IMG/VR virus record: IMGVR_UViG_2537562173_000009
Origin: a virus
Taxonomy: Duplodnaviria > Heunggongvirae > Uroviricota > Caudoviricetes
Length of the DNA stretch: 4,664 bases
Reading direction: 5' to 3' (one strand)
Shown: in pieces, positions 1-4,664 of the stretch
Layout: every line of letters begins with the position of its first letter
Position numbering within the stretch: position 1 is the stretch's first letter
Made by a program: the position numbers and the translations under genes
Notes under the pieces: generated by a model
Told to the model about the DNA's origin: nothing
What the model saw: the letters and a program-made list of their open reading frames with translations, nothing else
Database searches by the model: none

Positions 1-209
1 GGGCTGTGGCTGATTAAAACGGAGCTGCTGGAAACGCAGACCGTGGACTTCAGCGTGGGTGCAGAAGGGCTTCGCCATGTACCGGGCGATGTCATTGAAA
101 TCTGTGATGATGACTATGCGGGGATCAGCATCGGCGGGCGCGTGCTGGCGGTGAACAGCAAAAATGCGGGCGGTGAACAACCAGACGCGGACACTGACGC
201 TCGACCGTG
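1..209 (+). CDS. J: gpJ-like fragment A (frame 1, 5'-partial). Homology ends near 163; the tail '[15 protein letters not shown]' is out-of-frame read-through.
   Basis: Frame 1 is open from base 1 and reads 'GLWLIKTELLETQTVDFSVGAEGLRHVPGDVIEICDDDYAGISIGGRVLAVNSK', then nonsense to the TGA at 207-209. Confidence 0.6.
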
Positions 210-907
210 AAATCACGCTGCCATCCTCCGGCACCACGCTGATAAGCCTGGCTGACGGACAGGGGAATCCGGTCAGCGTGGAGGTCCAGTCCGTCACCGA
301 CGGCGTGAAGGTAAAAGTGAGCCGTGTTCCTGACGGCGTTGCAGAATACAGCGTGTGGGGGCTGAAGTTGCCAACGTTGCGCCAGCGCCTGTTCCGCTGT
401 GTGAGTATCCGTGAGAACGATGACGGCACGTATGCCATCACTGCCGTGCAGCATGTACCGGAAAAAGAGGCCATCGTGGATAACGGGGCGCACTTTGACG
501 GCGACCAGAGCGGCACGGTGAATGGTGTCACGCCGCCAGCGGTGCAGCACCTGACTGCCGAAGTCACCGCAGACAGCGGGGAATATCAGGTGCTGGCGCG
601 CTGGGACACGCCGAAGGTGGTGAAGGGGGTGAGCTTTATGCTTCGCCTGACCGTGGCAGCGGATGACGGCAGTGAGCGGCTGGTCAGCACGGCCCGGACG
701 ACGGAAACCACATACCGCTTCAGGCAACTGGCGCTGGGGAACTACAGGCTGACAGTCCGGGCGGTAAATGCGTGGGGGCAGCAGGGCGATCCGGCATCGG
801 TATCGTTCCGGATTGCCGCACCGGCAGCGCCGTCGCAGATTGAGCTGACACCGGGGTATTTTCAGATAACCGCCACGCCGTGTGGAGGCTGTTGGCCAGC
901 CGAGTGA
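164..907 (+). CDS. J: gpJ-like fragment B (frame 2). J-like sequence starts at about 170; the ATG at 164 is probably fortuitous.
   Basis: This is the 247-aa ORF from the track. From '[21 protein letters not shown]' to '[13 protein letters not shown]' it is collinear with the middle of lambda J. The last 8 codons ('CGGCWPAE*') are out-of-frame relative to the continuing J sequence. Confidence 0.6.
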
Positions 908-1964
908 TGATGCATCCGGCTATCTGAATTTTTTCAAAGGAGAGATAGGGAAAACCCATCTGGCTCAGGAGTTGTGGACGCAGATTGATAACGGTCAGCT
1001 TGCGACTGACCTGGCTGAAATCAGGACGTCAATTACGGGTGTCAGCAATGAAATCACGCAGACCGTCAATAAGAAACTGGAAGACCAGAGTGCAGCGATC
1101 CAGCAGATACAGAAGGTTCAGGTTGATACAAATAATAACCTGAACAGCATGTGGGCTGTGAAGCTGCAGCAGATGCAGGACGGACGCCTTTATATCGCGG
1201 GTATTGGTGCCGGTGTTGAGAATACTCCTGACGGTATGCAGAGTCAGGTGCTGCTGGCGGCGGACAGGATTGCGATGATTAATCCTGCGAATGGCAACAC
1301 AAAGCCGATGTTTGTTGGGCAGGGCGATCAGATATTCATGAACGAAGTGTTCCTGAAATATCTGACGGCTCCCACCATTACCAGCGGTGGCAATCCCCCA
1401 ACGTTTTCACTGACACCTGATGGTCGACTTTCTGCGAAAAATGCGGATATCAGCGGTAACGTGAACGCGAACTCCGGGACGCTCAACAACGTCACGATTA
1501 ATCAGAACTGTCGGATTCTGGGAAAACTGTCAGCTAACCAGATTGAAGGTGATATTGTCAAAACGGTGGGAAAAGCCTTTCCGAGAAATGGCAGTTATGC
1601 CAGCGGTACAATAACGGTCACTGTGTACGATGACCAGGCTTTTGACCGTCAGATAGTAGTCCCCCCCGTTCTGTTTCGTGGGGGTAAGCATGAAAACTTC
1701 AACAGCAACAACCAACAGTCATACTGGTATTCAACCTGTAAGCTGCAGGTACTGAAGAACGGACAGGAAATCTTTCAGCAACCCGCGACGGATGTCAGCA
1801 GGGTATTTTCATCAGTCATTGATATGCCTGCCGGACACGGCCATGTCACCCTGACTTTCAATGTTTCTTCATATGGTGCTAATAACTGGACGCCAACGAC
1901 CAGTATCAGCGACCTTCTTGTTGTTGTGATGAAGAAATCTACAGCCGGTATCAGTATCAGTTGA
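882..1964 (+). CDS. J: gpJ-like fragment C (frame 3), the C-terminal receptor-recognition part of J.
   Basis: This is the 360-aa ORF (GTG at 882). It contains conserved J motifs ('MWAVK', '[31 protein letters not shown]', '[46 protein letters not shown]', 'FDRQIVV', '[15 protein letters not shown]', 'AGISIS*'). The stop is TGA at 1962-1964. The last ~150 aa diverge from lambda J. Confidence 0.65.
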
Positions 1965-1983
1965 ATTTTATAACCCAGATACG

Positions 1984-2010
1984 GGCGCCAGAAATGGCGC
2001 CTTTTTTATT
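1984..2010 (+). terminator. Rho-independent terminator downstream of J.
   Basis: There is a perfect 7-bp stem, GGCGCCA (1984-1990) pairing with TGGCGCC (1995-2001), around a GAAA tetraloop (1991-1994). It is followed immediately by TTTTTTATT (2002-2010). Confidence 0.7.
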
Positions 2011-2022
2011 TGTGGAGTGAAT

Positions 2023-4083
2023 ATGGCAGTACAGATTTCAGGCGTGCTGAAAGACGGTGCAGGAAAACCGATACAGAACTGCACCATTCAGCTCAAAGCA
2101 AAACGTAACAGCACCACGGTTGTGGTGAACACGGTGGCCTCAGAAAATCCGGATGAAGCCGGACGTTACAGCATGGATGTCGAGTATGGCCAGTACAGCG
2201 TTATCCTGCTGGTTGAAGGTTTTCCGCCTTCACATGCCGGGGCCATCACCGTGTATGAGGATTCTAAGCCGGGGACATTGAATGATTTTCTGGGCGCTGC
2301 AACAGAAGATGATGTTCGTCCGGAGGCACTGTATCGTTTTGAAAAGATGGTGGAAGAGGTGGCACGCAACGCTGAAGCCGCCTCTCAGAGCGCAGCGGCA
2401 GCAAAGAAATCAGAAACAGCAGCGGCATCGTCCAGGAATGCGGCGAAAACATCAGAGACGAATGCAGGTAACAGCGCGAAAGCGGCAGCTTCTTCAAAAA
2501 CAGCCGCACAAAACGCAGCAACAGCGGCAGAACGTTCAGAGACAAATGCCCGTGCGTCAGAAGAAGCCTCCGCAGACAGTGAAGAGGCTTCCCGCCGTAA
2601 TGCAGAGTCAGCCGCTGAAAATGCCGGAGTCGCCACCACAAAAGCGCGGGAGGCCGCAGCAGACGCAACAAAGGCCGGGCAGAAAAAGGATGAGGCTCTG
2701 TCGGCAGCGACACGGGCTGAAAAGGCGGCAGACCGCGCAGAAGTCGCAGCGGAAGTGACTGCAGAGCCCTATGCGAATATAGTGCCGCCGCTGCCTGATG
2801 TGTGGATACCGTTTAACGATTCACTGGATATGATTGCGGGTTTTTCTCCGGGCTATAAAAAAATAGCTATTGGTGACGATGTGGTTCAGGTCGCCAGTGA
2901 TAAACAGGTTAATTTCAGTCGCGCATCAACGGCAACATATATCAACAAATCTGGCGAACTGAAAACGGCGGAAATTAATGAGCCGCGATTTGAGTGTGAT
3001 GGCCTGCTTATTGAGGGACAAAGAACGAACTACATGCTCAATTCGGAAAGTCCAGCCAGCTGGGGGAAGTCATCAAACATGGATGTGCCCGAAACCGGGA
3101 CAGATAGTTTTGGTTTTACTTATGGAAAGTTTGTCTGCAACGATTCTCTGGTTGGGCAAACTTCGGCTATTAATATGGCATCAATTGCTGCAACAAAGTC
3201 AGTTGATGTCTCAGGCGATAACAAGTACGTGACAACCTCATGCCGTTTTAAAACAGAACGACAGGTAAGGTTACGTATACGGTTTGATAAGTATGATGGT
3301 AGTGCAACAACTTTTCTTGGCGATGCGTACATTGATACGCAAACGCTTGAAATTAATATGACAGGTGGGGCTGCCGGCAGAATTACGGCACGAGTCAGGA
3401 AGGATAAGACCACAGGCTGGATTTTTGCAGAGGCAACGATTCAGGCAATTGATGGTGAGTTAAAAATAGGCTCTCAGATACAGTATTCTCCTGAGCGGGG
3501 TGGGGCAACAGTATCTGGTGACTATATTTATCTTGCCACCCCACAAGTAGAGAATGGGCCGTGTGTATCATCATTTATTATTTCAGGAGGCAGCGCAACG
3601 ACAAGAGCCAGTGATTTGGTTAGTATCCCCACCAGAAATAATCTTTATAAGTTACCATTTACTTTTTTACTTGAGATTCATAAAAACTGGGATATTGCAC
3701 CAAACGCCGCACCCCGCGTGTGGGATATAGCAGCAGCCAATACCGGGCAATCAGCAATTGCAGCAATCAACAGAGGTAGTGGTAAGTTATATATGAGTCT
3801 GTCAAACCCTTCAGGCTTGTATGTTAATAGCGCAGCGACAGATGTATTTGCAGAGAAAACCACATTTGGATGTATTGCAAAAGCTGATGGTCACTTTCAT
3901 GTGGTGACAAATGGTAAAGCGGTTAATGAAGTTTATTGTGAATATAATGGTGTGACCGCTGATAAAAATATCCGATTTGGAGGGCAGACGAATACTGGAG
4001 AACGACATCTGTTTGGCCATATTCGCAATTTCCGCATATGGCATAAAGAATTAAATGACAGGCAATTAAAAGAGGTCGTATGA
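2023..4083 (+). CDS. stf: Side tail fibre protein (lambda Stf family N-terminus, Ala/Ser-rich shaft, divergent C-terminal receptor-binding domain).
   Basis: It is a long ORF, open from GTG at 2017. The ATG at 2023 is the preferred start: it is preceded by GGAG (2014-2017) with a 5-nt spacer and gives 'MAVQISGVLKDGAGKPIQNCTIQLKAKRNSTTVVVNTVASENPDEAGRYSMDVEYGQYSVILLVEGFPPSHAGAITVYEDSKPGTLNDFL', which is near-identical in pattern to the lambda Stf N-terminus as I recall it. The low-complexity Ala/Ser/Thr/Glu shaft is typical of side tail fibres. The stop is TGA at 4081-4083. Confidence 0.9.
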   Translation: MAVQISGVLKDGAGKPIQNCTIQLKAKRNSTTVVVNTVASENPDEAGRYSMDVEYGQYSVILLVEGFPPSHAGAITVYEDSKPGTLNDFLGAATEDDVRPEALYRFEKMVEEVARNAEAASQSAAAAKKSETAAASSRNAAKTSETNAGNSAKAAASSKTAAQNAATAAERSETNARASEEASADSEEASRRNAESAAENAGVATTKAREAAADATKAGQKKDEALSAATRAEKAADRAEVAAEVTAEPYANIVPPLPDVWIPFNDSLDMIAGFSPGYKKIAIGDDVVQVASDKQVNFSRASTATYINKSGELKTAEINEPRFECDGLLIEGQRTNYMLNSESPASWGKSSNMDVPETGTDSFGFTYGKFVCNDSLVGQTSAINMASIAATKSVDVSGDNKYVTTSCRFKTERQVRLRIRFDKYDGSATTFLGDAYIDTQTLEINMTGGAAGRITARVRKDKTTGWIFAEATIQAIDGELKIGSQIQYSPERGGATVSGDYIYLATPQVENGPCVSSFIISGGSATTRASDLVSIPTRNNLYKLPFTFLLEIHKNWDIAPNAAPRVWDIAAANTGQSAIAAINRGSGKLYMSLSNPSGLYVNSAATDVFAEKTTFGCIAKADGHFHVVTNGKAVNEVYCEYNGVTADKNIRFGGQTNTGERHLFGHIRNFRIWHKELNDRQLKEVV
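2365..2760 (+). repeat. Low-complexity Ala/Ser/Glu/Thr-rich repetitive coding segment (fibre shaft) inside stf.
   Basis: The translation is 'RNAEAASQSAAAAKKSETAAASSRNAAKTSETNAGNSAKAAASSKTAAQNAATAAERSETNARASEEASADSEEASRRNAESAAENAGVATTKAREAAADATKAGQKKDEALSAATRAEKAADRAEVAAEV'. Short motifs recur (SETNA twice, AA(K/E)(T/R)SETNA), and the DNA is rich in gcagc/gcggc repeats. This generates spurious ORFs on both strands. Confidence 0.8.
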
Positions 4084-4358
4084 AAGATTTAACTTTGAAG
4101 TTTCATGACAAACTGCAGTTTAAGGCCTTCCTGTCATCTCTTGACTGGGAGGAGGATGAAGACCTCCAGAATAAACTGTTAGTCGATGAAATTGGTTTCA
4201 CCTACACAGAAACAGGGGTAACAGAAGAGGGAGAACCTGTCTGTGTCCGGAATGACGGTTATTTTGTCAACATTCGCATTCTTGATGACTTGTTTGATGT
4301 TTCTGTATTCTCTGATTATGTCGTGGAGCTGGAAACACCGCTTCGGGAATGGAGCTGA
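4080..4358 (+). CDS. Hypothetical small acidic protein (92 aa), translationally coupled to stf. Possibly a fibre-tip accessory or assembly factor; it is not recognisably Tfa.
   Basis: Its ATG (4080-4082) overlaps the stf stop TGA (4081-4083) as ATGA. An SD-like AAAGAGG lies at 4069-4075. The ORF is very Asp/Glu-rich ('DWEEDEDLQNKLLVDEIGFTYTETGVTEEGEPV...') with no hydrophobic segment. It shares the low GC (~35-42% by hand count) of the stf 3' domain. Confidence 0.65.
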   Translation: MKDLTLKFHDKLQFKAFLSSLDWEEDEDLQNKLLVDEIGFTYTETGVTEEGEPVCVRNDGYFVNIRILDDLFDVSVFSDYVVELETPLREWS

Positions 4359-4370
4359 AAGGAGGAAATA

Positions 4371-4664
4371 ATGGATATAAGCCCCTTACTTCATGCGCTT
4401 TGTGCTGTGGCTGCGCAGATACTGGTTGGTCTTTTTACCGGAAACTGGGCTTACGGAGCGATAGCCGGTTGTACGTTCTTCATTGCGCGTGAACATACCC
4501 AGGCAGAATATCGCTGGATTGAAATGTTCGGGCATGGCAAGCGAATGAATATGCCGTGGTGGGGCGGTTTTGATCCGCGAGCTTGGGATGTGGCAAGCCT
4601 GATGGATTTTGCTGTGCCGGTGGTGGCGTGTCTGCTGGTCTGGCTGTTGGTTAATCGTGGGTGA
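4371..4664 (+). CDS. Hypothetical small membrane protein (97 aa, two predicted transmembrane helices). Candidate moron / accessory gene.
   Basis: There is a strong SD, AAAGGAGG (4358-4365), with a 5-nt spacer to the ATG at 4371. The stop is TGA at 4662-4664. Hydrophobic stretches are 'LLHALCAVAAQILVGLFTGNWAYGAIAGCTFFIA' and 'LMDFAVPVVACLLVWLLV', flanking a Trp-rich loop 'EHTQAEYRWIEMFGHGKRMNMPWWGGFDPRAWD'. GC returns to about 53-60%. Confidence 0.7.
   Translation: MDISPLLHALCAVAAQILVGLFTGNWAYGAIAGCTFFIAREHTQAEYRWIEMFGHGKRMNMPWWGGFDPRAWDVASLMDFAVPVVACLLVWLLVNRG

Follow-up and report, generated by a model that had tools for sequence, protein, structure and literature searches.

A gene J remnant spread over three reading frames in a phage-21-type lambdoid prophage

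The stretch of viral DNA analysed here (4,664 nt, hereafter referred to as the window) begins with a region in which the blocks of a tail-tip gene are read in three different frames, one after the other. The question raised by this locus is whether the gene has been inactivated, works in separate pieces, or is represented incorrectly in the sequence. We found that positions 1–1964 correspond to the 3′ 60% of the tail-tip gene J of a phage-21-type lambdoid prophage, for which the record gives the genus Jouyvirus. The J product is a trimeric protein that serves as the tail-tip hub, the central fibre and the receptor-binding protein. As judged from these 4.6 kb, the element as a whole probably belongs to the widespread phage-21-type prophages of the kind that carries sitABCD.

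A tblastn comparison of the phage 21 J protein (1160 aa) with the window gave three colinear HSPs, one per frame: J residues 448–501 at nt 1–162 in frame 1 (96% identity), residues 494–733 at nt 161–880 in frame 2 (98% identity, E 6e-161) and residues 801–1160 at nt 882–1961 in frame 3 (99.7% identity, E 0). Residues 734–800 were absent from the HSPs. This similarity is far above chance, and it bears out the original prediction that the J blocks follow each other in frames 1, 2 and 3. The segments and the stops that close the first two of them are as follows.

1–157, + strand: J segment A, frame 1; J codons 448–498, the end of the hub block (Pfam Phage-tail_3), open at the left window edge
169–880, + strand: J segment B, frame 2; J codons ~496–733, comprising the linker, FNIII-1 (Ig_J) and the first ~18 residues of FNIII-2
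881–1964, + strand: J segment C, frame 3; J codons 800/801–1160, comprising the end of FNIII-2, the alpha-helical shaft, the straight fibre and the receptor-binding domain (RBD)
208–210, + strand: premature TGA closing frame 1, from the stop list and the translation
905–907, + strand: premature TGA closing frame 2, preceded by an 8-aa out-of-frame tail (CGGCWPAE)

The DNA of segment A is 100% identical to phage 21 and CFT073 up to nt 146/157, and its translated residues 2–50 match Phage-tail_3. Segment B matches Ig_J (1.9e-43), and its translation is that of phage 21 J save for one codon, L versus P. Segment C contains Phage_Tail_Tip (3.5e-32; central straight fibre) and Ig_GpJ_C (2.7e-38; receptor-binding domain), is colinear with the lambda gpJ structure 8iyk_J, and ends at the natural J stop (1962–1964, frame 3). 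Intact J has the Pfam map Phage-tail_3 330–496, Ig_J 610–714, Ig_J_second 716–818, Phage_Tail_Tip 872–1000 and Ig_GpJ_C 1038–1160. Four domains of this gpJ set, Phage-tail_3, Ig_J, Phage_Tail_Tip and Ig_GpJ_C, were above the cut-offs in the window fragments, whereas Ig_J_second was not found in them by Pfam, having been lost to the deletion described below.

Two premature stops had been predicted. The one at 905–907 is where it was expected, with a second frame-2 TGA directly after it (908–910); the other had been placed at 207–209, one nucleotide off the actual TGA. The predicted frame-1 product consists of J residues 1–498 and a 17-aa out-of-frame tail. It had also been assumed that a functional J is one ORF of about 1130 codons, which is right as to the single ORF but not as to the length, the intact homologue having 1160 codons (lambda J, 1132). 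The window copy is a J pseudogene or remnant, without a single continuous ORF of ~1130–1160 codons. As had been proposed, the gene as written is spread over three frames with premature stops. Copies of this prophage family normally have J intact.

Nucleotide alignment with phage 21 and CFT073 located the following changes in the J region.

147–168, + strand: 22-bp insertion relative to all relatives
880–881, + strand: junction of an exact 200-bp deletion
1005, + strand: private C to A substitution, P842T
1031, + strand: private C to A substitution, synonymous (TCC to TCA, Ser850)

The insertion is composed of an 11-bp direct duplication (GGCGGTGAACA) and an 11-bp filler (GCAAAAATGCG); because 11 bp are duplicated, it can equally be placed as far along as 158–179. 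It shifts the frame by +1 and creates an ATG at 164–166. The deletion takes out J codons 734–799 and 2 nt of codon 800, which is about two thirds of FNIII-2 (Ig_J_second), and also shifts the frame by +1. The two shifts add up to a net +2, so the lesions do not compensate for each other; +22 and −200 leave a net −178 bp, which is not divisible by 3, and both lesions are thus of the frame-breaking kind that defines a pseudogene. The original prediction had assumed small frameshifts; what we found instead was a complex 22-bp insertion and a blunt 200-bp deletion. No microhomology was present in the junction alignment at 880/881, and a blunt deletion of this kind is atypical of spontaneous RecA-independent deletions in E. 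coli.

No template for the filler emerged from the window or from the complete phage 21 genome, where only chance 10–11-mers matched it. The insertion was also considered as a diverged 22-bp tandem duplication, in which 17/22 positions match with one gap; this is unconvincing for a recent event. No IS-end or restriction-site signatures were recognised at the junctions. Neither lesion is a sequencing error of the homopolymer type, and the 11-bp duplication on either side of the filler has a biological appearance.

The module J-stf-orf92-orf97 differs from that of phage 21 by 4 substitutions and 2 indels over 4842 aligned positions, with 0 differences after nt 1031. When both indels are undone, the window becomes 4842 bp long and matches four natural E. 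coli assemblies (L004–L007) except at the two SNPs, and positions 1032–4664 are base for base the same as those of relatives with intact J. All four private changes fall within 885 bp (nt 147–1031), with the adjoining 3.6 kb unchanged; under uniform scatter, such clustering has a probability of ~0.002–0.004. It is conceivable, albeit highly improbable, that the 22-bp insertion is the excision footprint of a mobile element making 11-bp target duplications and that, with the deletion and the two C to A changes, it marks a localised error-prone break-repair episode specifically at J, a host- or element-driven disarming of a sitABCD-carrying prophage in which the rest was spared.

Downstream of J, the window contains the following features.

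1983–2012, + strand: intrinsic terminator between J and stf, from a consensus scan (8-bp G+C-rich stem, 4-nt loop, T-run)
2023–4083, + strand: side tail fibre gene stf, 686 aa, intact, 100% identical to phage 21 stf
4080–4358, + strand: orf92, 92 aa, overlapping the stf stop (ATGA); hypothetical in phage 21, PHROG 1361, unknown function
4371–4664, + strand: orf97, 97 aa, putative membrane protein with two TM segments; annotated in phage 21, PHROG 1443, unknown function

The terminator that separates J from stf is annotated at the same place in phage 21. Lambda-type J genes stand at the end of the tail operon, behind I and ahead of a terminator and stf; the window shows the second half of this order, the upstream genes lying outside it. 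The stf product belongs to PHROG 1419 (tail protein) and matches Pfam phage_tail_N (9.8e-69), with a weaker C-terminal match to Laminin_G_3 (5.1e-05; 23.9 bits, under the 27.6-bit cut-off); the exact protein occurs in 11,873 blocks of the assembly collection. No Pfam match was obtained for orf92. An Rfam search of the window and a search of it for tandem repeats returned nothing, and the promoter and terminator scan gave shuffle-level counts in the window, the known J-stf terminator excepted. In relatives, the convergent sitD lies 92 bp beyond the point at which the window ends; the svsR sRNA described in NC-SV, a related prophage, is located at cI and hence outside the window. The original prediction had allowed for some other reason behind the persistence of stf and the small ORFs. 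No such reason is needed, given that positions 1032–4664 do not differ from intact relatives: the downstream genes are intact because the J lesions are too recent for neutral decay of their neighbours.

Could J still be functional, as separate hub and fibre/RBD pieces in the manner of T5 pb3/pb4/pb5, or by ribosomal frameshifting or re-initiation? The ATG that the insertion creates at 164 is exactly in frame with the downstream J sequence (MRAVNNQ...), a GTG is present at 882 at the deletion junction, and other siphophages have the hub, the fibre and the receptor-binding protein as separate genes (PMC10721106). However, FNIII-2 is reduced to a stump and none of the pieces has a complete domain set; GTG 882 is not preceded by a Shine-Dalgarno-like sequence, and ATG 164 has only a weak GGxGG 11 nt before it. 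The arrangement is, in addition, unique to the window sequence. We also inspected both frame boundaries for a programmed frameshift, as in lambda G-T, and found neither an X XXY YYZ nor a prfB-like site; J is one ORF in every relative examined, with no conserved frame change that would speak for recoding. A naturally split hub/fibre/receptor-binding protein set of the T5 type would have, for each piece, its own start, a ribosome-binding site and whole domains, and the J pieces do not show this. Taken together, these observations make a working J in pieces barely credible.

We therefore favour, with a probability of roughly 0.6, the reading that J of this prophage copy was recently knocked out by two independent, non-compensating indels. 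The insertion lies at codon ~498, just past the hub domains, and the blunt 200-bp deletion takes out most of FNIII-2. Translation from the J start would end at the TGA at 208–210 and yield a hub fragment of ~515 aa, without FNIII-1/2 and without the helical shaft, central fibre and receptor-binding domain that follow. With this fragment the tail cone could not be closed nor a receptor bound, so that any particles encoded by this element alone would have no tail or would fail to adsorb. Loss of J function is suggested by analogy with the structure and genetics of lambda gpJ. It does not strictly follow that the element is not infectious, as had been proposed, because J could be provided in trans by another lambdoid prophage in the same host. 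The proposed defect of the prophage as a whole also reaches beyond J, and the window contains no head, lysis or integrase genes.

This reading takes the lesions to be present in a living genome, and we looked for them elsewhere. All four changes proved to be private: none of them occurs in the 5,426 complete E. coli genomes, the 50,697 phage records, the GTDB representatives, the JGI metagenomes or IMG/VR. In megablast searches of the 5,426 E. coli genomes, the insertion junction was not found, the best matches being two pieces that covered 92% of the query; junction-spanning searches that also covered plasmids were negative as well. Exact contig scans did not find the insertion junction in IMG/VR, GTDB representatives or JGI metagenomes. 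For the deletion junction, an 80-bp query is non-discriminating, as two-piece matches tie with a one-piece match, and we hence used a 40-bp query, which had no match in E. coli genomes or phage records; an exact 30-bp scan found nothing in viral, genome or metagenome contigs. A 68-bp query over both SNPs gave no 28-mer match in the 5,426 E. coli genomes. At the protein level, the exact 247-aa and 360-aa ORF products were not found in look-ups, and no record of the lesions came up when the frame-2 ORF or the frame-1 peptide including its new tail was used for homology searches; absence from protein sets says little here, as NCBI-annotated pseudogenes (e.g. L011) have no product there. The support from independent assemblies that the original prediction had called for was thus not obtained: none in the collections searched has either junction or either SNP.

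With no independent assembly carrying the lesions, an artefact has to be weighed: they may have arisen in sequencing, assembly, polishing or cloning, or have been put into the sequence deliberately, in which case the real J would be the common intact 1160-codon allele. The confinement of the private differences to nt 147–1031 in an otherwise identical background is consistent with this, as are their absence from every collection searched and the round 200-bp length and blunt junction of the deletion. J is, moreover, a multi-copy repeat that fragments draft assemblies (median 2 J-like places per E. coli genome, up to 14); in the protein set, J fragments that are partial or chimeric and sit on ~1-kb contigs number in the hundreds, and public assemblies include many obviously erroneous frameshifted J pieces. 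On the other hand, the usual read errors are 1–2-nt homopolymer indels and not events of 22 bp or 200 bp, and a de Bruijn mis-join requires a shared k-mer, whereas the deletion junction is without homology. An exact 11-bp flanking duplication is not expected from a random artefact either, and the variant bases match no paralogous J allele. On balance, we infer that the lesions are real, and regard an artefact as unlikely, while giving it serious weight.

If real, the lesions could still be man-made, J having been disabled on purpose or as a side effect of genome editing, for instance so that a probiotic or production strain with this prophage does not release phage. Nissle 1917 and other widely used B2 strains have the identical J allele, the lesions are grouped in one essential tail gene, and the blunt, microhomology-free junction and round deletion length would suit a design. 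Yet direct reading revealed no FRT or loxP site, no cassette and no restriction-site junction, and the mix of a 22-bp partial duplication with an out-of-frame 200-bp deletion and two stray SNPs would be rare in a designed knock-out. We found no literature on such editing, and a man-made origin, which is purely our supposition, appears quite improbable.

Under the preferred reading of recent inactivation, this copy of a common sit-carrying prophage would be unable to make a tail tip of its own; the sitABCD iron/manganese transporter would stay with the strain, with no spread by infection unless another prophage supplies J. In that case, J should be annotated as a pseudogene, and gene content alone should not earn the prophage the label 'intact'. 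If the lesions are an artefact, they are a reminder that the multi-copy J gene is a frequent site of assembly errors. The locus is an ordinary dead (or mis-sequenced) phage gene of an already known type and not a new kind of feature; either outcome leaves knowledge of lambdoid tails and of prophage decay unchanged and has little import beyond annotation.

The closest known system is phage 21 (OL657228.1), in which gene J (CPT_21_21, 'central tail fiber'), the terminator, stf, orf92 and orf97 follow in the same order as in the window. The J part of phage 21 differs from the window by a TG/CA dinucleotide, two SNPs and two indels and is otherwise identical. Phage 21 is viable, and its DNA was sequenced from virions with an intact J allele (PMC9119081); its J is one 1160-codon ORF, as against +22 bp, −200 bp and three frames in the window.

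The probable kin of the element are the sitABCD prophages of B2 ExPEC/AIEC (CFT073, Nissle 1917, ABU 83972, S88 and IHE3034, and 'Perceval' of LF82), and the 'NC-SV' prophage of NC101 occupies the same phage 21/icd attachment site; LF82 and NC101 were likened to the window by their descriptions, while the sequence comparison covered the other strains. The window stops short of sitD, the attachment site, and the immunity, lysis and other modules of such an element. Sequenced sit-prophage strains have the J allele of the window except for the indels and the two C to A changes, together with the same downstream module, so that J is intact in the sit prophages of these other strains, unlike in the window copy. 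Such prophages have been described as intact or active, and the sit operon that Perceval carries has been classed as a moron (PMC9928086, PMC12803456); Perceval produces virions (PMC9928086).

Among the 10 places shown where J lies next to an identical stf, J encodes 1160 aa in eight and 1158 aa in one, and is disrupted by IS3 in the remaining one. IS3 interrupts J in HM670 and APEC E12053, and the stf of CFT073 carries a nonsense codon. As tail-fibre genes of the same prophage have been inactivated independently elsewhere, decay of this module is an observed and ordinary event. In HM670, APEC E12053 and the chimeric remnants P0001, P0016 and P0029, J likewise has no single ORF while its neighbours persist. 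These other decayed J genes involve an IS insertion, fusions or duplications, whereas the window copy has a small complex insertion and a blunt deletion, with no mobile element left.

Lambda gpJ (1132 aa; PDB 8iyk/8k35/8xcg) is colinear with the phage-21-type J, with the same residue numbering up to 835. The tube of the lambda tail is closed by the trimer of FNIII-1/2, and LamB is bound by the central fibre, which is made up of the helical shaft, the straight fibre and the RBD (PMC11101478, PMC10721106). The two proteins share the domain order HDs, linker, FNIII-1, FNIII-2, helical shaft, straight fibre and RBD and differ in length by 28 residues. Because the shaft, fibre and RBD diverge, the receptor specificity of the phage-21-type J is presumably unlike that of lambda gpJ.

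To determine how J is laid out, we searched the window by tblastn with the intact phage 21 gpJ (1160 aa) as the query, the comparison of the three-frame translation with J that the original prediction had proposed, and recovered three colinear HSPs:

J residues 448-501: window nt 1-162, frame 1, 96% identity
J residues 494-733: window nt 161-880, frame 2, 98% identity
J residues 801-1160: window nt 882-1961, frame 3, 99.7% identity

J is thus spread consecutively over three frames, as predicted, far beyond chance. Residues 734-800 are missing from the window. The frame-2 TGA lies at 905-907 as claimed; the earliest frame-1 stop, placed at 207-209 by the prediction, is in fact the TGA at 208-210. 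Comparison with phage 21 (L001, annotated region of OL657228.1) and CFT073 (L002) puts the left edge of the window at J codon 448. The ORF list comprises the following:

ends at 1964, plus strand: long frame-3 ORF
2023-4083, plus strand: 686-codon ORF (stf)
4080-4358, plus strand: small ORF, 92 aa
4371-4664, plus strand: small ORF, 97 aa

Of 5,426 complete E. coli genomes, 4,631 carried J genes matched by window nt 1-2016 in a megablast search, as did 229 phage records. The top matches were phage 21, phage ev017 and the prophages of CFT073, Nissle 1917, ABU 83972, S88, IHE3034 and APEC O18, and in every one of them the 2016-bp query split into two pieces over 2194 bp of the record. Phage 21 and CFT073 share one gene order: H-M-L-K-I-J, a terminator, stf, the 92-aa ORF, the 97-aa ORF and a convergent sitDCBA operon. 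The stf product has a lambda-like N-terminal domain followed by an Ala-rich coiled segment and, where the lambda Stf C-terminus would be, a weak ConA-like/Laminin_G_3 lectin match below the Pfam cut-off. No tfa-type chaperone gene follows stf; the ATGA-coupled 92-aa ORF (PHROG 1361, unknown function) stands there instead, and its putative product may serve as the assembly factor. The 97-aa putative two-TM protein (PHROG 1443, function unknown) is encoded by the final late-operon ORF ahead of the convergent sitD; its stop codon is the exact window end, and sitD lies 92 bp further in relatives.

A three-way DNA alignment of the window, phage 21 and CFT073 resolved the lesions. A 22-bp insertion lies at 147-168 (placement at 158-179 is equally valid) and consists of an 11-bp direct duplication (GGCGGTGAACA) flanking an 11-bp filler (GCAAAAATGCG). 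The layout at 147-179, in which duplication, filler and repeat succeed one another in 11-bp units, resembles a scarred target-site duplication. GC comes after the first copy, matching the lambda AVNS allele at the protein level, and AC after the second, matching the phage 21 AVNN allele. A search of the window and the phage 21 genome gave no template for the filler beyond chance 10-11-mers, and no IS end was recognised. The second lesion is a deletion of exactly 200 bp at the 880/881 junction (L001 4859-5058), at which the alignment revealed no microhomology. Each indel shifts the frame by +1, so that the two do not compensate. There are also two C->A substitutions, at 1005 (P842T) and at 1031 (synonymous). 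The TG (Leu) at 735-736 agrees with CFT073, whereas phage 21 has CA (Pro); lambda also encodes Leu there. The Pro of the phage 21 laboratory stock, within FNIII-1, is the minority allele.

When both indels were undone, the resulting 4842-bp repaired window was identical at every base to four natural E. coli assemblies except for the two C->A changes. Against phage 21 it had just 4 differing positions, none of them beyond nt 1031.

We then searched for the lesions elsewhere. In the 5,426 E. coli genomes, an 83-bp query spanning the insertion gave only two-piece matches with 92% coverage, and a 68-bp query spanning both SNPs had no 28-mer match; therefore, neither C->A variant is shared. A 40-bp query across the deletion junction, which cannot seed on undeleted J, was unmatched in these genomes and in 50,697 phage records. 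Both junctions had zero exact matches in IMG/VR, GTDB species representatives and JGI metagenomes. An exact-product look-up found no record of the 247-aa and 360-aa products, and queries with the frame-2 ORF and the frame-1 peptide with its novel tail found no protein with either frameshift tail in a set of 5.8 billion clusters. Absence among proteins is weak evidence, because NCBI lists pseudogenes without a product, as illustrated by HM670 (L011, CP082772.1): its NCBI-derived gene table has no J fragments despite an IS3-interrupted J, leaving such pseudogenes invisible to protein look-ups.

The main competing reading is that the lesions are not natural. All four private changes fall inside 885 bp while the adjoining 3.6 kb is unchanged (p about 0.002-0.004 under uniform scatter), and the deletion is blunt and exactly 200 bp. 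J is moreover a multi-copy repeat at which draft assemblies break and become scrambled; partial J proteins from ~1-kb contigs number in the hundreds in the protein set, which also includes chimeras (P0001, P0016, P0029) and many frameshifted pieces (P0125, P0135, P0145, P0149) that share one alternative frame and end in ...DARP*. Among these proteins of public assemblies, P0001 has FNIII-1 duplicated internally, P0016 joins a resolvase/invertase N-terminus to J, and the P0125-type pieces carry 1-nt frameshifts. J is both a real rearrangement hotspot and an assembly/sequencing-error hotspot. However, the lesions are unlike homopolymer-type errors, a false join would need a shared k-mer and none is present, and the flanking 11-bp duplication resembles a biological signature, albeit one whose source was not found. 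We consider it rather unlikely that the lesions are artefacts absent from the living genome, and deliberate engineering very improbable.

Intact J aligns colinearly with lambda gpJ (PDB 8iyk), the residue numbers coinciding up to 835, and its Pfam domain map is as follows:

J residues 86-207: FNIII-A
J residues 330-496: Phage-tail_3 (hub)
J residues 610-714: Ig_J (FNIII-1)
J residues 716-818: Ig_J_second (FNIII-2)
J residues 872-1000: Phage_Tail_Tip
J residues 1038-1160: Ig_GpJ_C (RBD)

This map and the lambda colinearity place the insertion directly behind the hub block; codons 734-799, lost through the deletion, make up about two thirds of FNIII-2. The lambda tail cone is closed by FNIII-1 and FNIII-2, each present in three copies; beneath them, the helical shaft, the straight fibre and the RBD make up the central fibre, which engages the receptor and initiates opening (PMC11101478; PMC10721106). 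The product ending at 208-210 is predicted to comprise J 1-498 followed by 17 out-of-frame residues and would lack FNIII-1, FNIII-2, the shaft, the straight fibre and the RBD. J is needed from the outset of lambda tail assembly, and functional tails would be expected to be absent. That J still functions, as a split gene or through recoding, is close to excluded: FNIII-2 is reduced to a stump, GTG 882 has no RBS, a weak GGxGG motif alone lies 11 nt upstream of ATG 164 (itself made accidentally by the insertion), a slippery site is absent, and no relative has the arrangement.

Across the assembly collection, 11,873 blocks encode the exact stf protein; of the 10 places displayed, eight had a J of 1160 aa, one a J of 1158 aa and one an IS3-disrupted J. 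Phage 21 forms plaques, and its DNA was sequenced from purified virions (PMC9119081); Perceval, the sit-prophage of LF82, makes virions, and its sitABCD is expressed as a moron (PMC9928086). These J sizes and virions indicate that intact J is the norm and the window state a rare private derivative.

We favour, with a probability of roughly 0.6, the reading that J was genuinely inactivated in a single lineage, and very recently. Such inactivation is an ordinary event, since other strains have suffered independent breaks in this module. The IS3 insertion in HM670 and APEC E12053 is an independent J inactivation within the same prophage family; an IS3-family element of ~1.3 kb has split the same J allele there (about 4096-5309 of L011, with the insertion point equivalent to about window 1376). 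The CFT073 stf carries a nonsense mutation at codon 554 (window 3682 = L002 7860; A in the window and phage 21, T in CFT073; AAA to TAA). RefSeq splits stf there, so that this prophage has a broken side fibre and an unbroken J. The suggestion that the downstream genes were retained for another reason is unneeded: they are base-identical to those of intact relatives, and decay has therefore had no time. As E. coli genomes have a median of two J-like loci (megablast), it is conceivable that another prophage supplies J in trans. Gene, phage and phenomenon had all been described before; this particular allele is new, but it is unremarkable and may not be real.

Follow-up and report, generated by a model that had tools for sequence, protein, structure and literature searches.

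A 22-nt insertion with a partial copy of its neighbouring bases breaks the reading frame of tail-tip gene J in a lambda-like prophage

The stretch of DNA analyzed here (4,664 nt, hereafter the window) covers the distal part of the tail module of a lambda-like prophage that, in E. coli relatives such as CFT073, clone D i2 and UTI89, sits beside the sitABCD operon. According to the CFT073 annotation, the counterpart of the window begins inside gpJ, which encodes the tail-tip attachment protein J. Genes for the tape measure, a minor tail protein, L, a K-like peptidase and I are annotated 5' of gpJ in CFT073, and a side-tail-fibre-like gene and two small ORFs lie 3' of it, followed by sitD and sitC on the opposite strand. 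Called genes revealed that this order is common to clone D i2, UTI89 and APEC O1. The orthologous loci present the lambda-like succession of tape measure, M, L, K, I, J and stf, within which the window starts inside J. In CFT073, by its annotation, and in L002-L004, by their called genes, the gene occupies the tail-module position typical of the lambda gpJ family, behind tape measure, M, L, K and I. Lambda itself has lom 3' of J, whereas the window carries a 688-aa stf-like fibre gene there. A name for this sit-adjacent lambda-like prophage was sought in the literature and nothing usable was found. The features of the window are collected in Table 1.

The first base of the window corresponds to J nt 1342, which is the first base of codon 448, and the window covers codons 448-1160 of a 1160-codon gpJ homologue. 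Its last base closes the stop codon of the second small ORF exactly. An in-frame start together with an end on a stop codon suggests that the boundaries of the window were derived from an annotation.

Table 1. Coordinates of the features located in the window.
Feature	Position	Strand	Description
J, frame 1	1..210	+	Codons 448-499 correct, then 17 aberrant codons and TGA at 208-210 (translation compared with clone D i2 J)
Copy 1 of the 11-nt exact direct repeat, GGCGGTGAACA	147..157	+	Extends to the 15-nt block 143-157, TGCTGGCGGTGAACA
Filler, GCAAAAATGCG	158..168	+	No local template; contains ATG (164-166) in frame with downstream J
Copy 2 of the 11-nt repeat	169..179	+	Extends to the 15-nt block 165-179, TGCGGGCGGTGAACA, one mismatch against copy 1
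22-nt insertion	158..179	+	One of 12 equivalent placements, 147-168 to 158-179; J codon ~496-500
J, frame-2 ORF (247 aa)	164..907	+	Starts at ATG; J residues ~497-733 correct, then 8 aberrant codons (CGGCWPAE) past the deletion junction and a stop
Deletion junction	880..881	+	Exactly 200 nt, blunt, no microhomology; J nt 2200-2399, codons 734-800 (blastn and boundary sequences)
J, frame-3 ORF	882..1964	+	J residues 801-1160: tail-tip fibre and C-terminal receptor-binding domains
End of J	1964	+	
Fibre (stf-like) gene, 688 aa	2017-4083		
Small ORF, 92 aa	4080-4358		
Small ORF, 97 aa	4371-4664		

The intact J orthologue of clone D i2 is 1160 aa long and matches all six Pfam families of gpJ (FNIII-A_GpJ, Phage-tail_3, Ig_J, Ig_J_second, Phage_Tail_Tip and Ig_GpJ_C) far over their cut-offs. 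Through this orthologue the window can be assigned the lambda gpJ domain series, as outside its two indels it is the same gene, bar the substitutions at 1005 and 1031. The J DNA of the window can also be aligned to lambda J and its surroundings are lambda-like in synteny, but the gene is interrupted here by a gain of 22 nt and a loss of 200 nt, which make a full-length protein impossible. In place of the single intact ORF of the family, the two indels leave three frames with 67 codons missing. Therefore, J is a pseudogene that yields no normal full-length tail-tip protein, and it should be labelled in annotations as a pseudogene with two frame-breaking indels. Since both indels break J, a normal tail tip is beyond the reach of this prophage, which has probably lost the production of infectious particles.

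The first of these indels lies where the Phage-tail_3 domain ends in the intact orthologue. An 11-nt string is present twice at this site, with starts 22 nt apart, and because of this repeat the insertion can be placed equally well at 12 positions. The insertion moves J from frame 1 to frame 2 at about codon 500, so that translation in the original frame terminates 17 codons further on. Removal of any 22-nt block starting between 147 and 158 leaves window positions 1-880 without a single difference from the J gene of CFT073 and of clone D i2; in other words, these relatives match the window base for base over this segment except for one 22-nt gap, with 0 differences from clone D i2 in the 858 flanking bases. 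The same gap, clean and 22 nt long, was found in 8 of the 8 aligned J alleles (CFT073, clone D i2, APEC O1, UTI89, lambda, PhiR40_1, Salmonella phage SPF_0923 and Kati). Additionally, the 40 best matches in E. coli and the 30 best in phages each cover 575-578 bases against 597-600 bases of the query. Every J gene examined carries a single copy of the string and none has both copies in frame. The earlier note, drawn up from the window without relatives at hand, had given the position and spacing of the repeat, its two reading frames, the 22 nt as the cause of the first frame change in J and the recovery of the J reading upon their deletion, and the orthologues bear it out on each of these points, the frame change being the first one seen within the window. 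The repeat by itself is only mildly unusual, because ~4% of first-order Markov simulations of the window contain a direct repeat that is exact over 11 nt or longer at a spacing of 4-30; it is the comparison with the orthologues that makes the observation solid.

The insertion itself was not found elsewhere. Megablast of window 130-200 gave no contiguous match in 5,426 complete E. coli genomes, 197 of which match just the right-hand 36 nt of this query. An exact scan for the junction 32-mer and 19-mer returned nothing from GTDB representatives, IMG/VR and JGI metagenomes. Likewise, the products of the two private ORFs, in 7 start variants, are absent by exact look-up from a collection of 15 billion proteins, in which a control fragment free of the private changes (a C-terminal J fragment of 271 aa) is present in a cluster of 44 members.

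The composition of the 22 nt decides how the repeat is to be read. The earlier note had taken it for a slipped-strand duplication, and it is true that 22 extra bases partly repeat their neighbours; the extra bases are also absent from the orthologues and shift the frame, as in slipped-strand tandem duplications. Such events, in contrast, give a perfect head-to-tail copy, while here only 11-15 of the 22 nt are copied and 7-11 nt of filler stand between the copies. Depending on its placement, the inserted block matches its presumed source at 15 of 22 positions and differs at seven. Specifically, the insertion consists of an 11-nt exact copy, or 15 nt if an imperfect one is allowed, and of 11 nt (or 7 nt) that copy nothing adjacent. 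When the comparison is made at a period of 22, one block of 14/15 identities emerges (143-157 against 165-179), an extension of the 11-nt repeat that takes in TGC, and the flanks of the block fall to chance level (1/7 and 3/7). With this block counted as the copy, the filler reduces to GCAAAAA (158-164), which separates the two 15-nt blocks. The two 22-nt units are identical at 17/22 positions, and the mismatches between them are gathered in one contiguous end instead of being scattered. The insertion thus duplicates a short stretch of local sequence (exactly over 11 nt, at 14/15 positions when extended), and 7 nt of filler stand between the duplicate and its source. A partial copy, an unmatched filler and flanks of 100% identity therefore indicate neither a clean slipped-strand duplication nor an old and diverged one, so that of the earlier claim the repetition stands, whereas a simple slipped-strand origin is not supported. 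It follows that the restoration of a frame by removing a repeat is not enough by itself to prove slipped-strand duplication. Still, the duplicated part is not a matter of chance, as one would not find in a random 22-mer a run of 11 bases identical to the sequence right beside it.

Concerning the source of the filler, shared k-mers were sought in the window and in 14 kb of flanking prophage and sit DNA, and nothing beyond 10-13-mers was found. The two candidates, a 13-mer (TGAACAGCAAAAA) in sitD ~4.5 kb downstream, which owes 6 nt to ordinary J sequence, and a 10-mer located farther on in J, were both rejected as too weak. Window 146-183 gave no match in blastn against all complete E. coli genomes (word size 11, E ≤ 10). 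The 22-mer formed by copy 1 and the filler (GGCGGTGAACAGCAAAAATGCG) has seven exact matches in genomes of Clostridia (L005-L011). These loci were discarded as a source of the insertion and regarded as coincidence, six of the seven encoding the common ABC-ATPase signature LSGGEQQKC and the seventh being read in another frame. A patch of recombination was considered as well. After GTGAACA, copy 1 continues with G, a base shared by lambda and most alleles, where it belongs to a Ser codon; copy 2 continues with A, the base of CFT073, where it belongs to an Asn codon. No allele continues with AAAAATGCG, however, and a Ser-type J allele was dismissed as donor, the G being treated as a 1-in-3 coincidence.

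The insertion has company. Compared with clone D i2, its closest relative, the window shows exactly four differences, all of them in J and all within 875 nt: the 22-nt insertion, the 200-nt deletion at 880/881, and one C>A substitution each at 1005 and 1031. Over the remaining 3.6 kb, which take in the fibre gene and the two small ORFs, the window and clone D i2 are identical. The deletion lies 720 nt downstream of the insertion, removes most of the Ig_J_second domain and introduces the second frame shift in J. All of the best matches among complete E. coli genomes retain these 200 nt, and the k-mers of the deletion junction are absent from the contigs of IMG/VR and the JGI metagenomes. Both the length of the deletion and its start at J nt 2200 are round numbers, which is odd. 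The substitutions are 26 nt apart; the one at 1005 gives P842T and the one at 1031 is synonymous (Ser). None of the complete E. coli genomes carries both of them, and over window 940-1100 none reaches at least 99% identity, the best value being 159/161. In total, none of the four private changes was found in the 5,426 complete E. coli genomes. As in the decaying prophage pseudogenes of E. coli, a structural phage gene has here been inactivated by indels, next to an intact stf gene and intact small ORFs. Unlike in those pseudogenes, the lesions are private and no substitutions have accumulated in the rest of the region, so that any decay would be very recent.

The insertion is either ordinary gene decay or a sequence error in a structural gene of a prophage, and it has no function of its own. 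As its origin we infer a single complex error of replication or repair with template switching, to which we give a probability of about 0.55. In such an event the nascent strand would have dissociated after GTGAACA, gained a few bases that were untemplated or templated ectopically, and re-primed ~15 nt upstream. Complex filler insertions produced by template switching or break repair likewise join a short templated copy from nearby to bases of other origin, and here too there are substitutions nearby and a deletion in the same gene. The present case differs from them in that no template for the filler was found either nearby (14 kb of flanks) or in E. coli genomes. Against a complex error stands the fact that the insertion is known from this one sequence, its junctions and products being absent from the collections searched. 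Moreover, four private changes in 875 nt and a deletion that is blunt and exactly 200 nt long would also fit an origin that is not biological.

Under that second explanation, which we consider rather doubtful although it is the main rival, the insertion, the deletion and both substitutions would be mistakes made while a multi-copy gene was assembled or its consensus called, or else the result of editing the sequence. It agrees with the privacy of all four changes, with the absence of junction k-mers from the contig collections and of the products from 15 billion proteins among which the control fragment was present, and with the crowding of the changes into 875 nt of a 4.66-kb window that otherwise equals clone D i2. 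The exact length of the deletion, its lack of microhomology and its round start point in the same direction, and J, whose copies number 2 per genome in the median and 10 at most, is hard to assemble. However, a noisy assembly would be expected to show homopolymer or other small errors, and there are none elsewhere in the 4.6 kb. A de Bruijn mis-join needs shared k-mers at the junction of the deletion, where none exist. The two substitutions match no paralogous J allele, so chimerism between paralogues fails to explain them, and a random insertion would not copy 11-15 of the adjacent bases.

The remaining explanations are far less probable. A mobile element might have left a footprint through imprecise excision, in the form of an 11-bp target-site duplication (GGCGGTGAACA) around an 11-nt remnant (GCAAAAATGCG). 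Perfect 11-nt direct repeats do abut a foreign segment of 11 nt, target duplications of ~11 bp are typical of IS4-family elements, and the remnant starts with GCA and ends with TGC, bar one further G before the repeat, which makes an inverted pair of 3 nt. An inverted repeat of this size is trivial, though, and no element occupies the site in any relative. Excision of bacterial IS elements rarely leaves footprints so small and we know of no common E. coli IS terminus that matches the filler. Overall, we judge a footprint very unlikely. Equally slight are the odds that all four lesions stem from one episode of error-prone double-strand-break repair, with the insertion as an end-joining-like scar containing filler DNA; to our knowledge, such scars have rarely been documented in natural isolates of E. 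coli. If the lesions are real and joint in origin, they would be a modest case, from nature, of mutations clustered in association with a break. A 22-nt unit duplicated in tandem by classical strand slippage and diverged later by point mutation would explain the period of 22 nt and the 14/15 block in register, but we hold such a course to be highly improbable: seven of the 22 inserted bases would have changed, all at one end, against 0 differences in the flanking bases. Divergence after duplication is implausible because those 858 bases equal clone D i2, and no intermediate with a perfect duplication appeared in any collection searched.

The least credible reading, to which we give next to no weight, is that the insertion is functional, either as a programmed frameshift site or as a gene fission with restart at the ATG in the filler; a weak Shine-Dalgarno-like GGTGA at 150-154, 9 nt upstream of this in-frame ATG, would favour it, but the insertion is conserved in no orthologue, gpJ acts in lambda as one polypeptide, and the 200-nt deletion, which takes away most of an Ig-like domain, disrupts the restarted ORF once 239 correct codons have been read. 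Because of that deletion, the ATG cannot restore the C-terminal portion of J. No relative has the insertion or showed a variant copy number; the insertion is therefore neither a programmed frameshift nor a contingency repeat. Formally, the ATG at 164-166 makes the insertion split J into two overlapping ORFs, and its arrangement with GGTGA is probably a coincidence.

Further observations concern the genes 3' of J. Residues 3-133 of the 688-aa fibre protein match the N-terminal domain of prophage tail fibres strongly, and its C-terminus (562-683) gives a weak, sub-threshold match to Laminin_G_3 / concanavalin-like domains. The two small ORFs lying between the fibre gene and sitD match no Pfam family. 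CFT073, clone D i2 and UTI89 conserve both of them, and APEC O1 has the 92-aa ORF with a different continuation downstream of it. In CFT073, the same prophage bears a different lesion, a premature stop in the side-tail-fibre-like gene: codon 556 of stf (window 3682-3684; L001 9860-9862) is TAA there and AAA in the window, clone D i2, UTI89 and APEC O1, where the 688-aa ORF is intact. For many strains, RefSeq presents a split annotation of stf (an N-terminal-domain pseudogene, a head-spike-fibre-domain protein and a hypothetical protein), and UTI89 is annotated in this split form as well, despite its intact 688-aa ORF.

Follow-up and report, generated by a model that had tools for sequence, protein, structure and literature searches.

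The stretch of DNA analyzed here, 4,664 nucleotides in length and referred to as the window, raises the question of whether the J gene of a lambdoid prophage has lost an internal block out of frame, or whether the two parts of the gene that meet at the apparent junction are naturally adjacent in this lineage. The first-pass annotation, made from the letters of the window, had favoured a loss. It placed two J peptide blocks next to each other in different frames, put a segment of roughly 65-70 residues between them in lambda J, and proposed a deletion whose length is not a multiple of three.

According to the six-frame ORF list and similarity searches, the window contains the 3' part of a lambdoid J gene, a terminator, a side tail fibre gene and two small ORFs. 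It starts at the first base of J codon 448 and ends short of sitD. J is represented by the 3' two thirds of the tip attachment or host specificity gene of a phage-21-like lambdoid prophage. The best matches were phage 21 (OL657228, here locus L002) and a prophage of many E. coli strains, among them ATCC 11775 (here locus L001), S88, IHE3034, ABU 83972 and Nissle 1917. The window is collinear with phage 21 and with the sitABCD-adjacent prophage of ATCC 11775, and in the records of both the intact J gene is a single ORF of 3,483 nt (1,160 aa).

Downstream of J an intrinsic terminator was found at 1983-2012 (plus strand), and the phage 21 record lists it as well. It is followed by an intact side tail fibre gene of 686 aa at 2023-4083 (plus strand; phage_tail_N, 230 bits) and by two small conserved ORFs of 92 and 97 aa at 4080-4358 and 4371-4664, respectively. 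Neither small ORF belongs to a Pfam family, and the second is a putative membrane protein in the phage 21 annotation. In L001 and L002 both are located between the side tail fibre gene and sitD. The position of J within the tail operon is as expected: the terminator and the side tail fibre gene lie downstream of it in the window, and the upstream genes K and I are seen in the collinear loci L001 and L002, since the window itself starts inside J. No family was detected in an Rfam scan of the window.

Some features of the side tail fibre gene may be mentioned here. After its N-terminal domain the product carries a long low-complexity stretch rich in Ala, Ser and Glu (window 2380-2760). The C-terminus (window 3700-4065) showed a weak match to Laminin_G_3, a concanavalin-A-like lectin/glucanase fold, with an E-value of 5e-5 that is below the Pfam cut-off. 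In RefSeq the side tail fibre gene of ATCC 11775 is annotated as a partial pseudogene (5201-5564, 'missing C-terminus') and the rest of L001 5201-7257 is unannotated. The DNA of L001 5201-7257 is identical to the intact 686-aa ORF of the window, and the phage 21 gene is annotated at the same position and with the same length. The pseudogene label appears to be a peculiarity of the annotation and does not look like a true defect of the gene.

Global alignment of the window to L001 and L002 revealed that exactly 200 nt are absent between window bases 880 and 881 (plus strand). The missing stretch corresponds to L001 3859-4058, that is J nt 2200-2399, and to positions 17704-17903 of the lambda genome; alignment to lambda returned the identical gap. 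To the left, window 1-146 (plus strand; J codons 448-496, native frame in window frame 1) matched L001 3001-3146 and window 169-880 (plus strand; J nt 1488-2199, codons 497-733, window frame 2) matched L001 3147-3858, both with 0 mismatches. To the right, window 881-1964 (plus strand) carries J nt 2400-3483 including the native stop, in frame 3 from base 882, and window 881-4664 as a whole matched L001 4059-7842 with 2 mismatches. Because the flanks are 100% identical to intact genes up to the breakpoints, the deletion is not a chance resemblance.

Lost are codons 734-799 and the first two bases of codon 800 (from H734 into F800), in total 66 codons and 2 nt encoding the block 'HLAVYDP...GKSAF'. 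Of the Phe-800 codon the third base survives as window base 881 (T). The first-pass annotation was borne out in its details: translation places the two peptide blocks at 842-880 in frame 2 and 882-941 in frame 3, the spacing it gave agrees with the number of codons found missing, the lambda sequences it gave for the ends of the missing segment are those of the lambda protein, and the length indeed shifts the native frame from 2 to 3 (200 mod 3 = 2). The alignment that it had suggested, across the junction to lambda and lambdoid J genes, gave a gap of exactly 200 nt in each. The deletion is of a round length and also begins at a round position, J nt 2200; this may be coincidence, and a designed or scripted deletion would also look like this.

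A second lesion lies 712 bp upstream of the deletion junction. This first break in the gene is an insertion of 22 nt after J nt 1487 (window 147-168, plus strand), consisting of GGCGGTGAACA followed by GCAAAAATGCG. The first half (GGCGGTGAACA) is a duplicate of the 11 nt that come next, and the alignment allows the insertion to be shifted rightwards by 11 nt. A search of the window and of 14 related loci yielded no template for the 11-nt filler GCAAAAATGCG, and the 22-nt insertion was not recovered from complete E. coli genomes, from IMG/VR or, by megablast, from plasmids. Downstream of the insertion, the native reading of J continues in window frame 2 instead of frame 1.

Consequently J is split into three ORFs over three frames, with stops at 208-210 and 905-907. 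Frame 1 runs on through the insertion and stops at the TGA 208-210 (ORF 43-210). The second piece, ORF 164-907, reaches the deletion in the native frame and ends after eight aberrant codons, reading CGGCWPAE before the TGA 905-907 (window 881-907, plus strand). The third piece, ORF 882-1964, comprises 360 aa from a GTG at 882 and is disconnected from any upstream reading frame. The two lesions do not compensate each other, since +22-200 = -178 is not a multiple of three, and the gene is not the single uninterrupted ORF of about 1,130-1,160 codons that characterizes J. Because the deletion breaks the frame, the shaft, the straight fibre and the receptor-binding parts have no upstream reading frame.

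To assess what is lost, the domain composition of intact J was determined with Pfam. It consists of Phage-tail_3 (residues 330-496), Ig_J (610-714; FNIII-1), Ig_J_second (PF24489; 716-818, 133 bits; FNIII-2), Phage_Tail_Tip (872-1000; tail tip fibre) and Ig_GpJ_C (1038-1160; C-terminal receptor-binding domain). Ig_J_second corresponds to FNIII-2 of gpJ in the cryo-EM description of the lambda tail, where FNIII-1 and FNIII-2 form a trimer that closes the tail tube at its end and an alpha-helical shaft anchors three FNIII-2 units from below (PMC11101478). The suspected fibronectin-III-like setting was correct: the deletion falls within PF24489 and removes about two thirds of FNIII-2, the core of Ig_J_second, with each breakpoint located 18 residues inside one end of the domain.

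In agreement with this, Pfam did not detect Ig_J_second in either of the window ORFs 164-907 and 882-1964. Ig_J is present in ORF 164-907 (147 bits; ORF residues 116-220, window 509-823), and it is followed by the first 18 residues of FNIII-2 at window 827-880. Of FNIII-2, ORF 882-1964 retains the last 18 residues; it further encodes the helical shaft, the fibre of the tail tip (Phage_Tail_Tip, 111 bits, residues 72-200) and the C-terminal receptor-binding domain (Ig_GpJ_C, 131 bits, residues 238-360). Even an in-frame loss of the block is expected to be damaging. As the frame is shifted as well, J can no longer be made with its fibre and receptor-binding domain.

Comparison with known J genes places these lesions in an otherwise almost unchanged sequence. 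The closest known genes are J of phage 21 (OL657228.1, CPT_21_21, UMO75436.1, 1,160 aa), the central tail fibre gene of that phage, and its prophage copy in ATCC 11775 (WP_000515327.1). Over all 4,642 aligned bases of the locus the window differs from phage 21 by 4 substitutions and from ATCC 11775 by 2. Both share the gene order of the window (J, terminator, side tail fibre gene, two small ORFs) and continue with sitD, whereas the window carries the 22-nt insertion after J nt 1487 and is without J nt 2200-2399. The intact reference J of L001 matched lambda J (PDB 8iyk_J) at 2157 bits. Lambda gpJ (NP_040600.1; PDB 8IYK, 8XCG, 8XCI) has the same domain order and is near-identical up to residue ~835, after which the C-terminal fibre and receptor-binding part of the window, being of the phage 21 type, diverges from it. 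FNIII-2 is intact in lambda gpJ, and the block is present in the lambda J of the solved structures (8IYK and others); in the window two thirds of the domain are gone and the frame is broken.

Whether the junction or a fused J exists elsewhere was analyzed with several searches. A fused query of 77 aa, in which the 38 residues left of the junction were joined in frame to the 39 residues on the right, was compared by tblastn with 50,697 phage records. It matched 252 of them, and 60 were sampled evenly down the ranking. Both halves were matched in 56 of the 60, and in all 56 the match extended over 432 or 423 nt, against 231 or 222 nt for the matched part of the query (the 423-nt spans being 74-residue matches). 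Each therefore holds an additional 201 nt, or 67 codons. Intact homologues with the two blocks adjacent, the finding that would have spoken against the first-pass annotation, were thus looked for, and all two-sided matches kept the block.

Furthermore, a 40-nt probe centred on the junction, designed so that a hit requires the junction to exist, was found in none of 5,426 complete E. coli genomes, and exact junction probes gave no match in species-representative genomes (GTDB), IMG/VR or JGI metagenomes. No other sequence with the junction, the insertion or the two single-base substitutions described below was present in any collection searched. At the protein level, a collection of 15 billion proteins contained no exact match to the ORF products of the window, 19 alternative starts included, or to a reconstructed N-terminal fragment of 516 aa, which is weak evidence because pseudogenes are often not translated in annotated genomes. 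Only C-terminal pieces of 271 and 263 aa, downstream of all lesions, have exact protein records. The specific J allele appears to be new, which is of no wider significance.

Besides the insertion and the deletion, two private C>A substitutions were found at 1005 (Pro>Thr) and 1031 (synonymous; both plus strand), 125 and 151 nt downstream of the deletion, respectively. Apart from these two bases the window shows no substitution relative to the ATCC 11775 prophage. Both were missing from the J copies in 3,563 complete genomes, where the best match to window 881-1100 reached 99.1%. All four private changes are located within 147-1031 (885 nt), and 1032-4664 is identical to ATCC 11775. Such a clustering of four changes arises in ~2% of uniform placements.

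Judged from the sequence, J of the window is very probably a pseudogene, produced by the 200-bp loss in FNIII-2 together with the 22-bp insertion in the course of recent, lineage-private prophage decay by illegitimate joining. The identity of the flanks with intact copies argues that the lesion is recent and restricted to this lineage. A prophage with this J would presumably be unable to build an infectious tail tip. Loss of prophage tail genes by deletion and frameshift is textbook knowledge, and the cryptic lambdoid prophages of E. coli K-12 (Rac, Qin, DLP12, e14) have lost structural functions in this way while cargo was kept. These K-12 prophages are heavily deleted remnants, however, whereas the window outside J is identical to a functional phage.

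With regard to the mechanism, the breakpoints show 0 nt of microhomology and nothing can slide in either direction. Additionally, no direct repeat with a spacing of 200 nt was found at 3859/4059 of L001. In the absence of microhomology and of a suitably spaced direct repeat, replication slippage between repeats is not supported. Homology-independent (illegitimate) joining of two ends would be the best remaining biological mechanism for the deletion, and the insertion, with its duplication and its untemplated filler, could reflect the same untidy repair. An imperfect inverted repeat of 12 nt (L001 3839-3850 and 4095-4106) flanks the region, but it is not situated at the breakpoints and was judged to be due to chance. 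Relocation of the deleted block within the window was rejected as well, as the block has just a single 12-mer, by chance, in common with the rest of it.

Alternatively, the deletion, the insertion and the substitutions could be the product of sequencing, assembly or consensus error, or of deliberate or accidental editing of the record. We regard this as unlikely, though a number of observations would suit it. The lesion is known from one assembly only, and nothing else in the public collections searched carries it. The crowding of the four private differences into 147-1031, next to a remainder that is 100% identical to many genomes, would be in line with a local fault, as would a deletion of exactly 200 nt (J nt 2200-2399), a junction without microhomology and an insertion that is half duplication and half untemplated filler. 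J is moreover repeated among several lambdoid prophages per genome and hard to assemble: E. coli genomes match the window at a median of 3 and at most 14 places, and in another assembly (L011) J is interrupted by scaffolding gaps of 10 N. On the other hand, a shortcut in a de Bruijn graph needs a shared k-mer at the breakpoints, and none is present. Long-read errors are typically short homopolymer indels and not clean losses of 200 nt within perfect flanks, which likewise counts against an artefact, and real lesions inactivating J are common in this prophage (see below).

The round length of 200 nt at J nt 2200, the zero microhomology and the four clustered private changes were also counted against gradual decay, since an artefact or one complex event fits them at least as well. 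The clustered lesions might form a single scar of error-prone break repair, reflect selection to disable the tail tip while sitABCD is kept, or leave a C-terminal fragment (882-1964) that has a use of its own; we consider these possibilities together to be very improbable.

Highly improbable, too, is a functional break, in which J would be made as separate polypeptides or by programmed recoding, for example with a C-terminal fibre and receptor-binding protein translated from the GTG at 882. Such a product is conceivable in so far as the 360 aa of ORF 882-1964 include intact Phage_Tail_Tip and receptor-binding domains. However, consensus scans found no Shine-Dalgarno sequence in the 15 nt before this GTG (TAACCGCCACGCCGT) and 0 promoter-like sites in window 1-2100. 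The arrangement is conserved nowhere among the complete E. coli genomes and the sampled phage matches, the exact ORF products are absent from the protein collection, and the hub domains by which J is fixed to the tail tip (PMC11101478) would be missing from the fragment.

A further idea is that this lineage has a J variant with only one FNIII domain, in which the blocks would be neighbours by nature and the frame change would be only apparent or a separate 1-nt error. It can draw on the remote J-like PDB proteins 9l9p_S and 23gd_D, whose match to J stops at about residue 700, which indicates variability behind FNIII-1 in distant relatives. However, the idea is effectively refuted and of negligible probability given that the breakpoints lie 18 residues inside each FNIII-2 end and not at domain borders, that the flanking DNA is identical to block-containing copies, that the 67 codons are kept in all 56 two-sided phage matches sampled, that none of the complete E. 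coli genomes has the junction, and that 200 and not 201 nt are missing.

The reading of J as a decayed pseudogene can also be set beside other strains that carry the same prophage. The 271-aa C-terminal piece was traced to contigs of other E. coli strains in which J is broken differently. In these draft assemblies J carries either a nonsense mutation, Q860* (L004) or W832* (L013), or the deletion of a single T, after J nt 2659 (L006, L007 and L012) or after J nt 2588 (L008). None of these lesions is located in a homopolymer run. As in the window, J is fragmented and its C-terminal part is stranded, where it forms a separate gene call of 271 aa. The events are point events, in contrast to the 200-nt deletion and the 22-nt insertion of the window, and no lesion is held in common. 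Decay of J at the sit-adjacent prophage is therefore recurrent and independent, and against this background the lesion of the window is biologically unremarkable.

Phage 21 is a functional phage that was isolated in the 1950s, and its J differs from that of the E. coli prophage at only 3 bases. In both phage 21 (L002 7934-8178) and L001 (7934-10842) the tail fibre region is followed directly by sitD and the sit genes downstream of it, and in related E. coli strains sitDCBA follows immediately downstream of the genes of the window. As the sit genes occur in both the phage and the prophage, sitABCD, an operon for an iron/manganese transporter, appears to be cargo carried by the phage. A literature search retrieved no paper linking 'phage 21' and sitABCD.

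For annotation, the label of J in the window should be one pseudogene instead of three genes, with the prophage regarded as tail-defective. Nothing new is learnt about FNIII-2 itself because the frame is broken as well, and the importance of the finding beyond annotation is small. The different J mutations across strains fit a domestication of this prophage in which the cargo is kept.

Follow-up and report, generated by a model that had tools for sequence, protein, structure and literature searches.

Lambda Stf (Ur-lambda gpStf; orf-401/orf-314) and the side tail fibre of the phage 21 type have in common an N-terminal collar domain, an Ala/Ser-rich shaft, a position after J and, presumably, an accessory role in first contact. 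In Ur-lambda, four trimeric fibres are anchored by a collar of 12 copies of this domain, located in the tail tip where gpV meets gpM (PMC12617516). Lambda Stf has the protein OmpC as its ligand (PMC12617516). In phage 21, it is J that binds the terminal receptor, LamB (bioRxiv 10.1101/2024.04.15.589635). The first receptor of siphovirus lateral fibres is, as a rule, O-antigen or LPS (PMC8594841, PMC11990801, PMC12312913). A further protein of relevance is Rcc01080 (GhsB; NF048003), the head spike fibre of RcGTA, which mediates reversible adsorption to capsular polysaccharide (PMC7296036, PMC5026251, PMC10218006). Rcc01080 is a single chain, attached to the capsid pentons via an N-terminal (I/L)-G repeat peptide (PMC7296036).

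We describe here the stf gene found in a 4,664-nt stretch of phage DNA (‘the window’), and discuss its architecture, the exchange of its distal part between phages, the small genes that follow it, and what the fibre tip might bind. All features lie on the + strand.

The gene and its surroundings

The ORF at 2023–4083 is a complete coding sequence of 686 aa (ATG at 2023, stop at 4081–4083), and is the already annotated Stf of a phage-21-type lambdoid prophage. The gene model is identical to that of CPT_21_22 of Escherichia phage 21 (OL657228.1; Feiss et al. 2022, PMC9119081), annotated ‘side tail fiber’, and at 99.9% nucleotide identity the two are practically the same gene. Between positions 881 and 4664, the window differs from phage 21 at 2 of 3,784 nt, and both have the gene order J–stf–orf92–orf97–sitDCBA. 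The same stf gene occurs in phage ev017 and in E. coli prophages; among 5,426 complete E. coli genomes, 533 (∼10%) contain a copy that spans 80% of the window or more.

The stf gene begins at 2023, just downstream of the end of J (1964) in the lambdoid tail cluster, the phage 21 order being L–K–I–J–stf. Between the two genes, at 1983–2002, a consensus scan found a GC-rich hairpin with a T run behind it, resembling a terminator, and a terminator is annotated at this place in phage 21. Promoter hits in the region were no more numerous than in shuffled sequence. The 3′ part of the central tail fibre gene J (1–1964) lies outside the fibre and is given for context; its ORF at 882–1964 matches Pfam Phage_Tail_Tip and Ig_GpJ_C. 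Aligned to phage 21, J is disrupted in the window by a 22-nt insertion at 147–168 and a 200-nt deletion at 880/881, and its ORFs are spread over three frames. Phage 21 and every other reference have J without these two lesions, and exact searches of genome_contigs and viral_contigs gave no match to them.

Anchor and shaft

The first 131 residues of the protein (2023–2415) form a collar, or anchor, domain of the lambda type. PF08400 matches residues 1–131 with an E-value of 1e-68 (230 bits, against a cut-off of 26.6); residues 1–94 align with the lambda Stf collar domain of known structure (PDB 9e7m; E 1e-49); and lambda DNA is 85% identical to the window in a stretch confined to 2006–2372 (codons 1–117), the homology ending at nt 2372. 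An earlier note on this DNA had called the N-terminal ∼115 aa lambda-Stf-like, and the DNA comparison agrees.

The shaft that follows (aa 132–253; 2416–2781) is rich in Ala, Glu, Ser and Thr, with 35% Ala between residues 132 and 250. Its likeness to lambda orf-401 is one of low-complexity sequence only, and no tandem repeats were found in its DNA. By analogy with the structure of Ur-lambda (PMC12617516), we infer its oligomeric state, and presume the shaft to be a trimeric coiled coil. At ∼120 aa it is much shorter than that of lambda (∼290 aa), and this is one of several differences between the two loci. Lambda carries lom between J and stf, whereas the window has no lom there; the gp37-like tip of lambda is unrelated to the distal part of the window Stf; and lambda has Tfa (Caudo_TAP) downstream of Stf, where the window has an unrelated ORF of 92 aa instead. 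Comparison to lambda found no orf-314 or Tfa similarity in the tip or in the downstream ORF, and a Pfam scan of the window found no match to PF02413 (Caudo_TAP).

The distal module

The part of the protein that is common to other fibres begins at V254/P255, its tip opening with the motif PLPDVWIPFNDSL from P255. The earlier note had placed a change of character near codon 250, and this was right to within a few codons. On our reading, Stf consists of the lambda-type collar domain (residues 1 to ∼131), the Ala-rich shaft (132–253) and a distal module from P255, made up of a conserved adaptor, a LamG/ConA-like domain at the end and, between them, a beta sandwich of the type seen in the RcGTA head spike fibre. 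The adaptor, or junction (aa 254–328; 2782–3006), is conserved in lambdoid, T5-like, Drexlerviridae and P2-like fibres. It contains the motifs PLPDVWIPFNDSLDMI(A/T)GFSP.YKKI and EPRFE.DGLLIEGQRTN, and forms the left border of every common block.

The second part (aa 329–529; 3007–3609) includes a hypervariable stretch at ∼aa 351–490. NCBIfam model NF048003 matches it with 55.3 bits (cut-off 36), and Rcc01080 matches over ∼235 residues, with E-values of 1.4e-9 as a single sequence and 1.7e-18 as a profile. The beta-rich domain is homologous in the two proteins, and the domain alone is what they have in common. The N-terminus of Stf is the lambda tail collar domain, so the head-spike role of Rcc01080 does not carry over; in Stf the domain stands mid-way along a tail fibre, and is followed by a putative LamG domain that Rcc01080 does not have. 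The sole solved entry for Rcc01080 resolves only residues 2–10, and so does not cover the homologous domain.

The third part (aa 560–681; 3700–4065) is a putative LamG/concanavalin-A-like domain. On Stf itself, PF13385 scores 23.9–25.1 bits, under its gathering cut-off of 27.6, but the same model (Laminin_G_3) matches five of six homologous modules (best E 4.7e-9), and CBM_4_9 matches one of the six. The domain also has a hypervariable stretch, at ∼aa 571–650, with 10–28% identity to all comparators.

Structure prediction (AF2) for the distal 436 aa, from an alignment of 30 sequences, gave a mean pLDDT of 55. It was confident only at aa 350–505, where a beta-sandwich core is predicted with pLDDT 72–93, and was low in the LamG region. 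Foldseek matches of the distal part in the PDB were weak and generic (galectin, Pa193/E217 fibre proteins, BoNT Hc and CBM4; E ∼1e-3, TM 0.2–0.3), and we rejected them as evidence.

Distribution and exchange of the tip

The tip is present in five groups of phages—lambdoid, T1-like, T5-like, rV5-like and P2-like—and its distal module occurs behind the N-terminal parts of five unrelated types of fibre. Homologues number more than 2,400. The lateral tail fibres of T5-like phages (VSe12 and AKFV33), of Drexlerviridae (tunus) and of an rV5-like phage (APECc02) have the same module, at 36–69% aa identity, together with the junction motif and a small downstream ORF as in the window. They differ in their N-terminal attachment parts and carrier genomes, and in having no orf97; in the T5-like phages (VSe12 and AKFV33), a second fibre gene follows. 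Within the module, identity is uneven. Between tunus and the window Stf, identity across aa 331–450 is 96% for protein and 90% for DNA; across aa 566–650 it is 20%. Two other fibres were considered and set aside. LtfA/LtfB of the T5-like phage DT57C, which have been studied experimentally, end in another tip with a C-terminal autocleaving chaperone domain, and allow no functional transfer. The Ltf of Salmonella phage phi37 has host-range mutations at residues 468–556 (PMC12541327); H468/S469 occur in none of the sequences compared, and we found no link to the module.

Two comparisons locate the borders of exchange. The sibling phage Lambda_ev203 is 97–100% identical to the window up to ∼nt 2830, 40–50% identical between, and 97–100% identical again from ∼nt 4120, so that the segment replaced between it and phage 21 runs from about 2830 to 4110. 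A P2-like prophage carries a gap-free block of 1,872 nt, corresponding to window 2782–4653 at 87.8% identity, and comprising the tip, the 92-aa ORF and a 97-aa membrane ORF. This block stands after the N-terminus of gpH and before a 74-aa Caudo_TAP remnant; P2 baseplate genes flank it, and the flanks are 56–61% GC. We refer to 2782–4653, the stf distal module with orf92 and orf97, as the exchanged cassette, of which the ev203 segment is a shorter version.

Judged from these alignments, the tip is a swapped-in cassette, the recombination being evident both in the ev203 breakpoints and in the P2-like prophage copy. The exchanged unit also reaches, as aligned, past stf into or through the downstream ORFs. 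The earlier note had spoken of fusion to a compositionally foreign domain. That does not fit the sibling phages, which hold homologous alleles of the same distal module (44% aa identity): by this comparison the swap is an exchange of homologous alleles, not a fusion to an unrelated domain. On this view, the module (∼430 aa) recombines at the conserved adaptor, and the cassette ends downstream either just inside orf92, within its first codons, or behind orf97. It moves between lambdoid, T1-like, T5-like, rV5-like and P2-like phages, and its two domains can be shuffled separately, as the uneven identity to tunus indicates.

The downstream genes

The start codon of orf92 (4080–4358) overlaps the stop codon of stf (ATGA). 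Its product matches phrog_1361 (function unknown). In each of the 10 phages that were checked, and in the P2-like prophage, a homologue comes immediately after the module; the rV5-like phage has a homologue of 110 aa directly after its module. AF2 predicts an alpha/beta fold with a pLDDT of 90, for which a structural search returned no informative match, and we found no sequence or fold similarity to the fibre chaperones Tfa/Caudo_TAP, gp38 and gp57A. A full-library profile search of 1.8 billion representatives yielded 77 clusters at 50% identity, nearly all of them standalone proteins of ∼90 aa. It revealed no informative fusions, the few long matches being made up of several short stretches that look spurious.

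Between phages with tips only 44% identical, orf92 does not vary: from ∼nt 4120 the gene has 100% nucleotide identity with that of ev203, and the proteins are the same from about residue 14. For this reason it is most likely a general partner in the assembly or folding of the tip, and not a specificity factor, and would serve this tip type in place of a Tfa chaperone. An adhesin that stays on the fibre as its actual tip, like gp38 of the T2-type phages, could equally be expected to have a compact fold, confidently predicted, and a gene always directly after the tip gene with start and stop overlapping or adjacent. The constancy of orf92 between phage 21 and ev203, and the small number of its clusters, make it too conserved for a specificity determinant, and we consider such a role improbable.

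Orf97 (4371–4664) is a predicted two-helix membrane protein that matches phrog_1443, and is described in phage 21 as ‘putative membrane protein, 2 TMDs’. It occurs in about 50 temperate coliphage records and lies inside the block common to the P2-like prophage. Only temperate phages have it together with the cassette; in tunus, VSe12 and AKFV33 the module is not followed by orf97. PADLOC defence models matched neither orf92 nor orf97. A wider reading, to which we give somewhat less than even credence, is that 2782–4653 is a self-contained receptor-binding cassette that crosses morphotypes, combining a two-lectin tip, a new alpha/beta protein (orf92) that replaces a Tfa-type chaperone and, in temperate phages only, orf97. 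That such a cassette has no earlier description as such we can put forward only tentatively.

What the tip might bind

The explanation that we favour, and hold as a whole to be quite likely, is that Stf is a three-part chimera with a mobile tip cassette and with orf92 as the partner of the tip, and that it makes a reversible contact with glycans before J binds LamB. We infer the class of ligand by analogy: the tip is probably sugar-binding. Its two lectin-like domains would reversibly engage a polysaccharide of the cell surface (O-antigen, LPS core or capsule) and retain the virion there up to the binding of LamB by J, and the hypervariable stretches at ∼aa 351–490 and 571–650 would set the specificity. 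By homology, Stf may be regarded as helping to determine the first contact, a reversible one, and only in an accessory role, because J binds LamB and because the viable phages 1W, 3W and 4A7 carry this stf truncated by an IS element. To make the distal domain the probable host-range determinant of the element, as the earlier note did, is on the same grounds an overstatement.

The ligand might instead be an outer-membrane protein, since beta-sandwich domains are able to bind proteins and lambda Stf, with OmpC, sets a precedent (PMC12617516). We think this unlikely. The tip of lambda belongs to another, gp37-like, family; the homologue Rcc01080 binds capsule; the module has ConA-like and CBM-type signatures; and its extreme allelic diversity resembles that of glycan-directed fibres, its carriers being thought to read O-antigen. 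Less likely again, and by a clear step, is an enzyme of the ConA-like glucanase superfamily—a glycanase or depolymerase cutting O-antigen or capsule. PF13385 does belong to the ‘concanavalin A-like lectin/glucanases’ superfamily, and there are weak PDB matches to phage depolymerases (E ∼0.1), but these matches fall within the Ala-rich shaft and are of low complexity. Moreover, neither Pfam, NCBIfam nor the PDB yielded a match to a glycoside-hydrolase or lyase family, and the protein appears to be a thin fibre with small beta sandwiches rather than a beta-helix tailspike. Reversible binding of a glycan remains the preferred reading.

Base composition

In the distal part the earlier note saw an AT-rich shift together with a change in the character of the sequence, and took these as a signature of exchange. 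The compositional shift is real, and beyond chance. The best single change point for all nucleotides is nt 2812 (55.5% to 43.0%), GC falling from about 55% to about 43–44%, and GC at first codon positions splits at codon 260 (permutation p = 0). The 55–70% GC quoted for J and the 5′ part of stf is another matter: this part of stf is really 52–59% GC, and 62% is reached only in the first 880 nt of J, the C-terminal part of which is 49%. Some 66% of the drop sits in codon positions 1 and 2. GC3 declines from 0.482 to 0.365 (chi-square p = 0.003) with a change point at codon 359, off the domain border, and at four-fold degenerate sites the difference (0.493 versus 0.424) is not significant (Fisher p = 0.24). 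The step is mostly an effect of amino-acid composition, a 35%-Ala shaft giving way to a beta-rich tip. For this reason, and because the difference at four-fold sites is not significant, the drop is a weak signature, and composition alone is no proof of foreign origin. The swap of the receptor-binding part that the earlier note proposed holds good nonetheless, the evidence for it being comparative rather than compositional. An account with no exchange at all, in which one vertically inherited gene passes from an Ala-rich coiled coil to a beta-rich tip, would suit the weight of codon positions 1 and 2, the four-fold sites and the misplaced GC3 change point, but is extremely unlikely given the module’s five unrelated N-terminal partners, and is refuted as a full explanation by the sharp identity breakpoints against ev203 and the 1.87-kb block in a P2-like myovirus prophage between flanks richer in GC (56–61%); it survives only as the chief reason for the GC step itself.

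Implications

The gene is known and annotated, and its biology is ordinary: this is a textbook case of mosaic tail fibres, whose tips are exchanged between unrelated phages in the normal course of fibre evolution. The tip type is common, present in ∼10% of complete E. coli genomes (as a copy of at least 80% of the window) and in five phage groups, with orf92 as an obligatory neighbour. If the cassette reading is true, then orf97 might shield the lysogen from phages with the same tip, by analogy with the receptor-binding-adjacent genes cor and llp. Both borders of exchange are located with a precision of a few codons: on the left the PLPDVWIPFNDSL adaptor, on the right either the opening codons of orf92 or the end of orf97. 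Such borders are what the design of chimeric lambda-type fibres needs, and their practical value is modest but real.

Gene layout and relatives

Across all 4,664 nt, the window is 99.4–99.5% identical to Escherichia phage 21 (OL657228.1), phage ev017 and many E. coli prophages, and 533 of 5,426 complete E. coli genomes carry a copy (at least 80% window coverage). It comprises the 3' part of J (1–1964); the side tail fibre gene, stf (2023–4083, + strand; 686 aa), whose coordinates an earlier note had placed exactly; a 92-aa ORF, orf92 (4080–4358), whose ATG overlaps the stf stop; and a 97-aa membrane-protein ORF, orf97 (4371–4664). Because the window from nt 881 onwards is nearly identical to phage 21 (2 mismatches over 3,784 nt), stf already has an annotation, ‘side tail fiber’, in the phage 21 record. 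PGAP labels it ‘prophage tail fiber N-terminal domain-containing’ or ‘phage head spike fiber domain-containing protein’. At 3701–5761 of the compared locus from E. coli ZJ3920 (L004), RefSeq (PGAP) annotates the fibre gene in two pieces, one a fragmentary pseudogene (‘prophage tail fiber N-terminal domain-containing protein, incomplete’) and the other coding for a protein of 574 aa (‘phage head spike fiber domain-containing protein’).

J is broken in the window. Relative to phage 21 it carries a 22-nt insertion at 147–168 (GGCGGTGAACAGCAAAAATGCG, a repeat of GGCGGTGAACA with 11 nt of filler) and lacks 200 nt at 880/881, and so is split over three reading frames. These lesions occur in none of the near-identical phages and E. 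coli prophages among the matches listed, and genome_contigs and viral_contigs, searched for exact copies, gave no match for them; they reflect either decay of a prophage copy or an artefact of the sequence. Near ~850–900, J also steps from ~62% GC (1–880) to ~49% (882–1964). In phage Perceval, stf and the downstream ORFs are ~97% identical, the match extends over just 76% of the window, and lom lies between J and stf. The GC step and Perceval's partial match and lom suggest that the end of J may be exchanged separately from the stf tip. Lambda_4B5 has an IS4 element between J and stf.

Anchor and shaft

Residues 1–131 of Stf match Pfam PF08400 (E 1e-68), and the lambda Stf collar domain of known structure (PDB 9e7m) aligns with residues 1–94 (E 1e-49). 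DNA similarity to lambda (85% over 2006–2372) ends at codon 117, in keeping with the ‘about 115 aa’ of lambda-like N-terminus first proposed. The shaft that follows is 35% Ala (residues 132–250), and its likeness to lambda orf-401 is of low-complexity sequence only. In Ur-lambda, 12 Stf N-terminal domains form a collar at the gpV/gpM junction that bears four trimeric fibres, and the trimeric side fibres of lambda touch the cell ahead of J (PMC12617516). By homology, the phage 21 anchor would have the same collar role.

Exchange of the tip

Comparison with relatives is the decisive sequence evidence that the tip (from ~aa 254 onwards) has been exchanged. Lambda_ev203 is a sibling within the same genus. 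Its nucleotide identity to the window is 97–100% from nt 1990 to ~2830, falls to 40–50% until ~4110, and returns to 100% from ~4120 to the end of the window. These breakpoints place the replaced segment at stf codons ~270–686 plus the first ~13 codons of orf92. What ev203 carries there is no unrelated domain: the two alleles are homologous, with 44% aa identity. As independent evidence, a P2-like prophage (GCA_031791655.1) shares one gap-free block of 1,872 nt (window 2782–4653; 87.8% identity) that contains the tip, orf92 and orf97. It begins at the motif PPLPDVWIPFNDSL, directly behind a P2 gpH-type N-terminus (PF12571), and is followed by a 74-aa remnant of a Caudo_TAP chaperone gene; the block is 45–47.5% GC, and its flanks are 56–61%.

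The same tip occurs on other N-termini in several phage groups, at 36–69% aa identity: in tunus (Drexlerviridae); in the T5-like phages VSe12 and AKFV33, where it occupies the L-shaped tail fibre slot behind the collar protein; at the end of the 1,479-aa fibre of rV5-like APECc02; and on P2-type fibres with PF03406. The junction motif PLPDVWIPFNDSLDMI(A/T)GFSP.YKKI is kept in all of these carriers except the rV5-like phage, which has a diverged form. VSe12 (locus L005, 5699–6532) and AKFV33 (locus L008, 5586–7259) have a second tail fibre gene behind the tip-bearing fibre and orf92 homologue, a layout reminiscent of the branched fibres that two proteins make up in DT57C, whose tip type differs.

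The distal module is mosaic in its own right. Against tunus, aa 331–450 show 96% protein and 90% DNA identity, and aa 566–650 are 20% identical; across all comparators, conservation is lowest at ~aa 351–490 and ~571–650.

Base composition

The AT-richness of the tip had been taken as the signature of a swap. The drop is real: the best single change point for all nucleotides is nt 2812 (55.5% to 43.0% GC), that for GC1 is codon 260, GC3 goes down from 0.482 to 0.365 (p = 0.003 by chi-square test), and permutation p is ≤0.002 for both GC1 and GC3. The contrast had been overstated: the 5' part of stf is 52–59% GC and the C-terminal part of J only 49%, against the ‘about 55–70%’ given for both. 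With 66% of the drop in codon positions 1 and 2, it is explained by the Ala-rich shaft giving way to a beta-rich tip. For this reason, and because four-fold degenerate sites do not differ significantly (GC 0.493 versus 0.424; p = 0.24), composition by itself is a weak argument for foreign origin.

Domains of the distal module

NCBIfam NF048003 (GTA_spike_fiber) matches aa 329–529 with 55.3 bits (cut-off 36). The sole PDB sequence matched is the RcGTA head spike fibre, Rcc01080 (E 1.4e-9 for the sequence alone, 1.7e-18 for a profile of six members), of which only residues 2–10 are resolved in PDB entries, so that the shared domain is without an experimental structure (PMC7296036). On the C-terminal 120 residues, Pfam Laminin_G_3 scores under its cut-off in the window protein and is found in five of six homologous modules (best E 4.7e-9); one module matches CBM_4_9. 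An AF2 model of the distal part (mean pLDDT 55) is confident only for aa 350–505, a beta sandwich. Its Foldseek matches (galectin, Pa193/E217 fibre proteins, BoNT Hc and CBM4) are weak and generic, and we discount them.

Stf fits the defining features of lambda-type Stf in its N-terminus and genomic position, but not in its tip and chaperone; with the GTA head spike fibre it has a domain in common, but it is no head spike.

The downstream ORFs

An orf92 homologue lies directly behind the tip in all 10 phages with coordinates compared, and in the P2-like prophage too; in the rV5-like phage it is a 110-aa version (hhalign probability 98%). Most economically, orf92 would be a generic assembly partner of this tip type, in the place that Tfa has in lambda and P2. 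Orf97 (phrog_1443; two predicted membrane helices) lies inside the block common to the window and the P2-like prophage and is present in ~50 temperate coliphage records. It accompanies the cassette in temperate phages only, and is missing after the same tip in the virulent T5-like and T1-like phages compared. Its position beside a receptor-binding gene recalls, by analogy, that of the exclusion genes cor and llp. Directly after orf97, on the opposite strand, phage 21, ev203, Perceval and E. coli prophages carry sitDCBA (an iron/manganese transporter; locus L001, 7934–10842), virulence-associated cargo adjoining the fibre cassette.

The earlier proposal of a mosaic fibre with an exchanged tip was right in substance, as the ev203 breakpoints and the P2-like block attest, yet ordinary, since tail fibres have long been known to be mosaics with exchangeable tips, and stf is in databases in thousands of copies. 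In the papers searched we found no description of the tip, orf92 and, in some cases, orf97 as one cassette or of the exact borders of that cassette, and no function for orf92 or orf97. Such novelty as there is would lie only in that unit, its borders and the role of the two small ORFs.

Function of the tip

The tip would bind surface polysaccharide reversibly, since Rcc01080 mediates adsorption to the Rhodobacter capsule (PMC7296036, PMC5026251, PMC10218006), the second domain is of ConA-like lectin type, and the lateral fibres of siphoviruses, including Ur-lambda and Gifsy-1 Stf, use O-antigen or LPS core as first receptor (PMC8594841, PMC11990801, PMC12312913). In phage 1W (locus L012, 4346–6843), a three-ORF insertion sequence breaks the 3' end of stf, as it does in 3W, 4A7 and Lambda_4C10; these truncations have a counterpart in laboratory lambda, whose stf is frameshifted. 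Phage 21 has LamB as its terminal receptor, contacted by J (bioRxiv 10.1101/2024.04.15.589635). Stf would therefore be an accessory determinant, which agrees with the viability of those four phages, in which the IS element shortens the same stf allele to 642 aa. Of the host-range role first proposed for the tip, this accessory part is what probably stands, with a ligand that is probably polysaccharide.

Follow-up and report, generated by a model that had tools for sequence, protein, structure and literature searches.

Lambdoid phages, like lambda-based delivery particles, owe their host range to side tail fibres, and the window, i.e., the whole 4,664-nucleotide stretch of phage DNA analysed here, encodes such a fibre (stf) with no tfa gene behind it. 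This raises the question of what the tip of the fibre consists of and whether another protein helps to assemble it. The preliminary description had proposed a lectin-type jelly-roll that folds without the classical chaperone. In the explanation that we prefer, and regard as fairly probable, stf is a mosaic whose lambda-type anchor and Ala-rich stalk bear a distal module of two β-sandwiches that is horizontally mobile, and this lectin-type module, having no Tfa, is served by a dedicated accessory protein, orf92. The parts of the fibre gene are listed below.

2023–4083, + strand: stf, side tail fibre gene, 686 aa from the annotated ATG at 2023 (ORF list)
2023–2415, + strand: lambda-type N-terminal anchor (Prophage tail fibre N-terminal, PF08400; Pfam E = 9.8e-69)
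2344–2796 (approximate limits), + strand: Ala/Glu/Ser-rich stalk, with 52 Ala and 21 Glu in 160 residues
2797–2910, + strand: conserved neck (DVWIPFNDSL...), start of the distal module (low entropy in the 73-sequence alignment)
2911–3651, + strand: middle β-sandwich, homologous to the RcGTA head-spike fibre Rcc01080 (NCBIfam, PDB, AF2)
3652–4080, + strand: predicted C-terminal ConA-like/laminin-G-like jelly-roll (Pfam match at nt 3700–4065)
4009–4080, + strand: conserved C-terminal strand motif LFGHIRNFRIWHKELNDRQLKEVV, the signature pointed out in the preliminary description (translation)

The longest stf ORF opens at GTG 2017 and gives the 688-aa numbering (ORF list), and the PHROGs search assigned stf to PHROG 1419, tail protein (E = 0). 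The locus is 99.4% identical to that of phage 21, a laboratory phage of long standing, in whose record the equivalent gene is named “side tail fiber” (CPT_21_22). Both the PF08400 anchor and the gene order J–stf, as in phage 21, are those of a lambda-type Stf. Residues 3–96 align to PDB 9e7m, “Tail fiber protein” (E = 1.4e-49), and the anchor resembles that of lambda Stf (orf-401; PF08400; PDB 9e7m), with 74% identity over residues 1–158. The Ala-rich stalk and the position after J are also like those of the lambda side fibre (Ur-lambda stf/tfa; orf-401, orf-314, orf-194). The stalk, which gave weak matches to the coiled-coil N-termini of depolymerases, is presumed from its sequence to be a trimeric coiled coil. 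From about residue 254 on, however, phage 21-like stf carries an unrelated two-domain lectin-type module. This module begins at the neck, in which D1, W3, P5, L10, and G15 (model numbering) are nearly invariant, and stf ends within the LamG-like domain, its homologues having 0–6 residues beyond the module. No Peptidase_S74 (PF13884) intramolecular chaperone was detected at the stf C-terminus with Pfam.

The C-terminal residues IRFGGQTNTGERHLFGHIRNFRIWHKELNDRQLKEVV are as the preliminary description had quoted them, and all specified positions of its motif are occupied accordingly at nt 4009–4080. In 73 homologues, H408, R413, W415, L419, and Q423 (model numbering) of the strand motif are at least 90% conserved, and the motif block, with an entropy of 1.4 bits vs. 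about 3 bits in the domain body, belongs to the three best-conserved stretches of the module. Laminin_G_3 (PF13385) matches residues 562–683 (688-aa GTG numbering) over HMM positions 27–149 of 151, scoring 23.9 bits on the whole stf (E = 5e-5) and 25.1 bits on a C-terminal fragment, both below the gathering score of 27.6 bits. The same profile matched 38 of the 73 diverse homologues at E ≤ 1e-3, the best at 1.9e-11. An AF2 model of the distal module, built with the 73-sequence alignment, reached pLDDT 93.7 and pTM 0.90; a single-sequence AlphaFold run without an alignment on residues 261–688 gave pLDDT 34 and was not usable. High confidence in a monomer model does not show that the module exists as a monomer in the fibre. 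On the fold, a two-sheet jelly-roll β-sandwich superposable on solved ConA-like members, Foldseek agreed with the PDB profile search. Its fold relatives are CBM40, pentraxins, the lectin-like subdomain of botulinum toxin, and arabinanase domain 4; the ConA-like superfamily includes Laminin_G_3, pentraxins, CBM40, the N-terminal subdomain of botulinum/tetanus toxin Hc, and domain 4 of the GH43 arabinanase AbnA, and sequence identity between the stf jelly-roll and solved members is only 7–17%. The sub-threshold profile match, the matches of relatives to the same family, and the predicted fold agree that the C-terminus of stf is a ConA-like/LamG-type jelly-roll, which bears out the preliminary description on this point. 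That description had, however, taken a tip region from position 3500 and a single jelly-roll. The region does hold the LamG-like domain, but the start that it was given falls within the domain before, and the LamG-like domain runs only from about 3652 to 4080; likewise, there is a jelly-roll at the C-terminus, but the tip consists of two domains, one GTA-spike-like and one LamG-like.

The middle domain belongs to GTA_spike_fiber (NCBIfam NF048003), with 55.3 bits over residues 331–531 against a cut-off of 36. It matched PDB 6tb9_F3 at E = 1.4e-9 as a single sequence and at 3e-40 as a profile, and its AF2 model has pLDDT > 90; its variable body lies around nt 3037–3516. Each RcGTA head spike contains one subunit of the homologue, Rcc01080 (PMC7296036). 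Recombinant RcGTA head-spike fibre, expressed alone, bound cells, so the middle domain at least can fold unaided (PMC10218006). The homology to Rcc01080 stops before the LamG-like domain of stf, and Rcc01080 is located on the capsid, whereas stf is located on the tail. Because capsule genes are reported to follow immediately downstream of rcc01080 (PMC5026251), no orf92-like neighbour would be expected there. The check for an orf92 neighbour was extended to PB1-like baseplate proteins (solved homologues 8env_K and 9b45). PB1 gp45 contains just the middle domain, with no orf92-like ORF behind it; neither beside PB1 gp45 nor at locus L090, both with the middle domain and with the LamG domain undetected, was an orf92 neighbour found.

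The complete two-domain module is present in other phages. The tail fibres of coliphages rolling, EdH4, and NBEco002 share it with BFVD TM scores of 0.90–0.93 (query-normalised) and 35–50% identity, and BFVD also holds it in proteins named “ConA-like lectin/glucanases superfamily.” The lateral fibre of the T5-like phage fp01 has the same module (phmmer E = 2e-24) with an orf92 homologue behind it. These four fibres differ from stf in their N-terminal anchors and virion types. We found no functional characterisation of them in the searchable literature, and our literature search returned nothing specific on phage 21 stf, Jouyvirus, or lectin-type lambdoid side fibres. LtfA/LtfB of DT57C, considered as a model for the fp01-type locus, was dropped because LtfA ends in an S74 intramolecular chaperone and is therefore a different fibre type. 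The lectin tip belongs to an already known kind of fold, and orf92 is the more interesting lead. The features that follow and overlap the stf end are as follows.

4069–4075, + strand: Shine-Dalgarno sequence AAAGAGG for orf92, inside the stf end (sequence read)
4080–4358, + strand: orf92, 92-aa acidic protein, candidate fibre accessory/assembly protein (ORF list; PHROG 1361, unknown function)
4371–4664, + strand: orf97, small membrane protein of unknown function (ORF list; PHROG 1443)
2782–4653: mobile cassette, comprising the distal stf module, orf92, and most of orf97 (blastn against prophage L002)

A lambda-type fibre has the Tfa gene immediately downstream, and here this gene is missing. 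Searches with Pfam, PHROGs, and NCBIfam gave no Caudo_TAP (PF02413) match in orf92 or orf97, and tblastn with lambda Tfa gave nothing significant in the window, the best hit (E = 6.8) being inside J. These searches covered the window and related loci, with phage 21 taken in beyond its first 13 kb (head and proximal tail genes). The possibility that a downstream ORF is Tfa in disguise was ruled out, since there was neither a Pfam match nor similarity to lambda Tfa; blastp of orf92 against lambda Tfa gave no match at E ≤ 100. Vestiges of the tfa 3' end sit after orf97 in phage 21 (20 aa) and in the related loci L084 and L085 (36–39 aa), and a 74-aa Caudo_TAP remnant occupies the same place in the P2-like prophage L002. 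Thus, as the preliminary description had observed, no Tfa-like ORF follows stf; unlike in lambda, tfa is absent or vestigial behind phage 21-like stf, and a different small gene is there.

This small gene is closely tied to the fibre gene. The ATG of orf92 overlaps the stf stop (ATGA), and a ribosome binding site is annotated at the equivalent place in the phage 21 record; orf92 is within the late tail operon and is translationally coupled. An orf92 homologue adjoins the module in 165 of the 166 testable loci and was found by tblastn in the remaining one (L024), the loci including lambdoid and P2-like prophages, a T5-like phage, and an Aeromonas myophage. In the lambdoid, P2-like, T5-like (fp01), Aeromonas myophage, and Buttiauxella loci, the orf92-family start lies −7 to 0 nt from the fibre stop; at one locus it lies at +220 nt, and in Aeromonas and Noviherbaspirillum genomes a family member is located 9 to about 200 nt downstream of the fibre. 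The identities of module and orf92 fall in parallel, at about 100/96–100, 87/90, 73/64, and 71/53%, and the dN/dS of orf92 is 0.385. In a mirror-tree analysis, all four module regions correlated with orf92 identity (0.68–0.84) and no sub-domain was singled out, these correlations being confounded by DNA linkage, such that linkage and interaction are not separable by them. Adjacency in the DNA by itself produces co-inheritance. As would be expected of an accessory protein, orf92 lies directly after the fibre gene, is co-inherited with it, and co-varies with the tip.

The neighbouring orf97 behaves differently. The cassette is 87.8% identical in nucleotide sequence to the P2-like prophage L002 (blastn of the window), in which a P2-type fibre N-terminus is joined to the same distal module, and across the cassette the G+C content drops from about 0.58 to 0.40–0.45. 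Although orf97, annotated in the phage 21 record as a putative membrane protein with two TMDs, travels in this cassette, it does not co-vary with the fibre: it is 81–100% identical across fibre types and lies 0.7–1.1 kb further off in many loci.

Regarding the relatives of orf92, word-indexed protein searches with orf92 alone or as a profile returned only E. coli/Shigella “hypothetical proteins” with no name or Pfam domain. Pfam gave no credible match in 15 orf92-family members, the orf92 profile matched nothing in the PDB at E ≤ 10, and by Tfa blastp, Pfam, and PDB profile orf92 resembles none of the known chaperones. In a single case, in the betaproteobacterium Noviherbaspirillum, an orf92-like domain is fused to DUF4376 (PF14301, E = 4.9e-24). 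With an HMM built without that sequence, the orf92-like part scored 28.7 bits (E = 6e-10, among only 10 test proteins). The score of this fusion is moderate. V22 gp27, whose role as a fibre chaperone has been shown by experiment, contains DUF4376, and in such proteins an N-terminal β-region has been proposed to bind and co-evolve with the fibre head, the protein acting as a chaperone and/or a transient cap (PMC7289586, PMC10579305). The genes for V22 gp27 and A5 gp9 resemble orf92 in position, each coming immediately after that of a fibre with a lectin-like head (PMC7289586, PMC10579305). However, orf92 lacks the DUF4376 helical body, a domain that Pfam did not detect in orf92 or in the 14 other family members, and V22 and A5 differ from the present case in that their client fibres form intertwined trimers bearing another kind of head. 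The DUF4376 N-termini tested, namely those of Acidovorax phage AP1, the MW202455 myophage ctfzr933, and a Salmonella Infantis prophage, are not orf92-like.

The preferred reading, that of a lectin-type module with its own accessory protein, would work as follows. According to the structural model, the distal module would fold as a compact unit per chain, with three units per fibre; if so, it would not use the Tfa trimerisation chaperone, and tfa would have been displaced. By analogy, the module would bind a surface polysaccharide. orf92, co-inherited and co-translated with the module, would most likely be its dedicated accessory protein, acting as a folding helper or a transient tip cap. The step in the preliminary description from the lack of tfa to folding without a chaperone is where it probably went wrong, because a small gene always lies directly behind stf: it overlooked orf92, at 4080–4358, which overlaps the stf stop, diverges together with the module, and is once fused to DUF4376. 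It had itself named a chaperone encoded elsewhere and acting on this fibre as grounds against its reading, and the linkage, co-divergence, and DUF4376 fusion suggest that orf92, a non-Tfa protein, is probably such a partner.

An alternative that we consider unlikely is that the tip folds wholly alone, with no phage-encoded helper, and that orf92 is an unrelated passenger tightly linked to the stf end. Autonomous folding is general among ConA-like domains, the AF2 model of the monomer is compact and of high confidence, and orf92 resembles no known chaperone. The homologous RcGTA fibre is, moreover, functional when expressed alone (PMC10218006). A passenger would nevertheless not be expected to keep its start overlapping the fibre stop at virtually every testable locus, whether the phage is a siphovirus, a myovirus, or a T5-like lytic phage, nor to diverge in step with the module when the next gene, orf97, does not, and its fusion to a fibre-chaperone domain would be equally unexpected.

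Two further alternatives give orf92 another role. It could be a structural accessory on the mature tip, an adaptor that, for example, docks a second fibre protein to form branched fibres. Consistent with this, orf92 is directly followed by a second fibre gene, one with a Peptidase_S74 intramolecular-chaperone domain, in many E. coli prophages (L084, 5096–6136; L086 and L087, 234 aa) and in the T5-like phage fp01 (L173, 4816–6945), and some fibre accessory proteins, such as Mu Tfa and A5 gp9, stay bound after assembly (PMC10579305). Yet the phage 21, P2-like prophage, Buttiauxella, and Aeromonas loci have orf92 without a second fibre gene, and no orf92 homologue was found in any virion proteomics or structure, so that we hold an adaptor to be quite doubtful. 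Very improbable, in our view, is an action of orf92 or orf97 on the host, i.e., receptor masking or superinfection exclusion that co-evolves with the receptor-binding module. Exclusion genes do often adjoin and co-vary with receptor-binding genes, as in T5 llp (Llp with pb5) and phi80/N15 cor, and orf97 is annotated as a membrane protein in phage 21; however, orf97, the better candidate, does not co-vary with the fibre, and orf92 is small and very acidic (homologues pI 4.1–4.2), shows on inspection no N-terminal signal-like hydrophobic stretch, and is translationally coupled inside the late tail operon.

The chances are about even that orf92 founds an unrecognised, widespread family of small acidic partners of the “GTA-spike-fibre + LamG” module, serving as chaperone, cap, or adaptor and exchanged among siphoviruses, myoviruses, and T5-like phages in one cassette with the module. 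The orf92 type would then be a third intermolecular fibre helper beside the Tfa/gp38 type and the DUF4376 type, and, should orf92 be a required partner, the fibre chaperones recognised so far (Tfa, gp38/gp57A, intramolecular S74, and DUF4376) would not be the whole set. It bears on retargeting that a common class of E. coli prophage fibres has a self-contained lectin-type tip that is swapped between phage types as a cassette; if orf92 founds such a family, it would have to be co-transferred whenever phages or delivery particles are retargeted with this module, and chimeric fibres made from the module alone may fail if the partner is required.

With respect to the receptor, Rcc01080 binds capsular polysaccharide (PMC10218006). 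A carbohydrate receptor for the stf tip, proposed in the preliminary description, is plausible, as the lectin fold and the homology to the capsule-binding GTA fibre suggest a polysaccharide. In the alignment, the entropy shows that the bodies of the middle and LamG-like domains are both variable, and specificity is therefore not necessarily located in the LamG-like domain alone.

The 4664 bases of the window were matched by Escherichia phage 21 (OL657228.1, 17034-21875) at 99.4% and by phage ev017 at 99.5%, and the phage 21 record annotates four genes in this region: J (central tail fibre), of which the 3' part is present, then stf, then two small genes, one for a hypothetical protein of 92 aa and one for a putative membrane protein of 97 aa. 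The ORF list and annotation of the window are summarized below.

Features of the window
up to 1964: fragments of J
1983-2002: terminator-like hairpin behind J
2023-4083: stf, side tail fibre, 686 aa (the ORF list has it begin at GTG 2017, two codons earlier)
4080-4358: orf92, the 92-aa ORF directly behind stf
4371-4664: orf97, 97 aa, two annotated transmembrane segments (PHROG 1443, unknown function)

No + strand terminator was found between stf, orf92 and orf97 in the window. Relative to phage 21, J contained a 22-nt insertion at 147-168 that partially duplicates GGCGGTGAACA...; in addition, 200 bp are cleanly deleted at junction 880/881. Neither change was present in any of the about 50-60 related loci that match there. 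Both shift the frame, leaving ORFs 43-210, 164-907 and 882-1964, and J looks like a pseudogene in the window. Given this disrupted frame, the source is a defective prophage, or else its sequence or assembly is faulty. All three genes behind J (stf, orf92 and orf97) are intact.

The preliminary description assigned a ConA/LamG-like fold to the stf C-terminus, and the peptide that it quoted is indeed present in the translation, with the protein terminating there. In the Pfam search proposed there, Laminin_G_3 (ConA-like lectin/glucanase clan) matched stf residues 562-683 (model positions 27-149 of 151) with 23.9-25.1 bits, under the gathering score of 27.6; on its own, this match is no more than suggestive. 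When the last 428 residues of stf were searched exhaustively, 2888 relatives were identified at E <= 1e-3, in which the protein always ended 0-6 residues beyond the module, i.e., the distal two-domain part of the fibre. Laminin_G_3 was matched at E <= 1e-3 by 38 of 73 diverse members (best, 1.9e-11). When the alignment of these 73 was run as a profile against PDB sequences, the C-terminal ~150 residues aligned to ConA-like proteins: the S-layer-associated domain 4qvs (E = 1.6e-7), C-reactive protein (3.7e-4), the botulinum toxin D binding domain (9e-4) and the NanA CBM40 domain (1.2e-3). A structure model from the single sequence was not usable (pLDDT 34), but the model of residues 261-688 (counted from the GTG start) using the 73-sequence alignment reached pLDDT 93.7 and pTM 0.90, was nearly all β, and gave Foldseek results consistent with the ConA-like assignment. 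BFVD contained the complete module in the tail fibres of three coliphages, rolling, EdH4 and NBEco002 (TM 0.90-0.93), and also in many uncultured-phage proteins labelled “Concanavalin A-like lectin/glucanases superfamily.” These results confirm the proposed fold. A lectin fold in phage fibres is already known (PMC11058221), and the stf tip is an uncharacterised further case of this fibre type.

The tip is, however, two domains, not one. The first, residues ~299-545, shares homology with Rcc01080, the head-spike fibre of RcGTA, as indicated by NCBIfam GTA_spike_fiber (55.3 bits; cut-off, 36) and PDB 6tb9_F3 (E = 1.4e-9 with the single sequence, 3e-40 with the profile). Rcc01080 is present as one chain per head spike (PMC7296036), and the recombinant protein, expressed alone, binds capsular polysaccharide (PMC10218006). 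Column entropy in the 73 sequences defined conserved framework blocks at model residues 1-80, 241-280 and 401-428, the third being the C-terminal motif of the preliminary description, whereas the bodies of the middle and LamG-like domains are both variable; thus, the motif is a structural strand. Receptor specificity may reside in the middle domain, the LamG-like domain or both, and a carbohydrate is a plausible candidate receptor.

In lambda, the chaperone gene tfa (orf-194) lies directly 3' of the fibre gene. The reported lack of Tfa behind stf was borne out: Caudo_TAP (Pfam) matched neither ORF downstream of stf, tblastn of lambda Tfa against the window gave nothing significant, and no fibre assembly gene is annotated in the 13-43 kb part of the phage 21 record. 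Only 3' remnants of tfa were found in related loci, right after orf97.

Vestiges of tfa (20-74 residues)
Phage 21 (L001), 8862-8921, just past the window end: 20 residues (Tfa 156-175)
E. ruysiae prophage L084, 6492-6599: 36-39 residues in L084/L085
E. ruysiae prophage L085, 5349-5465: as for L084
P2-like prophage (L002), 6612-6836: 74-aa Caudo_TAP remnant

These vestiges mark the right-hand recombination scar of a cassette replacing a lambda- or P2-type fibre tip and its chaperone. Identity between the window and the P2-like prophage (87.8% of nucleotides) was confined to 2782-4653, from the stalk end through orf92 and most of orf97, and the left edge of this stretch coincides with a fall in G+C from about 0.58 to 0.40-0.45. 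The module therefore came in as a cassette, at the expense of the ancestral fibre tip and of most of tfa, which it displaced.

The further claim that the tip folds without a chaperone is probably wrong, because it overlooked orf92, whose family lies behind 165 of 166 testable fibre genes in the pooled loci (95 distinct fibre/orf92 pairs, as source contigs partly overlap); the sole miss, L024, was positive by tblastn. The orf92 ATG overlaps the stf stop codon (ATGA, 4080-4083), with a Shine-Dalgarno sequence, AAAGAGG, seven bases upstream. In 80 IMG/VR loci of close relatives, orf92 directly followed the module wherever downstream sequence was available, the exception being L034 with its interrupted stf. 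Another 79 loci were ranked against a distant member and included about a dozen fibres just ~30% identical to that of phage 21; in all but one of these loci, a family member began -7 to 0 nt relative to the stop codon of the fibre gene, and in the remaining one it began at +220 nt. The contexts include lambdoid prophages, a P2-type prophage, the T5-like phage fp01, Aeromonas myophage 13AhydR10PP, and Buttiauxella, Aeromonas and Noviherbaspirillum genomes. Identities of module and orf92 fall together (about 100/96-100, 87/90, 73/64 and 71/53%), whereas orf97 keeps 81-100% identity regardless of fibre type and in many loci has shifted by 0.7-1.1 kb. With a dN/dS of 0.385 (317 pairs), orf92 is a fast-evolving gene under purifying selection. 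Sequence and profile searches yielded no Pfam model or PDB relative for the family, all names were “hypothetical protein,” and its PHROGs, 1361 and 18574, are both of “unknown function.” Experimental follow-up is warranted above all for this obligately linked family.

We propose that the lambda-type N-terminus and stalk would anchor and bundle three stf chains, each ending in a compact two-domain lectin-type head, an arrangement broadly similar to that of collectins. Such heads would need no Tfa-type trimerisation chaperone, which would explain why tfa was lost. That each chain folds on its own is inferred from the compact, confident monomer model and from the single-chain RcGTA homologue. Synthesised in step with the stf end, orf92 would most likely be a binding partner of the head, with a function as holdase, folding helper or transient cap. 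The main alternative is that orf92 is a structural adaptor: in many E. coli prophages and fp01, a second fibre gene lies behind it, encoding an intramolecular S74 chaperone domain, but this second gene is missing in phage 21 and several other orf92 contexts.

A possible chaperone-like role of orf92 has a lead in a single fusion, through guilt by association. In Noviherbaspirillum, a fibre gene is followed by a 204-aa ORF whose N-terminal 78 residues match an orf92-family HMM built without this sequence (28.7 bits; E = 6e-10, calculated against only 10 test proteins) and whose C-terminal half consists of DUF4376 (Pfam E = 4.9e-24). In several phages, proteins of the DUF4376 type carry the annotation tail fibre assembly protein; one DUF4376 protein, V22 gp27, is experimentally required for an active fibre, and its N-terminal β-region has been proposed to bind and co-evolve with the lectin-like head, as has a possible “cap” role (PMC7289586, PMC10579305). 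Behind a P2-type fibre gene in a Salmonella Infantis prophage (L177, 2827-3528), a 233-aa protein combines a lambda-Tfa-like N-terminus, judged by eye in the sequence only, with a DUF4376-like C-terminus, a tblastn match only (E = 1e-14) to the Noviherbaspirillum protein. This architecture points to interchangeable modules as the building blocks of fibre chaperones; in the Noviherbaspirillum protein, the orf92-like domain would thus occupy the slot taken in the Salmonella protein by a Tfa-like N-terminal domain. PB1 gp45 and the alphaproteobacterial locus L090, which have the middle domain without a detectable LamG-like domain, lack an orf92 neighbour, as does rcc01080 according to the literature; in alphaproteobacterial L092, a 75-aa ORF weakly resembles the orf92 N-terminus (E = 0.0023, 17 residues). 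This small negative set fits a role for orf92 tied to the complete module including the LamG-like domain.

In many E. coli prophages, the gene for the second fibre, with C-terminal Peptidase_S74, separates orf92 from orf97, and in fp01 it comes directly after orf92, which suggests two-protein, possibly branched, side fibres where it is present.

Second S74 fibre genes
L084, 5096-6136
L086, 5075-5779
L087, 1873-2577
T5-like phage fp01 (L173), 4816-6945

In Aeromonas molluscorum (L089, 4682-4981), the fibre gene and the orf92 homologue are separated by a 99-aa basic ORF; its CCKQHDNDYG resembles the secreted phospholipase A2 active-site motif, a resemblance that Pfam does not back at E <= 0.05. 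Furthermore, orf97 is exchanged between lambdoid and P2-like prophages as part of the fibre cassette and is a candidate for a lysogenic-conversion or exclusion function. Outside the window, the phage 21 annotation places the sitABCD iron/manganese transporter operon directly after the cassette on the opposite strand (L001 8934-12383); the late region thus has a cargo hotspot at its fibre-distal end.

Follow-up and report, generated by a model that had tools for sequence, protein, structure and literature searches.

A small acidic protein gene coupled to the lectin-like end of phage side tail fibres: a candidate dedicated accessory protein

The small genes of the Tfa/gpU type (PF02413 Caudo_TAP; lambda Tfa, Mu gpU, P2 gpG) are located directly downstream of a phage fibre gene and co-expressed with it, and their products presumably work at its C-terminal end, with some Tfa proteins reportedly remaining bound to the tip. 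The locus considered here resembles this arrangement in that a small gene, orf92, lies directly behind a side tail fibre gene, stf. However, orf92 has no sequence similarity to Tfa, differs from it in predicted fold and is shorter, with 92 aa vs roughly 140–200 aa (194 aa in lambda Tfa and 142–151 aa in the Caudo_TAP proteins of Mu-like prophages that carry the orf92-type pair); moreover, the fibre end is a lectin-like beta-sandwich in the case of orf92 and a trimeric fibre tip in that of Tfa. The same Mu-like prophages also hold an ordinary fibre and Caudo_TAP pair and, thus, both systems coexist. The S74 chaperone (PF13884; T5 pb1, DT57C LtfA/LtfB, endosialidases) is similar in serving the maturation of lateral-fibre ends, and in the same T5-like locus, but it is a domain of the fibre chain that is cleaved off. 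Peptidase_S74 (PF13884) is absent from the Pfam matches of stf, and the stf fibre end has neither an S74 intramolecular chaperone nor a Tfa; in many other carriers of the small gene an S74 domain sits on the distal fibre encoded behind it. DT57C LtfA/LtfB was considered as a model and set aside, this system having an S74-tipped LtfA, a joint of the phiEco32 gp14/gp15 type and no small protein.

Two further systems are related through the fibre end itself. The RcGTA head spike fibre Rcc01080 (6tb9/6tba/6tsu/6tui) is homologous to residues 331–531 of stf and constitutes a lectin-like, polysaccharide-binding appendage, which binds capsule polysaccharide (PMC7296036, PMC10218006); the protein produced alone in E. 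coli bound cells. Unlike the stf end, it is a single chain on the capsid and not on a tail fibre, it has 325 aa with a match that stops at residue 285, before the LamG-like part of the stf tip, and its gene is followed by capsule genes instead of a small partner. The closest arrangement is that of phage IrisVonRoten (Tequintavirus, BASEL Bas32), which shows the same module and gene order: bas32_0022 encodes the fibre (Gp22, with a 'galectin-like' C-terminal domain), bas32_0023 a 92-aa homolog of orf92 and bas32_0024 a distal T-shaped fibre, whereas no distal fibre gene is present in the window, i.e., the whole 4,664-nt stretch of phage DNA analysed here. The published BASEL fibre model does not contain the small protein, whose GenBank label is only 'tail fiber protein', and in phage EC100, a close relative of IrisVonRoten, the small protein is 51% identical. 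No published study of an orf92-type protein was found in the literature on BASEL, phage 21, Laminin_G_3 tail fibres or T-shaped fibres, and the family is previously uncharacterised.

The fibre-end module and the gene behind it

The window is phage 21/ev017-like. The gene stf occupies 2023..4083 on the + strand in the ORF list; its product has 686 aa with the start codon annotated in phage 21, an ATG, and 688 aa with a GTG start at 2017. The gene is 99.95% identical to CPT_21_22 of phage 21, annotated as 'side tail fiber', its N-terminus matches PF08400 (E 1e-68) and its profile match is phrog_1419 ('tail protein'). The fibre-end module (~430 aa; residues ~255–688; 2779..4080, +), delimited by full-length alignment to the neighbours of small-ORF homologs and by a drop in GC, is composed of a GTA head-spike-fibre domain and a LamG-like domain. 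The first of these (residues 331–531; 3007..3609, +) scores 55.3 bits against NF048003 of NCBIfam, with a cut-off of 36, and matches Rcc01080 (6tb9 and others) at E 7e-10 in a phmmer search against the PDB; by analogy with this protein it is probably glycan-binding. It is also the most variable part of the module and, therefore, likely to contact the receptor. The C-terminal LamG-like (concanavalin-A-like) domain (3700..4065, +) is basic, ends in GHIRNFRIWHKELNDRQ and matches PF13385 (Laminin_G_3) with 23.9 bits, under the cut-off of 27.6. Laminin_G_3 is also recorded in Mu-like prophage homologs, unmarked for a 498-aa protein and as 'weak' for a 532-aa one, and the H[IV]RN[FL]R[IV]W motif of the LamG-like end is conserved family-wide.

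The module and orf92 share a low-GC stretch, with 42.2% GC for stf 3100–4083, 42.7% for orf92 and 37.5% in the lowest 200-nt window, vs 55.4% for the N-terminal part of stf, 53.1% for orf97 and 62.8% for J part 1. A low-GC cassette had been described in the first-pass annotation, and the contrast stands (42% GC against flanks of 53–63%), although its start has to be moved from 3100 to near 2780, since the break in composition and the break in homology both fall near 2780–2810 (stf residue ~255–265).

The gene orf92 (4080..4358, +) encodes a small acidic alpha/beta protein of 92 aa that belongs to the phrog_1361/phrog_18574 family. At the coupling junction (4070..4083, +), a Shine-Dalgarno-like AAGAGG at 4070–4075 is followed by a 4-nt spacer and by ATGA, in which the stf stop TGA (4081–4083) overlaps the orf92 ATG (4080–4082); the overlap noticed at first reading is thus confirmed at 4080–4083. 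Downstream, orf97 (4371..4664, +; phrog_1443, E 2e-58) encodes a predicted two-pass membrane protein, for which two transmembrane segments are annotated in phage 21. It neighbours orf92 in lambdoid loci only and lies outside the conserved pair, its place being taken by a second fibre gene in virulent phages and by the baseplate hub in Mu-like prophages. A scan of the junctions of stf, orf92 and orf97 revealed no site resembling a promoter or a terminator, and the three genes are read from the sequence as what appears to be a single operon.

The orf92 product is strongly acidic (pI 4.10; 22 D/E vs 8 K/R; net charge −14) and has no membrane-type segment, since its highest 19-residue Kyte–Doolittle mean is only 0.83; in both respects, as well as in its lack of likeness to Tfa, the initial description was accurate. 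No Pfam family was matched at E<=0.01 by orf92 or by any of 30 diverse relatives, Tfa/Caudo_TAP (PF02413) included. Homology searches placed this protein in phrog_1361 (E 8e-42, residues 1–91) and phrog_18574 (E 3e-6), matched by 30/30 and 23/30 of those relatives, respectively, but returned no relative in Pfam, NCBIfam or the PDB; a weak match to Tetrahymena p19 (PDB profile search, E 0.018) was taken as chance. Neither orf92 nor orf97 gave any match in NCBIfam or PADLOC. The family amounts to 451 matches at E<=0.001, with lengths of 85–110 aa, and orf92 carries the motifs M[KR]D.xL[KR]F, D.IG, GY[FH]VN[IL]R and C-terminal P.R.W recognised in the alignments. Close pairs give dN/dS values of 0.22–0.41, which is only moderate constraint. 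Because of this purifying selection and the 451-match family, orf92 is considered a real gene. An AF2 model built from a 94-sequence alignment (pLDDT 92.6), which replaced a poor single-sequence model (pLDDT 59), shows a compact beta-alpha-alpha-beta4 sandwich that matched no known structure, and a C-terminal tail (residues 80–92) that is conserved yet less ordered (pLDDT 67–86). Several long proteins (P0063, P0094, P0100, P0110 and others) were rejected as orf92 fusions, consisting of PKD-like repeats that match the family via a 'Y.[VI]NVR[VI].DDDGG' hairpin, and the exhaustive search yielded no true fusion between the small protein and a LamG protein.

Pairing of the small gene with the module across phages

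The small gene is near-obligately paired with the fibre-end module and tightly coupled to it. The last ~430 aa encoded directly before the small-ORF homologs align with the whole of stf residues 255–688 at 25–100% identity; among these upstream products are proteins of 498–565 aa from Mu-like and other prophages (E 1e-29 to 1e-46). In the locus scan, 98 of 102 small genes overlap by 1 or 4 nt with an upstream gene that ends in a homolog of stf 255–688, the four exceptions being two IS insertions and two cut contigs. Moreover, in the more divergent half of the family (~30% identity) all 80 loci have the small gene directly behind the module, 79 of them overlapping. In the opposite direction, a search from the tip motif found the small gene behind the module in 5/5 species genomes and 78/79 viral contigs (83/84). 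At one locus, L171, the small gene is missing although both the tip and a distal fibre are there. Overlaps of the ATGA/GTGA or TAATG/TGATG kind occur in 98/102, 68/78 and 79/80 loci of three surveys, and, with few exceptions, homologs overlap the end of the upstream gene by 1 or 4 nt.

The pair is carried by lambdoid, T1-, T5-, 9g- and HK578-like siphoviruses and by the baseplate clusters of Mu-like myoviruses. It is located after J in lambdoid phages, within the lateral-fibre locus of Drexlerviridae, Nonagvirus/Seuratvirus, Dhillonvirus and Tequintavirus, and, in Mu-like prophages, flanked by the genes of the DNA-circulation protein and of the baseplate hub. The first-pass annotation had linked orf92 to the fibre end and had named homologs in non-phage contexts, unlinked to fibres, as the observation that would speak against this; the neighbourhood survey gave the opposite outcome, with homologs following the same module, nearly always at a 1- or 4-nt overlap, in the element groups listed above. 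Since the family stands almost always directly behind one module in many unrelated phages, orf92 most likely serves this fibre end as its own helper or as an accessory subunit, rather than being a stray passenger.

It is most improbable that orf92 is instead an independent passenger merely placed downstream of the fibre gene, whether as a moron or as a DNA mimic or other anti-defence product. It is small, very acidic and unannotated, and the lambdoid region past the tail fibre genes does hold passengers (sitABCD follows in phage 21, whose morons differ from those of lambda according to the phage 21 announcement). Nevertheless, the 1–4-nt overlap with one structural module persists across lambdoid, T1-, T5-, 9g-, HK578- and Mu-like elements at ~30% identity, the scan found no promoter-like site of orf92's own, and there is no PADLOC match. 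The DNA-mimic idea raised at first reading is likewise disfavoured, acidity being all that speaks for it: orf92 shares a strong net negative charge with Ocr/ArdA, but it sits in the late tail operon, overlapping a fibre gene, and not in an early position independent of structural genes; it keeps this position in all contexts surveyed; and its model is a compact sandwich, neither an elongated DNA-like helical bundle nor similar to any known mimic.

The small protein could also be a pure adaptor or hinge, a counterpart of gp35 in the T4 long-tail-fibre knee, that joins a distal fibre to the LamG-tipped end of the proximal fibre and has no role in folding; this is quite unlikely. An adaptor would agree with the order of proximal fibre, small gene and second fibre found in virulent siphoviruses and some prophages, with the distal fibres bearing an N-terminal M[AV]TKT[VI]IP[ST]DIT.LK, which were seen only directly behind the small gene, in four phage groups, and with IrisVonRoten, whose distal T-shaped fibre is modelled as attached to proximal Gp22 (BASEL) and where the small protein Gp23 is encoded between the two. 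Virions of the carrier phage SIA3lw contain both flanking fibre proteins; the small protein is not listed in their analysis, the one virion protein study found for a carrier, which is uninformative on a 10.8-kDa product because the smallest identified band was 19 kDa. However, purifying selection maintains the small gene in two large groups that have no distal fibre gene beside the pair: the lambdoid clade of the window type (identities as low as 63%, with saturated dS), in which orf97 follows orf92, and the Mu-like clusters, in which the hub gene comes next and the nearest fibre is an ordinary baseplate fibre with its Tfa gene ~4 kb downstream. Its role is therefore with the upstream protein. 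Furthermore, at least three unrelated kinds of N-terminus are found among the distal fibres encoded behind the small gene, and the distal fibre at L171 is present without it.

Allele exchange and divergence

Among lambdoid prophages, orf92 alleles 91–96% identical to that of the window are found behind tips that are only 25–57% identical over their full length, and these alleles travel with the downstream orf97 (100% identical), a movement with orf97 and not with a given tip allele that is also what an independent passenger might show. The differences among them cluster in codons 9–16, which indicates a recombination joint at the 5' end of orf92. The converse is also observed, with tips 91–94% identical over residues 301–480 accompanied by orf92 only 63% identical. 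Thus, the earlier proposal that orf92 arrived with the tip domain holds at the level of the family but not of its alleles, and the term tip-specific is not supported in that wording. Since one nearly unchanged orf92 allele occurs with LamG-like domains 25–57% identical, any interaction must use conserved and not allele-specific features.

The divergence of orf92 correlates more closely with that of the last 68 residues of its partner (r 0.84) than with that of the middle lectin part (r 0.61–0.64), a correlation confounded by physical linkage and shared ancestry. Moreover, the charges of the two proteins are complementary: pI is 4.05–4.80 in all 116 family members examined, and that of the last 140 aa of the partner is 8.6 in the window and 9.1–9.9 in relatives, the preceding 300 aa having a pI of 4.6–5.2. 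A uniformly acidic family opposite a basic domain, together with a coupling that suggests roughly stoichiometric synthesis, could also be expected of a transient cap that covers the glycan face of the lectin end in the producing cell and on fresh particles and later detaches. Such a mask, an idea proposed for other fibre chaperones (PMC10579305; cited in PMC11990801), would keep the lectin end from being wasted on debris or on polysaccharide of the host itself, but it is distinctly improbable. Against it, the spike-fibre domain, likely the receptor-contacting part, correlates least with small-protein divergence, and orf92 bears no similarity to the S74-like caps described in PMC10579305.

A proposed role at the LamG-like end

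The preferred reading, to which we give about an even chance, is that orf92 acts as an accessory protein dedicated to the fibre end made of the GTA head-spike-fibre and LamG-like domains, and that it attaches to the LamG-like end either to chaperone its assembly or to remain there as a subunit. Physical binding, its site and the role as chaperone or subunit are what we infer from the pairing, coupling and charges described above. In this proposal, orf92 would be transcribed together with stf in the late tail operon, and ribosomes terminating at the stf stop would restart 1 nt upstream to translate it, so that the small protein would be made beside each fibre chain and in step with it. The acidic alpha/beta protein would then bind the basic C-terminal LamG-like domain, probably involving its conserved, otherwise unstructured C-terminal tail (P-x-R-x-W), and would aid the folding or solubility of this end, to which it may stay attached as a small peripheral subunit. 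In T1-, T5-, 9g- and HK578-like and some lambdoid phages, in which a second fibre gene comes next, the LamG end and the small protein may together seat the distal fibre. Lectin beta-sandwich domains mostly fold unaided, which counts against a chaperone role, and the L171 tip without a small gene is a further counterpoint to it.

A bolder extension, which is unlikely, is that the small protein is a new virion-retained subunit of the fibre end that forms, with the LamG-like domain, a universal socket for exchangeable distal fibres (M[AV]TKT[VI]IP[ST]DIT.LK and others). If so, a proximal fibre could be re-armed by the swap of one downstream gene, and the lectin end itself would be exchanged by recombination at the small gene's invariant 5' end.

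The O-antigen or capsule types within reach of a siphovirus are decided by its lateral fibres, and host-range engineering has these fibres among its prime targets; this fibre-end module is found in several of the coliphage groups isolated and used most often (T1-like, T5-like, 9g-like, HK578-like, and lambdoid). Should the small gene be needed for the folding of the lectin end or the carriage of a distal fibre, transplants of that end must include it, and structure predictions of fibres that omit its product, as the BASEL model appears to do, would be incomplete. The proposal also attaches a function-level hypothesis to one family with several hundred 'hypothetical proteins', and the two genes make up a unit that can be tested, recognised by an overlapping position directly behind the module, a feature defined in the present work that orf92 shows at its ATGA junction.

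A fibre end module and its overlapping small gene

The window is nearly identical to the tail-end region of phages 21 and ev017, both lambdoid; over 881-4664 it differs from each at 2 of 3784 nt. The 3' part of J is followed by the side tail fibre gene stf (2023-4083), the small gene orf92 (4080-4358) and orf97 (4371-4664; phrog_1443), which encodes a predicted two-pass membrane protein; in phage 21, sitDCBA come next on the opposite strand. Given the strong terminator-like hairpin between J and stf (1983-2002; 8 pairs and then a T run), which is annotated in phage 21 as well, expression of stf, orf92 and orf97 would rely on late-operon transcription reading through it, which Q antitermination provides for in lambda. 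A scan for promoter-like and terminator-like sites between stf, orf92 and orf97 found none.

The stf product begins with a lambdoid N-terminal domain (PF08400) and an alanine-rich shaft. These are followed by a module of ~430 aa that starts at residue ~255 and contains a GTA head-spike-fibre domain (residues 331-531; NF048003 match; Rcc01080 in the PDB, E 7e-10), and by a LamG-like C-terminus, for which PF13385 scores just under threshold and whose final residues are GHIRNFRIWH. Rcc01080, the head spike fibre of RcGTA, is a flexible, lectin-like single-chain appendage binding capsule polysaccharide (PMC7296036, PMC10218006). The matching end of Gp22, the proximal lateral fibre of the Tequintavirus IrisVonRoten, is termed a 'galectin-like domain' by the BASEL authors. 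The first-pass annotation had described an AT-rich cassette starting at 3100. The low GC that it ascribed to both fibre tip and orf92 is borne out (42% over 3100-4358 versus 55% in the N-terminal part of stf, 53% in orf97 and 63% in J), but composition and homology break instead near 2780-2810 (stf residue ~255-265). Its reading of the junction also agrees with the sequence: the orf92 start overlaps the stf stop as ATGA, and AAGAGG sits 4 nt 5' of the ATG. The 92-aa product is, as described there, strongly acidic (pI 4.10; 22 acidic versus 8 basic residues) and free of hydrophobic stretches. Moreover, orf92 is under purifying selection (dN/dS 0.22-0.41 in close pairs); in distant pairs dS is saturated and dN is 0.25-0.47.

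Phage records with an orf92 homolog number 160-206 and come from lambdoid phages, Drexlerviridae, Nonagvirus/Seuratvirus, Dhillonvirus and Tequintavirus. The homologs trail fibres with this tip, an association that the earlier annotation had raised. The pair was found in 98 of 102 loci of the first set, where the last ~430 aa of the upstream gene align to stf 255-688 and the small gene starts 1 or 4 nt within the stop of that gene; an IS insertion accounts for two of the four exceptions, a cut contig for the other two. The more distant half of the family gave 80/80 loci, 79 of them overlapping. In the reverse direction, the tip motif led to the small gene in 5/5 species genomes and 78/79 viral contigs, so that a single locus among 84, L171, bears the tip without a small-gene homolog. 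In Mu-like prophages of the Leclercia type, a protein of 498-532 aa takes the partner position. It shows homology to stf 255-688 (E 1e-31 to 1e-46), lies between the DNA-circulation protein and the baseplate hub, and precedes a 93-94-aa orf92 homolog, with the same overlap. This near-constant pairing indicates that the conserved unit consists of the end module and the small gene, as judged from gene neighbourhoods, with variable flanks on both sides.

Some loci depart from this layout. At L171 (3055-4060), a 560-aa fibre is followed by a 111 nt gap and a 297-aa distal-fibre-like gene. In phage D2 (L002, 6152-8800) and in L034, the 3' end of stf is interrupted past tip residue ~381 by a mobile element of three ORFs, which parts the truncated fibre gene from intact orf92 and orf97. 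The window match is equally truncated in phages 4A7, 1W, 3W and Lambda_4C10 (query 1-1151 only), which probably carry the same insertion.

The orf92 family and its proposed role

The orf92 protein matches two families of unknown function, phrog_1361 (E 8e-42) and phrog_18574, and has no match in Pfam, NCBIfam or PADLOC. A word-indexed search recovered relatives from Escherichia and Shigella only; an exhaustive profile search and then another with a broad alignment gave a family of 451 proteins of 85-110 aa, including members from prophages of Leclercia, Atlantibacter, Enterobacter, Silvania, Buttiauxella and Aeromonas and from uncultured phages. Shared motifs are M[KR]D.xL[KR]F, D.IG, GY[FH]VN[IL]R and a C-terminal P.R.W. 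The AF2 model, built from a 94-sequence alignment, is confident (pLDDT 92.6, pTM 0.78) and predicts a beta-alpha-alpha-beta4 sandwich with a conserved, less ordered C-terminal tail. Further matches (P0063, P0094, P0100 and P0110 among them) were rejected as relatives: they are very long repeat proteins with PKD-like 'DWGDG...Y.V.V.V.DDDGG' units, which score through one beta-hairpin-like stretch and constitute a false-positive trap for the family HMM. Records filed under Campylobacter or Listeria phage (MG065692.1, MG065652.1, OR847733.1 and OR848352.1) hold a T5-like or coliphage-like small gene with 66-74% identity to the EC100 copy; mislabelling or contamination of these entries is probable.

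Every one of the 116 members examined is acidic (pI 4.05-4.80); the partner ends in a basic stretch of 140 residues (pI 8.6-9.9), preceded by an acidic one of 300. Rcc01080 has the spike-fibre domain; its gene lacks a small partner, capsule genes coming next, and the protein produced alone in E. coli bound cells (PMC10218006). Together with the translational coupling, these features suggest a small protein that would dock on the LamG-like end of every nascent fibre chain and serve as an assembly chaperone, perhaps retained as a subunit. A transient cap is also possible. The single virion analysis located for a carrier phage, that of SIA3lw, shows the fibre proteins on both sides; its smallest identified band was 19 kDa, and it is hence uninformative on the 10.8-kDa small protein. 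Three features contradict the alternative of a passenger gene or a DNA-mimic-like accessory protein riding in the cassette: the overlap kept with one structural module, the late-operon position and the compact predicted fold. No study discussing the orf92 protein turned up in the literature searched, and GenBank names the family 'hypothetical protein', with one exception ('tail fiber protein'). The family is best described as new, with a putative role of a known kind, that of a fibre accessory protein.

Genes downstream of the pair

A second, distal fibre gene, often with an S74 domain, lies 3' of the small gene in virulent siphoviruses and in a number of prophages. Four groups share its N-terminal motif M[AV]TKT[VI]IP[ST]DIT.LK, which within the phage collection is found only directly 3' of the small gene. 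In T1-like, 9g-like and T5-like phages and a prophage (L009 4792, L010 4789, L011 5289, L004 8341), the likeness spans ~35 residues (M[AV]TKT[VI]IP[ST]DIT.LK.[DE]VST...D[IV]S.LK.DV), probably a common docking peptide, and the remaining sequences differ. A pure adaptor for the distal fibre is disfavoured, since lineages exist without such a fibre next to the pair: orf97 follows in the window-type lambdoid clade and a hub gene in the Mu-like group, and the small gene is under constraint in both. These lineages speak for a small protein that acts primarily on the module encoded upstream, any seating of a distal fibre being secondary.

Found in lambdoid loci only, orf97 stands there where other loci have the distal fibre gene; it starts 12 nt past orf92 behind its own AAGGAGG and could be a lysogenic-conversion or exclusion factor.

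Allele exchange and the disrupted J gene

The earlier proposal that orf92 arrived with the tip domain holds for the family, given the linkage described, but not for alleles. Alleles 91-96% identical to that of the window follow tips only 25-57% identical (residues 301-688); they have a 100% identical orf97 downstream, and their differences concentrate in codons 9-16. Conversely, tips 91-94% identical over residues 301-480 can be 39-50% identical over residues 546-688, with orf92 at 63%. These mismatches indicate recombination joints within the end module and at the orf92 5' end. Divergence of orf92 correlates best with that of the first (r 0.88) and last (0.84) tip segments and least with that of the lectin middle (0.61-0.64), values that are confounded by linkage (57 distinct pairs). 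Codons 9-16 (4104-4127) read HDKLQFKA or PGNREFKS in alleles that are otherwise 93-96% identical, and the version matches the tip allele. Codons 1-8 (MKDLTLKF), which are invariant, and the conserved stf end coding for GHIRNFRIWH look like a recombination joint for fibre-end swaps.

Compared with phage 21, ev017 and E. coli prophages, J is disrupted in the window by a 22-nt insertion at 147-168 (GGCGGTGAACAGCAAAAATGCG), a partial duplicate of the following bases, and by a clean 200-nt deletion at the 880/881 junction. Together they divide J into ORFs 43-210, 164-907 and 882-1964, through either decay of this prophage copy or alteration of the window.

Follow-up and report, generated by a model that had tools for sequence, protein, structure and literature searches.

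Small integral proteins of the inner membrane that act in superinfection exclusion are known from several phages, with HK97 gp15, T4 Imm and P22 SieA as examples that are each the product of a single gene. Cor (from phi80, N15 and HK022) and Llp from T5 are outer-membrane-directed lipoproteins specific for FhuA, and their genes occupy a position beside receptor-binding genes comparable to that of the gene described here. Seroconversion cassettes, such as P22 gtrABC, epsilon15 genes 21/22 and D3 iap, adjoin tailspike genes, and holin genes are placed after the fibre genes in T7 (17.5) and T4 (t). Besides, lom and bor are the classic morons of lambdoid phages, the definition of a moron reportedly being that of Juhala and Hendrix. 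The locus examined here, at the end of a stretch of tailed-phage DNA of 4,664 nucleotides (the window), had been described in an earlier note as a small two-helix membrane protein gene in the classic moron position, with exclusion, receptor masking and toxin-like activity as candidate functions.

Four features lie on the + strand of the window. Upstream lies the 3' portion of J, the gene for the central tail fibre; the side tail fibre gene (2017..4083, 688 aa, PHROG 1419), identified from the ORF list and from domain and profile matches, combines an N-terminal PF08400 domain with a ConA/Laminin_G_3-like C-terminal tip; the phage 21 annotation starts this coding sequence at window position 2023. 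The stop codon of the fibre gene is overlapped (ATGA) by the ATG of an acidic 92-aa ORF (4080..4358, assigned to PHROG 1361 by profile match), after which a spacing of 12 nt leads to the 97-aa membrane-protein coding sequence (4371..4664). This ORF begins with ATG, equals CPT_21_24 (UMO75439.1) of phage 21 and has its stop codon exactly at the end of the window. Its Shine-Dalgarno sequence AGGAGG (4360..4365), read directly and annotated as ribosome_binding_site in phage 21, is located 5 nt 5' of the ATG and 2 nt past the stop of the 92-aa ORF, and thus both the ORF and the strong ribosome-binding site described previously are present.

Between position 881 and the end of the window, identity to Escherichia phage 21 (OL657228) amounts to 99.95%, and positions 4000-4664 show 100% identity to both phage 21 and ev017. 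Beyond the window, the phage 21 genome continues with sitDCBA, encoded on the other strand, and then with attP and int, and this sit operon (sitABCD), just past the window, is the obvious autonomous cargo of the region. The GC content is 53.1% in the 97-aa gene, 42.7% in the 92-aa ORF and 43.2% in the fibre tip, so the reported rise relative to the upstream genes is real; the earlier note put it at about 55%. Considering that the phage 21 genome averages 51% GC (PMC9119081), the 97-aa gene is close to the phage average and the cassette formed by the fibre tip and the 92-aa ORF is the deviating part. No Rfam RNA family was detected within the window.

The location after the fibre genes agrees with a classic moron position, but the promoter and terminator of its own that a moron would carry were not found. 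A consensus scan of 1.5 kb around the 97-aa gene gave no hit for a sigma-70-like promoter on the + strand or for an intrinsic terminator near the gene, and the 92-nt intergenic region before the convergent sitD folds no better than shuffled sequences (z = -0.08). Because the consensus method is crude and weak or non-sigma-70 promoters could escape it, the absence of a promoter counts as a weak negative. Given these results and the tight packing behind the fibre operon, the gene is not regarded as an autonomous moron unit; in phage 21 it closes the tail-fibre transcription unit, in which the side tail fibre gene is an upstream member. From this last place, the short spacing and the separate ribosome-binding site, production from the late transcript is expected, and the operon embedding without a detectable promoter predicts late expression, with little product in the lysogen. 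The coupling to late genes counts against a protective reading and fits a lytic-cycle role better.

Such a lytic-cycle role would make the protein an accessory produced together with the tail fibres, acting in lysis timing, in late stabilisation of the membrane or in superinfection exclusion confined to lytic growth. We regard it as improbable, despite the packing behind late genes without promoter or terminator, the location amid structural genes in HP1-like phages, phiHAP-1 and Carin-5, the placement immediately before the LydA holin gene in a P1-like element and the precedent of the holin genes 17.5 and t. Phage-free orphan copies on chromosomes are under purifying selection, two strictly virulent lineages have let the gene decay and no PHROG holin or lysis family was matched; moreover, in the P1-like element the adjacent gene already encodes a separate holin, LydA, and phage 21 carries its own lysis cassette elsewhere. 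The identification of the protein as a holin was rejected, as the gene lies in the tail-fibre unit rather than in a lysis cassette and the downstream ORFs of the Comamonas locus have no lysis annotation.

The 97-aa gene is certainly real and, judging from its substitution pattern, under strong purifying selection, with dN/dS values of 0.10-0.19 at dS of 0.02-0.7; purifying selection also acts on the copies within prophages. Its product is 100% identical to the counterparts in phage 21, where it is labelled 'putative membrane protein', and ev017, and corresponds to WP_000355360.1 of Nissle 1917 and to the UniRef entry named 'Ybl63' (E2QKS6_ECOLX). The protein matches phrog_1443 with E = 2.4e-58, residues 1-96 aligning to profile positions 1-96 of 97, and the only other PHROG match is phrog_34165; neither has an assigned function. 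Homologues form 577 clusters at 90% identity, while an exhaustive profile search returned 425 clusters at 50% identity, the best 150 of which are all stand-alone proteins of 58-146 residues (mostly about 100). The family is almost entirely proteobacterial, ranging from Alpha- to Deltaproteobacteria and including temperate phages of at least four proteobacterial classes, and its spread is sporadic, since it is found in some species only within each genus.

In Escherichia coli, copies with at least roughly 85% nucleotide identity were counted in 1903 of the 5426 complete genomes (35%). They occupy 3932 places; positive genomes carry a median of 2 and a maximum of 7, and essentially all of the copies lie in prophages. 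The type strain ATCC 11775 and Nissle 1917 are among the carriers, and the records listed all annotate the gene as 'hypothetical protein'. Altogether, the gene is already annotated and functionally blank, and is uncharacterised within a known class of phage accessory membrane proteins.

Database searches with the protein gave nothing above threshold in Pfam, NCBIfam or PADLOC, and the same was true of Pfam searches with 27 relatives. Homology to structural tail or assembly proteins, a possibility raised in the earlier note, was looked for in Pfam, NCBIfam and PHROG without any such match, and neither the tail fibre chaperone families (Tfa, gp38 and intramolecular-chaperone) nor structural families matched the protein. 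A weak hit to the PhoR N-terminal domain was discarded as hydrophobic-helix noise (E = 0.037; 14.9 bits vs a cut-off of 27.1), and the family profile had no match among PDB sequences. No PADLOC defence model is related to the protein, and this lack of a model, together with the lack of defence-island neighbours, counts against a protective reading. The searchable literature held nothing relevant on Ybl63, WP_000355360, WP_000654167, UMO75439 or E2QKS6, and the phage 21 genome announcement offers no function for the protein (PMC9119081). In the parts of the P2/P4 hotspot papers covered by text searches, neither this locus nor a small membrane protein beside fibre genes is mentioned. Tai tail-assembly-inhibition systems, which consist of soluble proteins at other loci, and the svsR sRNA of the phage-21-like prophage NC-SV, which maps to the cI 3' end, were set aside.

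AlphaFold2 models the protein (pLDDT 93.5) with three helices, at residues 4-23, 26-53 and 74-96, rather than with the two hydrophobic helices proposed from the sequence. The N-terminal hydrophobic stretch spans 36 residues and is broken at G24-N25, which in the light of the three helices makes it a hairpin. The product is thus predicted to be a three-helix integral membrane protein, and the helices together with the hydropathy bear out its description as a small membrane protein; the Trp/Arg-rich segment noticed earlier, YRWIEMFGHGKRMNMPWWGGFDPRAWD, is also there as residues 47-73. Helix 1 (aa 4-23; 4380..4439), helix 3 (aa 74-96; 4590..4658) and the segment connecting helices 2 and 3 were delimited by AlphaFold2, conservation and hydropathy, all features being on the + strand. 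In an alignment of 115 diverse members, the hydrophobic helix 1 contains H8 (92% conserved) and Q16 (65%), and the equally hydrophobic helix 3 contains D79 (79%) and P83 (97%). The first half of helix 2 (aa 26-39; 4446..4487), hydrophobic by hydropathy and part of the modelled helix 26-53, has a mean Kyte-Doolittle value of 1.47 in the family and pairs with helix 1 as a hairpin over the G24-N25 turn.

The second half of helix 2 (aa 40-53, REHTQAEYRWIEMF; 4488..4529) is polar and conserved in three alignments, with R40 and E41 at 99%, Q44, A45 and E46 at 97%, Y47 at 81%, R48 at 88% and I50 at 82%. It is followed by the aromatic and Arg-rich connecting segment (aa 54-73, GHGKRMNMPWWGGFDPRAWD; 4530..4589), in which R58 (87%), P62 (76%) and W72 (96%) stand out. 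The family signature can be written as H8...R40-E41-x2-Q-x-E-Y-R...W72...D79-x3-P83. Twenty-seven positions do not vary among 27 members whose identity to the phage 21 protein is 57-93%, and the core from H8 to P83 is retained in distant phage members that are only 31-34% identical to it. According to the helix registers, H8, R40/E41 and D79 would lie at equal depth near one membrane face, and the near-invariant signature has the appearance of a site that binds or acts on one conserved target, not of a fast-evolving receptor mask. The cysteines were considered as metal ligands and rejected, as C34 and C87 are not conserved family-wide.

Orientation is important for this protein, as it places the conserved cluster on either the cytoplasmic or the periplasmic side. 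In the phage 21 protein the K+R counts are 0 in the N-tail, 0 in the turn, 5 in the loop and 1 in the C-tail, so that the positive-inside rule applied to three helices predicts N-in, loop-in and C-out, whereas the GenBank note reports two TMDs by TMHMM with N-in/C-in and, in addition, a SignalP signal peptide. Chromosomal orthologues carry 1-3 K/R in the turn between helices 1 and 2 and 2-6 in a longer C-tail, which makes that face as positive as the loop, and a firm positive-inside orientation was abandoned for this reason.

Across the phage contexts of the family, the 97-aa gene adjoins receptor-binding genes in tail architectures of at least eight unrelated kinds, directly after them and on the same strand in many. 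In lambdoid siphophages the fibre gene, the 92-aa ORF and the 97-aa gene follow each other on the same strand, and in a Comamonas siphophage the homologue comes after a gene for a 2520-aa J-like protein and a 72-aa ORF. The gene overlaps or abuts the fibre stop in HP1-like myophages (Aeromonas, Leclercia), with a baseplate gene three genes downstream, and P2-like E. coli prophages have the order fibre, 75-aa ORF, 97-aa gene, invertase and sheath. A P1-like element carries two tandem cassettes, each of a fibre tip and a ~94-aa ORF, followed by the 97-aa gene and the LydA holin gene. In Halomonas phiHAP-1 the gene overlaps a fibre-assembly gene and precedes the sheath gene, in the 155-kb Cobetia phage Carin-5 it lies between a tail-spike gene and a tail-fibre gene, and in a Desulfovibrio prophage it abuts a 935-aa fibre-like gene. 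The fibres upstream of the gene have no homology across these architecture groups, and in one case the preceding fibre carries its own Peptidase_S74 chaperone domain.

The linkage to fibre genes is accompanied by independence from the kind of fibre. Within E. coli, 97-aa proteins that are 96-97% identical are encoded beside fibre tips only 41% identical to that of phage 21, and the 92-aa ORF is not detectable in these loci. This ORF accompanies homologous fibre tips in both lambdoid and P1-like loci and is missing from most other contexts of the 97-aa gene, which makes it the partner of the phage-21-type tip and not of the 97-aa protein. In Nissle 1917 the fibre gene is split and both the 92-aa ORF and the 97-aa gene are intact. 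The 97-aa protein is independent of the fibre-tip type, without co-variation. The receptor-masking function proposed previously, taken here as that of a factor of the cor, llp, lom or bor type that fits the adjacent fibre and masks, or excludes by way of, its receptor, is for this reason very unlikely. The location directly after receptor-binding genes, as for cor and llp, speaks for it. Against it, the genes that precede the 97-aa gene encode unrelated types of fibre, spike and J protein; conservation reaches from Alpha- to Deltaproteobacteria, groups without common receptors; and the product, an integral membrane protein made of helices, lacks a lipobox and outer-membrane features and has a non-conserved C11.

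Two virulent phage lineages have nothing but decayed fragments of the gene. Kuttervirus has a decayed copy in which residues ~1-35 are followed by a stop, and in the HC6 group only the C-terminal half remains, in a broken frame; both remnants sit beside spike or fibre genes. Taken together, the contexts imply that recombination drags the gene along with receptor-binding cassettes and that at least some strictly lytic phages let it decay. Intact divergent homologues are present in the large phages Carin-5 and Aeromonas phage PS1, an observation that counts against a protective reading.

A survey of chromosomal contexts, with one genome per species, found recognisable tail modules at a minority of the loci and many copies beside housekeeping genes. 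Orphan copies occupy fixed chromosomal loci in Aeromonas, Leclercia, Silvania and Sphingomonas. Five Aeromonas species share the syntenic order Pirin, the gene, RIO1 and two LpxL/M-like genes, with omega of 0.15-0.20 in all informative species pairs (dS 0.12-0.68). In five Leclercia genomes the gene is near a MetE-like gene and an ABC transporter (omega 0.09-0.31), and in Silvania it is near a porin gene and PFOR (omega 0.14-0.38). In a Sphingomonas genome and at two related alphaproteobacterial MAG loci it lies directly downstream of ligA, a neighbour that was confirmed for Sphingomonas arvum, the upstream genes of the two MAG loci being homologous. These ratios indicate that selection maintains the orphan copies in the three groups with clean estimates. 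Comparison of 60 loci revealed no neighbour or operon partner conserved across groups, and the chromosomal neighbours are housekeeping genes only, with no defence-island signature. In a neighbour-joining tree of about 90 columns without support values, chromosomal clades nest among or interleave with phage-borne copies, which suggests several independent chromosomal fixations. Since single orphan copies have been repeatedly fixed under purifying selection, the protein works alone, implying that it needs no phage partner and that cells keep it under selection.

These chromosomal copies bear on several of the possible roles. A small membrane protein with a cell-housekeeping task and no phage-directed function, hitch-hiking on the most frequently recombined phage module, would explain why many species-level loci are chromosomal and beside housekeeping genes, why no conserved partner gene was found and why fragments have been carried passively into virulent phages with spike or fibre genes. 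We consider this quite unlikely in view of the sporadic distribution within genera, the multiple E. coli copies that are essentially all in prophages, the purifying selection within prophage copies, the nesting of chromosomal clades inside phage clades and the persistence of the linkage with unrelated fibre types. A membrane-acting toxin, as suggested in the earlier note, is extremely improbable, and so is a protein that forms part of the tail fibre or helps to assemble it. The protein is small and hydrophobic and its gene is translationally close to the fibre genes; however, no conserved partner gene accompanies the selected orphan copies as a potential antitoxin, the presence in about a third of E. 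coli genomes at up to seven places each fits neither role, no structural or chaperone family is similar, and cells keep the gene without any fibre gene. The protein behaves as accessory cargo and is not a tail component.

The Aeromonas locus also draws attention to the envelope, as the gene is there only one to two genes away from two LpxL/M-like lipid A acyltransferase genes. If the protein were a small membrane enzyme, or a regulator, in a pathway for envelope glycolipids (LPS, O-antigen or undecaprenyl-phosphate-linked intermediates), it would bring about lysogenic conversion, like the seroconversion genes beside tailspikes. In favour of this, the invariant cluster of His, Arg, Glu and Asp at the membrane interface is reminiscent of an active site or of a site that binds head groups. 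Moreover, the family is almost confined to Proteobacteria, which possess an outer membrane, and the gene invariably adjoins genes for proteins that in many cases bind surface glycans. Even so, this role is unlikely, because about 97 residues is very small for an enzyme, the searches made revealed no similarity to known lipid- or LPS-modifying families, the two cysteines are not conserved and the lipid A neighbourhood is found in one genus only, with ligA, an ABC transporter or a porin elsewhere.

Overall, the context points to a function of use to the cell or the lysogen and speaks against structural, toxin and holin roles. Our preferred reading, put forward tentatively and as something short of probable, is that the 97-aa protein is an autonomous inner-membrane protein, protective or envelope-modifying, that acts on one conserved target and spreads with fibre cassettes. 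The gene rides with the receptor-binding-protein cassettes that phages exchange by recombination, and the polar cluster of H8, R40-E41, Q44, E46, R48, R58, W72, D79 and P83 at one membrane face would bind or act on one conserved inner-membrane component, which may be a protein or a phosphorylated lipid-linked envelope precursor. A single conserved target, rather than a variable receptor, is suggested by the core that stays invariant down to ~31-34% identity and by the lack of co-variation with fibre tips, and the protein would accordingly not mask a particular outer-membrane receptor. The pay-off would most likely be protective, through interference with a post-adsorption step of other phages at the inner membrane or through altered envelope biogenesis. 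We infer the protective role from the distribution of the gene, and a general exclusion or protective function is a plausible candidate role. In a bolder and rather unlikely version, the family, defined by its signature, would stand for a single-gene envelope function of a new kind, with a protein that is a miniature enzyme of the membrane or that specifically inhibits some conserved machinery there. Phages would carry it, genetically linked to their receptor-binding genes, as a general and receptor-independent exclusion device, and bacteria would have domesticated it several times.

The 97-aa gene is among the commonest unannotated prophage genes in E. coli, and it unites a trio of features unusual among phage 'hypothetical' genes, namely the receptor-binding linkage across tail types, the repeated chromosomal fixation under selection and the near-invariant polar motif. 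These features make it a well-defined and cheap experimental target (294 bp, eight residues), and its abundance, invariant motif and repeated domestication justify a moderate interest. If the protein proves to be an exclusion or envelope-modifying factor, this would affect how host range is predicted and phage therapy designed for many E. coli strains, and a general exclusion device would amount to an unrecognised and very widespread phage-derived protection in a third of the complete E. coli genomes. If it turns out to be ordinary, the family can be named and struck from the lists of candidate toxin and structural genes.

Compared with the systems described so far, the 97-aa protein belongs without difference to the family of PHROG 1443, Ybl63 and CPT_21_24, which has no function, Pfam model or literature. 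With the lom and bor morons the gene shares the character of non-essential-looking extra DNA that ends the late operon and differs in base composition from its immediate neighbours; it differs from them in that no promoter or terminator of its own was detected and in that it lies amid structural genes in several phages. With the holins T7 gp17.5, T4 t and P1 LydA it shares the coding of a small membrane protein after fibre genes, and in the P1-like element it is the immediate upstream neighbour of lydA. Nevertheless, that element has a separate holin, the protein has no holin PHROG match, and the orphan chromosomal copies maintained by selection make a holin function implausible.

The likeness to Cor and Llp is limited to the place beside a receptor-binding gene, as the 97-aa protein is a predicted three-helix integral protein with no lipobox and no tip co-variation. 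Its N-terminus (MD...) has no positive n-region, and C11, the only early cysteine, is preceded by H-A-L and replaced by I, V or L in most relatives. The seroconversion cassettes represent the shared type of a cargo adjacent to a receptor-binding gene and acting in the inner membrane on surface polysaccharide; the 97-aa protein is without homology to them and is encoded by a single gene with no glycosyltransferase or polymerase nearby. With HK97 gp15, T4 Imm and P22 SieA the protein has in common that it is a small phage integral inner-membrane protein, accessory to virion production. Neither its sequence nor profile comparison links it to an annotated PHROG exclusion family, and it differs in that its family is far more conserved across hosts and is linked to fibre genes. 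Exclusion of the kind exerted by gp15, Imm and SieA is the job that we think most likely for the 97-aa protein.

The tip of the side tail fibre and the acidic partner protein of about 92-95 aa that follows it (PHROG 1361) form a mobile cassette of low GC content (approximately 43%), which occupies window positions 2791-4083 (within the fibre gene) together with the partner ORF at 4080-4358 on the plus strand and is common to lambdoid and P1-like elements. Two such cassettes are arranged in tandem on the same strand in a P1-like element of Leclercia (L157, 2892-6888). More divergent homologues of the tip were also found upstream of the membrane-protein gene (97 aa, window 4371-4664) in the Comamonas, Pantoea and Chelativorans loci, and in one of these loci the tip homologue is accompanied by a partner of about 95 aa. 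The PHROG 1361 partner may be regarded as a candidate fibre chaperone.

A GTG codon at 2017 is the first codon of the fibre gene in the mechanical ORF call, and the phage 21 annotation places the gene's start at the ATG at window position 2023, with a ribosome-binding site at 2014-2017. In addition, several long ORFs lie on both strands within 2264-2758, for example 2264-2713 on the minus strand and 2282-2758 on the plus strand. They overlap the part of the fibre gene that encodes aa ~110-250, a low-complexity segment rich in Ala, Glu and Lys, and look like by-products of biased composition and not genes.

E. coli Nissle 1917 (L165, 8024-10084) has its side tail fibre gene in two pieces: the N-terminal part is a pseudogene, and a second CDS is annotated as 'phage head spike fiber domain'. 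The 92-aa ORF, the 97-aa ORF and the sitABCD operon are intact in this strain. In P2-like E. coli prophages (L160-L163, 7391-7957), a serine DNA invertase gene (Resolvase and HTH_7 domains) lies directly 3' of the membrane-protein gene, and no oppositely oriented alternative fibre cassette was visible in the gene table of these four loci.

Fewer than 400 nt follow the membrane-protein gene in 39 of the 80 IMG/VR prophage contigs (L077-L156), and in most of these 39 (locus length 6294) the contig's last bases are the stop codon of the gene; the window ends there too, at position 4664. Prophage-calling software appears to cut at the end of this gene, which puts the sitABCD cargo as well as attP and int outside the predicted prophage.

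At the other end of the window, the gene of the central tail fibre, J, is broken (1-1964). Positions 1-880 share 97.3% identity with phage 21, the alignment having a single gap of 22 nt. At the junction near 880/881 the window lacks 200 bp of the phage 21 J gene, so that J falls into two frames that overlap, 164-907 and 882-1964. All ten complete E. coli genomes listed as best matches, among them ATCC 11775 and Nissle 1917, have these 200 bp; the window therefore stems either from a defective prophage or from an artefact of assembly.

The sole envelope-related neighbourhood seen for the membrane-protein gene is chromosomal and was found in Aeromonas, where a pair of paralogous genes for LpxL/M-like lipid A acyltransferases lies one to two genes from the homologue (L004, 9508-11645). 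This arrangement is kept in five Aeromonas species (L004 and the matching region of L011, L013, L017 and L018); the closeness of the two may be coincidental.

Unannotated, decayed fragments of the membrane-protein gene were detected in virulent phages (L169, 3480-3605; L170, 3465-3620), the carriers being Kuttervirus vB_SalA_KFSST3 and the group of HC6, 6947, ZCEC08, HC8A and PBM-3. The fragments adjoin tailspike or fibre genes in these phages and are footprints of the exchange of receptor-binding modules between temperate and virulent phages.
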